Shown piece by piece: positions 1 to 64,000 of a stretch of 64,000 bases of DNA. A model generated the notes under the pieces. It worked only from the letters and a program-made list of their open reading frames with translations. It was not told where the DNA came from and did no database searches. The stretch's first letter is position 1. Each line of letters starts with the position of its first letter. The stretch covers positions 32,396 to 96,395 of the forward strand of contig NZ_BTTW01000008.1 of the NCBI RefSeq assembly GCF_036245865.1, in the 5' to 3' direction. The translations under genes were made by a program, and so were the position numbers. Source of the stretch: Corallococcus caeni. Lineage in GTDB: Bacteria; Myxococcota; Myxococcia; Myxococcales; Myxococcaceae.

Positions 1-24
1 GCACGCAAGAAGGGGATTCACACG

Positions 25-1473
25 ATGTCCACTCGCTTCACGCAAGCCCTGGCGCTCGGCGCCCTCGTCACCCTGGTGGCCAGTGCCCCCGCCCTCGCCC
101 AGGAGGGCAGCAGCGTCAGCCTGGGTGTGGGTACCCAGAAGGTGCTCACCATCCCCGGCCTCAGCCGCGTCGCGCTGGGTGACCCGTCCATCGCCGAGGT
201 GAAGACGCTCGGCACCGGCCAGTTGCTCGTCACCGGCAACCAGGAGGGCAAGACGACGCTGCTCGTCTGGAAGTCCTCCGGTCAGCGCATCAGCTACCTC
301 GTCACCGTCCGCAAGCAGGACCCCAACGAGGTCATCTCGGAGATCAAGCGCCTCCTGGGTGAAATCGAAGGCGTGTCCGTGCGCATGGTGGGCGACCGCA
401 TCTACCTGGACGGTCAGGCCTACACCACGCAGGACGCGGACCGCATCGAGCAGGTGGTGAGCCTCTACCCGAACGTGAAGTCGTTCGTGAAGATCGCCCC
501 CAACGCCAAGAAGCTGGTCGCCCAGAACCTGAACGCGGCCTTCCAGAAGGCGGGCCTGAAGAACGTGCAGGCCAACGTGGTGGGCGCGACCATCTTCCTG
601 GAGGGCTCCGTGGAGAGCCAGCAGGACCTCCAGAAGGCGGAGCTGATCACGAAGGCCATCGGTGAGAAGGTGGAGAACCTGCTCGTCGTCGGCATCAAGC
701 GGATGATCCTCTCCGAGGTCCAGTTCGTCGAAATCCGCCGCAACAGCCGCGACCGCTACGGCATCAAGTACCCCACGGACATCACCGGGTCGCTGACGGC
801 CACCGTGAACCTGAACAAGGCCCTCATCCCGTCCGGCGACGCGGTGTCCAACCTCATCATGGGCGCGACGGGCGGCTCCGACCTGAGCATCGGGTTCCAG
901 GCCAACGACGGTTACGGCCGCCTGCTGGCGCAGCCCAAGCTGGTGTGCGCCAGCGGTGAGAAGGCGGAGTTCCTCGCCGGCGGCGAGGTGCCCATCCCGC
1001 TCATCACCAACACGCAGTTCACGGTGGAGTACAAGCCCTACGGCGTCATCCTGAACATCCGCCCCACCGCGGACCGCAACGGCAACATCCAGACGGAGGT
1101 GGAGGCGGAGGCCTCTGAAATCGACACCTCCGTGTCCGTGTCCTTCGGTGGTTCGTCCGCCATCCCCGGCTTCCGCACCCGCAAGGTGAAGACGAACGTC
1201 ACCGTGCGCCACGGTGAGACCATCGTGCTGTCGGGCGTGTTCAGCCACGACGAGCAGAAGGCCGTCGCGAAGCTGCCGGGCCTGGGCCACATCCCCATCG
1301 TGGGCGAGCTGTTCAAGAACCGCGCGTTCGACTCCACCAAGCGCGAGCTGGTGATCTTCGTCACCCCGCGCATCGTGAACCCGGACTCCGACAAGGTCCG
1401 CAGCATCATCGAGGACGTGAAGACCCGCTACAAGCAGGCCCGCTCCGAGGTGAACTTCAACATCTTCGACTGA
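25..1473 (+). CDS. Secretin family outer-membrane channel of a Tad/Flp-like pilus system (CpaC/RcpA-like; resembles Myxococcus KilC)
   Basis: Signal peptide MSTRFTQALALGALVTLVASAPALA; C-terminal secretin signature LPGLGHIPIVGELFKNRAFDSTKRELVIFVTPRIV; repeated N-terminal secretin-N-like segments. Confidence 0.85.
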   Translation: MSTRFTQALALGALVTLVASAPALAQEGSSVSLGVGTQKVLTIPGLSRVALGDPSIAEVKTLGTGQLLVTGNQEGKTTLLVWKSSGQRISYLVTVRKQDPNEVISEIKRLLGEIEGVSVRMVGDRIYLDGQAYTTQDADRIEQVVSLYPNVKSFVKIAPNAKKLVAQNLNAAFQKAGLKNVQANVVGATIFLEGSVESQQDLQKAELITKAIGEKVENLLVVGIKRMILSEVQFVEIRRNSRDRYGIKYPTDITGSLTATVNLNKALIPSGDAVSNLIMGATGGSDLSIGFQANDGYGRLLAQPKLVCASGEKAEFLAGGEVPIPLITNTQFTVEYKPYGVILNIRPTADRNGNIQTEVEAEASEIDTSVSVSFGGSSAIPGFRTRKVKTNVTVRHGETIVLSGVFSHDEQKAVAKLPGLGHIPIVGELFKNRAFDSTKRELVIFVTPRIVNPDSDKVRSIIEDVKTRYKQARSEVNFNIFD

Positions 1474-1603
1474 GGCCCTCGCAGCCCTCACGTCGGATCC
1501 GGGCCGGCCCCATCCCTGCTTCAGCGGGGGAGGGTGCCGGCCCGTCTGTTACCGGGCAGCAGGCGGGCGAGCGTCGCAGGAGTCTTTGAGGTCGTAGGAG
1601 GGC

Positions 1604-3376
1604 TTGGTAGCATCCCGGCCCATGTTTCTAGTCACGCTGACGGAGAAGGGCGGCGGTTCGGAGCAGCGGGAGTACCCCAAGAACGAGATCACGATCGGCC
1701 GGATTGCCGGCAACGACATCGTGCTCGCCAAGGGGAACGTCTCCAAGACCCACTCCCGCATCGTCGAAAAGGACGGGCGCTTCATCATCGTGGACATGAA
1801 GTCCACGAACGGCACCTTCGTGAACGGCAAGAAGATCGCCGGTCCCATGGTGCTCAAGCCCACCGACCAGGTCTCCATCGGCGACTACATCCTCAACGTG
1901 GAGGCGCTGGAGGACGCGCCCCAGGACGAGGGTTACGACGAGGAGCAGGGCGAGGAGGCCTACGAGGAGGAAGAGGCCTACGAGGAGGAGGAGCCCTACG
2001 AGGAGGAGGCGCCCGCGCCCGCCGCCGCCCCTCCCAGCCGCATGCCCGCGTCCATGGCCGCGGCCATGGCGAAGAACAAGCGCAAGGTGGACCCCCGGCT
2101 GGAGCGCTACTCGCGGCTCCAGAAGGAGATCCACGACCGGCTCATCGAGTACCTGGACCTGCGCCGCATGGACATGGACCGGCTCGGGGACGAGGAGCTC
2201 TGGCGCCGCACCGAGAAGGCCATCCGGGACATCATCGACCAGATGGAGGCGGACGGAGAGCTTCCGACGGACGTGGACCGGGAGGAGCTGCTCACCGACG
2301 TCATCAACGAGGCGCTGGGCCTGGGGCCCCTGGAGGCGTTCCTCGCGTCGGAAGAGATCAGCGAGATCATGGTGAACCACGCCAACCAGATCTACATCGA
2401 GCGCAAGGGCAAGCTGACCCTGTCGGAGAAGACGTTCTCCTCCAACCAGGCGGTGCTCGGCGTCATCGAGCGCATCGTGGCGCCCATCGGCCGGCGCATC
2501 GACGAGTCCAGCCCGCTGGTGGACGCGCGCCTCAAGGACGGCAGCCGCGTGAACGCCATCATCCCGCCGCTGGCGCTCAAGGGCCCCTGCATCACCATCC
2601 GCAAGTTCAAGAAGGACGCGCTGAAGATCCAGGACCTCATCAAGTACAAGACCGTCACCGCGCAGATGGCCGAGTTCCTGGAGATGTGCGTCACCGCGCG
2701 CCGCAACATCGTCATCTCCGGCGGCACGGGCTCCGGGAAGACGACGACGCTGAACATCATCAGCTCCTTCATCCCGGAGGGTGAGCGCATCATCACGGTG
2801 GAGGACGCGGCGGAGCTTCAGCTGCCGCAGGACCACTGGGTGCAGCTGGAGAGCCGCCCGCCCAACCTGGAAGGCAAGGGCGCCATCACCATCCGCGAGC
2901 TGGTGAAGAACTGCCTGCGCATGCGGCCGGACCGCATCGTCGTGGGCGAGTGCCGCTCCGGCGAGACGCTGGACATGCTCCAGGCCATGAACACCGGCCA
3001 CGACGGTTCGCTCACCACGCTGCACGCGAACACGCCGCGTGACGCCATCGCGCGGCTGGAGACGATGGTGCTCATGTCCGGCATGGAGCTGCCGGTGAAG
3101 GCCATCCGCGAGCAGATCGCCAGCGCGGTGCACCTCATCGTGCAGCAGACGCGCTTCTCCGACGGCTCCCGCAAGATCTGCTTCATCACGGAGGTGTCCG
3201 GCATGGAGGTCGACATCGTGACCCTGCAGGACATCTTCTATTACAAGCAGGATGGCTTCACCGAGGACCACAAGGTGCGCGGGCGGTACGTGGCTTCGGG
3301 CTTCGTCCCGAAGTTCTACGACGAGCTCCAGCGCAAGGGCATCCCCGTGAACATGAGCATCTTCCGCGAGGACTGA
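1604..3376 (+). CDS. FHA domain fused to a CpaF/TadA-type secretion ATPase
   Basis: N-terminal FHA (ITIGRIAGNDIVLAKGNVSKTHSRIVEKDGRFIIVDMKSTNGTFVNG), acidic linker, Walker A GGTGSGKTTTLN, CpaF-type ATPase core; alternative start at 1622. Confidence 0.85.
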   Translation: MVASRPMFLVTLTEKGGGSEQREYPKNEITIGRIAGNDIVLAKGNVSKTHSRIVEKDGRFIIVDMKSTNGTFVNGKKIAGPMVLKPTDQVSIGDYILNVEALEDAPQDEGYDEEQGEEAYEEEEAYEEEEPYEEEAPAPAAAPPSRMPASMAAAMAKNKRKVDPRLERYSRLQKEIHDRLIEYLDLRRMDMDRLGDEELWRRTEKAIRDIIDQMEADGELPTDVDREELLTDVINEALGLGPLEAFLASEEISEIMVNHANQIYIERKGKLTLSEKTFSSNQAVLGVIERIVAPIGRRIDESSPLVDARLKDGSRVNAIIPPLALKGPCITIRKFKKDALKIQDLIKYKTVTAQMAEFLEMCVTARRNIVISGGTGSGKTTTLNIISSFIPEGERIITVEDAAELQLPQDHWVQLESRPPNLEGKGAITIRELVKNCLRMRPDRIVVGECRSGETLDMLQAMNTGHDGSLTTLHANTPRDAIARLETMVLMSGMELPVKAIREQIASAVHLIVQQTRFSDGSRKICFITEVSGMEVDIVTLQDIFYYKQDGFTEDHKVRGRYVASGFVPKFYDELQRKGIPVNMSIFRED

Positions 3377-3383
3377 CGCGCCC

Positions 3384-5594
3384 ATGGCAACCCTGGTCGT
3401 CCGTCACCCTGACGGCACTGAGCACGAGCACGAAATCGCTGGCGAGCTGAAGATTGGCCGCCAGCAGGGCAATGACCTCGTCCTCACGGAAGGCGGCGTG
3501 TCGCGGCAGCACGCGCGCGTCTACGTGGAGGGCGGCGCCGTCTACATCGAGGACGGAGGCAGCCAGAACGGCACCTTCGTGGACGGTGAGCGCATCGAGG
3601 GGCCCACGGCGCTGACGCCGGGCTCGCAGGTGCTGCTGGGCGACTACGAGCTGAAGCTCAAGGGGAGCGCCCGGAGCAGCAGCAGCGGCCGCCGCGCGGC
3701 GACGCCGCCTCCCGGCGATCCCGCGACGCTCGCGGACGCGCCCGTGAAGGGCACGCGCGCCATGCCCAGCATCCGCGCGAAGGCCACCCAGAACGGCGCC
3801 GCGAAGCCCGAGGGCGCGCTGGCGAAGCGGCCCTCACGGCCCCAGCCCGCGGGTGGCGCGGCGGCGGGCGCGGGCGCGGGTCCGGTGCTCAAGGGCATGA
3901 CGGGGCCGTGGGCGGGCAAGTCGTTCCCCATCAGCGGCACGCTGCTGGTGGGCCGGGCGCCTCCGGCGGCGGTCATCCTGGATGACGACTCCGTGAGCCG
4001 GAAGCACGCGGAGGTGCGGCGCGAGGGCGCCGCCGTGCGCGCGCGCGACCTGGGCAGCGCCAACGGCACCCTGCTCAACGGCGAGCTGCTGGGCGAGGAG
4101 TTCGTCGACCTGCAGCCCGGGGACGTTCTCCAGTTCGGCGTGGTGGAGATGACCTACGAGGCCTCCGACACGCCCGCGCGGCGTCCGGGGACGGGCGCGG
4201 TGCCGCCCCGCCGTGGCAGCCGCGCGGAGCCCGCGGCGGATAGCAAGCGCAAGCTGCTGGTGGTCGCGGGCGGCGTGGTGGCCCTGCTGGCGGTGGCGGC
4301 GGTGGTGAAGTCCTCCGTCGGGGCTCCCCAGAAGGCCCCGAAGGCCGGTCCGGCCGCGCCGTTGGATCCCGCGCAGCAGGTGCAGGAGCTGCTCAGCGAG
4401 TGCCGCTCCTACGCCTCCAACGAGATGGGCGCCCCCAACTGGGACCGCGCCGAGTCCACGTGCGAGCAGGCGCTGGACATGGACCCCATCAACGCCGAGG
4501 CGAACACCCTCGTGCGGCGCATCAAGCTGGAGAAGGAGGCCTTCGGCAACTTCGAGGCCGCGAAGAAGGCCATCGAGCTCAACCGTGAGAAGGAAGCGCT
4601 GACGCTGCTGCGCAAGATTCCGAAGGAGAGCGAGTACTTCCGCCGCGCCCGCTCCAAGGCGCGGGAGACGGCCGAGCAGTTCGTGGAGCGCGCGAAGGAC
4701 GACTGCAAGCGCTACCTGAACAACTCGCAGTGGGGACCCGCGGTGCCGCGCTGCCAGGAGTACATGGAGGTGTGGTGCCAGAAGCAGAGCAAGGAGGACC
4801 TGGAGCCGCCCATCGGCCAGACGCTCCGCCTGGAGGGCGGCCTGCGCAAGAACGACTGGCGCCCCAAGGACGCCATGTTCGTGAAGTTCCTCGTCGCCCG
4901 CACGCGGGTGGACCGCAACGCCGCGCCGTGGACGTGCCCGGTGTCCGACATCCTGGCGTCGGATGAGCTGGGCCCGGATCAGGCCAGCGAGGTGCGCGCC
5001 ATGTTCACCAAGCGCTACGCCCCGAAGCTCGTCCAGGCGGCGATGATGGACTACTGGACCGGCCGCGGCAGCGAATCCGTGGCGACGCTGCAGAAGCTGC
5101 GCGCGAAGGTGGACCAGGCGGAGTTCCACTCGCTGGCGGACGAGCTCATCCGCGACGTGTCCAACGTGGATCAGCTCTTCAAGACGGGCGAGAGCGCGCT
5201 CACCAACGAGGACCCCGAGCGCGCGGTGGCCCCGTTCAAGGAGGCGCTGGCGACGGACAAGCGCATCATGGCGGAGCTCGCGGAGTCTCACGTGTCCTTC
5301 TACCGGAAGAACATCTTCCAGGACATGGCGGCCGCGTCTTACCTGCGCGGCAAGCACTTCGCCGACCGCGAGGACCGCCGCCGAGGTTGCCGCATCTGGA
5401 AGCTGGGCTTCGACTTCTACAAGGGCAACACGGACCTCAACCGCGTGGTGGCCTTCTGCTCCACGCAGGCGCAGAACGCGCTGTCCGGCGTAGGCAGCTG
5501 TTCGGACCTGGCGATGGTGGAGGACTATGCCGTGCCGGGTGACGGCATCGCGGAGCAGGTGGCCGCGAAGAAGGCCGAGCTGAAGTGCCGCTGA
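3384..5594 (+). CDS. Tandem-FHA membrane protein (two FHA domains, one TM helix, large C-terminal helical/Cys-containing periplasmic domain)
   Basis: FHA1 LKIGRQQGNDLVLTEGGVSRQHARVYVE..NGTFVDG; FHA2 LLVGRAPPAAVILDDDSVSRKHAEVRRE..NGTLLNG; TM segment LLVVAGGVVALLAVAAVV; lies directly after the ATPase gene. Confidence 0.75.
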   Translation: MATLVVRHPDGTEHEHEIAGELKIGRQQGNDLVLTEGGVSRQHARVYVEGGAVYIEDGGSQNGTFVDGERIEGPTALTPGSQVLLGDYELKLKGSARSSSSGRRAATPPPGDPATLADAPVKGTRAMPSIRAKATQNGAAKPEGALAKRPSRPQPAGGAAAGAGAGPVLKGMTGPWAGKSFPISGTLLVGRAPPAAVILDDDSVSRKHAEVRREGAAVRARDLGSANGTLLNGELLGEEFVDLQPGDVLQFGVVEMTYEASDTPARRPGTGAVPPRRGSRAEPAADSKRKLLVVAGGVVALLAVAAVVKSSVGAPQKAPKAGPAAPLDPAQQVQELLSECRSYASNEMGAPNWDRAESTCEQALDMDPINAEANTLVRRIKLEKEAFGNFEAAKKAIELNREKEALTLLRKIPKESEYFRRARSKARETAEQFVERAKDDCKRYLNNSQWGPAVPRCQEYMEVWCQKQSKEDLEPPIGQTLRLEGGLRKNDWRPKDAMFVKFLVARTRVDRNAAPWTCPVSDILASDELGPDQASEVRAMFTKRYAPKLVQAAMMDYWTGRGSESVATLQKLRAKVDQAEFHSLADELIRDVSNVDQLFKTGESALTNEDPERAVAPFKEALATDKRIMAELAESHVSFYRKNIFQDMAAASYLRGKHFADREDRRRGCRIWKLGFDFYKGNTDLNRVVAFCSTQAQNALSGVGSCSDLAMVEDYAVPGDGIAEQVAAKKAELKCR

Positions 5595-5653
5595 GCGGCG
5601 CTCGGGTGCGGGGCTTCGTGGACAGGGAGCGGGAGGCGCGCTAGGGACGGGGG

Positions 5654-8359
5654 ATGGCCGACACCAGCCCCCCGCGCTCCGAGCGCCGCCTGGCGCTCTT
5701 CGACGCCTCTGGCTTCATCTTCCGCGCCTACCACGCCATCCCCCCGCTCACGACGAGCAAGGGGGTGCCCACCAACGCGGTGCTGGGCTTCACCCGCATG
5801 GTGCTCAAGGCCCTGCAGGAGCTGAAGCCCACGCACGTGGCGCTGGCGTTCGACAAGTCGGGCCGCGTGGAGCGTCAGAAGATAGACCCCACGTACAAGG
5901 CGAACCGCAAGGCGCCGCCGGAGGACCTGACGCCCCAGTTCCCGCTCATCCGCAAGGTGGGGGACGTGCTGAACCTGCCCTCGCTGGACGCGGAGGGCTG
6001 GGAGGCGGACGACGTCATCGGCACGCTGGCGCTCCAGGCGAAGGCCGAAGGGTTCCAGGTCCTGGTCATCACCAGCGACAAGGACTTCATGCAGATCGTC
6101 GACGAGGACATCACCCTCTTCGACCCCGCGAAGAACAAGCGCATCGGCGTCGTGGACGTGCAGGAGAAGATGGGCATCCTGCCGAAGCAGGTGCGCGACT
6201 TCCTGGCCCTGGTGGGCGACGCGGTGGACAACGTCGCCAAGGTGCCGGGCGTGGGCGACAAGACGGCGGTGGAGCTGCTCCACCAGTTCGGCGACGTGGA
6301 GACGCTGCTCTCGCGCGTGGAGGAAGTGAAGAAGCCGAAGATCCGCGCGGCGCTGGAGTCCCACCGCGACAGCCTGGTGCGCGCCAAGCAGCTCGTGACC
6401 TTCAACACCACGCTGCCCCTGGGCGTGAAGCTGGACGACCTGGCCCGCCGCCCGCCGGACTCCACGCGCGCGCGGGACTTGTTCACGGAGCTGGAGTTCT
6501 TCGCGCTCCTGCGCGACCTGCCGGCGGAGGAGCCCGCGGCCCGCCCGGACGTGGCGCCGCTCGCCGTCACCACCACGCTGGTCACCACCGAGGAGGAGCT
6601 GAAGGCGCTGGCGGACGCGGCGAAGGCCGGCGGGGCGCTCACGCTGGTGCCCGCCTTCGAGGGCATGCCCTTCGCGGCGCCGCTGGTGGGCCTGGGCGTG
6701 GCGCTGCCGGACGGAAATACGCGCTACGTGCCCCTGCGGCACCAGCAGCTGGGCGCGACGCAGGTGCCGGCGGCGGCCTTCACCGCGGTGATGAAGGACG
6801 TGCTCGCGGACGCGGCGGTGAAGAAGGGCGGCCACGACCTCAAGGCGCTCACGCTGGTGCTGGCCAACGAGGGGCTGACGCTGGAGGGCGCGCACGACGA
6901 CGTGGAGCTGCTCAGCTACCTGCTCAACCCTTCGCGCCGGGAGCACGCGCTGGAGGACCTGGCGCGCGAGCGGCTGCGCTCGGAGCTGCCCGCGCTGCCC
7001 GCGTCGGTGGGGGGCAAGAAGGGGCGGGCGCTGGCGGACCACGGGCCGGAGGAGGTGGCCGCGGCGTACGCGGTGCGCGCGGACGCGGCGCGGAGGCTGG
7101 CCCCGGAGCTGTGGAAGGAACTGGAGCTGGGCGGGCTGGCGGAGCTGGCGCGCACGCTGGAGCTGCCGCTGCTGCCCGTGCTCGCGCGCATGGAGCGCGA
7201 GGGCGTGAAGCTGGACGTGGCGGAGCTGGCGCGCACCTCCGAGCGCGTGGACGTGGAGGTGAAGGCGAAGGAGGCCGAGTGCCACCAGGCCGCGGGCCAC
7301 GTCTTCAACCTGGGCTCCAATCCGCAGCTGGCGCAGGTGCTCTACGAGGAGCAGAAGCTGCCCATCCTCAAGCGCGGCAAGACGGGCCCGTCCACGGATC
7401 AGGAGGTGCTGGAGAAGCTGGCGGAGGAGCACGACAGCGTGCTCGCGCGGGCGCTCATCGAGTACCGGGGCCTGTCCAAGCTCAAGAGCACCTACCTGGA
7501 CACGCTGCCCACGCTGGTGGCGAAGGACGGGCGCATCCATACGACGTACCACCAGGCGGCCACCGCCACCGGCCGGCTGTCCTCGTCCGACCCGAACCTC
7601 CAGAACATCCCCATCCGCTCGGAGCTGGGGCGTGAAATCCGGCGCGCCTTCGTGGCGGAGGCCGGGCACCAGCTGGTGAGCGCGGACTACTCGCAGGTGG
7701 AGCTGCGGCTTTTGGCGCACATCGCGGAGGACCCGGTGCTCATCGAGGCCTTCCGCAACGACGAGGACATCCACAGCCGCACGGCGGCCGAAATCTTCGG
7801 CGTGGACCCCAAGGACGTGGACCGCGAGCAGCGCCGCGTGGCGAAGACGGTGAACTTCGGCATCGCGTACGGCCTGTCCGCGCACGGCCTGTCCACGCGC
7901 CTGGGGATTTCACAGGAGAACGCGCGCGACGTCATCGAGCGGTACTTCACCCGGTACGCGGGCATCCGCCAGTACCTGGAGGACACCGTGGAGAAGGCGC
8001 GCAAGGTGGGCTACGTGGAGACGCTCTACGGCCGCCGCCGCCTGATGGGGGACCTGCTCTCCAAGAACCGGGGCGTGGCCCAGGCCGCGGAGCGCGCCGC
8101 CATCAACATGCCCATCCAGGGCACCGCCGCGGACCTGATGAAGAAGGCCATGCTGTCCGTGGACGCGGCGCTGCGCGCGCAGAAGCTGAAGACGCGCGTG
8201 CTCCTGCAGGTGCACGACGAACTGCTCTTCGAGGCGCCGGACGCGGAGGTGGACGCGGTGAAGGCCCTGGCCGTGAAGAGCATGGCCTCCGTCGCCGAGC
8301 TGAAGGTGCCGCTCAAGGTGGACGTGGGCGCGGGCAAGAGCTGGGCGGACGCGCACTGA
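5654..8359 (+). CDS. polA: DNA polymerase I
   Basis: 5'-3' exonuclease N-terminus (LALFDASGFIFRAYHA), 3'-5' exonuclease region, polymerase motifs (RRVAKTVNFGIAYG, QVHDELLFE). Confidence 0.95.
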   Translation: MADTSPPRSERRLALFDASGFIFRAYHAIPPLTTSKGVPTNAVLGFTRMVLKALQELKPTHVALAFDKSGRVERQKIDPTYKANRKAPPEDLTPQFPLIRKVGDVLNLPSLDAEGWEADDVIGTLALQAKAEGFQVLVITSDKDFMQIVDEDITLFDPAKNKRIGVVDVQEKMGILPKQVRDFLALVGDAVDNVAKVPGVGDKTAVELLHQFGDVETLLSRVEEVKKPKIRAALESHRDSLVRAKQLVTFNTTLPLGVKLDDLARRPPDSTRARDLFTELEFFALLRDLPAEEPAARPDVAPLAVTTTLVTTEEELKALADAAKAGGALTLVPAFEGMPFAAPLVGLGVALPDGNTRYVPLRHQQLGATQVPAAAFTAVMKDVLADAAVKKGGHDLKALTLVLANEGLTLEGAHDDVELLSYLLNPSRREHALEDLARERLRSELPALPASVGGKKGRALADHGPEEVAAAYAVRADAARRLAPELWKELELGGLAELARTLELPLLPVLARMEREGVKLDVAELARTSERVDVEVKAKEAECHQAAGHVFNLGSNPQLAQVLYEEQKLPILKRGKTGPSTDQEVLEKLAEEHDSVLARALIEYRGLSKLKSTYLDTLPTLVAKDGRIHTTYHQAATATGRLSSSDPNLQNIPIRSELGREIRRAFVAEAGHQLVSADYSQVELRLLAHIAEDPVLIEAFRNDEDIHSRTAAEIFGVDPKDVDREQRRVAKTVNFGIAYGLSAHGLSTRLGISQENARDVIERYFTRYAGIRQYLEDTVEKARKVGYVETLYGRRRLMGDLLSKNRGVAQAAERAAINMPIQGTAADLMKKAMLSVDAALRAQKLKTRVLLQVHDELLFEAPDAEVDAVKALAVKSMASVAELKVPLKVDVGAGKSWADAH

Positions 8360-8372
8360 GCCCCAAAAAAAT

Positions 8373-8409
8373 GCGGGAGAGCGCCCACCCCCGTAGGCGC
8401 CCTCCCGCT
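8373..8409. terminator. Hairpin (13-bp stem, 1 mismatch) flanked by an A6 run; intrinsic-terminator-like, U-run on the minus-strand side
   Basis: gcgggagagcgcc-cacccccgtag-ggcgccctcccgc preceded by aaaaaa (8365-8370). Confidence 0.4.
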
Positions 8410-8686
8410 GCCCCATCCCCACATCCCCCCGACAAAACATGCCGATCCGTCCGACCGGCGGAGCGCGCGGACCCCCATCCACGCGTTCCGGCGTTCGACC
8501 GTGTGCGGCTCACCGCTCCCCCGAGCAGGAACACGCACCCTCAAGGCGCGGTCACGGACCCCCATCCGCGACAGCGCACCCTCCCGCCAGCCCCCGGACC
8601 CTTCCTCATTGAGGAGTGTCAAGCCGGACGGATCGGCAAACCCTTGCAACCAAACCCTGGCGCCAACCGCGCGCCGTGAATGCCTC

Positions 8687-9237
8687 TCAATGCATGGCGG
8701 ACCGCTCGTCGCGACGGCCCGCCGGGGCCCGGCGCGCGTGGGACGGCCGCTCGAAGTACTCCACCACCAGGCCGCCAAACGGCACCCGGGGACCATCCGC
8801 CTTCGGGTCCGCCATCCGCTGGAGCAGCGCCACCGCGCTGTCCACGGCCTCGTCGAGCGCGCGGTTGATGCGCTGGCGCTCCGCGTCCCCACCGCCCAGG
8901 ACCTCCAGGGCGTCCACCAGGCACCGCCGCAGCAGTGCGAACTCGTCGTGCAGGGCCCGCGCGCCACGCTCCGGCGCCAGGCGCAGCACCGCGCGGGTGC
9001 GGCTCCAGGGGCTGGACTCCACGCCCTCCAGCGTCAGCCCCAGCTCCCGGACGAAGGGCTCCACCAGTCCGTCCAGCAGGCTGGCGCCCGGAACGCCCTG
9101 GCCCTCGTGCGCCGCCAGCCGCATCCGCCGCCACAGCGCCGCGATGCGCTCCGGCTGCCTGCTGAAGACCCGGGCCGCCCCGGCCTTCTTCCGTCCCCGC
9201 TCCGCCGCCATGTCCGTTGTCGTCCGCATCGCGAGCA
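8687..9237 (-). CDS. Hypothetical protein (start uncertain: 9237 or 9204)
   Basis: ORF in frame with MSLLAMRTTTDMAAERG...; no recognisable motif; the overlapping ORFs on both strands are Arg/Pro-rich GC artefacts. Confidence 0.35.
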
Positions 9238-9411
9238 AAGACATAGCAAGGGCTTTGCCAACGCCAGACGTGTGCTGGTTCCCAATGAATCCGCCCACTT
9301 GGGCAATGGGCCTGCCCTGAAGGGAGGGCGGAGGACGTAAATCCTACGGGGCGGATGTTGAAAGGCCGGGAGCAGGGGAAGAACCTTCCCTGCCTGGGCA
9401 GCCCGCGCCTC

Positions 9412-10704
9412 TCAGTGGAGCGTCGGCTTGGGCGGGCGGCCTGACGGGGACTCGCCGTCCAGCTCGTACTCGCCGCTGGAGGACTCCGGCTCGTCGTCCG
9501 CCGCGTCCGGGCCCTCCGGGGCTTCCGGCAGGCCGGCGCCCGACTCCAGCGCCTCCGGCGCGCCCTCCAGGGCCTCCGGCTGGGCGGGCGCGGACGGGTT
9601 GGGCGGGGTGGGGGTGGTGGCGCCGGGCCACTCGGGCCAGGGCAGGGCGGGGGACAGCGGCTCGGCGCCGTCCACGGGCACGGGCCCCGCCGCGCGGGCG
9701 GCGGCGAGCAGGCGCAGCGCGGCGTCCTCGGCGGCGTCCTCCGCGGCCAGCTCCGTCATGCGCGCGGACTTCTGGCGCATGCGGCGCGCGAACGCGGCCA
9801 CGCACAGGATGGAGGCGGTGAGCCACAGGAGCGCGGAGCTGGTGGTGAGCGGCAGCCAGCCGTACCGGGCCGCGAGCCCCTCGCGCCAGTCCTGCTCCTC
9901 CAGCAACAGCGACGTGCGGAACGCCTTGCCGAAGGCCTGCTCGAAGGGCTCTCCCGCGCGCACGCCGTCCACCAGCAGGCCCATGGCGTGCGAGCCGTGC
10001 TTGCCGGTGAGGTAGGCCACGAAGGCGGCGCTCTGCGCGTACGCGATTTCAACGTCCGCGGGCACGTCCGGCCAGTCCTCGGACAGGTCCTCGAAGTGGA
10101 AGACGCGCTCCTGCGTCACCGCGCGGAAGAGGGCGGTGTAGTGCGCGACGGAGTAGCGCTCGTCGGTGAGGTTCTGCGCCACGCCCTCCTGGAACCAGCG
10201 CGGCCAGTCCTTCGCCAGCTGCCCCAGCGCCACGTGCGCCATCTCATGCCGCAGCGTCGTGGGGCCCTCCGTGTCGCTCAGGCTCAGCGCGTCCAGCAGG
10301 ATGATCTGATGCCCGGGATACGCGAGCGCCACCGCCCAGCCCGGGGGCTTGCCGCCGGGGAGGGCCAGCGCCTCGAACTCCTGACGGCCCACGCCCAGGC
10401 GGATCTCCGTGGTGCCCGGCCAGTCCCGCCCCAGCATCGCGCCGAAGGCGTCCCGCACGCCTTCAATCTGCCCGGCCAGCGCCCGCGCCGCGCCCGCGGC
10501 CTTCGCGGTGTGCAGGATGACGAAGCGCTGGGTCTTCAGCTCGCCCGCGACGATGGCGGGGCGGGCGTGGGGCACGAGCGCGCTGTCGGTGACGACGGCC
10601 TCCGTGGCGTGGATGCCTCGAGGACCCTCGTCCTGCGCGAACACGCCCGGCGAGGCCAGCAGCATCATCAGGAAGGCGAACAGGCGGAGCATGCGTGGCC
10701 TCAC
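9412..10704 (-). CDS. Secreted HExxH zinc metallopeptidase-like protein with a C-terminal TM anchor and acidic Pro-rich tail
   Basis: Signal peptide MRPRMLRLFAFLMMLLASPGVFA; HEMAHVALGQ zinc-binding motif; TM LLWLTASILCVAAFA. Confidence 0.6.
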   Translation of the reverse strand: MRPRMLRLFAFLMMLLASPGVFAQDEGPRGIHATEAVVTDSALVPHARPAIVAGELKTQRFVILHTAKAAGAARALAGQIEGVRDAFGAMLGRDWPGTTEIRLGVGRQEFEALALPGGKPPGWAVALAYPGHQIILLDALSLSDTEGPTTLRHEMAHVALGQLAKDWPRWFQEGVAQNLTDERYSVAHYTALFRAVTQERVFHFEDLSEDWPDVPADVEIAYAQSAAFVAYLTGKHGSHAMGLLVDGVRAGEPFEQAFGKAFRTSLLLEEQDWREGLAARYGWLPLTTSSALLWLTASILCVAAFARRMRQKSARMTELAAEDAAEDAALRLLAAARAAGPVPVDGAEPLSPALPWPEWPGATTPTPPNPSAPAQPEALEGAPEALESGAGLPEAPEGPDAADDEPESSSGEYELDGESPSGRPPKPTLH

Positions 10705-11000
10705 GGTCCACCAGAGATAACAGCCTCGACCGCCGCCGCATCAACCCCCTGCACCTTCAATCGCTTACGGCGCGACGTGTCACCCGCCACGAGTGTCACC
10801 TGGCGACGCGGCACGCCCAGCGTTTTCGCGATGAATTCCACCAGGGCGGCATTCGCTTCCCCATCCACGGGCGGCGCGGCGAGCTGGATCTTCAACTGGC
10901 CGTCATGCTCGCCCACCACCTTCGTGCGGGACGCGCGCGGCTGGACGAGCACCGTCAGCTCCACCCCGGCGGGGACGGCCTTGAGCCAGGGGGCGGGCAT
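10701..11000 (-). CDS. DUF167/YggU family protein
   Basis: 99 aa; GEANAALVEFIAKTLGVPRRQVTLVAGDTSRRKRLKV, typical of UPF0235. Confidence 0.7.
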   Translation of the reverse strand: MPAPWLKAVPAGVELTVLVQPRASRTKVVGEHDGQLKIQLAAPPVDGEANAALVEFIAKTLGVPRRQVTLVAGDTSRRKRLKVQGVDAAAVEAVISGGP

Positions 11001-11009
11001 GCGCGGGCG

Positions 11010-11537
11010 TCAGTCGTTGGAGGTGGCCTTCTTCTGCGACAGGAACGCGACGTTGTCCTCCACGCGCGCGTAGTCGCGGTCCGCGAAGGCGGGCGCGGCG
11101 AACGTCTCCAGCAGCTTGCGGTGGGCCTCCACCACGGAGCGCACCTGCGACTCGAACTGGGTGCGCTGGCGCTTGAGCTCGTTGATGTCCTCCACCACCT
11201 GCACCAGCCGCTGGTGCGCGCCGTGGACGATCTTCTCCGCCTGGTGCTCCGCGTCCGCGATGATGATCTCCGCTTCCTTCTTCGCGGCGTCCTTCAGGTC
11301 CTCGCTGATGCGCTGGGCGGTGACCATCGTCTCCTGGAGGGTGCGCTCGCGCTCCTGATGCTGCTCAAGGCGCGCCTGCGTGCGCTTCAGCTCCTCCTTG
11401 AGCGCGATGTTCTCCTTCACGACCTCCTCGAACTCGCCGGCGATCAGCTCCAGGTACGCGCCCACTTCGGGACGCGCGAAGCCGCGCATCACCGTCTCGA
11501 AGCGCTTCTGCCGGATGTCGAGGGGGGTGATCTTCAT
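11010..11537 (-). CDS. DivIVA domain protein
   Basis: N-terminal MKITPLDIRQKRFETVMRGFARPEV followed by a coiled coil. Confidence 0.8.
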   Translation of the reverse strand: MKITPLDIRQKRFETVMRGFARPEVGAYLELIAGEFEEVVKENIALKEELKRTQARLEQHQERERTLQETMVTAQRISEDLKDAAKKEAEIIIADAEHQAEKIVHGAHQRLVQVVEDINELKRQRTQFESQVRSVVEAHRKLLETFAAPAFADRDYARVEDNVAFLSQKKATSND

Positions 11538-11645
11538 GCGCCCCAGTCTAACCCATACACGCGCGCACTCCAGGAATCGGCCCCGGGGCGGCAGGGGCCC
11601 ACGGCCATGTCAGGCCTGGAGGGAGGGCAGGCGGGCAGGCGTGTT

Positions 11646-12212
11646 TCAGGGCGCGGGGGCCGCGGCGGCTTCCCACTGCGACGCCACCGAGCGCGCGGCG
11701 TTCTGCACCGCGTAGCCCACGCGGCTGTCGGCGGCCACGTCCTGCACCACGCGGCGCGCGGTGGGCGTGCGCTGATAGAGCAGCCCGCTCAGGGCCTGGA
11801 TCTTCAGCGCGTCCGGCAGGCGCGGGTGGCGCACGACGTTGCCCAGAATCTCCTCCGCGCGGCGGTGCTGGAAGAGGGCCACCGCGCGCAGCGCCGCCTG
11901 CTGGATGCGCGGGTTCGGGTCCCAGATGAACGCGGCCAGCGGGTCCAGGGCGCGCGCGTCGCCCAGCAGCGCCAGGTCCTCGATGGCGAGCGCGCGGATC
12001 TCCTCCGGCGCGGGCTCCGCCGCCCACAGCAGACCCTTCAGGAGGGCCGCGTCCGACGCGCTGGCGTCCTCCGGGGGCCGGGCGGGGGCGGCCCTGTCCG
12101 CGGGGGCCTTCTCGGGCTTCGGGGAGGCCTTGGGCGCGGCGGCCGGGGCCGACGGGGCCTGGGCGTGCGCGGCGGCGGTCAGGAGCAGGGCGGCGGCGAG
12201 GAGCGGTCGCAT
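11646..12212 (-). CDS. Secreted HEAT/PBS-lyase-like repeat protein
   Basis: Signal peptide MRPLLAAALLLTAAAHAQA; HEAT-like repeats (DPNPRIQQAALRAVALF...); ORF trimmed from 12419 to the first Met with a signal peptide. Confidence 0.55.
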   Translation of the reverse strand: MRPLLAAALLLTAAAHAQAPSAPAAAPKASPKPEKAPADRAAPARPPEDASASDAALLKGLLWAAEPAPEEIRALAIEDLALLGDARALDPLAAFIWDPNPRIQQAALRAVALFQHRRAEEILGNVVRHPRLPDALKIQALSGLLYQRTPTARRVVQDVAADSRVGYAVQNAARSVASQWEAAAAPAP

Positions 12213-12359
12213 GGGCCTCGTTCTACCCGAAACCCGGGAAGCCCGGCAGCGCGCCCGGGGGCTCCCCCTGGGTCGTCCACGACATTTTCTTGACGGGATC
12301 GCCGGACGTGGGAGGTTGCCGCTGCTACAGGCGTGTTGCGAACGGAGGTCGAAGTCACC

Positions 12360-12875
12360 ATGAGTGCGGCGGTCGCGAGCTGGCAGACACTGGAGAACGT
12401 CACGGTGGAGTGCACCCACTGCGGCGTGATGATGACGCTCCAGCCCGGGAGCCGGGTGAAGTACTACCGGTGCGGTTCATGCCACCGCTGGGTGTCCAGC
12501 ACCTACAGCGAGGTCTTCCGCGCGGACGCGAAGATGCGCACGCACCCGGTGAAGGATACCGCGGACGCGGACGCGCGCTTCGTGGAGGTGAAGGCCCGGT
12601 TGGACCAGTGGCTCACCGCCGTCCAGGAGCAGTGCCCGTACCAGACGATGGGCGTGTCGCCGCTGGACTCCGCGGACGTCATCCGCGCGCGCTTCCACGC
12701 GCTGGCCATGGAGCGGCACCCGGACCGGGGCGGCTCCGCGGAGCAGATGCGCGAGCTCAACGCCGCCTACGAGCGCATCCTCAAGCACCGTCAGCGCAAG
12801 CGGCTGGAGGCCATGGCCTCCGGTACGTCCACGCGCGCCACGCCCGCGTCCGTCCTGCCCGCTCGCAACAGGTAG
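12360..12875 (+). CDS. J-domain (DnaJ-like) protein with an N-terminal CxxC..CxxC zinc ribbon
   Basis: CTHCGVMM...CGSCHRW; J domain YQTMGVSPLDSADVIRARFHALAMERHPDRGG; GGAGG 13 nt upstream of ATG 12360. Confidence 0.65.
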   Translation: MSAAVASWQTLENVTVECTHCGVMMTLQPGSRVKYYRCGSCHRWVSSTYSEVFRADAKMRTHPVKDTADADARFVEVKARLDQWLTAVQEQCPYQTMGVSPLDSADVIRARFHALAMERHPDRGGSAEQMRELNAAYERILKHRQRKRLEAMASGTSTRATPASVLPARNR

Positions 12876-13801
12876 AGCCAGAACAGCGCTCCCAATGACA
12901 GGCCCAGCCCCACCTTGGCCCAGGTGGGGAACAGGTGGCCCGGGGAGATGAAGCCTTCCACCACGCCGATGCCGGCGAGGAAGGGCGCGCAGCCCACCAC
13001 CAGCTTCACCGCCTCACGTCCGCGCGCCTGGAGCGCCTGCGCGCGCGGCAATTCGCCGGGGTCGATGAGCGCCTGGCCCACCATCAGCCCCGCGCCGCCC
13101 GCGATGACGATGATGGACAGCTCCACCGGCCCGTGCGCGGCGATGAAGTCCAGGAAGCCCGTGGCCATGCCCTCGCGGAAGCACAGCGCGCCCACCGCGC
13201 CAATGAGCACGCCGTTGTTCACGAGCGTGAAGATGGGCCCCACGCCCAGGAGGATGCCGGACGCGAACGCGAACAGCGTGACGGTGAGGTTGTTGGTCGC
13301 GATGCCGGAGGCCACGGCATTGGGCGGCGCCACGGACAACAGGTCGTCCGTCCACATGCGCCCCTGCGCCACGTAGCGCCGCACGCCCTCCGGCACCAGC
13401 AGCTCCGCGCCGCGCGGCTCCAGCGTCACCACCAGCGCGCCCAGCAGCAACCCCAGCACCAGCAGGCCCGCGCTCACGCCCACGAAGCGCGCCTCGCGGC
13501 GCAGCGTGGCGGGGAAGTCGCGGCGGAAGAAGTCGCGCGTGGAGGCCCAGCGCTCGCGCGGCGGCTGGTAGATGGCGCCATACGCTTGCGCGCACAGCTG
13601 GTTGAGGAAGCGGTGCGCGTCCGTGCCTGGATAGAACGTCTGGGCTTGCGCCAGGTCCGCGGCCGCGCGCCGGTACAGCGTGTCCAGCGTGCGCAGCTCC
13701 GCCAGGCCCAGGCGGCCCGAGCGCTGGCGCGTGAGCAGCGCCTGGAGCGCGTCCCAGTCCGGGCGGCGCCGCGTGACGAACGTGGGCAGGGGCACGGCCA
13801 T
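12791..13801 (-). CDS. SpoIIM-like / DUF95 family integral membrane protein
   Basis: Multiple TM helices; FTLVNNGVLIGAVG...HGPVELSIIVIAGGAGL, characteristic of DUF95. Confidence 0.65.
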   Translation of the reverse strand: MAVPLPTFVTRRRPDWDALQALLTRQRSGRLGLAELRTLDTLYRRAAADLAQAQTFYPGTDAHRFLNQLCAQAYGAIYQPPRERWASTRDFFRRDFPATLRREARFVGVSAGLLVLGLLLGALVVTLEPRGAELLVPEGVRRYVAQGRMWTDDLLSVAPPNAVASGIATNNLTVTLFAFASGILLGVGPIFTLVNNGVLIGAVGALCFREGMATGFLDFIAAHGPVELSIIVIAGGAGLMVGQALIDPGELPRAQALQARGREAVKLVVGCAPFLAGIGVVEGFISPGHLFPTWAKVGLGLSLGALFWLYLLRAGRTDAGVARVDVPEAMASSRLR

Positions 13802-13802
13802 G

Positions 13803-14582
13803 TCAGTGGGCCGCCTTCGCGCGCGTGCGCAGGAAGGCCTCCGTGGCCTCCGCGGACTGGAGCACCCGCGCGCGCTCCTCGTCCGTCAGGGACGCGCCCA
13901 CGCGGTCCACCAGCCGCGCGCCCAGCCGCTGGCGCACCTCCGGCTCCAGGCCGGGCGCGCGCGCGAGGAACGCGAGCACCAGCTCCACGTCCTCCGCGTC
14001 CAGGGGCCGCTGCACGCTGGCGCCGGGCGTGGAGCCGGGCGCGGCGTCCGCCGGGGGCGCCTGGGTGTACTTGTCCAGGTCGATGGCCTCCTCGCGCACC
14101 AGCACGGTGCCGGCGAGCAGGTCCCCCAGCCGGCGGTGCCGCGAGTCCAGCAGCATGGTGATGCAGCCGGTGGCGTAGAGCACGGGCAGGAAGTCCACTG
14201 CACGGCAGAGGTTGCGCACCGCGCTTTCGAAGAAGCCCACCGGCGAGCCATCCTCGCGCACCACCCGGATGCGCATCACGCGCTTGCCGGGTGTCTGTCC
14301 ATGGAAGAAGACCTCCGCCAGCGTCCAGTACAGCCATTGCGTGGCGAAGAGGCCCACCGCGAGCAGTGTCTGCGTGAGCCCCGACAGCGCCTGGAAGGCT
14401 CCCAGCACGTCGGACACCAGCAGCGTGATGACGAAGTAGAGCGCCACCCAGAAGAAGAACAGCAGGCTCGCGTCCACCAGCCACGCCAGACAGCGGTAGC
14501 CGATGCCGGCCACGGGCAGGGAGAGCGCGACGCGTTCGGGGGTGGCGACGTCGACGTGGGGTGCGGGGGCGGAGGGAGTCAT
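13803..14582 (-). CDS. RDD family membrane protein
   Basis: TM helices plus RHRRLGDLLAGTVLV; ORF trimmed to Met65 (MTPSAP...). Confidence 0.6.
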   Translation of the reverse strand: MTPSAPAPHVDVATPERVALSLPVAGIGYRCLAWLVDASLLFFFWVALYFVITLLVSDVLGAFQALSGLTQTLLAVGLFATQWLYWTLAEVFFHGQTPGKRVMRIRVVREDGSPVGFFESAVRNLCRAVDFLPVLYATGCITMLLDSRHRRLGDLLAGTVLVREEAIDLDKYTQAPPADAAPGSTPGASVQRPLDAEDVELVLAFLARAPGLEPEVRQRLGARLVDRVGASLTDEERARVLQSAEATEAFLRTRAKAAH

Positions 14583-15008
14583 GCGCGCGGGACGCACAGC
14601 ATACGCCCTTGGCGTCCAGGACGCGCCATCCCCGTGCATTGGCGCCATTCCTCGGACGCCGGGCGAAACAGCAGGCGAAACATTGAAATGTGGACGCCGG
14701 ATGCGTGTCCCGCGGCCGACAGCGATCACGACCTGACGGACAGGGCCCTGGATTTCGATACGATTCGTGCGCAATTGACAGTCCCGACAGGGGCGGTTCG
14801 CATGAGGCCTTGGATGATGTTAGGGTCTCGGTTGGCAGGAATTGCCTGAAACGGAAAGGGAGGAACGGCCCGGATGGGCCAGTTCGGCAGTCGCAAGCGC
14901 AGTCCGCAGGGCAGCACTGACAAGACCCCCGGATGGAGTTGAAGCGCGGTTCTCGCACGCTCAGCACAGGCGGAAGTTCCGCCGCGGTTCCACCGACTCC
15001 GGGGCAGG

Positions 15009-15752
15009 TTGAAGTCGACAGGTAGCATTGAAAGCAATTCGCCACGACGGCTGGGGGGCCATCGCATGGCAGCGAATCAATCGGCAGTTCGTATTTCTAT
15101 TCTCGAAGGACCGTGGGCGGCCTGGCAGGGCTTGTCCGATGGGCTTCGGGGTGAGGGTCATTCCACTTCAGTGACGCGCGACGTGCGCGGCTTCCTGGAC
15201 GGACTCGGCACGGATCCACCGCAGGTGGCCATCCTCGACGTGGAGAGCGACGGCGAGGCCGCCATCGGATGCTCCGTGACGGAGGGGCTCAACCTGCTGC
15301 GTGAGGCCCGCAAGCGCCGGCTGGAAGTGCGCATGCTGCTCTTGTCCGCGGTGAGCACGCCGGAGGTCATCTCCCAGTGCTTCGACGAAGGGGCCTCCGG
15401 GTATCTCTTCCGCGCGGGGCTGGGCGTGAACGCGGTGTCCTCCGCGGTCCAGTCGCTGGTGCGGGGCGAGCGCCTCTTCCCGGTGCAACTGTTGCGCAAC
15501 GACTTCGAGCATCCGCCGGTGACGTCACCCACGGCGAGCGTGCTCTTGCTGCTCACGCAGCGGGAGCGCGAGGTGCTCCAGTACGTGGCGGGCGGGGCGG
15601 ACAACCTGAAGATCGCCGCGCACCTTCAAATCGCCGAGCGCACCGTGAAGTCACACGTCACGCAGCTCTACCGCAAGCTGGGCGCGGAGAACCGCACCCA
15701 GCTTGCCCTGCGCGCCTGCCACCTGGGCGTCAGGCCTCCGCCGGACCTCTAG
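15009..15752 (+). CDS. LuxR/FixJ-type response regulator (REC-like domain + LuxR HTH); alternative start 15066
   Basis: REVLQYVAGGADNLKIAAHLQIAERTVKSHVTQLYRKLG HTH; N-terminal receiver-like region QVAILDVESDGEAA. Confidence 0.7.
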   Translation: MKSTGSIESNSPRRLGGHRMAANQSAVRISILEGPWAAWQGLSDGLRGEGHSTSVTRDVRGFLDGLGTDPPQVAILDVESDGEAAIGCSVTEGLNLLREARKRRLEVRMLLLSAVSTPEVISQCFDEGASGYLFRAGLGVNAVSSAVQSLVRGERLFPVQLLRNDFEHPPVTSPTASVLLLLTQREREVLQYVAGGADNLKIAAHLQIAERTVKSHVTQLYRKLGAENRTQLALRACHLGVRPPPDL

Positions 15753-15813
15753 CCGGTCCGGCCCACCCTCCCCGTTGAAGCGGGGAGGGCGCGGTGGGAA
15801 GCGCACGCGGCCT

Positions 15814-16041
15814 TCAGTTCTTGTTGCGGGCCGCGTCCTCTTCCATCTTCTTGCGGAGGCTCAGCGGACGCATGTCCGTCCAGACCTCCTTGATGTACTC
15901 CAGGCACTCGGCCTTCAGGCCCTGCTTGCCGGCGTCCTTCCAGCCCAGCGCGTTCTCACGGTCCGCGGGCCAGATGGAGTACTGCTCTTCGTGGTTGACG
16001 ACGACCTTGTAGATGGTCGTGTCTTCGCGCTCGTCGCTCAT
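15814..16041 (-). CDS. mbtH: MbtH-like protein (stand-alone)
   Basis: 75 aa [38 protein letters not shown]... with canonical MbtH tryptophans; the long ORF 15814..17142 is trimmed to this. Confidence 0.85.
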
Positions 16042-16227
16042 CGGGGGGCTCCTGGATGCAGGGGACCCCCTTTCGTCGCACACCCGGGGAAAAGCGGTCA
16101 AGGTAGGTGGAGGCGACAACGCCCGGACCTTCCTGGGAAGGCGGATCCGCGCCCGGCCGCCCGCCGGGGTTGCGCCCGGAACCCGTGGCCGTGACACGAG
16201 CGGCATGGGGCGCGGATACTCGGCCGC

Positions 16228-17235
16228 ATGCGCATCTGGAAGAACGCCATGTCGGGGCTCGTGCTCCTCCTGGGGGGCGCCTGGGCCTCGTTGGCCATGG
16301 CCCTGACGGGGACGGGGCCGGAGGGGCCGCACGTGGCCCGGACCCTCGTGGCGGGGGCCCTGGTGGCCGCGGCGGTGGCGACCTGGCGGTGGCGCTCCGG
16401 GCGCTGGGGCGTGGCGGTGATGCTGCTGGGGTGCCTTGGCGTGCAGGGCTGGGTGCGGACGTTCCAGCCCTCCAACACGCGCGACTGGGCGCCGGACCTG
16501 GCGCGGGCGCCGTGGGCGGAGGTGGCGGGTTCGAAGGTGACGCTGCACGAGGTGCGCGACTTCCGCTACCGCAGCACCACGGACTGGGACCCCGCCTGGT
16601 ACACGGCCACCTACGACACGGACGCGCTCACGGAGGCGTCGTTCATCGTGGAGCCCTTCTCCGGGTTCTACGGCGCCGCGCACACGATGGTGAGCTTCGG
16701 CTTCCAGGACGGCCGCCGCGTGGTGTTCTCCGTGGAGGTGCGGCGGGAGCAGGGGGAGACGTTCTCCGCGCTGGGCGGGCTCTTCCGCCGCTTCGAGATC
16801 GCCTACGTCGTGGGCGACGAGCGGGACCTGATCCAGCTGCGGTCCAACTTCCGCCACGACGTCGTGTATGTGTATCCGGTGAACGCGTCCCGGGAGCGCA
16901 TCACCGCGTTCTTCCTGGACATGGTGCAGCGGATGAACGGGTTGCACACGCAGCCGGAGTTCTACGACACGCTCACCAGCAACTGCACCACCAACCTGGT
17001 GCGCCACTTCGAGAAGGTGGCTACGAAGGACGTGCCGTACGACCACCGCACGCTGATGCCGGCGTTCGCGGACGAGCTCGCCTACGAGCTGGGCATCATC
17101 GACACGGACGTGCCGCTGCCGCAGGTCCGCCAGCGCTACCACATCAACTCGCGCGCCCTGGCCGCGCAGGGGCGGGACGACTTCTCCGCCCGCATCCGCG
17201 CGCCGCTTCAGACCGCCACCGCGCCCGCGCCCTGA
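16228..17235 (+). CDS. DUF4105 domain membrane/lipoprotein-like protein
   Basis: N-terminal hydrophobic region; core [36 protein letters not shown]...[12 protein letters not shown]. Confidence 0.6.
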
Positions 17236-17254
17236 GGCCTGGCGCCGGCCGGCC

Positions 17255-18001
17255 TCAGGTGCCCGTGGCGGCCGGGGCCTGCGTGGGGGCAGGGGCGCCG
17301 CGCAGGTGCTTGTCGTAGTGCCTCTCCAGCGCGGTGAAGTAGCCGCGCTCCTCCCACATCTCCTGGAGGAGCCGGTCGGTGAGGGACTTCACCTCCGCGC
17401 TCTCGCTCTTCGGGTCGGGCACCCGGGCGCCGCCCTGCTTCGGATCCATGAAGGCGCGGGTGGCCTCGGCCATCAGCACCCGGCTGCTCCGGAAGATGCG
17501 GCGCAGGGCCTGGTTGATGGGGCGGGCGTCCAACTCCGCGCAGGCGGCGACGATGGCGGCCTGCACCTTCAGGGGCGCGTCCCCCTGGAGCGAGGCCGCG
17601 TCCAGGTCTCCGCGCTGGAGCGCGTGGTGCAGCAGGTAGCCGTGGTGCAGGCAGGCGCTCGTCAGGTCCACGCAGTCCTTCACCCAGAGGACGAAGAAGA
17701 CCTTGCGGAACACCTTGCGCACCGGGAAGAGGGCCACGGCCTTGAGATAGGACACCAGCTGTCCGCCCAGGCTGCGCGCTTCGTACGAGCCGGCGAGCAC
17801 CGCGATGGCCTTGTCCGGCGCCTTCAGGCCCTTGTCCTTGAGCTGGTCGCGCACGGACTGCTCACGCACCTGGCGCAGGGCATAGTCGTCCAGGAAGGGC
17901 ACGGGGATGAGCGGGGTGAGCCCGGCCGCCACGGCGTGGAAGGCCACGCGGGCGAGCGAGGGCGGCACGGCGCCGGGCGGCGGGAGGGTGGAATCAGCCA
18001 T
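17255..18001 (-). CDS. Hypothetical protein
   Basis: ORF trimmed to [12 protein letters not shown]...; no recognised motif. Confidence 0.4.
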
Positions 18002-18115
18002 GGCGTGTTTCATAACCGCTTCCGCGCCCGCCGCCTTCCGCCGGTAGAGTGGGATTGTCATGAACCCGTCGCGCGAGCGCGGGACAGGGAAAGGCGTGGC
18101 TCCCGGATGAAGGCG

Positions 18116-18700
18116 AAGGCGAAGGTGAAGCAGGAGCTCCCGGTCGTGCCGTTCGCGTCGGAGAAGGCGTGGGAGCAGTGGCTGGAGAAGCATCACGCCG
18201 ACGCGCCGGGCGTCTGGGTGAAGCTCGCGAAGCTGGAGTCCGGCATCCCGTCCGTGACGTATGCCCAGGCGCTGGAGGTGGCGCTCTGCTACGGCTGGAT
18301 CGACGGGCAGAAGGACGCGTTCGACGCGGAGTACTGGCTCCAGCGCTTCACGCCGCGCAAGCCGCGCAGCAAGTGGTCCAAGATCAACTGCGGCAAGGTG
18401 GAGGCCCTGGTCGCCGCCGGGCGCATGAAGGCCGCGGGCCTGCGCGAGGTGGAGGCGGCGCGCGCGGATGGTCGCTGGGAGGCCGCGTACGCGGGGGCGA
18501 AGACCATCGTGGTGCCGGCGGACCTGACGCTCGCGCTGGAGAAGAACCCGAAGGCGAAGGCGTTCTTCGCCACGCTCAAGAGCGCCAACCGCTACGCCAT
18601 CCTCTACCGGCTCCACGAGGCGAAGAAGCCCGAGACGCGGGCGCGGCGGCTGGAGAAGTTCGTCTCCATGCTGGAGGCCGGGGAGACGCTCCACGGCTGA
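18116..18700 (+). CDS. YdeI/OmpD-associated (bacteriocin-protection) family protein
   Basis: WVKLAKLESGIPSVTYAQALEVALCYGWIDGQK...RFTPRKPRSKWSKIN...NRYAILYRL. Confidence 0.7.
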   Translation, partial: KAKVKQELPVVPFASEKAWEQWLEKHHADAPGVWVKLAKLESGIPSVTYAQALEVALCYGWIDGQKDAFDAEYWLQRFTPRKPRSKWSKINCGKVEALVAAGRMKAAGLREVEAARADGRWEAAYAGAKTIVVPADLTLALEKNPKAKAFFATLKSANRYAILYRLHEAKKPETRARRLEKFVSMLEAGETLHG

Positions 18701-18721
18701 GGCCGCGGGAGGCTCCGCGGA

Positions 18722-19615
18722 CTACGTCGGCCCGCCCATGACTTCCATCGTGTGCTTGAGCCGCTCCAGGCCCAGCCGCACCAGGGCGCCGCGCAGGTCG
18801 GGCTGGCCCAGGAAGGCCTTCTTGAACACGTCGCGCTCCAGCTTGAGGAGCGTGCAGGGCGTCACGGTGCGCACGGTGGCGGTGGCCAGCCGGCTGCGCA
18901 AGAGGGAGATCTCCCCGAACAGGGCGCCTTCCTCCAGCGTGGGGTAGGGGGACTGGCGGCCGTCGCCGTGCGTGTGGAAGACCTCGCACTGGCCCCGGAT
19001 GAGGACGTAGAGCGCGTCGCCCGGCTGGCCCCGGGTGAGCAGCGTCTCTCCGGCGGGGACGGTGCAGGGGACGAAGGCGTCACCCAGCTCGTGCTGCACC
19101 TCCGGGGGCAGGGCGGCGATGAGCGGGTTGCTGCGCAGCGCGTCCGCGAGCAGGCGCTCCCGGGCGGTGACCTGCATCTGCTCGCCCTTGACGCCGTAGT
19201 CCTTGCCCAGCTCCCGGACGCCGGCCTGGGTGAGCTCCAGCAGCACGGCGTCCTCCACCGTCACGATGGTGGCGGTGCGCTGCGTGCCGGTGAGCAGCGC
19301 CAGCTCGCCGAAGAACTCGCCGGCGCCCAGGCGGCCGACCTCCGTGTTGGCGCCGTTGTCGCCGCCGCGCAGCACCGCGACGCGGCCCTCCAGCACGACG
19401 AACATCGAATGGCCCGGGTCGCCCTCGCGCACGACGATCTGGCCCGCGGGCAGGTAGCGCGTGCAGACGGGCGGCGGCGCGGGGGCACCTTCCGCATCCG
19501 TCGGAGCGCCTGCCGCCGTGGGCGCGGCGGAGGTCGCGGGCGTCTGCACGGCGGAGGTGGCCGGGGCGGACGGGTGGGCGGACAGCAGGGCCTGCAGGCG
19601 CGCGAACAGGGACAT
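18722..19615 (-). CDS. Tandem cyclic-nucleotide-binding (cNMP) domain protein
   Basis: Two CAP-like domains: GEFFGELALLTGTQRTATIVTVED and GALFGEISLLRSRLATATVRTVT; ATG at 19615 preferred over the TTG at 19624. Confidence 0.8.
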   Translation of the reverse strand: MSLFARLQALLSAHPSAPATSAVQTPATSAAPTAAGAPTDAEGAPAPPPVCTRYLPAGQIVVREGDPGHSMFVVLEGRVAVLRGGDNGANTEVGRLGAGEFFGELALLTGTQRTATIVTVEDAVLLELTQAGVRELGKDYGVKGEQMQVTARERLLADALRSNPLIAALPPEVQHELGDAFVPCTVPAGETLLTRGQPGDALYVLIRGQCEVFHTHGDGRQSPYPTLEEGALFGEISLLRSRLATATVRTVTPCTLLKLERDVFKKAFLGQPDLRGALVRLGLERLKHTMEVMGGPT

Positions 19616-19830
19616 GGTGGCCAAATGCTACCCGGGGCGCCCCGGCGGAAACTGTGAAGCGCTTCACAGGCAGCGCGGAGGTGGCCTGAAAGACAGCCAG
19701 GCAGGCGCTGGGCGCTCATTGAACAGGGATTGACCGCTGCTGTCACGTCTGTGTTTCGCCCTTCCTGACGCACGGCGACGGGCGCCGGGGATGGCGTGGG
19801 CGGACCGGGACGCCCTACAGTCCCTGGCCC

Positions 19831-20826
19831 ATGGGAGACACGCTGGACGTCGTGGTGGACCTGGGAGACGTGGGGGAGACGCCCGCGGACGCCGTGCTGC
19901 TGAAGTACGCGCAGGGCTTCCACGGGGCGGACGGCGCGGTGTCGCGCCGGCTGGAGGCGGCGGGCGTGGCCATGGACGCCTTCGACCTGCTCCCCGGGGA
20001 CCACCGCTTCATCGACACGCGAAGGAGCCTGGGGGCTCCGCTGGTGCTCTTCCTGGGCACGGTGCGCCTGCGGCAGTTCGGCTACCACGAGATCCGCCAG
20101 TTCTCCGTGCGCGCGCTCCAGCTCCTGGAGCCCCGGCACGAGGTGCGTCACCTCGCGTGCACCGTGCATGGCCCCAACTATGGGCTGGACGAGGACGAGG
20201 CCGTGCTGGCCCTGGTGGGCGGCTTCGTGGACGCGTTCCAGCGCGGCAGCGGGCCGCGCGACCTCACGCGCATCACGGTGGTGGAGCTGAACCCCAAGCG
20301 CGTGGAGCGGCTGCGCAAGGCCATCGCGCTGGGGCTCGGGCTCACGCCGGGCGTGGAGCCGCTGATGGGGGCCACGGGCTTCCGCGTGCGGCGGACGTCC
20401 CGCTTCGTCCAGGCGCCGCCCATGGCGAGCGCGGGCGCGAACTCCAACGAGAAGCCCCACGCCTTCGTGGCGATGCCCTTCGCGCCGGAGTTGGAGGACA
20501 CCTACCACTACGGCATCCTGAACCCCGTGAAGGCGGCCGGCCTGCTGTGCGAGCGGGTGGACCAGGCCGTCTTCGACGGCCCCATCATCCAGCGCATCCG
20601 GGACCGCATCGACACGGCGAAGGTCGTCATCGCGGACCTGTCATTGGCGAACCCCAATGTCTATCTGGAGGTGGGCTATGCCTGGGGACGCGGCAAGCCC
20701 ACCCTGATGCTGGTGCGCGACGTGAAGGAGCTGCGCTTCGATGTCTCTAGCTACCGGTGCCTCGTCTACCGGAACATCCGGCACCTGGAGGAGATGCTGA
20801 CGCAGGAGCTGCAGCGCATCGTCTGA
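19831..20826 (+). CDS. Two-domain protein: N-terminal macro-like (ADP-ribose-binding-like) domain + C-terminal nucleoside 2-deoxyribosyltransferase-like (NDT/DRHyd) domain
   Basis: N-term LDVVVDLGDVGETPADAVLLKYAQGFHGADGAVSRRLEAAG resembles macro VxxGDIT..ADAIVNAAN..GGGV; C-term FVAMPF....VIADLSLANPNVYLEVGYAWGRGKP matches NDT motif (YFAGPF...D.G.ElGyA.a.GKp). Confidence 0.55.
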   Translation: MGDTLDVVVDLGDVGETPADAVLLKYAQGFHGADGAVSRRLEAAGVAMDAFDLLPGDHRFIDTRRSLGAPLVLFLGTVRLRQFGYHEIRQFSVRALQLLEPRHEVRHLACTVHGPNYGLDEDEAVLALVGGFVDAFQRGSGPRDLTRITVVELNPKRVERLRKAIALGLGLTPGVEPLMGATGFRVRRTSRFVQAPPMASAGANSNEKPHAFVAMPFAPELEDTYHYGILNPVKAAGLLCERVDQAVFDGPIIQRIRDRIDTAKVVIADLSLANPNVYLEVGYAWGRGKPTLMLVRDVKELRFDVSSYRCLVYRNIRHLEEMLTQELQRIV

Positions 20827-20839
20827 GATGGGCGAGGGG

Positions 20840-22006
20840 TCAGTAGGGGGCGCAGAGAATGCCCTCGCAGTTACCGGCGCCGTTGTTCCGCGCGACGTTG
20901 CCGCCCCCGTCGTAGGCGGTGGGCGCGTAGATGCCCCAGCCTGTGTTGCCCAGGGCCACGTTGCCAATCACCGTGGGCGTGTGGGGCGGCGGGACGCGGA
21001 GGCCGTCACCGTCGTTGTACAGGAACCGGTTGGCGCGAACGATGCCGGTCTGCGGAAGGGCCACGTAGGGAAGGTTGCTCAAGGTCAACCCTCCCGCGTT
21101 GTTCAAGAAGGTGTTGCCATGGACATAGACCGTGAAGGTGTAGACCTCAAGGCCGCTGCCATTGCCCACGAACAGGTTGTTGACCAGCTCCAGGCTCTGC
21201 GGCACCCAAACCGGCTCTGCCGTGGTCCCGAACGAGGTGTTGTTGGCGAGAAGGGAGTCCTCGAACCGCAAGTGACCGCAGAAGTCAGGTCTCCCACCGG
21301 TGTCAACCGCTCTGACCACAGCCTGGTTCCGCGTGAAGATGCTTGAACGGACGCGCAGACTGCCACTGAAGCAGTCGATGACGACATCGTTCGAGGTGAA
21401 GGTCGAATCGAGGATGTCGGCGATGTGGCCTTGCAGGAGGAAAACGTTGCCATTGTTCTCGAAATGGCTCGACCTCACGTCGAACAACCCATAGGACTGC
21501 TCGAAGTCATTGAAAAAAACGTAATTGCTGCCAATGAAACGGGAGTGGGTGACGAGGAAGTAAGTGCTGGTGAAGTCGTAGACTGCGACGCCGTTGTCCT
21601 CGAACTTGAGTTCGTGCAGCCGCAGATAGCTTGCGCCTTCGGTAAAGATGCTTATCGCGAAGCCGCGAATCGTGCCGTTGCGCACCATGCTGTCGCCGGA
21701 AACCACGATGCCGTATCCGCCCGGTTGGGACAGACCCGAGTCGCGCACGGTGTGGCCCCCCAGATCGAGGACGATGCCATCACCTTCGATGGTGAGCGCG
21801 GGCCCGTCCGTGCCCGAGCAGGACAGGTCATGCGTGAGCTTCGTGTGTTGGGTGATGACGTCGCCACACTGGACGTCGCATTCGACCGGCTTCGCTTGCT
21901 GGAACCGGGCGTCGAGTGGCTCCCTGTCTGCCGCGAGCGCCGGGGGCGCTCCCAGGGCCAGTCCCGCGATTGCCATTGTGACGAAGAAGCCCATTACCTT
22001 ATGCAT
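20840..22006 (-). CDS. Secreted right-handed parallel beta-helix repeat protein (paralogue 1)
   Basis: Signal peptide MHKVMGFFVTMAIAGLALGAPPALA; beta-helix N/G/T-rich repeats; C-terminal NNGAGNCEGILCAPY; ORF trimmed to Met45. Confidence 0.7.
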   Translation of the reverse strand: MHKVMGFFVTMAIAGLALGAPPALAADREPLDARFQQAKPVECDVQCGDVITQHTKLTHDLSCSGTDGPALTIEGDGIVLDLGGHTVRDSGLSQPGGYGIVVSGDSMVRNGTIRGFAISIFTEGASYLRLHELKFEDNGVAVYDFTSTYFLVTHSRFIGSNYVFFNDFEQSYGLFDVRSSHFENNGNVFLLQGHIADILDSTFTSNDVVIDCFSGSLRVRSSIFTRNQAVVRAVDTGGRPDFCGHLRFEDSLLANNTSFGTTAEPVWVPQSLELVNNLFVGNGSGLEVYTFTVYVHGNTFLNNAGGLTLSNLPYVALPQTGIVRANRFLYNDGDGLRVPPPHTPTVIGNVALGNTGWGIYAPTAYDGGGNVARNNGAGNCEGILCAPY

Positions 22007-22150
22007 GCCGCCTCCAGCCGGAAGTCCTTCCGGCGATCGGCGCAATGCTAGACAAGGACGGGTGGCCGGGGTCCTGCCTGTCAGTGTCAGCAGGGCCGCC
22101 AGAAGCTGACGGCTCGGAGGCACGATGGGGCGGGACAAGCAGGCGAAGGA

Positions 22151-23305
22151 TCAGTAGGGGGCGCAGGTGACGCCCTCACATTGGCCCGCGCCGTTGTTCC
22201 GCGCGACGTTGCCGCCCCCGTCGTAGGCGGTGGGCGCGTGGATGCCCCAGCCCGTGTTGCCCACGGCCACGTTGCCAATCACCGTGGGCGTGCTGGGCGG
22301 CAGGACGCGCAGGCCGTCACCGTCGTTGTGAAGGAACCGGTTGGCGCGAACGATGCCGGTGAGCCGCTGTCCAGCCACGATGGGAGAGTCGCTGAGGGTC
22401 AGTCCACCCGCGTTGTCCCAGAAGGTGTTGCCATGGATGTAGACCGTGCTGGCTTTGACTGCGAGTCCACCGTCGTTGCCCATGAGCAGGTTGTTGACCA
22501 TCGCCAGGTTCGACACCACTTGCAATCCGAACGAGGTGTTGTTCGCGAGAAGGGAGTCCTCGAACCGAAGCGTATCGCAGAGGAATGGACCTTGGCCGGG
22601 GTCCGCAGCTGAGGCCACGGCCTGGTTCCGTGTGAAGACGCTCGAGCGGACGCGCGTGCTGCCATAGAAACAGTTGATGGCGACCTCGTTCGACGTGAAG
22701 GTCGAGTCGAGGACGTCGGCGGAGTGGCTGTTCAGGAAGATCGCCTGGCCATTGTTCTCGAAATGGCTCGACCTCACGTCGAGCGACCCCGAGGACACGT
22801 CGAACTCACTCAAGAATCCGAAGTCATTGCCAATGAAGCGTGAATGGGTGACGAGGAAGCGGTTGCCCGTGTAGTTGTAGACCGCGACGCCATTGTCCGC
22901 GAACGTGAGCTCGTGCAGCCGCAGATAGCCCGTGGCGACGGTCCGGACACCCTGACCGAAGCCGCGAATCGTGCCGTGGCGCACCATGCTCTCGCCGCTG
23001 ACCACGACGCCCCTTGTGTTGAACCGCTCCGGGCCCGAGCGGCTCACGGTGTGGCCGCCGAGGTCGAGGACGATGCCGTCACCTTCGATGCGGAGCGCGG
23101 GCTCGTCCGTGCCCGGGCATGACAGGTCATGTGTGAGCTTCGTGTGCTGGGTGATGACGTCGCCACACTGAACGTCGCATTCGACAGGCTTCGCTTGCTG
23201 CAACCGGGCGTCGAGCGCCTCCCTGTCCGCCGCGAATGCCGCGGGTGCTCCCAGGAACAGTGCAGCGATGGCCGCCGTGACGGAAAAGCCCTCTGCTTTA
23301 TGCAT
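22151..23305 (-). CDS. Secreted right-handed parallel beta-helix repeat protein (paralogue 2)
   Basis: Near-identical N-terminus and repeats to 20840..22006; C-terminal NNGAGQCEGVTCAPY. Confidence 0.7.
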   Translation of the reverse strand: MHKAEGFSVTAAIAALFLGAPAAFAADREALDARLQQAKPVECDVQCGDVITQHTKLTHDLSCPGTDEPALRIEGDGIVLDLGGHTVSRSGPERFNTRGVVVSGESMVRHGTIRGFGQGVRTVATGYLRLHELTFADNGVAVYNYTGNRFLVTHSRFIGNDFGFLSEFDVSSGSLDVRSSHFENNGQAIFLNSHSADVLDSTFTSNEVAINCFYGSTRVRSSVFTRNQAVASAADPGQGPFLCDTLRFEDSLLANNTSFGLQVVSNLAMVNNLLMGNDGGLAVKASTVYIHGNTFWDNAGGLTLSDSPIVAGQRLTGIVRANRFLHNDGDGLRVLPPSTPTVIGNVAVGNTGWGIHAPTAYDGGGNVARNNGAGQCEGVTCAPY

Positions 23306-23443
23306 GCCGCCTCCCAGCCGGAAGTCCTTCCGGCAACCGGCGAAATGCTAGACACAACACCGTCAGCGGCATCCCCCATTGCCAGTGGCAGCGCACGGAC
23401 CGCTAGATGACAGCCGGGCGGCACGCTGGGGCGGTACGGACTG

Positions 23444-24538
23444 TCACCAGCCGCGCGCCGTGACCTCCCACGCCGCCACGCCCTCGTCGCCGCGCACGAC
23501 GTGCAGCCGGGGATGCTGGGGGACGGAAACACAGACATGGTTGGGCACCACGCGCACGCGCTCACCGATGCGCGGGCGCCACTCAGTGCCGGACACGTCC
23601 AGCAGGCCGTGCTCCTCCGACAGGTTCTTCACCACGACCTCCGGCCGGTCCAGCAGGGCGCCGTAGCCCGGCGCGAGCCCCTCCTCCTTCACCAGCGCCT
23701 TGGACCCCGCGTCGATGACCACCTGGCCGGGCACGGCCGTGCTCACCACCGTGGCCAGCACCGAATAGGCACACTCCGTCCAATCACAGGCGCCGATGAC
23801 GGCCGCGTTGCGGTCGTTGAGCACGTTGAGACCGGGACGGATCTCCGTGAGGCCCTTCACGGTATGGGATCGCCAGAGCGTCGGGGTGGAGCCGCCGCTG
23901 ACCACCTCCGGCGGCAGGCCCGCGTGGCTCAATGCGCCCACGAACGTCGCCAGCGCCGCTGCCTGGGCCTGCATCGCGGCGGACAGCTCCGCCTGGGGAA
24001 CACGGATGTGGCCCGCGTAGAACGTCACCCCGCGAAAGGCCACTCCCGCCGTGGACGCCGCCGCGCGTGCCAGCGCCACCGTCTCCTCCGGCGTGCGCAG
24101 CCCCACGCGGCGCATGCCCAGGTCCACCTCCACGAGCACGCCCACGGTGCGCCCCGCCTCCCGGGCCGCGCGCGCCAGCCCCTCCAGCGCCTCATGGGAG
24201 TCGAGCGCCACGCTGAGCCGCACGCGCGAGGGCAGGGCCATCAACCGAGCCAGCTTGTGCGCGCCCACGGGCGGGTACGCGAGCAGCACGTCGTCGGACA
24301 CGGACGCCATGACCTCGGCTTCCAGCACCGTGGCCACCGTGACGCCGGAAGCCCCCGCCGCGACCTGCATCGCGCCCAGCTCCGCCGTCTTGTGCGTCTT
24401 CGTATGGGGGCGCCAGCGCAGGCCGTGCTCGCGGGCGTAGGTCGCGACGCGCTGGACGTTCCGCTCGACGCGGTCCAGGTCCACGATGGCGGCCGGCGTG
24501 TCGAGCGTATCGAGGAAGGTCTGGGACATGCGGCGCAT
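23444..24538 (-). CDS. PLP-dependent D-serine dehydratase-like / D-threonine aldolase (alanine racemase-N fold) family enzyme
   Basis: PAAIVDLDRVERNVQRV...RPHTKTHK (catalytic Lys motif of the DSD1 family). Confidence 0.75.
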   Translation of the reverse strand: MRRMSQTFLDTLDTPAAIVDLDRVERNVQRVATYAREHGLRWRPHTKTHKTAELGAMQVAAGASGVTVATVLEAEVMASVSDDVLLAYPPVGAHKLARLMALPSRVRLSVALDSHEALEGLARAAREAGRTVGVLVEVDLGMRRVGLRTPEETVALARAAASTAGVAFRGVTFYAGHIRVPQAELSAAMQAQAAALATFVGALSHAGLPPEVVSGGSTPTLWRSHTVKGLTEIRPGLNVLNDRNAAVIGACDWTECAYSVLATVVSTAVPGQVVIDAGSKALVKEEGLAPGYGALLDRPEVVVKNLSEEHGLLDVSGTEWRPRIGERVRVVPNHVCVSVPQHPRLHVVRGDEGVAAWEVTARGW

Positions 24539-24609
24539 GCTGGCACCGCGCTCCTCGACCCGTCACCGGAATCCCGCCGGACGTGCGGCAGGCAACGCCA
24601 TTCCCAGCG

Positions 24610-25041
24610 CTACCGCGGCGGCGTCGCTGGCTCGAAGCTCACCGTGGGCCGCTGCCAGCTCCAGCCGCCGGACTTCAGGGCCTCCGTCGCCTGCGCATCC
24701 AGCACGCGCAGCGCCGCGAGCACGTCCGCGGGAGGACGGGGCGCTCCCGGCGCGCTCTCCACCTCGAAGCGCGGGGGGATGGCCGCCGCATCCTGGCCGC
24801 CCATCACCACGCGGATGCGGCAGTTCTGCGGCGACAGCTCCGTCTCCCCGGACCAGGACACGTCCTGGACGAAGAGGTCCACCGTCCCCGTGGCCTTCTG
24901 CCCTTGCAGCCGCGTCACCACCGCGTCCAGTGAACCCTTCGCGCGCGCGTTCCGCTTCTTTCCAAGACGGGTGAGCGTCCACCAGGCCAGGCCGCCCGCG
25001 ACCACGGGCGAAAGGATGAAGTAGGGGATGAGCGGGCTCAT
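24610..25041 (-). CDS. Small membrane-anchored hypothetical protein
   Basis: N-terminal TM MSPLIPYFILSPVVAGGLAWWTL; trimmed to Met7. Confidence 0.4.
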   Translation of the reverse strand: MSPLIPYFILSPVVAGGLAWWTLTRLGKKRNARAKGSLDAVVTRLQGQKATGTVDLFVQDVSWSGETELSPQNCRIRVVMGGQDAAAIPPRFEVESAPGAPRPPADVLAALRVLDAQATEALKSGGWSWQRPTVSFEPATPPR

Positions 25042-25129
25042 GGGGCGGCAGGCTGCCACGAAATCCGGAAGAAGAAACGCCCGTCTCCAAGCCCTGGGGC
25101 TCGGGAGACGGGCGTGAAGAGAAGCACGG

Positions 25130-27310
25130 CTACTGCGGCGCGGGCGCGGAGACCTTCTTCGTCGCGTTGGGCTTGTACGTCATGCCCAGCTCGTTGAAGA
25201 CGAAGGAGTAGACGTCCACCTCCTCCTCGATGCGCGCGGACAGCGGCGTGCCCATGCCGTGGCCCGTCTCCGCGTTGGCGCGCAGCAGGATGGGCTTGGG
25301 GGACGCCGTCGCGGACTGCATCCGGGCCACCATCTTGCGCGAGTGGTACGGATCCACGCGCGGGTCATTGGCCCCGGACGTGAAGAGCACCGACGGGTAC
25401 TTCGTCCCGTCCTTCACCTGGTGCACCGGCGAATAGCTGTACAGCGCCTTGAACTGCTCCGGGTCCTTCACCGAGCCGTACTCCGTCACGTTGAACTGGC
25501 CGTTGGGCGTCAGCTCCGTGCGCAGCATGTCGTAGATGCCCACGCGCGCCACCACCGCGCCGTACTGCTCCGGGTGCTGCGTCAGGGCCGCGCCCATCAG
25601 CAGGCCGCCGTTGCTGCCGCCCTGGATGGCCAGCTTCTTCGGCTGCGTGTACTTCTGGTCCACCAGCAGCTTCGCGCACGCGTAGAAGTCGTCGAACACG
25701 TTCTGCTTCTTCGTGAGCGAGCCGCCCTTGTGCCACTCCTCGCCGAACTCCGAGCCGCCGCGCAGGTTCGCCACCGCGAACACGCCGCCCTGCTCCAGCC
25801 ACATGCCCGTCAGCGGGCTGTAGCCCGGGTTGATGGAGACGTTGAAGCCGCCGTAGCCGGTGAGCAGCGTGGGGTTGTTCCCGTTCAGCTTCGTGCCCTT
25901 CTTCTTCAGGATGGTGAGCGGCACCTTGGTGCCGTCCTTGGACGTGGCCTCCGTGCGCACCACCTCCACGTCGCTCATGTCGACGGGCGCCGTGCGCGCC
26001 AGCGCCGTCTTCGTGAGCTTGTTGTCCGCCGCCGAGTAGCGGAACCACGCGGCCGGCTGGGTGAAGCTGCCGTTGACGACGAGCAGGTCGTCCGCGCCCT
26101 GGCGGACCAGGCCTCCCACCGACGACACCGGCAGCGTGGGCACCAGCCCCTGCGCCTTGCCCGTCAGGTCCACCATGCGCAGCTGCGACGGACCGCCCAG
26201 CTGCTCCAGCAGGTACAGCCGGCTCTTCGTCGGCACCACGGCCTGCACCGTCGCCTCGCCCTCCGGCACGATGACGGCGGCCTTGTCCAGCGTGGGCGTG
26301 GCCAGGGGCAGCCGCAGCACCTTGCCCTTCGGCGCATCCTTGCGGCTGATCAGGTACGCCGCGCCGTCGCTGCCAAAGCGCGCGGACACCACCTTGTCCG
26401 CGTACTTCGCCACCTGCGTCCAGGTGCCCTTGGGACCGTGCAGGAACAGGTCGTACTCGCCGCCGTCGCCGTTGGCCACGCGCGCGAAGGTGTACTGGCC
26501 GTCGTCGCTGGACTCCAGCTCCGTCATCGCGATGCGCGGGAAGTCCTTGCCCAGCGCGTACGTGTCCTTCTCCGTGGGTGTGCCCAGCGCGTGGAAGTAC
26601 ACCTGCTGGTAGACGTTGCGGTCCTCGGGCGGGCGCTCCTCGCCCCGCGGATGGCGCGTGTAGAAGAAGCCCGTGCCCTGCGCGTTCCACGCGAGGCTGC
26701 CGCCCGCCGTTCCGCTGTTGACGCGCGGCACCAGCTCGTTGGGCATCGCCTTCGAGGAGGCCACGTCCCACACGGACACGTCACCGCTCTCCGTGCCCGC
26801 CTTGGACATGGAGACGGCGACCTTCTTGCCGTCGTGCGACAGCTGGAACCAGTCGATGGTCGTCTTGCCGGAGGTGTCCACGACCGTGGGGTCCACCAGC
26901 ACGCGCTCCTTCGACGTGTCGTCCAGCGAGCCCACCACGATGAGCGTGGGCTGCTGCTTGGGCGGCTGGTACTTCAGCGCCAGCAGCGTGCCGCCCTGTT
27001 CGTCCAGGCCGCCGTAGCCGGGCGACTTCCAGGAGAGGATCTCCGTGATGCGCTGGCGCAGCGGCTCGCGGCCCGGGAGCTTGTCCAGGTACGCGCGCGT
27101 GTACGTGTTCTGCGAGTCGGTCCACTGCTGGACCTTGGGGTCGGTGGCGGACTCCATCCACTGGTACGGATCCGCCACGGTGGTGCCGTGGTAGGTCGTC
27201 TCCACGGGCCGCTTCTCCGCGGCGGCCGGCTTCGCGGGCGCCTTGCCGGCGGCCCCCGCCACCAGCGGCAACAGCAGCGCCGCGGTCGTCACTGCGATTC
27301 TGGACTTCAT
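25130..27310 (-). CDS. Prolyl oligopeptidase (S9A) family serine peptidase, secreted
   Basis: Signal peptide; beta-propeller N-terminus; catalytic region GGSNGGLLMGAALTQHPEQYGAVVARVGIYDMLR. Confidence 0.9.
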   Translation of the reverse strand: MKSRIAVTTAALLLPLVAGAAGKAPAKPAAAEKRPVETTYHGTTVADPYQWMESATDPKVQQWTDSQNTYTRAYLDKLPGREPLRQRITEILSWKSPGYGGLDEQGGTLLALKYQPPKQQPTLIVVGSLDDTSKERVLVDPTVVDTSGKTTIDWFQLSHDGKKVAVSMSKAGTESGDVSVWDVASSKAMPNELVPRVNSGTAGGSLAWNAQGTGFFYTRHPRGEERPPEDRNVYQQVYFHALGTPTEKDTYALGKDFPRIAMTELESSDDGQYTFARVANGDGGEYDLFLHGPKGTWTQVAKYADKVVSARFGSDGAAYLISRKDAPKGKVLRLPLATPTLDKAAVIVPEGEATVQAVVPTKSRLYLLEQLGGPSQLRMVDLTGKAQGLVPTLPVSSVGGLVRQGADDLLVVNGSFTQPAAWFRYSAADNKLTKTALARTAPVDMSDVEVVRTEATSKDGTKVPLTILKKKGTKLNGNNPTLLTGYGGFNVSINPGYSPLTGMWLEQGGVFAVANLRGGSEFGEEWHKGGSLTKKQNVFDDFYACAKLLVDQKYTQPKKLAIQGGSNGGLLMGAALTQHPEQYGAVVARVGIYDMLRTELTPNGQFNVTEYGSVKDPEQFKALYSYSPVHQVKDGTKYPSVLFTSGANDPRVDPYHSRKMVARMQSATASPKPILLRANAETGHGMGTPLSARIEEEVDVYSFVFNELGMTYKPNATKKVSAPAPQ

Positions 27311-27347
27311 GGTTCACCTCGCATGCGGGTGGTCCCCTGCGGGACGC

Positions 27348-28871
27348 TCATCGCAGGGGCAGCTCCACCAGGGCGGTGGAGAAGGTGTCGAAGGTCTCGT
27401 TGGCGTTGGGCTTCGTGCCCTCGTCCATGTTGCCGAGCATCAGCGCGAAGACGACGCGCGGGTGCTCCGGGTCGTTGGGGCGCTCCGCCACGCCCACGAA
27501 GCACTTCTGGCCCGTGAGCGTGCCCGTCTTCGCGCGGATGCGGCCCGCGGTGGACTGCGTCGTCTTGCGGCCCGCCAGCGTCCCGTCCACGCCCAGCACC
27601 GGCAGGCTGTCCACCAGCGCGGCGCCGTAGGGCTCCTGCAGGCTGGTGAGCAGCACCCGCGCCATGCCCCGGGGCGTGGCCAGGTTGTAGCGGGACAGGC
27701 CGCTGCCATCCACCGGGCGCAGGTCCTTGGACGGGACGCCCCGGCGCGTCAGCTCCGCGACCAGGGCGGTGCGCAGCGCGGCGTAGCCTTCGTTGCCGGT
27801 GCGCTCGCGCGCGAAGCGCATGCCCAGCCGCTCCGCGTACAGGTTGAGGCTCTCCTTGTTCGTCGCGCGCACCAGCTCCGACAGGGGCGGGCTGATCAAC
27901 TCCACCAGCGGCACCGGCACCGGCGGCATGGGCGGGGTGGGGGCCTCCAGCGACATGGGCAGCCGCGTCACGCCGTGGCGGGCCAGCGCGTCGTCCACGC
28001 ACGCGGCGAAGAGGGCCTCCGGCGCGTCCACGGACAGCTTCACCGCGGCGGCCTGAGGACACGGCCCCCCTGAAGGCGAGCGCCACGTGCACCGCACTCC
28101 ACCGCCCCCGCGCACGCAGGCCAGGTTCGCGCGCTCCGCGTTGACGTCCACGTTCACCACCGCGGACAGCGTGGCGAAGGTGGGGGTCCACTGGATGGAG
28201 GGCGCATCCGCGCAGGTGGCGCCGGGGGCGCGGGCGAGCGCCAGGTCCACCACGTTCTCGCGGAAGACGAAGGGCGTGGGTGCCGCGCTGTAGGCATACG
28301 CCGCGTCGTCCCAGGCCCAGCCGGGGCCCAGGCCGCCATCCACGCCGTCCGTGCCGGCGATGCGCACGTTGCCGCGCCACTGGTGGATGCCGCGCGCCTG
28401 GAAGGCCTCCGCGATGCGGTCACACGCGAGCGCCGTCTCCGGGAAGCGCCACGAGCCCAGCGACGGGTCCCCGGACGCCTGCGCCACCACGTCGCCCAGG
28501 AACAGGCCTCCCGTCTGCGAGCCCTCCAGGGACACCGGCGTCACGAAGCGGAAGTCCGCCCCCAGCGCGGACAGCACGGCGGAGGTGGACACCACCTTCA
28601 TCGTGGACGCGGGCAACAGCCGCACGTTCTCCCGGTGCGTGAAGAGGGGCGCCCCGGTGCGAGCGTCCACCACATAGGCGCCCGTGATGGCGCCGTCCGC
28701 CTCCAGGGTCTCCAGCAGGGCGTTCGTCACCCCGGGCAGGGTGTTCCGCGGGGCGCCGTCCGGAGTGGCGGGCGCGTGGGTACAGGCGGACAGGAAGAGG
28801 GCAACGCTGGCGGGGAAGAGGGCGCGGCGCATGGCGGCGGCCACCGTATGTCGCGTGCCTGGGAGTGTCAT
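27348..28871 (-). CDS. D-alanyl-D-alanine carboxypeptidase/endopeptidase (PBP4 / S13 family) lipoprotein
   Basis: Lipobox ALFLSAC; active site STMKV; KTGTL motif; trimmed from 29219. Confidence 0.8.
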   Translation of the reverse strand: MTLPGTRHTVAAAMRRALFPASVALFLSACTHAPATPDGAPRNTLPGVTNALLETLEADGAITGAYVVDARTGAPLFTHRENVRLLPASTMKVVSTSAVLSALGADFRFVTPVSLEGSQTGGLFLGDVVAQASGDPSLGSWRFPETALACDRIAEAFQARGIHQWRGNVRIAGTDGVDGGLGPGWAWDDAAYAYSAAPTPFVFRENVVDLALARAPGATCADAPSIQWTPTFATLSAVVNVDVNAERANLACVRGGGGVRCTWRSPSGGPCPQAAAVKLSVDAPEALFAACVDDALARHGVTRLPMSLEAPTPPMPPVPVPLVELISPPLSELVRATNKESLNLYAERLGMRFARERTGNEGYAALRTALVAELTRRGVPSKDLRPVDGSGLSRYNLATPRGMARVLLTSLQEPYGAALVDSLPVLGVDGTLAGRKTTQSTAGRIRAKTGTLTGQKCFVGVAERPNDPEHPRVVFALMLGNMDEGTKPNANETFDTFSTALVELPLR

Positions 28872-29022
28872 GGTTTCCCGCCGGCGGGGTGGGGCGGAGG
28901 CGTGCACGGTTGGACGGAGCACGGGCAAACGGCTTCGCGCGCGGGCTATTCCCAGGCCTCTCCGTCCAGCCACACCGAGTGCCTTGACGCGGCGCCACGC
29001 GACCCCCATCCTGCCGCGCCCC

Positions 29023-29673
29023 ATGCCTGTCCTACGTGGTGCCGTGACCTTTTCGCGCTTCCGGACCGAGCCGGCCAAGGATGCGCCGTCCGACGTCAAG
29101 CGCTGGCTGACCAAGGGACTCAAGTCCCATGCGTTCGAGCCCATCGACCGCCGCTCCGAGGAGGAGCGCGCCGCCGGTTTCGTGGAGCTGGAGAACCCGG
29201 AGTCCTCCGAGTTCGCCACCGGAAACCTCTTCTATGGCGAGTACGCCCTGTTCGGCTTCCGCATCGACACGCTGAAGGTGCCCGCGTCGATGATGAAGTC
29301 GGAGCTGGACAAGTGGTCTGCCGCCTTCGCCAGGGAGAACGGCCGCCCGCCCGCGCGCGCGGAGAAGAACAAGCAGCGCGCGGAGCTCAAGCAGCTCCTG
29401 CGTCAGCGCGCGGTGCCGCGCACCAGCGTGCTGGACGTGACGTGGAACCTGAAGACGCAGACGGTGCAGGTCTGGGCCGCGTCGCGCAAGACGGTGGATG
29501 AGATCTGCGTGGCGCTGGAAGGCGCCCTGGCGGTGAAGGTGATTGGCATCACGCCCGCGTCCATGGCGCAGCGCGCGGGCATCGACGAGAAGGCCCTGGG
29601 CCCCACGGCGGAGCTCATTGGAATGGACCTGCCGGCGACGGCTTCGGTGGAGGACACCCATGGCGAGGCGTGA
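29023..29673 (+). CDS. RdgC-like (recombination-associated protein) N-terminal-half homologue
   Basis: VTFSRFRTEP...LFYGEYALFGFRIDTLKVP...AVPRTSVLDVTWNLKTQTV follows the RdgC pattern; trimmed to Met114. Confidence 0.45.
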   Translation: MPVLRGAVTFSRFRTEPAKDAPSDVKRWLTKGLKSHAFEPIDRRSEEERAAGFVELENPESSEFATGNLFYGEYALFGFRIDTLKVPASMMKSELDKWSAAFARENGRPPARAEKNKQRAELKQLLRQRAVPRTSVLDVTWNLKTQTVQVWAASRKTVDEICVALEGALAVKVIGITPASMAQRAGIDEKALGPTAELIGMDLPATASVEDTHGEA

Positions 29674-38733: not shown

Positions 38734-39555
38734 CTACAGGAAGAAGTCCGGCAGCAGCTCCGCGCCGGGCACGGACTGGTACTTGTCGAAGTTGGTGACG
38801 CCCGCGGCGCGCAGCACCTCGTCGTCGATGCAGAAGTTGCCGGTGAAGGAGCGGCTGGGCTTGGTGAGGATGGCGTAGGCGGCGTCGGCCATGATCTCCG
38901 GCGTGCGGCTGCCCTTGATGGTGTCGTCACCGCCCAGCAGGTTCTGCACGGCGGCGGTGGCGATGACGGTGCGGGGCCAGAGCGTATTGACGGCGATGCC
39001 GTCGTCCTTGAGCTCCTCCGCCATGCCCAGGGCGCACAGGCTCATGCCGTACTTCGCGATGGTGTAGGCCACGTGGGGGCCGAACCAGCGCGGCTCCATG
39101 TTGAGCGGCGGCGAGTTGTTGAGGATGTGCGGGTTGGAGGACTTCTTGAGGTACGGGATGCACGCCTGCGAGCACGCGAACGTCCCGCGCGTGTTGATGC
39201 CGTGCATGAGGTCGAAGCGCTTGAGCGGCGTCTCCAGCGTGCCGGTGAGGCTGATGGCGCTGGCGTTGTTCACCAGGATGTCGATGCCGCCGAAGGTCTC
39301 CACGGCCTTGGCGACGGCGGCGTGGATCTGCGCCTCGTCGCGGATGTCCACCACGCAGGGGAGGGCCTTGCCGCCGGCCTCTTCAATCTCCTTCGCCGCT
39401 GAGTAGATGGTCCCGGGCAGCTTGGGGTGCGGGTCGGTCGTCTTCGCCGCGATGACGATGTTGGCGCCGTCGCGGGCCGCGCGCAGCGCGATGGCCTTGC
39501 CGATGCCGCGGCTGGCGCCGGTGATGAAGAGGGTCTTGCCTTGGAGGTTGGACAT
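38734..39555 (-). CDS. SDR family oxidoreductase
   Basis: TGASRGIGKAIA (Rossmann), NNAS, YTIAKYG catalytic motif; trimmed to Met13. Confidence 0.85.
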   Translation of the reverse strand: MSNLQGKTLFITGASRGIGKAIALRAARDGANIVIAAKTTDPHPKLPGTIYSAAKEIEEAGGKALPCVVDIRDEAQIHAAVAKAVETFGGIDILVNNASAISLTGTLETPLKRFDLMHGINTRGTFACSQACIPYLKKSSNPHILNNSPPLNMEPRWFGPHVAYTIAKYGMSLCALGMAEELKDDGIAVNTLWPRTVIATAAVQNLLGGDDTIKGSRTPEIMADAAYAILTKPSRSFTGNFCIDDEVLRAAGVTNFDKYQSVPGAELLPDFFL

Positions 39556-39645
39556 GGGGCGCATCCTCGCCCAGTCCTCCACCGCGTGCATCAGGAAGAC
39601 AGCATGGGCACGGGGGGCATGGGCGCCCCCGGCCCGGACTGTCGG

Positions 39646-40269
39646 TTACTGCGTGATGCAGGTGATGGTCTCCAGCATCGTCACGTTGGAGTTGCCGGTG
39701 GTGTTCCAGCTGCCCACGCCGTTGGTGCCAACGATGTACGTGTACGCGGAGCCCCGGATGGAGATGGTGAAGCTGCGAGCCCCGATGTGGCCCAGGTCCT
39801 GGCAGAAGCGGCGGGCGGTATCGGAGGCAGTGCTGAAGTTCCCGGTGGGGAAGTTCGGCTGGATGGTGCCCACCTGGTAGCCATTCTTCATCGGCGTCGT
39901 GTACGTGACGTCCGAATCGGAGGTGATGCAGGTGATGGTTTCCAGCATCGTCACGTTCGCGTTGCCGGTGGTGTTCCACGGCCCCACGCCACTCGCTCCG
40001 ACGACGTATGTGTACGCGGAGCCCCGGATGGCGGTGGTGAAAACCTGCGCGCCGCCGTAGCCCTGGTCCTGACAGAAGCGGCGGGCGGTATCGGCGGCAG
40101 TGCTGAAGTTCCCGGTGGGGTAGTTCGGCTGGATGGTGCCAATCTGATAGCCATTGACCTTGGGCGTCACGTACGTCTGGGACGTGTCAGCGCTGGCGGA
40201 AGACGCGAAGCCCACGACGAAGAGCACGGACACGAAGAGGGAGGGGAGACCGCTGCCGCGACGAAGCAT
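39646..40269 (-). CDS. Secreted protein built from two ~85-aa internal tandem repeats
   Basis: Signal peptide MLRRGSGLPSLFVSVLFVVGFASSASA; repeat TYVTPKVNGYQIGTIQPNYPTGNFSTAADTARRFCQDQG...NVTMLETITCIT twice. Confidence 0.6.
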   Translation of the reverse strand: MLRRGSGLPSLFVSVLFVVGFASSASADTSQTYVTPKVNGYQIGTIQPNYPTGNFSTAADTARRFCQDQGYGGAQVFTTAIRGSAYTYVVGASGVGPWNTTGNANVTMLETITCITSDSDVTYTTPMKNGYQVGTIQPNFPTGNFSTASDTARRFCQDLGHIGARSFTISIRGSAYTYIVGTNGVGSWNTTGNSNVTMLETITCITQ

Positions 40270-40375
40270 GTATTCCTCGGTTTGTAGCTGAAACGGGGGG
40301 AACGGGACCGTAGCGACTCCCCTGGCTGAATGCATCCCGCGTGAGACGTACGCGCCTGGTCTACGCTGCGCCCCC

Positions 40376-43060
40376 ATGCGACTGATCCCACTCCTGGTCC
40401 TGGTGGTGTTGACCGTCCGCTGTGCCCACGCGCCGGAGGCCGCGCCGCCTGCTTCCGCGCCGGCCGCCGTGTCCTGGCCGGAGGCCCTGCCTCCCGCGCT
40501 GCGGCTGCCGGACAGCGTGCGGCCCGTGCACTACGCGCTGGACCTGAAGCTCGTGCCCACGGAAGACACGTATCCTGGCAGCGTCACCATCGACGTGGAG
40601 GTCCACGAGCCGGTGCGTCAGGTGTGGCTGCACGCGCAGGACCTGGACGTCACGCGGGCGCGCGTCACCGTGAAGGGCCGCACCTTCGACGCGAAGCCCG
40701 TCACCGCGAACGAGGGACGTCTGGGATTGCTGCTGCCAGAGGAGCTTCCCGTGGGCAAGGCGCAGCTGCTGCTGGACTTCACCGGCAAGGTGGACCGCGA
40801 GCGCAGCCAGGGGCTCTACGGGGTGGCGGAGGGCGGAGAGTCCTACCTCTACACGTTCTTCGAGCCCATCGACGCGCGCCGCGCCTTCCCGTGCTTCGAC
40901 GAGCCGACCTTCAAGATGCCGTGGCGCCTGCGCTTCACCGTGAAGGCCGGACACGTGGCGCTGGCCAACCATCCGGTCGTGTCGCGCGAGCCGCTGGCGG
41001 ACGGGCTGGAGCGCGTCACCTTCGCGGAGAGCAAGCCGATGCCCAGCTACCTCGTGGCCTTCATGGTGGGGCCGTTCGACGTGGTGGAGGCGGGCACCGT
41101 GGGCCGCACGAACGTGCCGCTGCGCTTCGTCGTCCCGAAGGGCCGGGGCGCGGAGACGCGCTACGCCGCCAGCATCACGCCTCGCATCGTGAAGGGATTG
41201 GAGGACTTCTTCGACCAGCCGTATCCCTACGAGAAGCTGGATGTGGCCGTGGTGCCCCGCTACTGGGGGACGATGGAGCACCCGGGCATCGTCGCGCTCG
41301 GGCAGCCGCTCACGCTCATCCGGCCCGAGGAGGAGACGCTGGCCCGCCGCAGGTCCTACGCGGTCATCGCCAACCATGAGCTGGGGCACTACTGGTTCGG
41401 CGACGTCGTCACCTGCTCGTGGTGGAACGACATCTGGTTGAACGAGTCCTTCACCGCGTGGCTGGACCGGCAGACGGTGGACCGGCTGGAGCCGTCCTGG
41501 GACTTCCAGCAGGAGCGCGCCATGTCCGCGACACGGTCCGCGCTGGAGTCGGATGCGCTGGAGGCGGCGCTCCCCGTGCGCAAGCCGGTGGAGAGCAATG
41601 ACGACATCGTGGGCTCGTTCGACAACGGGACGACGTATGACAAGGGCTCGTCCGTCATCGCCATGTACGAGGCCTGGCTGGGGCCGGAGCGCTTCCGTGA
41701 CGTGCTGCGGGGCTATGTCCGCAAGCACGCGTGGAAGGTCGCGACGCTGGAGGACTTCCTCGCGGACCTGTCCCAGGCTGCGGGGCCGGAGGTGGCCCAG
41801 TCCTTCGGTGGGTTCATCGTCCAGAAAGGGGCGCCGCGAATCAGCGCGCAGCTGTCGTGCCCCGCGGGCGGCGCGCCGACGGTGAAGCTGTCGCAGGAGC
41901 GGTACCTGCCCGTGGGCTCCAAGGCGGACGCAAAGCAGGAGTGGCAGGTGCCCGTGTGCCTTCGCGTGGGGACGGGCACGCAGTCGTCGCGGGTGTGCTC
42001 GATGTTGCAGGGGGCCTCGGCGGAGGTGGCGCTGCCCACGAAGCAGTGCCCGGCGTGGGTGCTGCTCAACGCGGGCGGCATGGGCTACTACCGCAGCGGC
42101 TACACGCGCGAGCAATTGACGAAGCTGCTCGCGACCCCGGTCGCCGCCTTCACTCCGGCGGAGCAGATGGCGCTCTGGGCGGACGTGGACGCGGCGGTGG
42201 AGCGGGGCGACCTGCCGCTGGGCGAGGCGCTGAAGGCGGTGCCTGCCTCCGCGAAATCGCCGAACCGGCTCGTGGTGCAGAGCGGTGCTTCGCTGCTCTC
42301 TCAGGTGCGCGTGGATCAGCTCACGCCGGAGGAGCGCCAGCGCTTCCGAGCGTGGGTGGCGTCGCTCTACTCCGCGCGCGCGAGGGCCATGGGCTGGGTG
42401 CCGAAGAAGGGCGAGGACGACTCGGTGAAGGAGTCGCGCTCGCTGTTCCTCCGGCTGGCTGGCGGGACCGGGGAGGATCCGCGGCTGGTGAAGGAAGCGC
42501 TGCCCCTGGTGCGCGCATGGCTGGCGGACCGCAAGTCGGTGGACCCGGAGGCGTTCGGCAGCGCGCTGCCCCGGGCGGCGACGCATGGCGATGCGGCGCT
42601 GTTCGACGCGCTGCTGGAGGCGGCGAAGAAGGAGCAGGACCGCAGCGAGCGGACCCGGCTGCTGGCGTCCCTGTCGTACTTCCGGAACCCGGACCTGCTG
42701 TGGCGGGCGCTGGGGGTCGTGGTCTCGCCGGACTTCGACGTGCGGGACTCGCAGGGCATCCTGGGGATGGCGTTGATGATGCCGGAGTCGCAGTCACTGG
42801 CCTGGAACTTCTACCAGACGCACTTCGATGCACTGACCCAGCGGCTGCGCTCGGATGAGCTGGGCAGGCTGATTGGACAGACGGGGAACCTCTGCAACGA
42901 CATCGACCTGGCGCAGGTGGAGACGTTCCTCAGGCCTCGCGTGGACAAGATCGAAGGCGGCCCGCGCGCGCTCGCCCGGGCCCTGGAGTCCATCCGACTG
43001 TGCATCGAGTCCCAGAAGGTCCAGGCCCCGAGCGTCAAGGCGTTCCTCCGCACCCGGTGA
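40376..43060 (+). CDS. pepN: Aminopeptidase N (M1 family)
   Basis: Signal peptide; GTMEHPG (GAMEN-like); HELGHYWFGDVVTCSWWNDIWLNESFTAW (HExxH..E). Confidence 0.9.
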   Translation: MRLIPLLVLVVLTVRCAHAPEAAPPASAPAAVSWPEALPPALRLPDSVRPVHYALDLKLVPTEDTYPGSVTIDVEVHEPVRQVWLHAQDLDVTRARVTVKGRTFDAKPVTANEGRLGLLLPEELPVGKAQLLLDFTGKVDRERSQGLYGVAEGGESYLYTFFEPIDARRAFPCFDEPTFKMPWRLRFTVKAGHVALANHPVVSREPLADGLERVTFAESKPMPSYLVAFMVGPFDVVEAGTVGRTNVPLRFVVPKGRGAETRYAASITPRIVKGLEDFFDQPYPYEKLDVAVVPRYWGTMEHPGIVALGQPLTLIRPEEETLARRRSYAVIANHELGHYWFGDVVTCSWWNDIWLNESFTAWLDRQTVDRLEPSWDFQQERAMSATRSALESDALEAALPVRKPVESNDDIVGSFDNGTTYDKGSSVIAMYEAWLGPERFRDVLRGYVRKHAWKVATLEDFLADLSQAAGPEVAQSFGGFIVQKGAPRISAQLSCPAGGAPTVKLSQERYLPVGSKADAKQEWQVPVCLRVGTGTQSSRVCSMLQGASAEVALPTKQCPAWVLLNAGGMGYYRSGYTREQLTKLLATPVAAFTPAEQMALWADVDAAVERGDLPLGEALKAVPASAKSPNRLVVQSGASLLSQVRVDQLTPEERQRFRAWVASLYSARARAMGWVPKKGEDDSVKESRSLFLRLAGGTGEDPRLVKEALPLVRAWLADRKSVDPEAFGSALPRAATHGDAALFDALLEAAKKEQDRSERTRLLASLSYFRNPDLLWRALGVVVSPDFDVRDSQGILGMALMMPESQSLAWNFYQTHFDALTQRLRSDELGRLIGQTGNLCNDIDLAQVETFLRPRVDKIEGGPRALARALESIRLCIESQKVQAPSVKAFLRTR

Positions 43061-43166
43061 GTGCCCCGCGTCCGGCCTGCCCAAGGACGCCTGAACTTCC
43101 TGGCGAGAGGCCTTCACCAGGAGGCTCCTGACGACGCGCGTGGCTGGATTCGCGGGAGGCCCGGCT

Positions 43167-44594
43167 TCAGGCGGGGACGAACGTGCCGTGGAACGTGGGG
43201 GGCAGGGCGTGCTCGAAATGGCAGCGCGCCACGGGACCCGCGTCCAGCCGCTCGGCGTCCAGCACGGCCACGTGGGTGGTGTCCGTCTTCGTGTCGAAGA
43301 CCTGGGTGAGCAGCCAGCCGTCGTCCTCGGTCCGCGAGCCGGGGCGGGGCACGAAGACGGGCTCGGAGGGGTACTGGCCTGTTTCCAGCGCGGCCCGCGT
43401 CACGCGGCCGCTGCCCAGGTCCAGACGCACCAGCGCGTCATAGAGGCCGCGCCGGGCCTCCTGGGTGCCGTGCGCGCCCAGGTAGACCGCCTGGTACGGC
43501 CGGCACTCCACGCTGGGGGCGACGCGGGGGAACTCGCAGCTCAGGTCCAGCAGGGGCTCGCTGCGGAACGTGCGGGCCTTCAGGTCGATGCGCGCGCGGT
43601 GGAGCATGCCGTCGGCGTCGGTGGATGGATTGCCGCGCAGCAGGTCCCCCAGCCACTGGTTGGACGCGAAGTCGGGGTAGCGCACGTAGTCCACCACCAG
43701 CGTGTCGCCGTCCTCGTAAGCGTTGGAGAAGTGCCAGTTGAAGAAGGAGTCGGCGGGGATGCGGATGGGGTGCGCCACGTCGTCGATGGGCACCACCACC
43801 ACCTCCGACGCCGCGCCCGGCCGGAAGGAGACGTTGTCCGCGAACGCGCCGATGCGCAGCAGCATCTTCAAGACGTTGATGCTCATCGCCGGCAGGAAGA
43901 AGACGAGGTAGCGGTCCGTGACCGTGAAGTCATGGACCATGGTCGCGCCGGGCAGCGGCACGGACCCCAGGTGCCGCGCCTTGCCGTCGTCCGGCAGGGC
44001 ATACAGCTCCAGCGTGTTCACCCGGCCGTGGTGCTGGCCGAAGTTGTAGCGCGTCTTTCGCGACGGGACGCGGTGGGGGTGCGCGGAGAAGGACTTCAGC
44101 ACGGCGCCGTCGAGGTTCGTCTCGCCCAGGGTGGTCAGGTCCTCCGGGGACAGCTCCACGGGGAGGTTCGGCTCGTGCAGCGCGTACAGCCGGCCGTTCC
44201 ACGGCAAGAGCGCCGTGTTCGCGTTGTTCTTCTGGGGGTTGAGCAGCTTGTTGCGCAGCGGCGTGGGCATGGCGTAGCTGCCATACAGCTGCCGGCCCGC
44301 CTTGCGCTCCGTGACCATGGTGCGCGAGTCCACGAGCCGGGCCGCGCCCTGGACGCCGTCCGGCCCGAAGCGCACGCCCATCACGCCGCCGTCACCGTCG
44401 AACCAGTGCTGGAGCGGTGCCCCATGCACGTCGAACGTCCACGCGCCCAGGCGGAACAGCGTCCCGCGGAGGCCTTCGGGGAGGTGTCCCTCCACCCGCA
44501 GGGGTTGGAAGCCGTGCTGGTGGGAGATGTTGCGGAAGGCCCGATTCCAGGCCGGAGGGGGAAGGGAGGCCGGCAGCGGCGTCGCGGTGGTCAT
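43167..44594 (-). CDS. Carotenoid cleavage dioxygenase (RPE65/CCD family)
   Basis: Conserved His ligands in FSAHPHRV, MVHDF, NWHFSNAY, FHGTF. Confidence 0.85.
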   Translation of the reverse strand: MTTATPLPASLPPPAWNRAFRNISHQHGFQPLRVEGHLPEGLRGTLFRLGAWTFDVHGAPLQHWFDGDGGVMGVRFGPDGVQGAARLVDSRTMVTERKAGRQLYGSYAMPTPLRNKLLNPQKNNANTALLPWNGRLYALHEPNLPVELSPEDLTTLGETNLDGAVLKSFSAHPHRVPSRKTRYNFGQHHGRVNTLELYALPDDGKARHLGSVPLPGATMVHDFTVTDRYLVFFLPAMSINVLKMLLRIGAFADNVSFRPGAASEVVVVPIDDVAHPIRIPADSFFNWHFSNAYEDGDTLVVDYVRYPDFASNQWLGDLLRGNPSTDADGMLHRARIDLKARTFRSEPLLDLSCEFPRVAPSVECRPYQAVYLGAHGTQEARRGLYDALVRLDLGSGRVTRAALETGQYPSEPVFVPRPGSRTEDDGWLLTQVFDTKTDTTHVAVLDAERLDAGPVARCHFEHALPPTFHGTFVPA

Positions 44595-44636
44595 GGCGGG
44601 TTCGAGAGGGTGCGCGTGGAGGGAGGTCGCTTGGAA

Positions 44637-45092
44637 TCAGGGCGTGGGCTGGGCGATGACCGCCTGCTGTCCGCGCGCCTCGGCCTCGTCGCGGCGAATC
44701 CCCATGAGCGTCCACATTGCGCCGCTGAAGTCGATGCAGCCGAAGAATGTGACGATGGGATTACACAGGCCCAGCACCGTGCAGACGATGAGCACTCCCA
44801 CGATGAACGTGCGCCCCATCACCGCCCAGACGAAGAACTGGCGCATGTCCAGGATGGCCGCCTGATGAGACATGAACGACATGGACACCAGCAGTGCGCC
44901 CGCGAGCCTCATGAAGAACAGGTCCCCGTCCGCGGCCCCGGGTGAGATGCCCATCACCTTGAGGAACAGCCCGGGCACCAGCAGCAGCGTGAAGGCGAGC
45001 GGGATGGTGTAGTAGACCCAGATATACATCGAGCGTCCCGCGTGGCTCAGCGTGGACAGCTTGGGGAACACCTTCGGTGCGAAGAGCATCAT
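44637..45092 (-). CDS. Small integral membrane protein (4 predicted TM helices)
   Basis: Hydrophobic segments; trimmed to Met67. Confidence 0.45.
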   Translation of the reverse strand: MMLFAPKVFPKLSTLSHAGRSMYIWVYYTIPLAFTLLLVPGLFLKVMGISPGAADGDLFFMRLAGALLVSMSFMSHQAAILDMRQFFVWAVMGRTFIVGVLIVCTVLGLCNPIVTFFGCIDFSGAMWTLMGIRRDEAEARGQQAVIAQPTP

Positions 45093-45270
45093 GCGGACTC
45101 CAGGGGCGCGGGCTTGAGGCGGTGCCGGGAGCGTAGTGGAAGTCCCATGTTCCGCGCATCCCGGGACCCGGCATGGCTTCAGGGGACATGGAGGTCGCCT
45201 GCCCGCCCACCTCGCGTGCCCCCCTCCGCTGACGGCTGTACGCGCTACGCGCCGGGATCGAACGGCTTCA

Positions 45271-46341
45271 TCAGCGTATCCGCTCGCCACAGTACTGACA
45301 GGTGTCCGTCGTCTTCAGGTACTCGCTCTGCCCCCGTTGGTACACGGGGCAGCCCGAGTTCTGGCAGACATAGCGCACCTCGTATTTGTCCTTGTTGCAG
45401 TCCCCGCACTTCGTCTCTCCCGTCCAGGACTCGAAGCGGTTGCAGGCCTTGTTGTGGCACGCGAACTTGGGGACGGGGATGACCGGGGCGGGAGGCTTCG
45501 GCTGGCCCCATCCCAACGGCGGGCCGCCAGAGCCCATGGCTTGACTCCCGAAGCTCGAGGACTTGCCACCGAAGGACGGGCTGCCGAAGGACGGGCTGCC
45601 GAAGGACGGCGCTGACAGTCCTGGCTGACCGCGCCCCAGGTTGGCGAAGGGATCCACCCGCGGCGTCGACGACACGCCGCCCATGTTCCAGGATGGCGGC
45701 TGGGAGGGCTGGCCGACCTTCTCCGCCATGAGCTCTTCGAGCGTCTGCGCATGGACCTCCTCCCGGATCTCCGCTCGCACCCGGGTGCGGGCGGCGAAGG
45801 CGGACAGCTCCGGGCGCAGGAGGACCAGGTCGTCGGTGTATGACTGAGCCTGGCATGTCGTCACATGCACGACCTCGAACTCCGTGGCCTTGATGGCCTC
45901 CGAGAGCAGGGTCGGGTGATTGAACTCCGTGACGAACAGCGGACGCAGGCCGTAGATGGACACGCTCTCCAACGCGGAGATGGAGACCTCCGGGAAGGTC
46001 TTGTTGCTGCCGATGACCTTGGGGTAGTCCGCCAGCACGGTCGCGGCGGCCCACAGCTCCGGCGACAGATCATCGATACTTCGAGGGAAGTTCGCCTTCC
46101 GGACGGACTCGTAGTTCGCGGTCGAGATCCGCGCCAGGTCCCCTTGCCGGATGGGCGCTACGTCGGGGTACCCCTGAAGGTAGAGGACGACGTACTTGGC
46201 CACCTCGTCCGCGAGGGTCGTCTGTGGCGGGCCGTAGAAGATGATGTTCTTGCCCGCGGTGAAGCCCATCTTTTCCTTGTTCTTGAGCACCGCGCCGTGG
46301 CCGTAGAACACGCCGTGGAGCTTCCCTTCGATTCTGGGCAT
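45271..46341 (-). CDS. Hypothetical protein with SFGSPSFGSPSFGG low-complexity linker and C-terminal Cys-rich (10 Cys) double zinc-ribbon
   Basis: CHNKACNRF...CGDCNKDKYEVRYVCQNSGCPVYQ...CQYCGERI; trimmed to Met52. Confidence 0.5.
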   Translation of the reverse strand: MPRIEGKLHGVFYGHGAVLKNKEKMGFTAGKNIIFYGPPQTTLADEVAKYVVLYLQGYPDVAPIRQGDLARISTANYESVRKANFPRSIDDLSPELWAAATVLADYPKVIGSNKTFPEVSISALESVSIYGLRPLFVTEFNHPTLLSEAIKATEFEVVHVTTCQAQSYTDDLVLLRPELSAFAARTRVRAEIREEVHAQTLEELMAEKVGQPSQPPSWNMGGVSSTPRVDPFANLGRGQPGLSAPSFGSPSFGSPSFGGKSSSFGSQAMGSGGPPLGWGQPKPPAPVIPVPKFACHNKACNRFESWTGETKCGDCNKDKYEVRYVCQNSGCPVYQRGQSEYLKTTDTCQYCGERIR

Positions 46342-46573
46342 GGCCTCTGTGCCTTTCTCGAGTTCGACGAATGGGTCCGCGGCATCGTACCTCGGAGCCA
46401 CCGTCAGCCTCCCACGGGCTTCTCGCGAGCCCTGCGAGACTGGGGAACTCGGGTCGCTCGCGTCCGTGAGCGGGTTGCCCCTGTGGGGCCGCATGTGCCC
46501 CCCGTGTGCCCCTCCAGCCGGGGTTTGCTATCGCCCTGCCCACAGGTTCAAGTCCCGTACCCCTCGCTAAAAC

Positions 46574-46798
46574 GTGACCATGCGTCTCCGAGCCTGCATC
46601 GCACTTCTCCTCTTCCTCTCTGCCTGCGCGACTTCAGCGCCGAGACCAAGGGCTCGCGTGACGCGGAACCCGAGGATCGCCAATCTCCAGCGAGCGGCGA
46701 CGTTGCCGTGGACTGACAGGGGGCGGTGCGTCCGTCCACGAGGCTTCCCAGCCTTGGCCCGTGCTGGTGGAGCGCTGCTATCCGGCTCTCGACCATGA
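46574..46798 (+). CDS. Short ORF encoding a lipoprotein signal peptide followed by ~55 aa; possible 5' remnant of a lipoprotein toxin gene (frame differs from the downstream toxin ORF)
   Basis: MTMRLRACIALLLFLSAC lipobox; ends in a frame different from 46761..47498. Confidence 0.3.
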   Translation: MTMRLRACIALLLFLSACATSAPRPRARVTRNPRIANLQRAATLPWTDRGRCVRPRGFPALARAGGALLSGSRP

Positions 46799-47498
46799 CC
46801 GGATCGAGTTCCACGACACCACGGGGAGATGCACGGTCGCCTCAGCGGATGCGGCAGCCGTGGGGCTCGGGTTCTGCGTGCTGGCGGCTCCTGAGATTGC
46901 CGTGGGAGCAGTGATCGTGCTTGGCGTGGTGGTGATCGCCGTCGCCATTCAAGAAGCGCTGGATGCCTATGAACTCCGCCACGCCTACCCAGAGGAAGCA
47001 GGGAGTTCACGAGGAACGAAGGTGGCATCTCGGGATGCCGAAGCACAACGCAATCCCAGGCTGGAGCCCGAGCCAGCGGGGCAGGGCAGGCAGCCCCCAG
47101 TGCCGCCTGTGCCCGTAGACCGGACGGGCCACGCCAGTTGCGAGCCTGTTCCAGTGCCTCACGCGGGCGGAGACCCCGCGCATAACGAGTGCGCCGACGA
47201 GTTCCCTCCCAACCGTTATCCCGGGATGGACGTGCTCGCTGGCGGCGTGCGCTTCGATGCGTTGCAAGTCGGCGTGCGCGTGCTGTGGGAGATCAAGACG
47301 CATAAATTCGACACGTATAATAACTTCGTCCAGAGACAGGAGATTGCAAAGGAGTTGGAGCAAATAGAAAGGGAGCAAGAAGCAGCAGCGGCATGCGGAT
47401 TTGGTTATGCGATCGGGGTGAGCACCCAGGCGCATAGAGACGCGCTGTTGCGAGCGAATCGATTCCTCAATGTCTTCGTTACAGGATGCAAACGATGA
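46761..47498 (+). CDS. PD-(D/E)xK restriction-endonuclease-fold toxin-like protein (reminiscent of Tox-REase-5 of polymorphic toxin systems), GTG start, N-terminal TM helix
   Basis: GMDVLAGGVRFDALQVGVRVLWEIKTHKF (D...E.K); overlaps the downstream gene by 13 nt. Confidence 0.5.
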   Translation: MLVERCYPALDHDRIEFHDTTGRCTVASADAAAVGLGFCVLAAPEIAVGAVIVLGVVVIAVAIQEALDAYELRHAYPEEAGSSRGTKVASRDAEAQRNPRLEPEPAGQGRQPPVPPVPVDRTGHASCEPVPVPHAGGDPAHNECADEFPPNRYPGMDVLAGGVRFDALQVGVRVLWEIKTHKFDTYNNFVQRQEIAKELEQIEREQEAAAACGFGYAIGVSTQAHRDALLRANRFLNVFVTGCKR

Positions 47499-48250
47499 CC
47501 ATTCAGAAAAGCCTCGATCTGACAGTCTACGCGCCAGTGCTCGTGGCCAATGAGCGCCGCACACTCGCTGTCGTCCATGGCATGGAACAGGCGCTGCCTG
47601 GCTTGCGCCTGAAGTGGGAAGTCGGCGAAGGAGGGCGCCTCATCGAGTTGCCGCAACGCGACGCGTGGCTCGTTGAGGCGACATCACGTGGAAAGCTCCC
47701 GCTCCTGTGTAATGGCGACGAGAGTTACCCCGTGACGGTTTCGGGACGGGGGAGAGCGGGACGCCTCGGCCCGGGCGGTCAACCTCTGTTCGACGTCCGT
47801 GCGGAGTTGCCGCTAGACGCGGACGTTATCGCGGCATCGGGGGAGATGTTGGAGCGCGTAGCGGAGGGCGCTTGCGCGTTCTGGGGACATGCGACGCCGG
47901 ATGACGCTGCGCTAGACATCGCGCATCAGACAGCCCCCACGCTGGAAGGGCCGCCATCCCCACGTCGCGGGTTGCCTGCCCTCAAGCTCCTCGATCGGAT
48001 CCGCTCGCCTGAGATCCCCTATTACCTAGGGTGGCTGAACTACTGGTCGGCCGCTGCCGCGCAGGCCATTGGATTCCCGGACCCGGCCCGGGACGCGGAC
48101 CTGCTTTCTCGGTCGCGTCGCACGGAGTCGGGCGGGTGGGTCGTGCAGCTCACCGACGCGCCGCTCGACCTGGACAACCCCGTCCACCTGGACGCGCTCC
48201 TGCGCGCCTATGAGCGGTTCCCTGCGATTGGCGGGCGCTCGGCCCCTTGA
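47486..48250 (+). CDS. Putative cognate immunity protein (Imm52-like by context)
   Basis: Start overlaps the toxin stop; no catalytic motif; cytoplasmic. Confidence 0.45.
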   Translation: MQTMTIQKSLDLTVYAPVLVANERRTLAVVHGMEQALPGLRLKWEVGEGGRLIELPQRDAWLVEATSRGKLPLLCNGDESYPVTVSGRGRAGRLGPGGQPLFDVRAELPLDADVIAASGEMLERVAEGACAFWGHATPDDAALDIAHQTAPTLEGPPSPRRGLPALKLLDRIRSPEIPYYLGWLNYWSAAAAQAIGFPDPARDADLLSRSRRTESGGWVVQLTDAPLDLDNPVHLDALLRAYERFPAIGGRSAP

Positions 48251-48251
48251 G

Positions 48252-48650
48252 TCAAGGACCGTAGGGATACATGTTCATTTGATCCGCGATGAGCGGGCGG
48301 CAGAGCAGCAGGAGCTGTGGCTCGTCCACGAACGAGGACCTCCGCGCCTTGAGGAAGCAGGACGCGGGATCATCCGAGGGCTGGGCGTACTGGCAGAGCT
48401 GGAGCGCTTGTGGATCCTCGAGGAACGCTCGCTCCTGGACCCGCTGGAAACACTTCGCCGGGGCGTCCGAACGGGCACCCTGGCAGAGCTGGGCCGCGAT
48501 GCTCTCGCTCACTCCGCTGCCCTCGCGCGCCGCTTCGAAGCAGGAGTATTGCGGCGCGCTCTCGGGCGGCTCCTCGACTTGCCCCATGGCCGGCACCCCA
48601 AGCAACGTGGCAACCAGCCCCCAGGCTCCTCTCCATGGCCCTCGCTTCAT
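48252..48650 (-). CDS. Secreted Cys-repeat protein (three CF...LC repeats)
   Basis: Signal peptide MKRGPWRGAWGLVATLLGVPAMG; SCFEAAREG..AAQLCQ / KCFQRVQERAFLEDPQALQLCQ / SCFLKARRSSFVDEPQLLLLC. Confidence 0.5.
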   Translation of the reverse strand: MKRGPWRGAWGLVATLLGVPAMGQVEEPPESAPQYSCFEAAREGSGVSESIAAQLCQGARSDAPAKCFQRVQERAFLEDPQALQLCQYAQPSDDPASCFLKARRSSFVDEPQLLLLCRPLIADQMNMYPYGP

Positions 48651-48733
48651 CGTGCACCCCCAGGAGAAGGTGGGGGAGGCATGGCCCGCATGCGAGAGAC
48701 GGACGGAAAGACAGGCGCCGTGCCCCGGCCGCT

Positions 48734-49078
48734 TCAGCCGTGCACGGTGCGACTGTCAGCGGGCACGGCCGCCCGGTCCTTCAGGCCGTAGTCCCTCACG
48801 ACGTGCGCCACGCGCAGGCGGTAGTCACTGAACACGCCTTCGCGGCCCTCGCGCTGGGCTTCACGGTGGGCCTCCAGCCGCCGCCATTCCGCCACCGCCG
48901 CCTCGTCGCGCCAGTAGGAGAGCGACACCAACTTTCCTGGCGCGCTCAAGCTCTGGAACCGCTCGATGGAGATGAAGCCATCAATGCCTGCCAGTAGCGG
49001 CCGCAGCTCCGCCGCGAGGTCCAGGTACCGCTGCCGATGCTCCTCGTGTGCCCAGACCTCGAAAATAACGGCAATCAT
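48734..49078 (-). CDS. Antibiotic-biosynthesis-monooxygenase (ABM) domain protein
   Basis: 114 aa MIAVIFEVWAHEEHRQRYLDLAAELRPLLAGIDGFISIERFQS; start overlaps the P450 stop by 1 nt. Confidence 0.7.
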   Translation of the reverse strand: MIAVIFEVWAHEEHRQRYLDLAAELRPLLAGIDGFISIERFQSLSAPGKLVSLSYWRDEAAVAEWRRLEAHREAQREGREGVFSDYRLRVAHVVRDYGLKDRAAVPADSRTVHG

Positions 49079-50196
49079 CACAGTCCTCCCAGGACGCGGG
49101 TGTTGGTGGATGCACGCCAGGTGACGGCGCCCGACAGCGGTGACAGGTCCAGTCCGGTCGCGAGCACGTGCTCCGCCGCCGCCGTGGCCATCGCCGTCGC
49201 CAGCAGCGGCCCCGGACAGGCATGCGCGCCCAGGCCGAAGGTGAAGGTCTGACGACCCACGCGCCGGGGCAGGAAGGCGTCGGGCCGCGGATTCTCCAGC
49301 GGATCCCGGTTCGCGGCGGCGAGCACGACGACCACGGTCGCACCGGCTTCCAGCTCCTGCCCCGCGACGGTCGCCGCCGCATGGGTAAAGCGCCGCGTGT
49401 TCTGGACCGGCGACTCGTAACGAACCGCCTCCTGGACCACGTCGTCGAGCGTGCACTCGCCCCGGGAGAGCTGTTCCCGCAGCGCGGGCTCCCGAGCGAT
49501 GGCCCGCAGAGTCGCCCCCAGGAGCCCGGCCGTCGCTTCATACGCCTGGGTTAGCAGGCCCACGGCGTTGGGGACGCGCAGTTCCTCCGCGCCAGGGCCC
49601 GACATGAGCCGGGCCGTGAACGCGGTCCTCGGTGTGGCCTGGAAGCAGGCCGCCACGCGCTCGTTCAGCCTCGCCGCGCCCTCGCTGCTCACCGTGGGCC
49701 CGGCGACCGAGCGGACATAAGACTCCACGTCCCGCACGGTCGCCTCCAGCGTGTCTTCCGGGAAGCCCAGCAGTGTCGCCAGCACGAACACGGGGAGCTG
49801 AAGCGCCGCGTCCGGCAGCCGCGACAGGGAGGGCTCAGCGAACAGCCGTTCCGCCTGGCGCCGGCTCTCCGTCTCCACCTCCCGCAGCGCCTCCGGCAGC
49901 GCGCGCGACAGGGTCTGCTTCACGGCGGGGTAGGGGCCTCCGTCGTTCATGCGCACCAGCCGTCCGAAGAGGGCCCCCGCGGCGCTACCCACCAGCTGCG
50001 GAGGCACGGGCTCCGCGCTCGGCCGGACCCGGCAGTGCTCGCTCGTGAGCACTGCGCGCACGGTGGCCGCGTCCGCCGCGATCCATGGCGCGAACCCGCG
50101 GATGCGGTGCAGTCCGCCTGGGGTGCGAAGCTCCGTGTAGTACGGGTAGGGGTCGGGGTGGGTGACGGCCTGATACGGGTCGGTGGGCGGTGTCAT
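49078..50196 (-). CDS. Cytochrome P450
   Basis: Heme-binding loop FGLGAHACPG; ExxR (EAVRYESP); trimmed from 50424. Confidence 0.85.
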   Translation of the reverse strand: MTPPTDPYQAVTHPDPYPYYTELRTPGGLHRIRGFAPWIAADAATVRAVLTSEHCRVRPSAEPVPPQLVGSAAGALFGRLVRMNDGGPYPAVKQTLSRALPEALREVETESRRQAERLFAEPSLSRLPDAALQLPVFVLATLLGFPEDTLEATVRDVESYVRSVAGPTVSSEGAARLNERVAACFQATPRTAFTARLMSGPGAEELRVPNAVGLLTQAYEATAGLLGATLRAIAREPALREQLSRGECTLDDVVQEAVRYESPVQNTRRFTHAAATVAGQELEAGATVVVVLAAANRDPLENPRPDAFLPRRVGRQTFTFGLGAHACPGPLLATAMATAAAEHVLATGLDLSPLSGAVTWRASTNTRVLGGL

Positions 50197-50259
50197 CGGT
50201 CCTCGCTTCCGGGCACTCTCCTCCCGAAGCCCTGTCCGTGTGCTAGGAAATGGTTCGCC

Positions 50260-50943
50260 ATGGACCGAACGATGAATGCAGGGCCGGACCTCACGACGCT
50301 GGCGGGAGCCGTGGGGGACGCCACGCGGATCCGGATGCTGGAGCTGCTCATGGAGGGACGTTCGCTCGTCGCCAAGGAGCTCGCGTTCGGCACGGGCGTC
50401 AGCCCCGCGACGGCGACCGCGCACCTCCAGCGGTTGGAGCAGGCCCGACTGGTCCGCTCCACGAAGCAGGGCCGCAACAAGGTGTTCCGCCTGGCCACGC
50501 CCACCGTGGCGCGCATGGTGGAGGCGTTGATGACCGTGGCGGTCCGGGGACCCCGTGCGTCAGCGACCCCGGAGCCCCTGCGGGCCGCGCGCTACTGCTA
50601 CGACCACCTGGCGGGGCGGTTGGGCATGGGCATCACCGACGCGCTGCTCCGGGCCGGGCACCTGTCCCTCCGCCGCCACGCCTTCGCGCTCACCCCGAGC
50701 GGCGAGGCCTGGTTCCAGGACTTCGGCATCGACCTGGAGCCCGTGCGTGAGCAGCGGCGCCACTTCGCCCACCGCTGCCTGGATTGGAGCGAGCGGCGCG
50801 ACCACCTCGCGGGGGCGCTGGGCGCGGCGCTCGCCTCCCGGGTGTTCTCGCTGGGGTGGGTGGAGCGTCAGCCCGACTCCCGAGGCCTCATCGTCACGCC
50901 TGGAGGCCAGCGGGGGCTCAAGCGTCACTTCGGCGTGACGTAG
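50260..50943 (+). CDS. ArsR/SmtB-family winged-helix regulator with C-terminal extension
   Basis: IRMLELLMEGRSLVAKELAFGTGVSPATATAHLQRLEQARLVRSTKQGRNKVFRL. Confidence 0.75.
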   Translation: MDRTMNAGPDLTTLAGAVGDATRIRMLELLMEGRSLVAKELAFGTGVSPATATAHLQRLEQARLVRSTKQGRNKVFRLATPTVARMVEALMTVAVRGPRASATPEPLRAARYCYDHLAGRLGMGITDALLRAGHLSLRRHAFALTPSGEAWFQDFGIDLEPVREQRRHFAHRCLDWSERRDHLAGALGAALASRVFSLGWVERQPDSRGLIVTPGGQRGLKRHFGVT

Positions 50944-51776
50944 GCCGCGGCGGAGGCGTCCGCGCGCTCCCGCGTGCGCTGGATGGCGACGGACACCGCC
51001 TCACCCACGACGCGGGAGAGGCCCTGGGCTTCCAGCGTCTTCAGCCCCGCCTCGGTGATGCCACCCGGGGTCGCCACCTCCGCGATGAGCCGTGGCGTGG
51101 AGGCGTCCGGTTCGGCCAGCAGCTTCGCCGCGCCGATGAGCGTTCCCCGCGCGAGCTCCGCTGCCTCCGCCGCGTCCATCCCGTGCGCCATCGCGGCCTG
51201 GGCCAGCGCCTCCACGAACCGGAAGACATACGCGGGGCCCGTGCCGGACACGCCGGTGCACACCGTGAGCGCTTCCTCGGACACCCACAGCGGGCGGCCT
51301 GTCGCCGCGAAGAGGGACTCCGTGGCCCGCCGCGCGGCCTCCGTCACCCGCGTCCCGGGCGTCAGGGGCGTCACCCCCGCGCCCACGCGCACGGGCGTGT
51401 GGGGCATGGCGCGGAGCACGGAGACGCTGAGGGGCAGCGCCGCCTCCAACTGCGCGAGCCGCACGTCCGCGGACAGCGACACCACCGCCTGCCCCGCCTC
51501 CAGGGCAGGGGCGATGAGCGCCATCAGGTCGCGCATCTGCGCCTGTCGGACGACCAGCAGGACCACCGCCGCGCCTCGCACAGCCTGCGCGTTGTCCGTG
51601 AGGACGTTCACGCCGTAGCGGGAGCGCAGCTCCTCGCCGCGCTCGGGCCGGCGAACGGTGACGCGGAGGTCGGACGGGCGCGCGTGGCCGGAGCGCAGCA
51701 GCCCCTGGATGATGGCTTCGGCGAGCTTGCCGCCTCCGAGGAGGGCGACGGGTGCGGGAACGGGATGGGAGGCCAT
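50925..51776 (-). CDS. proC: Pyrroline-5-carboxylate reductase
   Basis: VALLGGGKLAEAIIQGL Rossmann; conserved C-terminal dimerisation region PGGITEAGL. Confidence 0.9.
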   Translation of the reverse strand: MASHPVPAPVALLGGGKLAEAIIQGLLRSGHARPSDLRVTVRRPERGEELRSRYGVNVLTDNAQAVRGAAVVLLVVRQAQMRDLMALIAPALEAGQAVVSLSADVRLAQLEAALPLSVSVLRAMPHTPVRVGAGVTPLTPGTRVTEAARRATESLFAATGRPLWVSEEALTVCTGVSGTGPAYVFRFVEALAQAAMAHGMDAAEAAELARGTLIGAAKLLAEPDASTPRLIAEVATPGGITEAGLKTLEAQGLSRVVGEAVSVAIQRTRERADASAAAYVTPK

Positions 51777-51791
51777 GGCTGGAGTCTACTC

Positions 51792-52568
51792 CTACAGCTT
51801 CACGCCCACGGTGGTCCGCAGCTGCGTGTCCAGCGGCGGCACCGTCGCGGGCGGCGCGCTGTCGTAGGTGAGGTTGAAGCCGATGCCCACCGTGACCCGG
51901 GGGTTGGGCGTCACCGCGAACAACGTCTCGTTGAGCACGCGCAGGTCGGAGGGGCGGGTGACGCGCGGCTGGAAGTAGACCGTCTCCACCAGCTGGATGT
52001 TCTGCATCAGCCTCACCCGTCCCAGCAGATAGCTGGACACGCGTGGATCCGTGTAGCGGTCTCCCGCGTCCGGCTCGCCATCCTTGCGCAGCCGCTCGTG
52101 CTCCAGCATCAGCGCCACGCCGAAGGTGAGCCCCGTGGCCTCCTCATTGACCAGCACGAAGCGGGGACCCGCGCCCAGCAGGATCCGGAGCTGGAGCCGG
52201 CGGAACTCGTTGTACTCGTGCTGCGCGAAGGCCTCGCCCGACACCAGGTCGCTGAACTGGCGCCGGTAGCGCACGTGCTCCAGCACCTGGCTGACGATCC
52301 GCTCGCCGCTGGCGAACGAGTACTCACCCCGGATGACGCCCAGCCAGACCTCGCGCTCCGAGCGCAGCTGACCCACCAGCGAGCCGCGAATCGAGAACAG
52401 CTGCGTGCTGCCCGTGCGCCAGTCGCCGCCCAGCTCGATGGCCGCGGCCGGCCCCAGCTCCGCCTTCTCGTCGAAGAGCGCCTGCACGTTGACGATCTGT
52501 GCCACCGCGCCGCTCGCGTGGAGCAGCACCACCAGCACCACCCACCCACCTCGCTTCAGGAAACCCAT
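51792..52568 (-). CDS. DUF481 family outer-membrane beta-barrel protein
   Basis: Signal peptide; alternating beta-strand pattern ending in aromatic residues. Confidence 0.6.
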   Translation of the reverse strand: MGFLKRGGWVVLVVLLHASGAVAQIVNVQALFDEKAELGPAAAIELGGDWRTGSTQLFSIRGSLVGQLRSEREVWLGVIRGEYSFASGERIVSQVLEHVRYRRQFSDLVSGEAFAQHEYNEFRRLQLRILLGAGPRFVLVNEEATGLTFGVALMLEHERLRKDGEPDAGDRYTDPRVSSYLLGRVRLMQNIQLVETVYFQPRVTRPSDLRVLNETLFAVTPNPRVTVGIGFNLTYDSAPPATVPPLDTQLRTTVGVKL

Positions 52569-52712
52569 GTGCTACCGCTGTGCCTGCTTGCGCGCTCCTG
52601 TTCAACCCCGTTGTGCGGCCCCCCGGCATGTCGGTCCGGCGCTTGACGGCAACACCGGAGCGGAGCATGCCTGCGCCGTTCCCCAGGCCCTTCCCCTGTC
52701 CGGAGTCCGCCC

Positions 52713-53600
52713 ATGCAGGTCCACATCATCGATGCCTTCACCCGCACCGCCGGTGCAGGAAATCGCGCGGGCGTGGTGCTCGACGCCTCGGCGCTGGACG
52801 TCCCCACGATGCAGCGGACCGCCGCGGCCGTCAGCGCGTCGGAGACCGCCTTCCTCCTGTCCCGGCCCGGCGACGCCACCGTGCGCCTGCGCTACTTCAC
52901 GCCCGTGGATGAGATCCCCTTCTGTGGCCACGCCACCGTGGCCACCTTCCACCTGCTCGCGGAGAAGGGGCTGCTGAAGAGCCCGGGGACGTACACGCTG
53001 GAGTGCCCCGGCGGCACGTTCGCCATCGAGCTGGAGCCCCAGGGCGGCCGTGGGACTCGCGTGTGGATCACCACGCCCCAGCCGCCGGTGCAGCCCAACC
53101 CCGTGGCGCTGGAGGCGCTGATGGCGACGCTCGGCGGGACGGCCGCGCAGGTGGACCCGTCGCTGCCGGTGATCCGCCAGGGCCACCGGCTGGTGGTGCC
53201 GCTCCTGCGGCTCGCGGACCTGGAGGCCCTGACGCCGCGAGGCGCCGCGATGAACGCGCTGCTGATGCCGCACGGCTTGCGAGGCGTCTACCTCTTCACC
53301 CGTGAGGCGAAGGAGGAGGGGAGCGTGGCCCAGGCGCGCTACTTCGTCCCGGGGTTCGGCATCCTGGAGGATCCGGTGACGGGCTCCGCCGCGGGGCCGC
53401 TGGCGGCGTACCTCGCCGAGCACGGGAGCCTTCGCCTGCCAGCGGAAGGCGGCACGGTGGCGAGCCGCATCGAGCAGGGCGACACGCTGGGCAAGCCGGG
53501 CCGCATCGACATCCAGGTCGCCGGGCGGCCGGGCCACATCGAGCGCGCCCGCGTGGGCGGCGTTGCGCTGACCGTGATGGACGCCACGCTGCTCGCGTAG
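52713..53600 (+). CDS. PhzF family isomerase-like protein
   Basis: MQVHIIDAFTRTAGAGNRAGVVLDA...ETAFLL...RYFTP..EIPFCGHATVA. Confidence 0.85.
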   Translation: MQVHIIDAFTRTAGAGNRAGVVLDASALDVPTMQRTAAAVSASETAFLLSRPGDATVRLRYFTPVDEIPFCGHATVATFHLLAEKGLLKSPGTYTLECPGGTFAIELEPQGGRGTRVWITTPQPPVQPNPVALEALMATLGGTAAQVDPSLPVIRQGHRLVVPLLRLADLEALTPRGAAMNALLMPHGLRGVYLFTREAKEEGSVAQARYFVPGFGILEDPVTGSAAGPLAAYLAEHGSLRLPAEGGTVASRIEQGDTLGKPGRIDIQVAGRPGHIERARVGGVALTVMDATLLA

Positions 53601-53766
53601 CGGGGGCTCCCTCCAATGGCAGACACCGGGGCTCGCCAGCCCCGGACCCTTGATGCCTCCCGGGGGCGCGGCCAACTTGGAGGGTGGGATAATCCCATCC
53701 CCGCTCGAGTCACCGGGGCGGTCCAGCGGCCGGGCGCCAGCCGGACGCCACCGGGGGAGGACGTCA

Positions 53767-54432
53767 ATGGCAACCGCGAACAAGAACCCGGGGGCCCAGG
53801 GGGGGCCTTCTTCCCCGCCCGGCGTGAAGAACGCCCAGCCCGACGTGCAGGGCGGCGGCTTGCAGGCCCAGGAGCCCAGGACGGGCGCTGGCATCACCCG
53901 CCGCGAGTCCCTTGCACAGGCCCTCGGCCGTGAGGCCATTCCCGCGAGCCCGTTCGGATTGCTGCGGCGGATGCTGGAGGACATGGACCAGCTCGTCACC
54001 GGCTTCGGAGGCCGGGGCCTCGGCCTCCGCGGTGGCCTGCTGGAGGAAGGCCTCTGGTCGCCGCAGGTGGACGTGCTGGAGCGGAACGGCAACCTCATCG
54101 TGAAGGCGGACCTGCCGGGCATGAAGCAGGAGGACATCCACGTCGAGCTGCTGAAGGACCTGCTCGTGATTGAAGGCGAGCGCAGCTTCGAGGTGGAGGA
54201 GGAAGAGGAGGCCGAAGGGGTCTGGAGCCTGGAGCGCGGCAGCGGCTCCTTCCGCCGCGTCATCCCGATTCCGGAAGACATCGACCTGGAGACGGTGCAG
54301 GCGAACTTCGAGAACGGCGTGCTGGAGATCTCCCTGAAGCTCCCGGAGCAGGTGATCCAGGGCAAGCGCATCGAGGTGAAGGGCGGCTCGAGCGAGAAGG
54401 CCCGGCTGAAGCCTGGGAAGCCCATCCACTGA
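53767..54432 (+). CDS. Hsp20/alpha-crystallin small heat-shock protein with Gly-rich N-terminal extension
   Basis: WSPQVDVLERNGNLIVKADLPGMKQEDIHVELLKDLLVIEGER...GSFRRVIPIPEDIDLETVQANFENGVLEISLKLP. Confidence 0.85.
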   Translation: MATANKNPGAQGGPSSPPGVKNAQPDVQGGGLQAQEPRTGAGITRRESLAQALGREAIPASPFGLLRRMLEDMDQLVTGFGGRGLGLRGGLLEEGLWSPQVDVLERNGNLIVKADLPGMKQEDIHVELLKDLLVIEGERSFEVEEEEEAEGVWSLERGSGSFRRVIPIPEDIDLETVQANFENGVLEISLKLPEQVIQGKRIEVKGGSSEKARLKPGKPIH

Positions 54433-54449
54433 CGGGACGGGCGCGCGGC

Positions 54450-55145
54450 TCAGTGCCTGTGTCGGTGGCCCTCGTCCTCCACGACGGCCGCCGCCACCTT
54501 CTCCGCCGAGCCGCGCAGCTCCTCCTCGGACGGTGAGTGCCAGGACTCGAAGGCGAACAGCTTTCGCATCAGCTTGCCGGCCTGATAGCCCGGCCGCAGG
54601 CCGATGGCGTCGAACATCCACGCCAGCGCCTGGTCCGCGAAGGTGGACCAGGCCTCCTCACAGCCCGTGGCCTCCATGGTGAGGTTCATCGTGGTGACGA
54701 TTCCATCCGACAGCGCGAGCGCCCGGATGTCGTGGTCGCCCGGCCCCGAAGGCAGGTCCCGCTTCAGCGCCTCGAAGTGGGCGTCCAGCTTGAACAGCCA
54801 TTGGCGCGACCGCTCCAGCGCGTCGAGCATGAGCTGGAGGTTGTATTCCACGTCCATGTTTGGCGTGGGCTTCTGCCTGAAGAAGCGATGACACCAGCAG
54901 TAGCCGCCGAAGCTCTCATTGCCCAGATACAGGCCCGTCTCCGTGTACCAGGGCCCCAGGTTCTGGTGGAGCAGCCGCTGGATGTGTTTGGCCATCGTGT
55001 CGTGCTGCTCGTCCGTGAGCTTGCGCGTCCCCGGGGGCACGCGTGGTGCCAGGTATTCACGCAGCAGGCGGATGAGCTTCTCCGGCTCATACCCCTCCAG
55101 GCTGTCGCGGATGCGCAGCCAATGGCCCAGGGCCGACCTGCTCAT
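54450..55145 (-). CDS. Hypothetical protein, paralogue A (GGYCWCH motif family)
   Basis: LGPWYTETGLYLGNESFGGYCWCHRFFRQKPTPNMDVEYNLQLMLDALERSR; start overlaps paralogue B stop (ATGA). Confidence 0.6.
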   Translation of the reverse strand: MSRSALGHWLRIRDSLEGYEPEKLIRLLREYLAPRVPPGTRKLTDEQHDTMAKHIQRLLHQNLGPWYTETGLYLGNESFGGYCWCHRFFRQKPTPNMDVEYNLQLMLDALERSRQWLFKLDAHFEALKRDLPSGPGDHDIRALALSDGIVTTMNLTMEATGCEEAWSTFADQALAWMFDAIGLRPGYQAGKLMRKLFAFESWHSPSEEELRGSAEKVAAAVVEDEGHRHRH

Positions 55146-55807
55146 ACGGCCACCTCCGCCACCCGCGCCGCCGCGGTCCGGAGGGCTTCCGGGGTGGGCG
55201 AGATCCACGACTCGAACACGAAGGCGGTGTCCAGCTGCTCCTGCGTGGCGTCCGACAGGGGCAGCCCCATCGCCTCGATGCACCACGACATGGCGTCCTG
55301 CGCGACCTGGTACCAGGTCTCCTCACAGGACGTCGTCTCCGCCGTCAACTCCACGGTCCGCACCAGCCCCTCCGCGAGCGCCTTCGCCCGGAGCGCCTGG
55401 TCGTCAGCCGCCAGCTCGAGCTGACGGCGCGCGGTCTGGTACACGCCGTCCAGCGCGTACAGGAACGAACGGATCCGCTCCAGCGCCTCCAGCATGAGCT
55501 GGATGTTCGCATCCACGTCCATCGTCCGATGCGGCGGGTTCTGGTTGAAGAACGAGTGACACCAGCAATAGCCCCCCAGCACTTCGTTGCCCAGGGGCAG
55601 GCCGCTCTCGATGTACCAGGGCCCCAGTTCGGCCTGGAGCAGGTCCTTCACGGCGTTCTTCGCCTGCTTGAGTCGGGCCTGATGGATGCTGCCGGACCGC
55701 AAGGGGGCCAGGACCTCTCGCAGCCGGGCCGCCAGTGATTGCGGCGCATAGGCATCCAGGCTGTCGCGGATGCGGCGCCACGTGAAAGCCGAAGCGTTGC
55801 TGGTCAT
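55142..55807 (-). CDS. Hypothetical protein, paralogue B (GGYCWCH motif family)
   Basis: LGPWYIESGLPLGNEVLGGYCWCHSFFNQNPPHRTMDVDANIQLMLEALERIR; start overlaps the Fic stop (ATGA). Confidence 0.6.
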   Translation of the reverse strand: MTSNASAFTWRRIRDSLDAYAPQSLAARLREVLAPLRSGSIHQARLKQAKNAVKDLLQAELGPWYIESGLPLGNEVLGGYCWCHSFFNQNPPHRTMDVDANIQLMLEALERIRSFLYALDGVYQTARRQLELAADDQALRAKALAEGLVRTVELTAETTSCEETWYQVAQDAMSWCIEAMGLPLSDATQEQLDTAFVFESWISPTPEALRTAAARVAEVAV

Positions 55808-56574
55808 TCGGGCACCTCGTTGCGGCACGGGGCGTCCGGCCCCGCGATGCTCCGGGCCAGCAGCCTTGCCAGCCGCGTGTAGTTCACCGCGTCCCCCGGA
55901 TGCTTGGGCCACAGCACCACGGGCGCCAGCGGCGGCGTGGGCAGCCGGCCCCGGCGCAGCATGTATTCCAACCACAGCCGCGCCGCGCGGGCGTTGCCGT
56001 CCGGGAAGGGGTGGAAGAAACACAGGTCCAGGTACAACCGCGTGGCATGCGCCACCGGATGGCGTTCCTCCCGCGCGTCCGCCTCCACCTTCTCGCGGAA
56101 GGCCGCCTCCAGGCCGGGCACGTGCGCGTAGCGGTGCGCGCCACCCCACGCGAAGGCGTCCCCGGTGCGGAAGCCCGTGGGTCCGCCCAGCAGCTCCGAC
56201 TGGACCTCCACCATCCGGGGGAAGGTCAGCGGCTCGCCCGCGTCCGCGAGCCGCCGCACCCGGCCCAGGGCCCGCTCGAAGCGCTCCGTCCGCGCCGGCC
56301 CCTGGGATTCATGGGCCGGTGCGTCATGGCGGAGGAGGAAGTCCTCCTGGGCGCCCGTCTCCCGGAAGGGCTGCCTCGCCGCCGCCGCCAGGTCCGCCCG
56401 GAGCGCGGGCAGCGCCCAGTCCAGGGCGCGCGTGGCCTCCCGGTGGGGCGCGAGCTGCTCGGTGGAGGCGGGGGCTTTCACTCGGGGTCCGGGGGGAGGC
56501 GGGGGGCGGGAAGCCCAGCACGAAGCAGTCCGGGTGACAAACACCCCGGGCCTCGGGGCCCTCCTGTGGGTCAT
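55804..56574 (-). CDS. Fic/Doc family protein with variant motif (alternative shorter start at 56214)
   Basis: HPFPDGNARAARL versus canonical HPFx(D/E)GNGRxxR; trimmed because 56636..57556(+) encodes a real gene. Confidence 0.6.
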   Translation of the reverse strand: MTHRRAPRPGVFVTRTASCWASRPPPPPGPRVKAPASTEQLAPHREATRALDWALPALRADLAAAARQPFRETGAQEDFLLRHDAPAHESQGPARTERFERALGRVRRLADAGEPLTFPRMVEVQSELLGGPTGFRTGDAFAWGGAHRYAHVPGLEAAFREKVEADAREERHPVAHATRLYLDLCFFHPFPDGNARAARLWLEYMLRRGRLPTPPLAPVVLWPKHPGDAVNYTRLARLLARSIAGPDAPCRNEVPE

Positions 56575-56635
56575 GGAGTGGAGCCTGGGCGCACAATTGC
56601 GTAAACAAGCCGTTCTCGCAGGGAGAAGGCACTGA

Positions 56636-57556
56636 ATGAAGACGTTCCTCGTGGTCAACCCGCGCAGCGCCAACGGGCAGACGGGGAAGCGCTGGGTGGA
56701 GATCTCCGCGCTGGTGGGCAAGGTGCTCGGTGAGTTCGGGCACGGCTTCACCAGCGGCGGCATGGATGCGGCGCGTCTGGCGCGGCAGGCCATCGACGAC
56801 GGTTTTGAGTGCATCGTCGCGGTGGGCGGCGACGGCACCCTCAACGAGGTCACCAACGGCTTCTTCCGCGACGGGCAGGTCATCAACCCGCAGGCCACGC
56901 TGGCCCTGCTGCCCCGGGGTACCGGCGGCGACTTCCGCCGCACCTTCGGGTGGGACCTGGAGCTGACGTCCGCGCTGGAGCGGCTGCGCACGGAGAAGAC
57001 GGAGCCCTTCGACGTGGGGCGGCTGGAGTTCATCGACAACGACGGCAACCCGGCCACGCGCTTCTTCGCCAACATCGCCTCGTTCGGCGTGAGCGCGGTG
57101 GTGGCCCGCGAGGTGAACCAGGGCAGCAAGGCGCTGGGCGGCAACCTGAGCTTCATGTGGGGCACCGTGAAGGGCCTCCTGAAGTACCAGGAGCGGCAGG
57201 TGCGCCTCACGGTGGATGGTGGCCCCCCGGAGACGGTGAGCGTCACCGCGGTGGCCGTGGCCAACGGCCGCTACTTCGGCAGCGGCATGTTCGTCGCGCC
57301 CGATGCGGTGACGCACGACGGCCTCTTCGACGTCACCATCTGGTCCAACTACGGCCTGTCCGACTTCGTCCTCAAGTCCAAGGGCGTCTACAACGGCGAC
57401 CACGTCACCTGGAAGGGCACGCGGCGGCTGCGCTGCCGCACCATCCACGCGGAGTCGGAGGACGGCGACGTGTTCCTGGACGTGGACGGCGAGACGCCGG
57501 GCCGGCTGCCCTGCACCATGACGATGTTGCCCGGCGCCATCCGCCTCAAGGTCTAG
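56636..57556 (+). CDS. Diacylglycerol/lipid kinase catalytic-domain protein (YegS/BmrU-like)
   Basis: FLVVNPRSANGQTGKRW...CIVAVGGDGTLNEVTNG...LPRGTGGDF. Confidence 0.85.
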   Translation: MKTFLVVNPRSANGQTGKRWVEISALVGKVLGEFGHGFTSGGMDAARLARQAIDDGFECIVAVGGDGTLNEVTNGFFRDGQVINPQATLALLPRGTGGDFRRTFGWDLELTSALERLRTEKTEPFDVGRLEFIDNDGNPATRFFANIASFGVSAVVAREVNQGSKALGGNLSFMWGTVKGLLKYQERQVRLTVDGGPPETVSVTAVAVANGRYFGSGMFVAPDAVTHDGLFDVTIWSNYGLSDFVLKSKGVYNGDHVTWKGTRRLRCRTIHAESEDGDVFLDVDGETPGRLPCTMTMLPGAIRLKV

Positions 57557-58439
57557 CGCCGGAGCGGGGCGGGCACGGCGCGTCCTCCACCGGCGCGCTC
57601 GCGCTGGCGTGGGGCGCGGGTGTGGGGCGGTACCAGCTGGTCTGTCCAATCAGGTGCCGCGTGAAGCCGTCCTCCACCAGGGGTGAGGCCTCCGCGGCGC
57701 CCAGCACCAGGTAGCCATCCGCCTGGAGCATCCGCCGCACGCGGGCGAGCACCGCGCGGCGGGTGGGCACGTCCCAGTAGATCATCACGTTGCGAAGGAA
57801 GACGAGGTCCACCGGCGCCTCCGGTGGGAAGTCGTCCATGAGGTTGAGCGGCCGCAGCTCCACCGGCCTGCGCACCTGTTCGTTCAGCCGCCACCCGTCG
57901 CGCTCCGGGCGGAAGTAGCGCTGGCGCAGCTCCGGCGTCAGGCCCCGGTGGATCTCCTGCGCGTCGTAGCGGGCCTCGCTGGCGCGCACGAGCGCGCGCG
58001 TGGAGAAGTCGGTGGCGAGGATGCGCACCGTCCAGCCGGTGATCAGCAGCCCGGCCTCCGCCAGCGTCATCGCGATGCTGTAGGGCTCCTGGCCGTAGGC
58101 GCACGCCGCGCACCAGATGCGCAGCGTGCGCGTGCGGGAGCGCTTCGCCAGCAGGGCGGGCAGGACCGTGGAGCGCAGGGCGTCGAACACGGGCGCGTCG
58201 CGGAAGAAGGCCGTCTCGTGGTTGGCCAGCGCCTCCGCCAGCCGCTGGTGGAGCGGGCTGCTCTCCGGCTGTGAGCGCAGCCGCGCGACCAGGGCGGAGA
58301 TGTCCGGCAGCCGCTCCTCGCGCAGGAGCGACATGAGCCGCGTCTCCACCAGCGCGTGCATGTCGGGCTCCAGCACGAGCCCGGAGCGGCGCAGCACGCG
58401 CTGCCGCAGGTACGCGAAGTCGTCGGCAAGCAGGGACAT
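57546..58439 (-). CDS. cheR: Chemotaxis protein methyltransferase CheR
   Basis: LRIWCAACAYGQEPYSIAM; FLRNVMIYWD; trimmed from the composite 677-aa ORF. Confidence 0.85.
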   Translation of the reverse strand: MSLLADDFAYLRQRVLRRSGLVLEPDMHALVETRLMSLLREERLPDISALVARLRSQPESSPLHQRLAEALANHETAFFRDAPVFDALRSTVLPALLAKRSRTRTLRIWCAACAYGQEPYSIAMTLAEAGLLITGWTVRILATDFSTRALVRASEARYDAQEIHRGLTPELRQRYFRPERDGWRLNEQVRRPVELRPLNLMDDFPPEAPVDLVFLRNVMIYWDVPTRRAVLARVRRMLQADGYLVLGAAEASPLVEDGFTRHLIGQTSWYRPTPAPHASASAPVEDAPCPPRSGARP

Positions 58440-58441
58440 GC

Positions 58442-59506
58442 TCAGGTCCTCCGTCCGCGTGGATCCACGCGCCGCACCAGCTCCAGGGCCAGGGCGTCCA
58501 GGGGCACCACCGCGTCCGCGAGCCCCGCCTGCTCCACCGCGCCCGGCATGCTGCCGATGACGCAGCTGGCCTGGTCCTGCACCACCACCTGACCGCCCGC
58601 CTCGCTCACCTTGCGGCAGCCGCGCAGCCCGTCCTGGCCCATGCCGGTGAGCACCACCGCCAGCACCCCCGCGCCGTACACCTCCGCCGCCGAGCGGAAG
58701 AGCAGGTCCACCGCCGGACGGCACGCGTTCTCCGCCGGCCCCTGGTGCGTGAGCAGCCGCACGCCCGTCGCGTCCCGGCACACGGCCAGGTGGAAGTCCC
58801 CGGGGGCCACCCACACCGAGCCGGCCCGCACGGACGCACCCGTCACGGCCTCGCGCACGCAGAGCGGGCTCACGCCCTGCAACCGCTCCGCGAGCAGCCG
58901 CGTGAAGAGGGGCGGCATGTGCTGCACGACGAGCACCGGCACCGGGAGGTCCGCTGGCAGCGCGGACACCACGCGCACCAGCGCGCCCGGGCCTCCCGTG
59001 GACGCGCCGATGACGATGGCCTCCACCCGCGCGGGCACCAGCGGCCGGGGCTGGGGTGCGCGCGTCACGGGGAACGGCGCCATCGTGGCGGAAGCGGGGC
59101 GAACGTTGAGCGCCTTGAGCTTGCGCACCAGCTCGTCCCGCACGGCCTCCACCGTGACGTTCATTCCGCCCGCGGACGTGGGCTTCGTCACGTAGTCGCG
59201 GGCTCCCAGCGCGAGCGCCTCCAGGGTCAGCATGCCGGCGCGTTCGGTGAGCGCGCTGAACATCACCACGGGCAGGTCCGGGGCGCGCTGGCGCAGGAGC
59301 TTCAGCGTCTCCAGCCCGTCCAGCTCCGGCATCTCCAGGTCCAGCAGCACCACGTCCGGCTGGAACTGCTCCACCTTCGCCAGCGCGATGCGGCCGTTGG
59401 GCGCGGTGGCGACGACCTCCAGGCCTGGATCCGCGTCCAGCAGCAGTGACACCTGCCGCCGCACCACGGCCGCGTCGTCCACCACCAGGACCCGGATGGG
59501 GTTCAT
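58442..59506 (-). CDS. cheB: Chemotaxis response regulator protein-glutamate methylesterase CheB
   Basis: REC domain (VLVVDDAAVVR...LLDLEMPELDG) + methylesterase (IVIGASTGGPGAL...VQHMPPLFT...GMGQDG). Confidence 0.9.
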   Translation of the reverse strand: MNPIRVLVVDDAAVVRRQVSLLLDADPGLEVVATAPNGRIALAKVEQFQPDVVLLDLEMPELDGLETLKLLRQRAPDLPVVMFSALTERAGMLTLEALALGARDYVTKPTSAGGMNVTVEAVRDELVRKLKALNVRPASATMAPFPVTRAPQPRPLVPARVEAIVIGASTGGPGALVRVVSALPADLPVPVLVVQHMPPLFTRLLAERLQGVSPLCVREAVTGASVRAGSVWVAPGDFHLAVCRDATGVRLLTHQGPAENACRPAVDLLFRSAAEVYGAGVLAVVLTGMGQDGLRGCRKVSEAGGQVVVQDQASCVIGSMPGAVEQAGLADAVVPLDALALELVRRVDPRGRRT

Positions 59507-59517
59507 TCGCACTCGCG

Positions 59518-59853
59518 TCACCGGACCGCGTGCGCGACCGGGCAGCGGCCCGCGGGGGCGCTGGAGGCCGCATCGCCATACACCTCGTGGCGTGGCCGGC
59601 TCGCGAGGATGGCGCTTGCGCCCCAGTCCGTCACGCGGTGGAAGGCCTCGGACGCGACGAAGGCGTCGAAGCCCTCGCGGCTGTGCCACTCGGAGACGAT
59701 GAGGTAGCGCCCCGGTGCCCCCACGCTCTTGAACAGCTCCGTGTGCGCGTGCGCCGGCAGCATCCGCATCGCCTCCAGGACGAGCGCGAACTTCCGCTCG
59801 AAGGCCTCCGCCTTGCCCTCACGCACCTCGTAGTTCATGCCGATGGTGACCAT
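59518..59853 (-). CDS. ABM-like small alpha+beta-barrel protein
   Basis: 111 aa MVTIGMNYEVREGKAEAFERKFALVLEAMR...YLIVSEWHSREGFDAF. Confidence 0.55.
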   Translation of the reverse strand: MVTIGMNYEVREGKAEAFERKFALVLEAMRMLPAHAHTELFKSVGAPGRYLIVSEWHSREGFDAFVASEAFHRVTDWGASAILASRPRHEVYGDAASSAPAGRCPVAHAVR

Positions 59854-59875
59854 CCGTCACCTCCTTGTCTGTCTT

Positions 59876-61405
59876 TCATTCGAGCCAGACCCGGACGTGG
59901 CGGTCGCCCTCGTCCAGGTGGAACAGCTCCGCCGGCCGCAGCCCCGCCGCCACCGCCGCCGCGCCGATGGCGACCGGATCCAGGCCCCGCGCCGCGAGCT
60001 TGCGCGGCAGGTCCTCCGGCAACAGGTCTTCCAGGTGCGCCGTCACGTCCGCGCGGAAGGTCAGCGCGACGCGCGTGTGCCCAGCTTCCGTCACGCGGAC
60101 CTTCAGGTAGCGCGCGGTGCCCTCCACCCGCGCCTCGGGCGGCGACGGCGGCGGGGGAAGCGATGGAGCACGGGCCTCGTCCAGCAGCGGCCCCCAGGCG
60201 ATGGGCGTATCCAGCACGTCCAGGTGGCGCACCAGCCCGTGGAACGCACGCAGGACGAACAGCAGTGACGCGGGCCCGGCCGCGCGGAAGTTCCAGCGGT
60301 GCGGCCCCAACGCCTCGGTGAGCCGCGTTCCCAGCCGCCAGCTCCTCGCGTGGAAGGGACCCTCCCGGAGGAAGGGCTCCAGCAGCACGCGGCTCACGGC
60401 GGGCAGCGCTTCCGTCATGGGCTCCAGCAGCTCCGGCGTGAAGCCCAGCATCACCCACGCGGACAGCAGCTGCTCCGGGTGCGGCGTGGCGTTCGGAGCC
60501 CGGAGGAGGGAGATCAACCGCCCCAGCCCCACGGCCAGCTCCGGCGGCAGCGGCTTCACGCAGCCGAAGTCGAGCACCCCCAGCACGGGCCTGCCGTCCG
60601 GCCCCCGGGACACGCGGTAGTTGCCCGGGTGCGGATCCGCGTGGAGCGCGCCCCAGGTGAAGCAGCCGTGGAGGAACAGCCGGATCAGCGTGGTGGACAG
60701 CGCCCGGCGGTCCGCTTCGCTCCAGCGCCAGCCCTCCGCGAGGGAAGCGCCCTCCACCCAGCTCATCACCAGCAGGTCTTCACGGGTGAGCGCGTCCACC
60801 GGCACGGGGACGACGACGCCCGGCACGTCCGCCATGCGCGCGCCCGCGTCCCGCAGGGCCTGGGCCTCGTGGTGGTAGTCCAGCTCGCCCTGGAGCATCC
60901 GGGCCAGCTCATGGCGGTAGGCGGACATGTCCAGCTTCCCGCGCCAGCCCCCCAGCGGCGCGGCCAGCCAGCCCAGCGCGCGCAGATCATCCCGCACGGC
61001 CTCCGCGATGCCCGGGTGCCGCAGCTTCACCGCCACGGCGCGCCCGTCGCGCAGCACGCCCCGGTGCACCTGCCCCAGCGACGCGGCGATGCCCACGCCC
61101 TCCAGCGACGTGAACACCTCCTGCCACGGGCGGCCCAGTCGTCGGGACACCTCCGCCAGCGCGTCCTCCGGCGCGAGCGGGGAGGGCGCCTCCGCGAGCG
61201 AACCGAATCCCGGCGTCTCCGCGCCCAGCTCCGCGAGCGTGAGCACCTGGCCCATTTTCTGGGGCAGTCCCCGCAGGCCCAGGAGCCGCTGGGTCAGCTC
61301 TCGCCGCGCGCGCTCCTCGTCCTGGGGACGGGACACCCGCCGCAGGCGCGTGGAGGCGCGGGCCACCTGGCCCAGCTCCCACCACCGCTTCAATCCGATC
61401 CGCAC
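59876..61405 (-). CDS. ABC1/UbiB-family atypical protein kinase (GTG start proposed)
   Basis: ASLGQVHRGVLRDGRAVAVKLRHPGI; HADPHPGN; N-terminal 137 aa of the track ORF is Arg/Pro artefact overlapping the mcp. Confidence 0.7.
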   Translation of the reverse strand: MRIGLKRWWELGQVARASTRLRRVSRPQDEERARRELTQRLLGLRGLPQKMGQVLTLAELGAETPGFGSLAEAPSPLAPEDALAEVSRRLGRPWQEVFTSLEGVGIAASLGQVHRGVLRDGRAVAVKLRHPGIAEAVRDDLRALGWLAAPLGGWRGKLDMSAYRHELARMLQGELDYHHEAQALRDAGARMADVPGVVVPVPVDALTREDLLVMSWVEGASLAEGWRWSEADRRALSTTLIRLFLHGCFTWGALHADPHPGNYRVSRGPDGRPVLGVLDFGCVKPLPPELAVGLGRLISLLRAPNATPHPEQLLSAWVMLGFTPELLEPMTEALPAVSRVLLEPFLREGPFHARSWRLGTRLTEALGPHRWNFRAAGPASLLFVLRAFHGLVRHLDVLDTPIAWGPLLDEARAPSLPPPPSPPEARVEGTARYLKVRVTEAGHTRVALTFRADVTAHLEDLLPEDLPRKLAARGLDPVAIGAAAVAAGLRPAELFHLDEGDRHVRVWLE

Positions 61406-61439
61406 GTGCCGTGGCTCCCGGGGCTTGCAGCGGCCCGCG

Positions 61440-63491
61440 CTACTTCGCCCGCGCCTGCTTGTCCGTGGTGTCCACCTGCACGACCAGCCGTTGCAGCGAC
61501 TGCGCCATGTGGGCCAGCTCCACCGCCGAGCGCTGCGTGCTGCCCGCGCCCTCGGTGGTGCTGCGCGCGGCCTCCGCCACGGCGGCCATGTTCTCGGAGA
61601 TCTGCTGGCTGCCCTTGGCGGCCTCGCCCACGTTGCGCAGGATCTCCCCCGCGGTCGCCGTCTGCTCCTCCACCGACGAGGCGATGGACGTCTGCAATTC
61701 GTTGATGCGGCCGATGGTGGCGCCGATCTCCAGGATGGCGTTGACCACCTCCTCGGTGTCGCCCTGAATGCTGCCGATCCGCTGGCCGATGTCCTCGGTG
61801 GCGCGGGCCGTCTCACGCGCCAGTTCCTTCACCTCGTTGGCCACCACCGCGAAGCCCCGGCCCGCCTCGCCCGCGCGCGCCGCCTCGATGGTCGCGTTGA
61901 GCGCGAGCAGGTTGGTCTGCTGCGCGATGGAGGTGATGACCTTGATGACCTTGCCGATGTCCTGGCTGCTGGTCCCCAGCTTGCCGACGAGGATGGACGT
62001 GGTGTCAGCCAGCTTGACTGCGGACGACGCCACCTTGGCGGCGGTGCTCGCGTTGCGCGCCACCTCGCGGATGTTCGCGTTGACCTCCTCCATGCCGGAC
62101 GCGACGCTCTGCACGTTGCGGCTGACCTGCTCCGCGCCGGCGGACACCTGGGTGGCCTGCGCCGCGGTCTCCTGCGCGTTGCTCACCATCTGCTGGCTGA
62201 CGCTGGACAGCTCCTGCGACGACGCCGCGAGCGTCTGCGAGTGCTGCGTCACCTCCTGGAAGATGCCGCGCAGCGTGCTGTCCAGGTCCTGCTCCCGCTT
62301 CTGCACCGCGAGCTTCTCGGTGATGAGCTCCCACGTCACCATGGGGCCCAGGTAGCGGCCCTGGCCGTCGTACACCGCCGTCACCAGCAGGTCCGCGACC
62401 TCCGGCCCGATGGGGATGTTCGCGCGCACCGGCAGGTTCTTGTCGTTGGACAGGATCTTCCGCTGGTACGCCGAGTCGCGGTGGAAGACGTCGATGGTGG
62501 ACCCCAGCACCCGGTCCGCGCTGACGGGCAGGTGCTTCTCCACCCGCTGCAACAGCCGGCGCGAGGCGGGGTTCAGGTAGACGATCTTCAGGTCCTTGTC
62601 GGCCGCCATCACGCAGGTGGGGGCGTTCTCCAGCATGGCCCTCAGCCGCGCCATCTCCGTGTCCACGCGCTGCTGATCCGTGATGTCCGTCCACGTCACC
62701 ACGTAGCCGGTGAGCGCTCCGCTTCGGCCCTCGATGCCGTCGACGTGGACCTTGAGCAGGGTGGGGCCCGCCGCGAAGGTGGTCTCGTACGGCAGCGCGG
62801 ACGGCGTGCCCAGCCGGTCCTCCTCCAGCCGCAGCTGATGCTCGAAGTGGGCGAGGAAGTCGCGGTCCTCCGCGCCGTCGCTGATGCGCTCGAGGGCCTC
62901 CGTGGCGGCCGCGTTGATGAAGACGATGCCCAGGTCCGCGTCCAGGACGAACAGGTTGACCCGCGCCGCGTTGAGCAGCGTCTCGTTGAAGGCGCCCTCG
63001 AGCGGCGTGGCCGCGCGGCGGCGGGAGGAGCGGGCCGCGGGCACGGACGCCACGGCGACCCGGCGTCCCTCCGTGCGGGAGGCACGCGCCGGGGCGCGCT
63101 TCGACGCGGGCCTGCTGACGCCGTCCTCTTGCGACGTCCCCACCGCCGCCAGCAATTCGCGGGCGACGGGGCCCGGCACGTCCAGCTCATCCAGCACGGT
63201 GGCCAGGTGTTCGGCGACGCGCTCGAAGTGATGGGGCTTCAGCGCCATGCGCGCGTGCACCTCGCGCATCGACGGACCGCGATAGACGGCCGGGCCGCCC
63301 AGGTGCTGGGTGAGGAACGCGACCATCTGGCGCTGCAACTGGACCAGGTCCGCGCGGCGGAAGAGGGGCTTGAGCAGCGCGTCCGTCATCACCCGCGCGT
63401 AGAGCTTCTGCACGGCCGCCGTCAGGGGGGCCTTGCCGCCCAGGCGCTGGAAGAGGGTGGCTTTCACGGCGGGCGCGGTAGGGCGGGCCAT
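61440..63491 (-). CDS. Methyl-accepting chemotaxis protein with N-terminal truncated-haemoglobin-like globin and PAS-like domains (globin-coupled sensor MCP)
   Basis: Globin [31 protein letters not shown]; MCP signalling domain [34 protein letters not shown]; trimmed to Met166. Confidence 0.8.
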
Positions 63492-63979
63492 CAGCGGGAC
63501 TCCTGGGGAAGCAAGGGGAAGGAAGGGGCGGCGGAGGCGCTGGACGCGGGCGCAAGCCCGTGCACCACCGCGTCCGCGGACAACACGAGCAGCAGCCGGT
63601 CCGGCAGCGCATGGACACCCAGGAGCATCGAGCGCAGGGGCCCACGCAGGTTGTCCGGCAGTGGCGCCAGGTCCGACTGCTCGAAGGGGAGGATGTCGCC
63701 AATGGCATCCACGCGGAGGCTCACCGCGCCTTCGTCGCCGCGCAGGACGACGTGGGGCGCGTCCGTCGGAGCGGTTCCGTCGGGCAGGTCCAGGCGGCGG
63801 CGCAGGTCGATGGCGGGGACGATCTGCCCGCGCAGGTTGAGCAGCCCCGCCACCTCCGGAGGCGCGCCGGGGACGCGCGTGAGCGGGGGCGGCAGCAAGA
63901 TCTCCTGCACGCGTTCGATGTCCAGGCCGAACAGGTGGTCCCCCACCTGGAACGAGCACAGCTGGCGGAAGGCGCTCAC
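63491..63979 (-). CDS. cheW: CheW-like coupling protein (GTG start)
   Basis: [19 protein letters not shown]...[21 protein letters not shown]. Confidence 0.8.
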
Positions 63980-64000
63980 GGCGCACCGCCCGTCAGCAGC

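Follow-up and report, generated by a model that had tools for sequence, protein, structure and literature searches.

A two-domain Macro-DrHyd protein of Corallococcus caeni, from a widespread family with conflict-system fusions, is a candidate NAD+/ADP-ribose enzyme

A gene of Corallococcus caeni, the orthologue of M. xanthus MXAN_3123, encodes a protein in which a macro-fold domain is followed by a DrHyd (nucleoside 2-deoxyribosyltransferase (NDT)-like) domain, and relatives carrying both domains were found in 402 species genomes, covering at least 8 phyla and an archaeon. We propose that this protein works as an autonomous enzyme module whose substrate is NAD+ or an ADP-ribose (ADPr)-type nucleotide, a candidate activity to which a probability of about one half is assigned. 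Across bacteria, the Macro-DrHyd unit would serve as an immune or conflict effector module, with N-terminal TIR, EAD, Death-like or CHAT domains coupling it to its triggers. The Corallococcus protein would be an adaptor-less 'solo' form that Myxococcaceae have inherited vertically at one constant place in the chromosome and that works without a dedicated neighbouring partner. The adjacent gene for a cNMP-binding protein would lie outside the system.

Results

The gene and its product

The window, i.e. the whole stretch of 64,000 nucleotides that was analysed, contains the following features of the Macro-DrHyd gene, which was delimited from the ORF, homologues, an orthologue alignment, an AF2 model and GC3.

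19831..20826, + strand: gene for the 331-aa Macro-DrHyd (NDT-like) two-domain protein
19831..20400, + strand: macro-fold domain, residues 1-190 (fold from structure prediction)
20401..20445, + strand: disordered interdomain linker, residues 191-205 (pLDDT <50 at residues 192-205)
20446..20823, + strand: DrHyd / nucleoside 2-deoxyribosyltransferase-like Rossmannoid domain, residues 206-331
20668..20670, + strand: codon of E280, the predicted catalytic Glu (alignment to MilB, family conservation)

The gene is real, and its two-domain fusion is real and far beyond chance. Homologues numbered 1830 at E<=1e-3, and the 120 that were listed shared 55-95% identity, mostly over the full length. The start codon agrees with those of the aligned orthologues, and the GC3 of 0.95 matches that of the native genes around it. 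No paper mentioning MXAN_3123 was found in a literature search. The AF2 model reached a pLDDT of 84, with a pTM of 0.60 at which the geometry between the domains is uncertain. In both the sequence and the model, the protein opens straight with the macro domain and has no hydrophobic N-terminal segment, while the linker varies in length and sequence across the family alignment.

The gene lies beside a D-Ser-dehydratase-like gene, an arrangement that is stable in Corallococcus, Myxococcus, Pyxidicoccus and Citreicoccus with orthologue-like divergence, and the genes around it in the window, like those at several distant loci, have metabolic or housekeeping functions. Since a scan of viral contigs returned no relative, a phage or prophage origin was rejected. 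A sequence-only reading of this DNA had delimited the Macro-DrHyd gene and its divergent neighbour; both sets of ORF coordinates were confirmed, and the peptide strings quoted from them are present in the translations.

The C-terminal domain

The C-terminal domain shows a DrHyd fold, in which the predicted catalytic Glu sits on the helix that follows strand 4. Its motifs are the strand-1 FVAMPF, CERVD244 and N274-P-N276-V-Y-L-E280-V-G-Y-A-W-G, in which E280 aligns with the Glu of 'THVEIGWA' in MilB, exactly the position where Ala stands in PDB 4ohb. The E280 segment also aligns with DNPH1, BlsM and BcmB, and these nucleotide N-hydrolases, together with MilB, are the closest solved relatives of the domain. 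Among 155 divergent members, E280 was conserved in 143, N276 in 144, G282 in 154 and A284 in all. The catalytic-type Glu with the surrounding NPNVYLEVGYAWG motif is thus retained in >90% of members, solo forms among them. The domain is also under much stronger constraint than the N-terminal one, as seen from the median identity to the query (52% vs 34%) and the mean column identity (63% vs 38%).

The NDT/DrHyd N-glycosidases (the CMP hydrolases MilB, BcmB and BlsM; DNPH1/Rcl; LlNDT) have in common with the protein the strand-1 'xxAxPF' and the active-site helix '...x-E-[LIV]-G-[YW]-A-x-G-x-[KR]-P', with the Glu aligned. Unlike these enzymes, the protein carries a fused macro-fold domain, its relatives sit in TIR, EAD or CHAT architectures, and it falls under the Pfam gathering score: PF05014 scored the full protein at 24.5 bits and the isolated domain at 26.9 bits, against a gathering score of 28.8 bits, which one relative (P0123, 40.3 bits) exceeds. 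A further difference lies at position -6 from the Glu, where, judged by eye, the protein family has an invariant Asn instead of Asp or of the 5'-phosphate-binding Ser of DNPH1/MilB. The DrHyd domain would be the catalytic part of the module, cleaving or exchanging the base at the N-glycosidic bond, with E280 either attacking as the nucleophile or stabilising an oxocarbenium, as in NDT, DNPH1 and MilB.

The N-terminal domain

Sequence searches gave no proof of a macro identity for the N-terminal domain, which was resolved only by structure prediction. Residues 1-178 had no Pfam match, including Macro (PF01661), even at E<=10, and the domain obtained nothing from Pfam, NCBIfam or phmmer against PDB; a profile search against PDB yielded only TTHA0132 (E 1.3) and the PepA N-domain (E 0.0044). 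The model predicts a three-layer alpha/beta/alpha macro fold, whose nearest structural neighbours (OiMacroD, PARP14 macro2, macroH2A1.1 and Af1521) are the set reported for EcThsA-Macro (PMC11204291).

The best-conserved residues of the domain (D20, K25-Y-A-Q28, G32-A-D34 and T111-x-H113-G114-x3-G118-L-D120-E121) lie in segments aligned with two loops of the macro protein TTHA0132, 'D-x4-NAAN...G-x-G' and 'G-T-G-V-G'. The equivalent loops of canonical macrodomains bind ADP-ribose, in a cleft made of an adenine-contacting Asp, the NAAN/GGG loop and the G-x-[FY]-G phosphate loop; the motifs of the C. caeni protein are divergent, with K-Y-A-Q in place of NAAN. Since the domain is by sequence equally close to the M17 aminopeptidase N-domain, which does not bind ADPr, and to true macrodomains, ADP-ribose binding is put forward as a prediction. 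The domain may dock an ADP-ribose-like moiety, namely the ADP-ribose half of the substrate, a product or an allosteric signal, and it probably controls the activity or oligomerisation of the protein. The sequence-only reading had described a macro-like N-terminal segment joined to an NDT/DRHyd-fold C-terminus, and both fold assignments hold, the latter with a conserved Glu.

Family spread and fused architectures

The family is distributed patchily across phyla, in lineages that include Myxococcota, Acidobacteriota, Chloroflexota, Nostocales and Methanosarcina. Clustering at 50% identity left at least 394 clusters with E<1e-30, and nearly all of the best 150 span both domains. Stigmatella, Cystobacter, Sorangium, Nannocystis and Anaeromyxobacter gave no match by these names among the top matches listed, which is not proof of absence.

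Solo forms make up ca. 70% of the representatives, and ca. 30% of the top representatives have an added N-terminal TIR, EAD1/7/11, Death-like or CHAT domain. The extra domains of the 44 extended representatives were TIR_2 (22), CAP12-PCTIR_TIR (6), ThsB_TIR (4), EAD1/7/11 (7), CHAT (2), bDLD1 (1) and DUF4062 (1), whereas a cNMP-binding domain occurred in none of them. The fused modules share 36-49% identity and identical motifs with the C. caeni protein. Such N-terminal additions are the signature of a conflict-system effector module. The EAD-fused members have no further enzymatic domain, and the Macro-DrHyd module itself must therefore be the effector there. PMC7159879 defines EADs as the adaptors by which effectors of NTP-dependent conflict systems are tethered, and DRHyd and Macro are listed among NAD+/ADPr effector domains there and in PMC9503650; the supplement of PMC7159879 holds no architecture list naming a Macro and DRHyd pair. 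The sequence-only reading had tied such domains to nucleotide-centred conflict systems, and at the family level this tie is borne out by the TIR_2, CAP12-PCTIR_TIR, ThsB_TIR, EAD1/7/11, bDLD1 and CHAT fusions; the C-terminal domain of the C. caeni protein also matches a PADLOC Pycsar-TIR model.

The protein might instead be a housekeeping nucleotide or ADP-ribose enzyme of Myxococcaceae with no conflict role, for example one that hydrolyses aberrant (d)NMPs like DNPH1 or processes free ADPr, O-acetyl-ADPr or ADPr-1''-phosphate, the immune-type fusions elsewhere being secondary recruitments. The sequence-only reading had named an ADP-ribose/NAD salvage enzyme as its alternative, and the protein may be one. 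Its stable place beside the D-Ser-dehydratase-like gene, native GC3, metabolic neighbours, solved relatives among the nucleotide N-hydrolases and lack of viral copies fit this explanation. On the other hand, the module has repeatedly been fused to TIR, EAD, Death-like and CHAT domains, which are foreign to housekeeping enzymes; its spread across phyla is patchy, five myxobacterial genera do not appear by name among the top matches listed (not proof of absence), and the phosphate-binding Ser is replaced by Asn. We consider a purely housekeeping role unlikely, yet a serious contender. The stable synteny in Myxococcaceae and the native codon usage are atypical of defence genes, which speaks against the effector-module reading, and would equally suit a housekeeping role. 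The solo protein also has no obvious trigger or adaptor domain, another point against that reading.

A non-catalytic sensor or scaffold, in which both domains only bind nucleotides like SLOG or TIR-like sensors and relay the signal by oligomerisation to fused TIR, CHAT or EAD partners (or to unlinked partners in solo forms), appears improbable. The macro domains of ThsA are pure binders that oligomerise upon ligand binding (PMC11204291), and inactive sensor versions exist within TDS-clade domains (PMC9503650). However, the catalytic-type motif is kept even in solo forms, the EAD-fused members contain no other enzymatic domain, and the solo forms would lack an output.

Comparison with known systems

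The favoured reading, an enzyme module on NAD+ or ADP-ribose-type nucleotides, was compared with systems that use similar domains. Type II Thoeris consists of a ThsA TM-Macro sensor and a ThsB TIR protein, one ThsB subfamily having an NDT-like active site; its macro domains sense an ADPr signal (PMC11204291), which is His-ADPR (10.64898/2025.12.03.692087). The Macro-DrHyd protein likewise combines a macro domain with one of the TIR/NDT type that is predicted to process NAD+, and many of its relatives also bear a bona fide TIR domain. Unlike type II Thoeris, its domains reside in one cytosolic polypeptide without a transmembrane effector, no TIR gene is adjacent in the window, and the gene is vertically inherited rather than island-borne. 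As no TIR gene lies nearby, the ThsA/ThsB PADLOC models gave no match and the N-terminus has no hydrophobic segment, Thoeris membership was rejected.

The EAD1, EAD7, EAD11, bDLD1, CHAT and TIR N-termini of the relatives resemble those of the tethered conflict effectors described by Kaur, Burroughs, Iyer and Aravind in 2020 (PMC7159879). The occurrence in Myxococcota, Chloroflexota, Nostocales, Acidobacteriota and Methanosarcina suits the theme of that work, conflict systems in multicellular prokaryotes; a fixed Macro-DrHyd unit is not singled out in the text consulted. Such N-terminal domains are a feature of relatives; the window protein has no adaptor domain or extension in its 331 aa and no STAND, vWA-MoxR or GTPase core among its Pfam-scanned neighbours.

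An NDT-like domain is also found in the effector of retron Ec86 (Eco1), an anti-phage protein that depletes adenine nucleotides (10.1101/2023.08.16.553469). Control of that effector lies with a reverse transcriptase and msDNA in place of a fused macro domain, and no retron components were present at the C. caeni locus.

The adjacent cNMP-binding gene

Two further features lie upstream of the Macro-DrHyd gene.

18722..19624, - strand: neighbouring gene, encoding a cytosolic protein whose N-terminus is Ala/Pro-rich and which has two cNMP-binding domains (PF00027 x2, E 5.1e-47)
19625..19830, no strand: divergent intergenic region between the two genes

The neighbouring gene starts either at the TTG at 19624 or at an in-frame ATG three codons downstream (MSLFARL...), and the size of its orthologues (293-298 aa) is consistent with the ATG. 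The intergenic region measures 206 bp from the TTG; the shared region of 215 bp in the sequence-only reading is reproduced when the ATG is used, and the two cNMP-binding domains reported there were recovered as well. No sigma-70-like promoter or intrinsic terminator pattern was seen at 19625..19830, a scan that says little in a myxobacterium of 70% GC.

The sequence-only reading had suggested that the divergent pair forms a sensor and an effector, to be checked by neighbourhood conservation across Myxococcales. Synteny was examined by tblastn of the window proteins against 84 loci, comprising 6 kb flanks of the Macro-DrHyd gene, and by Pfam-annotated contexts. A cNMP orthologue was near the gene only in Corallococcus: 6 loci have the two genes side by side, and in another 6 a DLH-type hydrolase gene lies between them. 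No cNMP orthologue was present within 6 kb in Myxococcus, Pyxidicoccus, Citreicoccus, Archangium, Hyalangium, Vitiosangium or Kofleriaceae, while Pyxidicoccus and some Myxococcus retain an orthologue of 60-67% identity outside these flanks, and in P. fallax the two genes are on different contigs. This lack of synteny outside Corallococcus is largely what that reading had named as its own refutation; functional coupling was rejected on this synteny evidence, which includes the orthologue that is present yet unlinked in Pyxidicoccus and Myxococcus. The cNMP gene is a genus-specific neighbour whose functional link to the Macro-DrHyd gene is unsupported.

Neither a cyclase nor a TIR gene was found in the Pfam-annotated window or the syntenic loci. 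More generally, each lineage sampled has different genes around the Macro-DrHyd gene, and the surroundings of distant members that are EAD7-fused, TIR-fused or solo are unlike one another. A Pfam census around 19 distant loci scanned 72 sequences (69 flanking ORFs and 3 extended Macro-DrHyd ORFs) and revealed no enriched family among the flanking ORFs, and a partner gene conserved anywhere in the family was thus rejected.

A split Pycsar-like system, in which the tandem-cNMP protein senses a cyclic nucleotide and controls the Macro-DrHyd protein as an N-glycosidase effector, is very improbable. The divergent pair has one shared intergenic region in the window and in five other Corallococcus loci. 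Moreover, residues 245-321 match the effector part of PADLOC PDLC00733 'Pycsar effector, TIR' (E 1.6e-13) and the cNMP protein matches the sensor parts of its sister models PDLC00730-732 and PycTIR, indicating that known Pycsar effectors join cNMP-binding and DrHyd/TIR-like domains in one protein. In contrast, the sensor here is on a separate protein, and the Macro-DrHyd protein has a macro domain instead of PF00027. No PycC cyclase occurs among the neighbours, the hydrolase gene intervenes in half of the 12 Corallococcus loci, and none of the 44 fused representatives contains a cNMP-binding domain. By eye, the second CNB domain also lacks the phosphate-binding Arg, and cNMP-binding proteins are so numerous in myxobacteria that a chance neighbour is plausible. 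Pycsar membership was rejected because the sensor is not fused, a cyclase is absent nearby and the pairing is not conserved.

Discussion

For annotation, the database label 'nucleoside 2-deoxyribosyltransferase' conceals the macro domain of this protein, and the tempting association with the cNMP-binding gene beside it should not be carried over to other records. The solo orthologue MXAN_3123 can be studied directly by experiment in M. xanthus, which is genetically tractable.

If the favoured reading is true, the Macro-DrHyd proteins form a large uncharacterised NAD+/ADP-ribose effector family (402 species genomes, an archaeon among them, and no fewer than 394 clusters at 50% identity) that sits beside the TIR, SIR2, SLOG and retron-NDT effectors. 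The pairing of macro and NDT-like domains in one chain mirrors the Macro sensor and NDT-like ThsB of type II Thoeris, and might uncover a hitherto unseen ADPr-derived signal or way of gating an N-glycosidase. A bolder and rather doubtful extension is that the unit is an uncharacterised, widespread NAD+-signalling module in a single polypeptide, a fused 'Thoeris in one protein'. By transglycosidation, its NDT-type domain would form or break down a conjugate of ADP-ribose and a base, the macro domain would sense this conjugate, and TIR, EAD and CHAT domains would recruit the module in many phyla. The Myxococcaceae copy may then be a domesticated, constitutive chromosomal switch for immunity or NAD+ homeostasis.

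Fold prediction and active-site conservation

Two divergently transcribed genes lie side by side in the window (GC, 65-73%):

18722-19624, - strand, tandem cNMP-binding-domain (tandem-CNB) protein, 300 aa
19831-20826, + strand, Macro-DrHyd two-domain protein (X), 331 aa

Both ORFs, and both peptide strings quoted in the sequence-only reading, were present in the ORF list and translations of the window. X is an orthologue of Myxococcus xanthus MXAN_3123 and showed 98-99% identity with its counterparts in Corallococcus carmarthensis and C. exercitus, which places the window on a Corallococcus chromosome; the GC3 of X (0.95) was similar to that of the native genes flanking it.

The N-terminal half of X had no match in Pfam or NCBIfam, and PF05014 (nucleoside 2-deoxyribosyltransferase, NDT) matched residues 252-301 at 24.5-26.9 bits, below the cut-off of 28.8. 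In PADLOC, residues 245-321 matched model PDLC00733 ('Pycsar effector TIR', 1.6e-13). The structure of X was predicted with AlphaFold2 from 27 orthologues (mean pLDDT 84), giving two domains joined by a disordered linker (residues 192-205), and Foldseek on this model agreed with macro and NDT/DrHyd folds. Although the sequence profiles were weak, the model and Foldseek thus bear out the macro-like and NDT/DrHyd calls made from sequence; the two domains occur together in no solved structure.

When the C-domain profile was run against PDB sequences, '...anpnvylevGyawgrerP...' of X aligned with '...ASPGTHVEIGWASGMGKP...' of MilB, placing E280 on the MilB Glu, and the same segment was aligned in DNPH1, BlsM, and BcmB. 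PDB entry 4ohb, which we take to be the E103A active-site mutant, carries Ala exactly at the position aligned with E280. Over 155 family members (36-49% identity), E280 was conserved in 143, N276 in 144, G282 in 154, and A284 in all 155, and the strand-1 motif F212-x-A-M-P-F was likewise kept. The N-domain profile gave weak PDB matches (TTHA0132 macro protein, E 1.3; PepA N-domain, E 0.0044). Its most conserved residues (of 155: D20, 146; K25, 151; G32, 146; D34, 138; H113, 148; G114, 153; G118, 151; D120, 155) map to two loops aligned with 'D-AIV-NAAN...G-x-G' and 'G-T-G-V-G' of TTHA0132, the loops that form the ADP-ribose cleft of macrodomains. This location argues for a functional ligand pocket; it does not prove ADP-ribose binding itself, since the canonical NAAN motif is K-Y-A-Q in X. 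Constraint on the DrHyd domain, with its catalytic-type Glu kept, was much stronger than on the macro domain.

Distribution and fused architectures

A word-index search returned 1830 homologues of X, and the 120 listed showed 55-95% identity, mostly over the full length. HMMER, run exhaustively over 1.84 billion representatives, found 11,223 proteins with E<=1e-3 and 394 with E<=1e-30; nearly all of the best 150 representatives covered both domains. Relatives were found in 402 genomes (one genome per species), including Myxococcota (Corallococcus, Myxococcus, Pyxidicoccus, Citreicoccus, Archangium, Hyalangium, Vitiosangium, Kofleriaceae), Acidobacteriota, Binatia, Gemmatimonadota (Longimicrobium), Bacteroidota, Chloroflexota, Nostocales, Gallionellales, an alphaproteobacterium, and Methanosarcina, and no viral contig encoded one. 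Some public records seem to carry a taxonomically incorrect title: 'Comamonas sp. KCTC 72670' (L031) has a Myxococcus-type block of GerE, Lnb_N, X, and D-Ser-dehydratase with Myxococcus-like identities, and in the 'uncultured Enterobacterales' MAG loci L055, L056, and L063 the GC is 68-71% and the relatives of X show 50-52% identity. L055 and L056, both contigs of a single MAG, share an identical ORF layout over the locus and so represent a duplicated or redundantly assembled region.

Sequence beyond the module was present in 44 of the best 150 representatives, and Pfam assigned TIR_2 (22), CAP12-PCTIR_TIR (6), ThsB_TIR (4), EAD7 (4), EAD1 (2), EAD11 (1), a bacterial Death-like domain (1), CHAT (2), and DUF4062 (1), with HTH, HD, and astacin as one-off cases. 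In the metagenomic relative P0123, the DrHyd domain is duplicated in tandem after a single macro domain. In Methanosarcina sp. UBA402, a 626-aa ORF carries an N-terminal extension of ~285 aa ahead of the module. PMC7159879 defines EADs as adaptor domains on effectors of NTP-dependent conflict systems in multicellular prokaryotes, and counts DRHyd and Macro among NAD+/ADPr effector domains (see also PMC9503650). The EAD-fused members contain no enzymatic domain besides the Macro-DrHyd unit, which must therefore serve as the effector in these proteins. The data support the view that adaptor or trigger domains reuse this unit as their effector.

Genomic context

The 215-bp region said to be shared by the two genes holds from an ATG three codons into the cNMP gene, whereas the gap from the TTG start is 206 bp; the ATG start is consistent with orthologue lengths of 293-298 aa. 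The neighbour has two PF00027 domains (E 5e-47), as had been proposed. Like the PKA regulatory subunit, it has no output domain and an Ala/Pro-rich N-terminus (~50 aa), and its relatives are labelled 'cAMP-dependent protein kinase regulator' by JGI; more distant ones have N-terminal TPR repeats. By eye, the phosphate-binding cassette Arg is kept in CNB domain 1 (FGELALLTGTQRTAT), and domain 2 (FGEISLLRSRLATAT) has Ala where this Arg is expected, so that the second domain may not bind cNMP.

Window proteins were compared with 84 loci by tblastn, using 6-kb flanks of X. Corallococcus was the only genus in which the orthologous cNMP gene (84-96% identity) lay beside X; the two were direct neighbours in 6 loci and had one gene between them in another 6 (cNMP gene, DLH-type hydrolase, X in C. 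llansteffanensis). In the loci of Myxococcus, Pyxidicoccus, Citreicoccus, and more distant lineages, the orthologous gene did not occur within 6 kb of X. In some Archangium loci there was only a 30-33% identity match 4-5 kb from X, which in A. violaceum is a TPR-cNMP protein. An orthologue (60-67% identity, ~296 aa) exists in Pyxidicoccus and some Myxococcus species beyond these flanks (on a different contig in P. fallax), and is therefore unlinked to X there. The synteny expected of a cNMP gene-X pair was thus confined to one genus.

In Myxococcaceae, a convergent D-Ser-dehydratase-like gene downstream and a GerE, MbtH, Lnb_N block upstream of X are conserved, which is ordinary vertical synteny. 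M. xanthus has ApbA and a styrene-monooxygenase-like gene upstream of X and lacks the cNMP gene at this locus; neighbours in A. violaceum and a Kofleriaceae MAG are unrelated. In the latter two, unannotated same-strand genes just upstream (A. violaceum, locus L003, 4781-5965, 394 aa; Kofleriaceae, locus L004, 5154-5984, 276 aa), ending 17-36 bp before X, could be lineage-specific operon partners. An EAD7-fused relative has PIN/DUF433, DUF6414, and a hydrolase in its vicinity, a TIR-fused relative adjoins a DNA methyltransferase, and solo distant relatives lie amid metabolic genes, once with AbiE nearby. Across 19 distant loci, the 69 ORFs next to the module (72 sequences scanned in all) showed no recurring Pfam family; the distant members have no common partner gene.

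Other genes near X in the window were as follows:

15009-15752, + strand, GerE/LuxR-type regulator
15814-16038, - strand, MbtH-like ORF (74 aa) within a 442-aa mechanical ORF, at its C-terminal end
20840-22138 and 22151-23305, - strand, tandem right-handed beta-helix/NosD-type paralogues (PF13229, PF05048)

The regulator, 87-100% conserved across Myxococcaceae and far above its neighbours, has a receiver domain below the Pfam threshold (24.1 vs 30.2 bits); as a response regulator it may therefore be atypical or degenerate. The MbtH-like ORF has syntenic counterparts in M. xanthus and C. llansteffanensis that carry the annotation PF03621 MbtH, and no NRPS gene was found among the immediately adjacent genes examined. 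The NosD-type pair, with signal-peptide-like N-termini (by eye) and lower GC (0.65-0.67), lies between X and the D-Ser-dehydratase-like gene. This stretch is missing from the loci of C. exercitus, C. interemptor, and Myxococcus and occurs as one copy in those of C. coralloides and C. aberystwythensis, which suggests recent insertion followed by duplication.

Proposed role of the Macro-DrHyd unit

Both domains and their general logic are already known, and X is a conserved hypothetical protein in databases; no literature description of Macro-DrHyd as a unit was found, and the fixed unit appears experimentally uncharacterised. A housekeeping role in Myxococcaceae, with which the fixed place of X on the chromosome and its native composition would agree, is a tentative alternative to the effector-type use seen in fused relatives. 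A purely non-catalytic sensor is possible but disfavoured, as the catalytic-type Glu is conserved and EAD is the only fusion partner in some members. Control of X by its tandem-CNB neighbour is very improbable, the adjacency being restricted to Corallococcus and interrupted in half of its 12 loci; the sequence-only interpretation therefore stands for both folds and, at family level, for a place of such domains in nucleotide-centred conflict systems, but not for the cNMP pairing.

The retron Ec86 effector, which is NDT-like, offers a precedent for an NDT-type effector (10.1101/2023.08.16.553469). In type II Thoeris, TIR enzymes produce ADPR, IAD, or His-ADPR, which a Macro domain then senses (PMC11204291; 10.64898/2025.12.03.692087), and one ThsB subfamily has an NDT-like active site (PMC11204291). 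The data support Macro-DrHyd as a self-contained two-domain unit. We infer, as the most economical reading, that its DrHyd domain would act as an NAD+/ADPr-type N-glycosidase or transglycosidase, and that the macro domain would provide either a docking site for the ADP-ribose moiety or a sensor for a ligand derived from ADPr.

Follow-up and report, generated by a model that had tools for sequence, protein, structure and literature searches.

A candidate polymorphic lipoprotein toxin gene of Corallococcus caeni, disrupted by a one-base frameshift, beside an intact putative immunity gene of DUF5953

Toxin domains of the Tox-REase-5 type share a conserved signature of Y, FDG, EAK, Y, Q and W (Zhang et al. 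2012, PMC3482391), and pairs of Tox-REase-5 with Imm52 have been argued to stem from toxin-antitoxin systems (bioRxiv 10.1101/835710). One such toxin, TseT, which together with TsiT forms the PA3907-PA3908 pair of Pseudomonas aeruginosa, is a T6SS effector (PMC9635880). In myxobacteria, the SitA toxin families are each defined by an escort domain of ~375 aa (PMC8546572). A lipobox of a particular pattern has been taken as outer-membrane sorting for SitA1, and lipoproteins of the inner membrane escape exchange (PMC5562445). In the toxins of eCIS, the eCIS_core domain (DUF4157) serves as a published marker (Geller et al. 2021, PMC8213781).

The locus described here lies in Corallococcus caeni KH5-1, within a stretch of 64,000 nucleotides hereafter called the window. 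The open reading frame 46761..47498 starts with GTG and encodes 245 aa, of which residues 120-243 belong to Pfam family DUF6310 (PF19829; E = 8.6e-54; 181.3 bits for a cut-off of 27; profile positions 2-126 of 126). The reading frame 47486..48250 (254 aa) covers the whole profile of DUF5953 (PF19378; E = 1.2e-119; 398.7 bits for a cut-off of 25). A third reading frame, starting at GTG 46574 or ATG 46580, lies 187 nt upstream of the toxin reading frame in another frame and reads MRLRACIALLLFLSAC. The initial annotation had pointed to these reading frames, to an MD-x19-EIK motif, to a lipobox and to a hydrophobic stretch; all were confirmed at the positions given there, and they are far beyond chance, as judged by the Pfam E-values and by the 86% full-length identity to intact homologues. 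In the databases, the toxin reading frame 46761..47498 is GMU01885.1 / WP_338268174.1, and the protein P0014 is 100% identical to its 245 aa. RefSeq annotates this reading frame as a normal protein. The features of the locus, all on the + strand, are listed below.

46580..46732, + strand: 5' end of the broken toxin gene, in frame with ATG 46580; it encodes the signal peptide MRLRACIALLLFLSAC followed by ~35 residues of the mature protein.
46625-46627, + strand: codon of the lipid-anchor Cys16, within the signal peptide part MRLRACIALLLFLSAC.
46732..46733, + strand: frameshift site with one extra C, from DNA comparison, tblastn and a codon check.
46734..47498, + strand: rest of the toxin gene, in the frame after the shift, from tblastn with P0002 and identity to P0014.
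46848..46952, + strand: hydrophobic TM-like segment DAAAVGLGFCVLAAPEIAVGAVIVLGVVVIAVAIQ, from Kyte-Doolittle values, with an invariant Pro-Glu in mid-segment.
47118..47489, + strand: DUF6310 toxin domain with a predicted PD-(D/E)xK fold; its variable tail spans ~47320-47480.
47495..48250, + strand: intact putative immunity gene coding for 251 aa (DUF5953), modelled with a fold like that of Imm52 and lacking a signal peptide.

Searching the window by tblastn with the intact homologue P0002 revealed no second copy of the toxin gene, and nothing seen within the window tied the locus to mobile elements or a prophage. The genes flanking the locus showed no synteny across 73 related loci, and promoter and terminator consensus scans at the locus gave no match.

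Intact relatives of the toxin are lipoproteins of ~305 aa, and their match to the window copy begins at ATG 46580. In the tblastn comparison, residues 1-51 of P0002 aligned to 46580-46732 with 86% identity and residues 47-305 aligned to 46719-47495, placing the switch of frame between 46719 and 46732. At the switch the window reads TGC GTC C GTC CAC GAG, and the intact relatives read TGC GT(C/G/T) GTC C(G/A)N GA(G/A). The relatives compared at the DNA level for the extra C were eight intact genes (L002, L004, L005, L007, L008, L011, L013 and L017). Removing one base conceptually gave a protein aligning end to end with the 305-aa lipoproteins, with 100% coverage and up to 86% identity. The suspicion, voiced in the initial annotation, that the out-of-frame lipobox betrays a broken lipoprotein toxin was borne out by this end-to-end alignment and by the eight intact relatives: the lipobox is the true N-terminus of a lipoprotein polymorphic toxin carrying a +1 frameshift. 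Reading from ATG 46580 as sequenced ends at TGA 46796-46798, giving a product of 72 aa, and the extra C strands the signal peptide and lipobox, leaving the 245-aa GTG reading frame. The single extra C at 46732/46733 cuts the toxin off from its signal for export and lipidation, so that the toxin as sequenced is a pseudogene that cannot be exported, next to an immunity gene that remains whole. The 245-aa database protein is a frameshift remnant and no natural short form.

How the extra C arose was considered in the light of the whole family. The 71 N-termini available, taken from 73 fetched genome loci together with the C. coralloides locus L001, included ~54 intact genes and 12 truncated ones. 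Among the broken relatives, one has lost a G (L059), one carries a 5-nt duplication (L071) and two contain mobile-element insertions (L040 and L042); the disrupted copies in other genomes include ones split by an IS66 element and by a serine-recombinase element. The lesions examined all differ from one another, which indicates that gene decay is common in this family and is not programmed. Programmed +1 ribosomal frameshifting could in principle yield the full-length lipoprotein, since both frames are free of stops over ~135 nt (46662-46795) and a +1 shift there restores the protein. This reading is effectively refuted by the comparison: ~54 relatives are encoded in a single frame, the few other broken copies carry unlike lesions, and no conserved slippery motif was seen. 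Being absent from the relatives, the lesion must be either a mutation or a sequencing error. If it were an error of sequencing or assembly, the gene would really be intact and C. caeni would make a normal 305-aa lipoprotein toxin. We hold this to be rather unlikely. It would agree with there being a single lesion only, with all family-invariant residues kept and no further stops, with the position of the extra C in the short repeat GTCC GTCC, and with the source being a draft assembly in several contigs (this one 476,976 bp long). Yet a run of just 2 bases is unlike a typical homopolymer error, and broken copies are frequent in the family (12/71 N-termini), including those split by IS66 and serine-recombinase elements.

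We then turn to the nature of the toxin domain. The MD-x19-EIK motif was found as M156-D157, 19 residues and E177-I-K179 (codons at 47229, 47289 and 47295). The Asp that aligns with the FDG of Tox-REase-5 is D166 (in RFDAL, codon 47256), which gives a D-x10-ExK spacing; D157 (codon 47229) is likewise nearly invariant in the family. Both FDA and E-I-K show hardly any variation and lie on the expected strands, this comparison covering the FDG and EAK elements of the Tox-REase-5 signature. The best PDB matches of the toxin structure model were to TseT, placing the modelled REase fold nearest to a solved Tox-REase-5 member. These data agree with the proposal of a PD-(D/E)xK nuclease-type toxin domain in the initial annotation. 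They contrast with the sequence-profile searches recommended there: no match to PF15648 or PF15579 emerged, not even when 55 to 70 members of the family were scanned. For Tox-REase-5 (PF15648), no match was obtained with the window protein at E<=1 or with 70 distant DUF6310 relatives at E<=0.01. PDB sequence profile searches missed both TseT and TsiT, with a weak match to 4rho (E 0.51) as the sole hint, and the proteins of the locus had no match in NCBIfam. Had the lack of a nuclease-toxin profile match been taken as decisive, as the initial annotation suggested, a correct idea would have been wrongly discarded. According to the structure model, DUF6310 is a PD-(D/E)xK nuclease domain distantly related to the Tox-REase-5 domain of TseT, and would be expected to act as a DNase. 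Four conserved Cys and a PVPVPH..HNxCAD segment occur in DUF6310 and lie outside the published Tox-REase-5 signature.

The second gene was also found to be coupled to the toxin gene, directly downstream as initially annotated. Its start, given there as 47486, is ATG 47495 in homologues and in the deposited annotation, so that the protein has 251 aa instead of 254 and its start overlaps the toxin stop by 4 nt (ATGA). In C. coralloides some DUF5953 genes are called short; these were rejected as real variants, being start-call artefacts. The DUF5953 structure model, of low confidence (mean pLDDT 61), had TsiT (Imm52) as its best PDB match, and TseT and TsiT, the best matches of the two partners, are two chains of one crystal complex. 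A modelled fold resembling a solved Imm52 protein, adjoining a toxin of Tox-REase-5 type, suggests that DUF5953 is an Imm52-like family, and by sequence profile none of 55 DUF5953 members matched Imm52 (PF15579) at E<=10. One member, P0234, bears the UniRef name 'Immunity protein 52 domain-containing protein'. The literature searched mentions neither DUF6310 nor DUF5953. TseT-TsiT is thus the top structural match in the PDB for the models of both partners, and the likeness extends to the PD-(D/E)xK core, the F-D-(G/A) and E-x-K motifs and a cytoplasmic immunity gene directly downstream. The two pairs differ in that no sequence-profile similarity was detected, identity in the structural alignments being 9-16%, and in that TseT is delivered by T6SS whereas the DUF6310 family consists of lipoproteins with a hydrophobic helix. 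DUF5953 would be a cytoplasmic Imm52-like protein translated from the ATGA-overlapping start, and its most probable role is to bind the cognate toxin domain and so neutralise it. An intact immunity gene could still guard C. caeni against the same toxin from neighbours.

The behaviour of the family across genomes is that of a polymorphic toxin. In a comparison of 51 pairs, identity stands at 76-81% in the N-module and hardly follows that of the immunity proteins (rho ~0.16), whereas the toxin core (68% identical) and tail (49% identical) both follow it (rho ~0.65). GC content falls to 56% over the variable toxin tail (residues ~247-305), and in DUF5953 the N-terminal 170 residues are variable. 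C. coralloides carries four tandem toxin-immunity pairs (CP034669; L001 6405-13465), and many paralogous loci were found per genome. In four genomes the same N-module is joined to an unrelated C-terminal domain and followed by a different downstream gene; a second, unrelated lipoprotein N-module also carries DUF6310. An apparent 'orphan' C-terminal cassette in one locus (L038) was rejected, as it is the end of this second architecture. Searching with the N-module only returned mostly short fragments and revealed no further C-terminal types. Among 70 distant relatives, DUF6310 stands at the C-terminus of fusions with eCIS_core (16), Transglut_core (9) and DUF4280 (2), further partners being LysM and CBM_2; proteins with eCIS_core, PAAR-like or transglutaminase domains thus end in DUF6310, a toxin domain shared by several delivery architectures as in polymorphic toxin systems. 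The constant N-region, swappable toxin and downstream immunity gene that characterise such systems (sensu Zhang et al. 2012) are all present. The lipoprotein form came only from myxobacteria of the Cystobacterineae (73 genome loci fetched). The locus is in all likelihood one cassette of a polymorphic lipoprotein toxin family, its toxin frameshifted and its immunity gene whole. The family assignment, the frameshift, the likeness of the folds, the modular and co-varying build and the fusions with other delivery domains are observed; DNase activity, neutralisation by binding and delivery are the predicted parts of this account.

The N-terminal module bears on how such a toxin might travel. A lipobox is present in 70/71 family N-termini; its +2 residue is A, T or V and never Lys, and 69/70 copies lack Ala at +7. 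A type II signal peptide without the inner-membrane retention Lys at +2 is thus found family-wide, the signal in the window being out of the toxin frame. The hydrophobic stretch covers residues 30-64 of the toxin reading frame (nt 46848-46952), with a Kyte-Doolittle 19-mer mean of up to 2.85. The initial annotation saw a TM helix in place of a lipobox; this did not hold, as intact relatives carry both, and the helix is conserved and occurs also in distant DUF6310 toxins. It precedes DUF6310 in 39/58 distant relatives as against 2/133 control blocks. The intact toxin, of ~305 aa, is built of five elements: a lipoprotein signal peptide (type II), ~70 aa that include three conserved Cys, a hydrophobic helix of ~35 aa, a linker rich in Pro and the 125-aa DUF6310 domain. 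Following a Sec or lipoprotein signal, a strong hydrophobic helix is normally a stop-transfer anchor. Such an anchor would leave the nuclease domain in the cytoplasm of the producer, a poor fit with an exchanged outer-membrane lipoprotein.

One explanation built on this topology is a membrane-anchored intracellular toxin-antitoxin or abortive-infection module, with its N-terminus outside and its nuclease in the producer cytoplasm, checked by DUF5953 until a signal arrives. A signal peptide followed by one strong TM helix would suit it, Lys and Arg are more numerous after the helix than before by direct reading of the sequence, and the argument that Tox-REase-5/Imm52 pairs derive from toxin-antitoxin systems (bioRxiv 10.1101/835710) points the same way. 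We nevertheless judge it improbable, because the diversified pairs form tandem arrays, swapping of N-modules and C-terminal domains has taken place from locus to locus, fusions join this toxin domain to delivery domains of the eCIS and PAAR-like kinds, and the C-terminus co-varies with the immunity gene, as in interbacterial polymorphic toxins. PADLOC defence models, too, matched neither the toxin nor the immunity protein at E<=0.1.

The other explanation is that this is a SitA/SitI locus, encoding an outer-membrane lipoprotein toxin exchanged through TraAB and belonging to one of the six families or to a seventh. The likenesses are several: both are myxobacterial, with an outer-membrane-type +2 residue in the lipobox (A/T/V, no Lys, 69/70 copies without Ala at +7), a C-terminal nuclease-type toxin (here predicted), an immunity gene directly 3' of it and numerous diversified paralogous loci in each genome; the lipoprotein form was retrieved from Cystobacterineae genera only; and SitA7 has been described merely as a non-modular 'predicted DNase' (PMC8546572). 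The differences weigh against it. From the lipid-anchor Cys to the toxin domain there are just ~165 aa, including the TM-like helix and the Pro-rich linker, compared with the ~375-aa escort domain (PMC8546572), and this N-region sets the family apart from the descriptions of SitA1/2 to SitA7; the SitA-like module proposed in the initial annotation is not supported by this length. The hydrophobic helix should moreover hold the protein in the inner membrane. The locus has no sitB gene, and no mobile-element or prophage context appears in the window. A SitA assignment is doubtful.

We favour a route in which the toxin would be exported as a lipoprotein, pass to a neighbouring cell and reach the cytoplasm there, a last step that the hydrophobic helix may aid. 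In T6SS effectors of the prePAAR/Tse6 class, N-terminal TM helices are believed to take the toxin through the inner membrane of the target. By comparison with that class, the present family likewise joins a hydrophobic helix to a toxin predicted to act in the cytoplasm, but no Eag-type chaperone gene adjoins the locus. The eCIS toxins are alike in that DUF6310 is C-terminal on eCIS_core proteins (16/70 distant relatives), and unlike in that the window protein lacks eCIS_core and has a lipoprotein signal instead, with no eCIS genes among its neighbours. The position of the helix is the same in eCIS-, PAAR-like- and transglutaminase-linked DUF6310 toxins. That helix and toxin are tightly coupled in delivery systems unrelated to one another points to a common step in passage through the target inner membrane.

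The architecture described here falls outside the published SitA definition. As a tentative proposal, the lipobox and helix module could represent an undescribed class of myxobacterial lipoprotein toxins, apart from the six SitA escort families, in which the TM helix self-translocates. If so, the helix next to the nuclease would cross the target inner membrane unaided, with no host protein hijacked, and several delivery systems would reuse 'TM helix + DUF6310' as a nuclease cassette able to translocate itself. The pairing gives a testable function to two large Pfam families of 'unknown function' (thousands of members): DUF6310 proteins would act as nuclease toxins akin to Tox-REase-5, and DUF5953 proteins as the corresponding immunity proteins, akin to Imm52. 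The repertoire of kin discrimination and antagonism in myxobacteria would thereby gain a compact, highly expanded lipoprotein toxin family.

We found, in the window sequence from Corallococcus caeni KH5-1 (Myxococcaceae, Cystobacterineae), every element described in the initial annotation, namely a GTG-initiated ORF with an MD-x19-EIK motif, an overlapping second ORF, an out-of-frame lipobox and a hydrophobic stretch:

start 46574/46580 (+): lipobox ORF (MRLRACIALLLFLSAC), in a frame that differs from that of the toxin ORF
46761..47498 (+): toxin ORF remnant, GTG start, 245 aa, containing MD-x19-EIK
46848-46952 (+): strongly hydrophobic stretch (hydrophobic helix) within the toxin ORF
ends at 48250 (+): overlapping second ORF, DUF5953

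The 245-aa and 251-aa products are GMU01885.1 (KH5H1_60050) and GMU01886.1 (KH5H1_60060), with 100% identity. Pfam assigned the toxin ORF to DUF6310 (E 8.6e-54) and the second ORF to DUF5953 (E 1.2e-119). The Tox-REase-5 and Imm52 HMMs, proposed earlier as a check on the pair, gave no match to either window protein, even at E<=1, and NCBIfam and PADLOC searches with the pair returned no match. The window holds a single copy of the pair among ordinary chromosomal genes (RPE65-type oxygenase, P450, ABM monooxygenase, ArsR regulator); the neighbours examined included no recognised mobile-element gene, and the flanks were common to 0/73 related loci. Because the GC content of 44600-48700 is 63-68%, below the 70-76% of the flanks (minimum 56% at 47200-47599), this segment, comprising the pair and three small neighbour genes of unknown function, suggests an accessory islet. 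Transcribed divergently from the pair, a 407-aa ORF at 45271-46494 (-) has a Ser/Phe/Gly repeat (SAPSFGSPSFGSPSFGGKSSSFGS), a Cys-rich, zinc-ribbon-like C-terminus and, below threshold, a match (E 1.5e-4) with the domain 'putative adhesin Stv'; it had no homologue among the 73 related loci. The convergent 132-aa ORF at 48252-48650 (-) has a signal-peptide-like N-terminus and three Cys-x(n)-LC repeats, and no match in Pfam, NCBIfam or PADLOC.

The initial annotation was real and, for the most part, correctly interpreted: its suspicion of a frameshifted lipoprotein toxin was borne out. A query in which the lipobox and toxin frames were conceptually joined matched ~305-aa 'DUF6310 domain-containing' lipoproteins of Corallococcus, Myxococcus, Stigmatella and Pyxidicoccus, with 100% query coverage and up to 86% identity. 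By tblastn, residues 1-51 of the intact homologue P0002 aligned to 46580-46732 and residues 47-305 to 46719-47495, in the next frame. The window DNA reads TGC GTC C GTC CAC GAG, against TGC GTx GTC CxN GAx in eight intact relatives, and therefore contains one extra C at 46732/46733. Reading from ATG 46580 ends after 72 codons (stop at 46796-46798), leaving the 245-aa GTG ORF; the extra C aside, this copy is free of further stop codons, and all family-invariant residues are retained. The helix had been thought to stand in place of a lipobox; intact relatives carry both.

Among 71 family N-termini drawn from the fetched loci (73 genome loci and L001, from C. coralloides), ~54 belonged to full-length genes, 5 had another C-terminal domain and 12 were truncated. 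The lesions of other broken copies include loss of a G (L059), a 5-nt duplication (L071), an IS66 insertion (L040) and a serine-recombinase element (L042). Since these lesions differ, a programmed frameshift was ruled out, and the window frameshift reflects a recent mutation or else an error of assembly. In the sequence as it stands, toxin and export signal are uncoupled, leaving a locus that would be immunity-only at most. The window locus belongs to a large family of lipoprotein toxin-immunity loci, of which it is a frameshifted copy; on its own it is unremarkable and probably a pseudogene.

Two Archangium lansingense toxin genes (L042:3384-5486 (-) and L040:7766-9439 (-)) are split near residues 31-53 by inserts of ~2.6 kb, one with a large serine recombinase (Resolvase, Recombinase, Zn_ribbon_recom) and the other with an IS66 transposase. 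A 245-aa database entry does not always denote a frameshift: start calls are inconsistent in public annotation, and one intact C. exercitus toxin gene is listed both as 305 aa (P0004) and, with another start call, as 245 aa (P0066). Likewise, full-length 251-aa immunity genes at L001:9120-9875 and L001:10915-11670 were called as 171 and 222 aa. The RefSeq entry WP_338268174.1 presents the window frameshift remnant as an ordinary protein.

The AlphaFold model of the toxin, built with 65 sequences as input, reached high confidence (pLDDT above 90) in the C-terminal 120 residues only; these form an alpha-beta-beta-beta-alpha-beta core, as is characteristic of PD-(D/E)xK enzymes. The best PDB matches of the toxin model were chains of TseT, the Pseudomonas aeruginosa Tox-REase-5 toxin, and Foldseek independently ranked the same two chains first (probability 1.00 and 0.97). 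F-D-A and L-W-E-x-K are among the nearly invariant DUF6310 residues in close and distant relatives alike, and match 'FDG' and 'EAK' in the Tox-REase-5 signature of Zhang et al. A profile built from the DUF6310 family did not find TseT by sequence, and the relationship is visible at the level of fold and motif only. Since studied Tox-REase-5 proteins degrade DNA (bioRxiv 10.1101/835710; PMC9635880), we infer by analogy that DUF6310 is a DNase.

The DUF5953 partner has no signal peptide. According to homologues and annotation it starts at ATG 47495, overlapping the toxin stop as ATGA, a 4-nt overlap also present in 29/50 family pairs. Its model, only moderately confident (mean pLDDT 61, pTM 0.64), best matched TsiT, the Imm52 immunity protein crystallized with TseT, followed by 4rho and the T6SS protein PA0821; the DUF5953 sequence profile also matched 4rho weakly (E 0.51). 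The Imm52 HMM matched none of 55 DUF5953 members, one of which already bears the UniRef name 'Immunity protein 52 domain-containing protein'. No other single argument for DUF6310 and DUF5953 as a toxin-immunity pair is as strong as this one: two independent models land on the two chains of a single toxin-immunity complex.

Many genomes carry several copies of the family, and C. coralloides has four tandem DUF6310-DUF5953 pairs, whose immunity genes are all full length after start-call correction. Across 51 pairs, the N-terminal module (N-module) had a mean identity of 76-81% that hardly followed immunity identity (Spearman about 0.16), whereas the toxin core (68% identical) and tail (49%) both followed it (Spearman about 0.65). 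GC over the variable tail is 56%, against a window mean of 70%. The window immunity gene is nearest to Vitiosangium (88%) and Archangium (86%) copies and the window N-module to Corallococcus copies, a pattern that cassette exchange would give. In four genomes the N-module, ending shortly past the helix, is joined to an unrelated ~125-aa C-terminal domain (L069:5821-7076; L066, L068 and L070 at 5821 to about 7080; sequence including ...GVIEIVAEGENGEIRI...HIQGQGAGTSGL...), followed, again with an ATGA overlap, by a different gene of 149 aa. Neither product had a Pfam, NCBIfam, PADLOC or PDB sequence match, and they are a candidate new toxin-immunity pair. Conversely, a 334-aa protein at L038:3905-4906, immediately preceding a standard pair of the family, bears DUF6310 (E 4.7e-52) on a second, unrelated lipoprotein N-module (MRLRTWSALLVLLTAC...) with a different helical N-domain and a hydrophobic segment of its own. 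An exhaustive phmmer search for DUF6310 yielded 192 cluster representatives; in long proteins the domain was C-terminal to eCIS_core (16/70), Transglut_core (9/70) or PAAR-like DUF4280 (2/70), and also to LysM and CBM_2 regions. In the literature, eCIS_core (DUF4157) marks proteins with C-terminal toxin domains (PMC8213781).

The lipobox is present in 70/71 family N-termini, with A, T or V and never Lys at +2, a pattern taken as outer-membrane sorting for SitA1 (PMC5562445). Among distant DUF6310 representatives with >=100 residues upstream of the domain (n=58; P0241-P0390), 39 had a hydrophobic 19-mer (mean hydropathy >=1.8, <=120 residues upstream) ahead of DUF6310, with any N-terminal architecture, compared with 2/133 control blocks taken from other parts of these proteins (Fisher p about 9e-24). 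Helix and toxin domain travel together, which was unexpected. In carriers of eCIS or T6SS type such a helix is unlikely to anchor the protein in the producer's inner membrane; a role in the target cell is indicated, where it may aid inner-membrane insertion or passage by analogy with T6SS effectors with TM domains.

To the architecture, folds, modularity and co-variation demonstrated for the family, we add a proposed mechanism. The intact toxin would be exported and lipidated and would arrive at a neighbouring cell; the helix would assist its entry into the cytoplasm, where DNA would be cut, and in sibling cells cognate DUF5953 would bind and block it. The weak point of this export proposal lies in the topology: following a Sec signal, so hydrophobic a helix should act as a stop-transfer segment, and the nuclease would then stay in the cytoplasm of the producing cell. 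The intact system may therefore instead be an intracellular, membrane-tethered toxin-antitoxin module, a rival reading that the tandem arrays, the swapping of modules and the fusions to delivery domains speak against.

SitA toxins are TraAB-dependent myxobacterial lipoproteins with C-terminal nucleases and sitI downstream; an escort domain of ~375 aa defines each of their six families (PMC8546572, PMC10433427). The DUF6310 lipoproteins share the lipobox, nuclease-type C-terminus, immunity arrangement and many loci, and in the fetched loci are likewise limited to Cystobacterineae, but their N-terminal region is ~165 aa and built on a TM-like helix. They may work like SitA, or may be one of the families described in little detail, such as SitA7, reported solely as a non-modular 'predicted DNase'. 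From comparison with published descriptions of the SitA families, we do not file them as SitA. The locus itself is ordinary, and the interest resides at the family level, where the inferences are open to direct test: both Pfam families of the pair are so far annotated as of unknown function, and we rate the family as putative polymorphic nuclease toxins of Tox-REase-5/Imm52 type, borne by an unusual carrier that combines lipoprotein and helix.

What the first reader, a model, noticed from the sequence alone, without database searches (positions are those of the whole stretch)
54450..56574. Three-gene operon: variant Fic protein followed by two tandem paralogues of unknown function, joined by ATGA overlaps
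On the minus strand the order is Fic (HPFPDGNARAARL; the second Gly of the GNGR motif is Ala), then paralogue B, then paralogue A. Each junction is ATGA (stop/start overlap), which implies translational coupling. A and B share the conserved block LGPWY.E.GL.LGNE..GGYCWCH.FF.Q.P....MDV..N.QLMLEALER.R, and I recognise no known family for them. Fic enzymes are AMPylating toxins and regulators that are usually controlled by a partner protein, so A and B could be targets, antitoxins or a novel regulatory pair. A lipid-kinase gene is transcribed divergently.
Basis: seen in the sequence. Interest (0 to 1): 0.55.

Follow-up and report, generated by a model that had tools for sequence, protein, structure and literature searches.

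The report
Fic enzyme with duplicated partner protein
A Corallococcus operon encodes an unusual Fic (protein-modifying) enzyme and two copies of an unnamed helical protein; across soil bacteria that protein is always encoded beside this kind of Fic enzyme or fused to it, so it is a dedicated partner whose job is still unknown.

Summary
Three minus-strand genes (Fic, B, A) are joined by ATGA overlaps. A and B are 44% identical paralogues with no Pfam, NCBIfam, PADLOC or PDB-fold match. One correction: Fic most likely starts at GTG 56481 (225 aa), not ATG 56574.

Main result: A and B belong to an unnamed all-helical family, here called X, with 212 clusters at 50% identity. X is tied to one Fic clade whose motif is HPFxDGNARAAR (60 of 62 homologues).
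- Every locus with enough flanking DNA carried this Fic next to X: 14 Myxococcaceae loci, 2 actinomycete genomes and 34 of 36 metagenome contigs found with an X-only DNA pattern.
- At least 35 protein clusters are single-chain X-Fic fusions.
- AlphaFold models a fusion as one compact unit (pTM 0.84).
- The clade lacks the canonical inhibitory motif [ST]xxxE[GN].

The A/B duplication arose within Corallococcus. B evolves faster and has been lost or truncated in some strains.

Best reading: X is a constitutive regulatory or specificity subunit of a non-canonical Fic enzyme, not a classical labile antitoxin. Whether X is an inhibitor, an adaptor or a substrate remains undecided. This is a new variant of a known kind and moderately interesting.

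The parts
55804..56481 (-). Fic-domain gene, 225 aa from GTG 56481. An alternative in-frame ATG at 56574 would give 256 aa.
   Evidence: Pfam PF02661 at 35.4 bits, cut-off 24. Orthologues are annotated as 225 aa Fic family proteins. GC3 is 0.93 in the ORF, while the upstream extension has atypical codon-position GC.
55978..56013 (-). Fic active-site motif HPFPDGNARAAR. The second Gly of the canonical GNGR is Ala.
   Evidence: Coordinates. GNAR is present in 60 of 62 homologues and in most metagenome partners.
55142..55807 (-). Paralogue B, 221 aa: a member of the X (Fic-partner) helical family.
54450..55145 (-). Paralogue A, 231 aa: the X-family member closest to the single-copy partners in other Corallococcus strains.
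   Evidence: Translation. It is 44% identical to B. The single-copy loci L009 and L010 nest inside the A clade. dN/dS is 0.32-0.52.
55804..55807 (-). ATGA overlap of the Fic stop codon and the B start codon.
   Evidence: Read directly from the sequence. The same 4-nt overlap occurs in L001-L005 and L012-L013.
55142..55145 (-). ATGA overlap of the B stop codon and the A start codon.
   Evidence: Read directly from the sequence. Conserved in L001-L005, L007 and L008.
55547..55576 (-). B: GGYCWCHSFF Cys/His loop. The equivalent in A is at 54879-54908.
   Evidence: Coordinates. C81 is conserved in 84% and H84 in 79% of the family. The loop is missing in Hyalangium X and in several fusions.
55310..55336 (-). 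B: TTSCEETWY, the family signature T.C.[DE]AWY. The equivalent in A is at 54645-54668.
   Evidence: W165 is conserved in 98% and Y166 in 84%. Coordinates.
55196..55216 (-). B: FESWISP, the family signature F.SW..P in a loop. The equivalent in A is at 54531-54551.
   Evidence: Conservation is F198 89%, S200 93%, W201 91%, P204 95%. The segment is a loop in the model.
56636..57556 (+). Divergently transcribed lipid kinase (DAGK_cat + YegS_C). It is a conserved neighbour within Myxococcaceae only and is not shown to be part of the module.
   Evidence: Pfam match. It is adjacent to Fic in the Corallococcus, Pyxidicoccus and Hyalangium loci where that flank is present. It is absent from the 36 metagenome loci.

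Best explanation
A and B are two recently duplicated copies of an unnamed all-helical protein family (X, about 220 aa). X is the dedicated partner of one clade of Fic enzymes, the clade with active-site motif HPFxDGNARAAR.

**Inferred:** X binds the Fic domain permanently as a non-catalytic regulatory or specificity subunit. The complex would resemble the single-chain X-Fic fusion proteins found in other bacteria, and X would govern when, or on what target, the Fic enzyme transfers a nucleotide-derived group.

**Shown:**
- The strict genomic coupling of X and this Fic clade, including the fusions.
- Translationally coupled expression signals (overlapping start and stop codons).
- Absence of the canonical Fic inhibitory motif from the clade.
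- Purifying selection on all three genes.

**Also inferred:** physical binding, and the regulatory or specificity role. The chemistry (AMP or another group) and the target are unknown.

In Corallococcus the duplication gives two alternative partner subunits. A is the ancestral type and is retained wherever that end of the locus was sequenced. B is a faster-evolving, dispensable variant.
For: **Association starting from X.**
- All 11 genome loci found with an X pattern carry Fic immediately upstream.
- An X-only DNA pattern that contains no Fic codons retrieved 36 metagenome contigs. Of these, 34 have a Fic domain in the same ORF (22, one with X itself fragmented) or in the adjacent ORF (12). 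The other two are cut at a contig end on a side where Fic could lie.
- A member only 20% identical to B (P0171) is followed by Fic with a 4-nt overlap.

**Association starting from Fic.** Eight of eight clade members examined have X adjacent or fused. They are from Hyalangium, Pyxidicoccus, Corallococcus, Amycolatopsis, Micromonospora and MAGs.

**Clade features.** The catalytic His, Asp, Asn and first Arg are kept, with Ala fixed in place of the second Gly (60 of 62). The final Arg is kept in most but replaced in about 10 mainly actinomycete homologues. Only 2 of 62 homologues show an isolated, non-conserved [ST]xxxE[GN] match, at different positions.

**No other partner.** No other gene family recurs around the module.

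**Selection.** dN/dS is below 1 for Fic, A and B.
Against: No direct evidence of binding or of any effect on activity exists. The tools did not expose model coordinates, so the X-Fic interface could not be inspected.

Several features also fit an antitoxin: X evolves faster than Fic, the pair has a patchy cross-phylum distribution, and it occurs on large Streptomyces plasmids.

X has conserved Ser, Tyr and Thr residues in loops (S200, Y166, T159) that could be modification sites. That would make X a substrate rather than a regulator.

Gene order is not fixed. It is Fic then X here, and X then Fic in most other lineages.
Confidence: 0.5

Rival explanations
1. Classical type II toxin-antitoxin module. 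Fic is a growth-arresting toxin and X (A and/or B) is a labile antitoxin that neutralises it. Free Fic would be released under stress or phage attack.
For: The module is a compact, overlapping two-gene unit in varied genomic contexts. It is present on large actinomycete plasmids. The partner evolves faster than the enzyme: B 55%, A 69% and Fic 78% identity in L007, and dN/dS follows the same order. Class I Fic toxins are known to be controlled by a separately encoded partner (PMC3667792; Fic-1-AntF, PMC13327609).
Against: At least 35 clusters and 22 of 36 metagenome loci have X and Fic in one reading frame. A covalent fusion is incompatible with release by antitoxin degradation. X is about 220 aa, has no DNA-binding domain and lacks the [ST]xxxE[GN] helix that defines FicA/VbhA-type antitoxins. 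The locus sits at one chromosomal position next to the same lipid kinase across three myxobacterial genera. There are no relatives in 2.9 million viral contigs. In L039, X appears frameshifted next to an intact Fic, though this could be a sequencing error.
Confidence: 0.2
2. X is the physiological substrate of the Fic enzyme, or an auto-modified regulatory domain. Fic would modify a conserved hydroxyl residue of X, for example S200 in F.SW..P or Y166 in AWY, and A and B would be two alternative substrates.
For: Nearly invariant hydroxyl residues sit in predicted loops: S200 at 93% and Y166 at 84%. Strict co-inheritance fits a dedicated enzyme-substrate pair. Many Fic proteins auto-modify (PMC3667792).
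Against: The window's own A copy has Ser in place of Y166. Most of the conserved residues are Trp, Phe and Pro, which is more typical of a core or interface than of a modification site. There is no precedent among the Fic families examined for a dedicated fused substrate domain.
Confidence: 0.12
3. X is a second enzyme or a metal- or ligand-binding sensor domain that uses the Cys/His cluster (GYCWCH, or WCC..H, plus T.C.D). The module would then be bifunctional or redox- or metal-sensing.
For: C81 is conserved in 84%, H84 in 79% and C161 in 50% of members, alongside acidic residue 163. The cluster persists in two different spacings, CxCH and CCxxH.
Against: The cluster is missing entirely from Hyalangium X (GGYVSSYFF) and from several fusions (P0064, P0072, P0074, P0079). 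The loop has the lowest model confidence. No enzyme or metal-binding fold was matched.
Confidence: 0.08

Closest known systems
Class I Fic toxin-antitoxin pairs (VbhT/VbhA, EcFicT/EcFicA, Fic-1/AntF)
   Same: A Fic enzyme is encoded in an operon with a dedicated, separately translated partner that forms a complex with it. The genes are adjacent and overlapping. The partner is expected to control Fic activity (PMC3667792; PMC13327609).
   Different: Known antitoxins of this class supply an inhibitory helix with the motif [ST]xxxE[GN], are encoded immediately upstream of Fic (PMC3667792), and are small proteins (from general knowledge, not checked here). X is about 220 aa with ten helices, lacks that motif, lies downstream of Fic here, and is often covalently fused to Fic. 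The Fic motif is GNAR, not GNGR.
Class II Fic proteins (SoFic, FICD/HYPE, BT_2513, M. marinum Fic)
Doc/Phd and other motif-variant Fido enzymes (Doc kinase, AnkX phosphocholine transferase)
   Same: The Fic signature deviates at or near the second Gly. Such deviations are associated with chemistries other than AMPylation (PMC3667792; the motif groups in PMC4454073, include GNKR and GNTR but not GNAR).
   Different: Doc has Lys at this position and lacks the final Arg. AnkX has DANGR..V. Here the motif is DGNARAAR with both Arg residues retained, and the partner is unrelated to Phd.

Membership tests
Fic/Fido superfamily (PF02661) | Profile match above the curated threshold | tested here: met
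   PF02661 scores 35.4 bits against a cut-off of 24, E 1.9e-8.
Fic/Fido superfamily (PF02661) | Fic fold with a beta-hairpin flap and an alpha4-loop-alpha5 active site | tested here: met
Canonical AMPylating Fic enzymes | Strict signature HxFx(D/E)GNGRxxR | tested here: not met
   The motif is HPFPDGNARAAR, with Ala replacing the second Gly. This is fixed in 60 of 62 homologues. PMC3667792 states that deviating motifs are taken to indicate other activities.
Class I FicTA toxin-antitoxin | Partner protein carries an inhibitory helix with [ST]xxxE[GN] | tested here: not met
   No conserved match in A, B or the family alignment. The nearest is T159-x-x-x-[E/D]163-[A/T], followed by WY.
Class I FicTA toxin-antitoxin | Small antitoxin gene immediately upstream of the Fic gene | tested here: not met
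   A and B are 231 and 221 aa and lie downstream of Fic. In other lineages X is upstream of Fic, but it is still about 220 aa.
Class I FicTA toxin-antitoxin | Fic is toxic when expressed alone and is neutralised by the partner | not testable with these tools
   This needs expression experiments.
Class II/III Fic (intramolecular inhibition) | [ST]xxxE[GN] within the Fic polypeptide, N- or C-terminal to the core | tested here: not met
   A regex scan of 62 clade members found only two isolated, non-conserved matches. There is no conserved Glu in alignment A4.
Doc kinases | Motif HxFx(D/N)(A/G)NKR with no final Arg | tested here: not met
   The residue is Ala, not Lys, and the final Arg is present.
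Polymorphic toxin / immunity cassette | Toxin domain at the C-terminus of a delivery protein (or carrying a secretion signal), followed by immunity gene(s) | tested here: not met
   Fic is a stand-alone 225-aa protein with no other Pfam domain. Partner and enzyme are fused in many lineages, which makes no sense for an exported toxin and its immunity protein.
X family (unnamed Fic-partner domain, defined here) | Profile match plus the signature G.W ... T.C.[DE]AWY ... W.LE..G ... F.SW..P | tested here: met
   A and B seeded the profile. It finds 212 clusters at E<=1e-3. The signature residues are 84-98% conserved. The window's A copy has WS in place of WY.
X family (unnamed Fic-partner domain, defined here) | Encoded next to, or fused with, a Fic of the GNAR clade | tested here: met
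   The window fits this pattern. So do all assessable loci.

The most novel reading that the evidence does not exclude
The X domain plus GNAR-Fic may be a fourth, structurally distinct mode of Fic control, alongside classes I-III. In this reading a large helical partner, fused or free, replaces the inhibitory helix. Together with the fixed Gly-to-Ala change, it would give the enzyme a different substrate or chemistry. In Corallococcus the paralogues A and B would then act as interchangeable subunits that redirect or retune one Fic enzyme.
Probability: 0.3. Interest if true: 0.6.

Novelty: new variant of a known kind. Interest (0 to 1): 0.45.

Why it matters
Fic enzymes are studied as toxins, effectors and stress regulators. 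Their control is currently explained by one device, an inhibitory helix with a conserved glutamate supplied in three ways (classes I-III).

This clade is found in Myxococcota, Actinomycetota and many soil metagenomes. It has no such helix, carries a fixed active-site substitution, and has an obligate 220-aa partner with no known fold relative.

Defining this partner family would allow hundreds of "hypothetical protein" annotations to be renamed. It also gives a clean experimental system, since the separate and fused forms occur naturally, for asking how a non-canonical Fic is regulated and what it modifies. In Corallococcus, the A/B duplication is a natural experiment in partner diversification.

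Tried and rejected
**X is not a known family.** Single-sequence and 63-member scans of Pfam found no recurrent match, and single-sequence NCBIfam and PADLOC scans of A and B found nothing.

**The PDB sequence hit to RecA is an artefact.** The low E-values come only from tandem-fusion RecA chains with no stretch passing on its own. The single RecA C-terminal domain scores E 0.38.

**No viral link.** There are no structural relatives among viral proteins and no relatives in viral contigs, so a phage or anti-phage origin has no support.

**The lipid kinase is not a general third component.** It is conserved next to Fic only in Myxococcaceae and is absent from the 36 metagenome loci.

**No canonical inhibitory Glu pairs with the last motif Arg.** Actinomycete pairs that lost that Arg still keep the X acidic residue, so a D163-R168 salt bridge is not supported.

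**Searches that failed or were uninformative.**
- The afdb50 fold library was unavailable.
- The search for related loci rejected the diverse alignments.
- The third word-indexed protein search added nothing.
- Literature searches for the GNAR motif or for myxobacterial and actinomycete Fic partners found nothing relevant.
- Promoter, terminator, tRNA and Rfam scans found nothing informative.

Full report
**1. What is in the window**

The minus strand between 54450 and about 56500 carries three consecutive ORFs.
- The first is a Fic-domain protein (Pfam PF02661, 35.4 bits against a cut-off of 24). Its active-site motif HPFPDGNARAAR lies at 56013-55978.
- It is followed by B (55807-55142, 221 aa) and A (55145-54450, 231 aa).
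- Both junctions are ATGA stop/start overlaps.
- A and B are 44% identical over their full length (E 6e-64).
- GC3 is 0.90-0.93 in all three ORFs, in a window that is 70% GC overall.

- The 93-nt extension has atypical codon-position GC.
- It is not conserved in other genera.
- Orthologues are annotated as 225 aa, which corresponds to GTG 56481.

The organism is a Corallococcus: hits reach 92-93% identity. Flanking genes are a divergent DAGK_cat/YegS_C lipid kinase followed by CheR on one side, and Hsp20 and PhzF on the other.

**2. A and B have no known relatives by sequence or fold**

Pfam, NCBIfam and PADLOC give nothing for A or B. A Pfam scan of 63 diverse family members gives no recurrent family.

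A profile search of all PDB sequences gives only an artefactual hit to tandem-fusion RecA chains; the single RecA domain scores E 0.38.

An AlphaFold2 model of B is confident (pLDDT 86.7, pTM 0.86) and all-helical, with ten helices.
- Foldseek against viral structures finds nothing.
- A profile-profile comparison with Fic shows no relation.

**3. The family and its signature**

An exhaustive HMM search of 1.84 billion cluster representatives finds 212 clusters at E<=1e-3, of which 68 are at E<=1e-10. I call the family X.

Conserved features, in B numbering:
- G62.W64.
- A Cys/His loop, either G[WY]C.CHS or GGVV..WCC..HS.
- T159.C.[DE]AWY166.
- W175.LE..G.
- F198.S200-W201..P204.

The Cys/His loop is missing in Hyalangium X and in several fusion proteins, so it is unlikely to be essential.

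**4. X is an obligate companion of one Fic clade**

*Starting from X*
- All 11 species-representative genome loci found with an X peptide pattern carry Fic directly upstream.
- A DNA pattern built only from X signature codons retrieved 36 metagenome contigs.
- Of these, 34 carry a Fic domain in the same ORF (22, one with X itself fragmented) or in the adjacent ORF (12).
- The remaining two are cut at a contig end on a side where Fic could lie.
- P0171, only 20% identical to B, is followed by Fic with a 4-nt overlap.
- Two very short contigs, L015 and L060, could not be assessed.

*Starting from Fic*
- Eight of eight clade members examined have X adjacent or fused.
- They come from Hyalangium, Pyxidicoccus, Corallococcus, Amycolatopsis, Micromonospora and MAGs.

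*Fusions and other neighbours*
- At least 35 distinct clusters are X-Fic fusion proteins of about 410-550 aa.
- An AlphaFold2 model of one fusion, P0063, has pTM 0.84 over 426 residues, which means the two domains are confidently packed.
- No other gene family recurs near the module.
- The module also occurs on 23 large Streptomyces, Kitasatospora and Embleya plasmid records, annotated "Fic family protein | hypothetical protein".
- It is absent from 2.9 million viral contigs.

**5. The Fic clade is itself distinctive**

Sixty of 62 homologues have GNAR where canonical AMPylating Fic enzymes have GNGR. The catalytic His, Asp, Asn and first Arg are always retained. The final Arg is retained in most and replaced in about 10, mainly actinomycete, homologues.

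None of the solved Fic structures in the five alignments shown has Ala at this position. A published motif classification lists GNGR, GNKR and GNTR groups but not GNAR (PMC4454073).

The literature states that strict HxFx(D/E)GNGRxxR goes with adenylylation, and that deviating motifs are taken to indicate other activities. It also reports that 90% of canonical Fic proteins carry an inhibitory helix, either in trans (class I) or in cis (classes II and III) (PMC3667792).

This clade has no conserved [ST]xxxE[GN], either in Fic or in X. The closest feature in X is T159-x-x-x-[E/D]163-A, followed by WY.

**6. History of the A/B pair**

Pyxidicoccus, Hyalangium and some Corallococcus strains have one X gene after Fic.

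A neighbour-joining tree places the duplication within Corallococcus, after the split from Pyxidicoccus.
- The single-copy loci L009 and L010 nest inside the A clade, so B was lost secondarily.
- In C. coralloides KYC2213, B is truncated at residue 140.

B evolves faster than A, and A faster than Fic.
- Identity to the window in L007 is 55% for B, 69% for A and 78% for Fic.
- dN/dS is 0.34-0.66 for B, 0.32-0.52 for A and 0.18-0.51 for Fic.
- All three are therefore under purifying selection, weakest on B.

**7. Interpretation**

*Shown:* X and GNAR-Fic are a single evolutionary and genetic unit.

*Inferred:* they form a permanent complex in which X acts as a regulatory or specificity subunit.
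- The frequent covalent fusions argue against a classical labile antitoxin.
- So do the large size of X, the absence of a DNA-binding domain or inhibitory motif, and the stable chromosomal position across three myxobacterial genera.
- An inhibitory role for X within a stable complex remains possible. It would parallel the relation between class I and class II Fic proteins, and the Fic-1-AntF complex, which has its own activity (PMC13327609).

Two alternatives could not be excluded.
- X could be the substrate, given conserved S200 and Y166 in loops.
- X could be a Cys/His sensor or enzyme.

**8. Verdict**

The finding generalises to an unannotated Fic-partner domain family attached to a non-canonical Fic clade. 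I rate it a new variant of a known kind (a partner-controlled Fic enzyme) and of moderate interest.

Noticed in passing
window 56636-57556 (+); L011-L014: The divergently transcribed DAGK_cat/YegS_C lipid kinase stays next to Fic in Corallococcus, Pyxidicoccus and Hyalangium, although the genes beyond it differ (CheR, CBM96, DUF2306, DUF72). It is absent from non-myxobacterial loci. It could be shared regulation, a candidate target, or just lineage synteny.
   Followed up: partly
L028-L051 (metagenome loci), L054, L056: Separately encoded X-then-Fic pairs often lack the last Arg of the Fic motif (GNARSAF, GNGRAAM, GNARSAA). Fused forms and Fic-then-X forms keep GNARAAR. Architecture and active-site detail therefore seem to co-vary.
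   Followed up: partly
P0127, P0129, P0137, P0146; L016:424-2013: Some X proteins are about 500-530 aa and carry a C-terminal extension of about 300 aa with no Pfam match. P0127 follows a GNAR-Fic gene with a start/stop overlap.
   Followed up: partly
L039:2840-4119; L047:2192-3381: In L039, X is split over three reading frames next to an intact Fic. In L047, X is fragmented and the Fic motif is HPFEGGNAR. These may be decaying modules or sequencing errors.
   Followed up: partly
L006:6001-7145 (C. coralloides KYC2213); L009, L010: Paralogue B is truncated at residue 140 in one strain and absent in two others, while A is retained. B is therefore dispensable.
   Followed up: yes
window 54645-54668 (-): The window's A copy reads CEEAWS where 84% of the family, including A orthologues such as P0021, have WY.
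   Followed up: no
window 53650-54432 (+): The Hsp20/alpha-crystallin gene has an unusually long, low-complexity, Gly/Pro-rich N-terminal extension of about 140 aa. The domain starts at residue 144 of 260, and the start codon may be mis-assigned.
   Followed up: no
window 57546-59689 (-): A CheR methyltransferase gene is followed by a CheB-like gene, part of a chemosensory cluster that flanks the lipid kinase. CheR matched Pfam. The CheB assignment rests only on reading the ORF translation.
   Followed up: no
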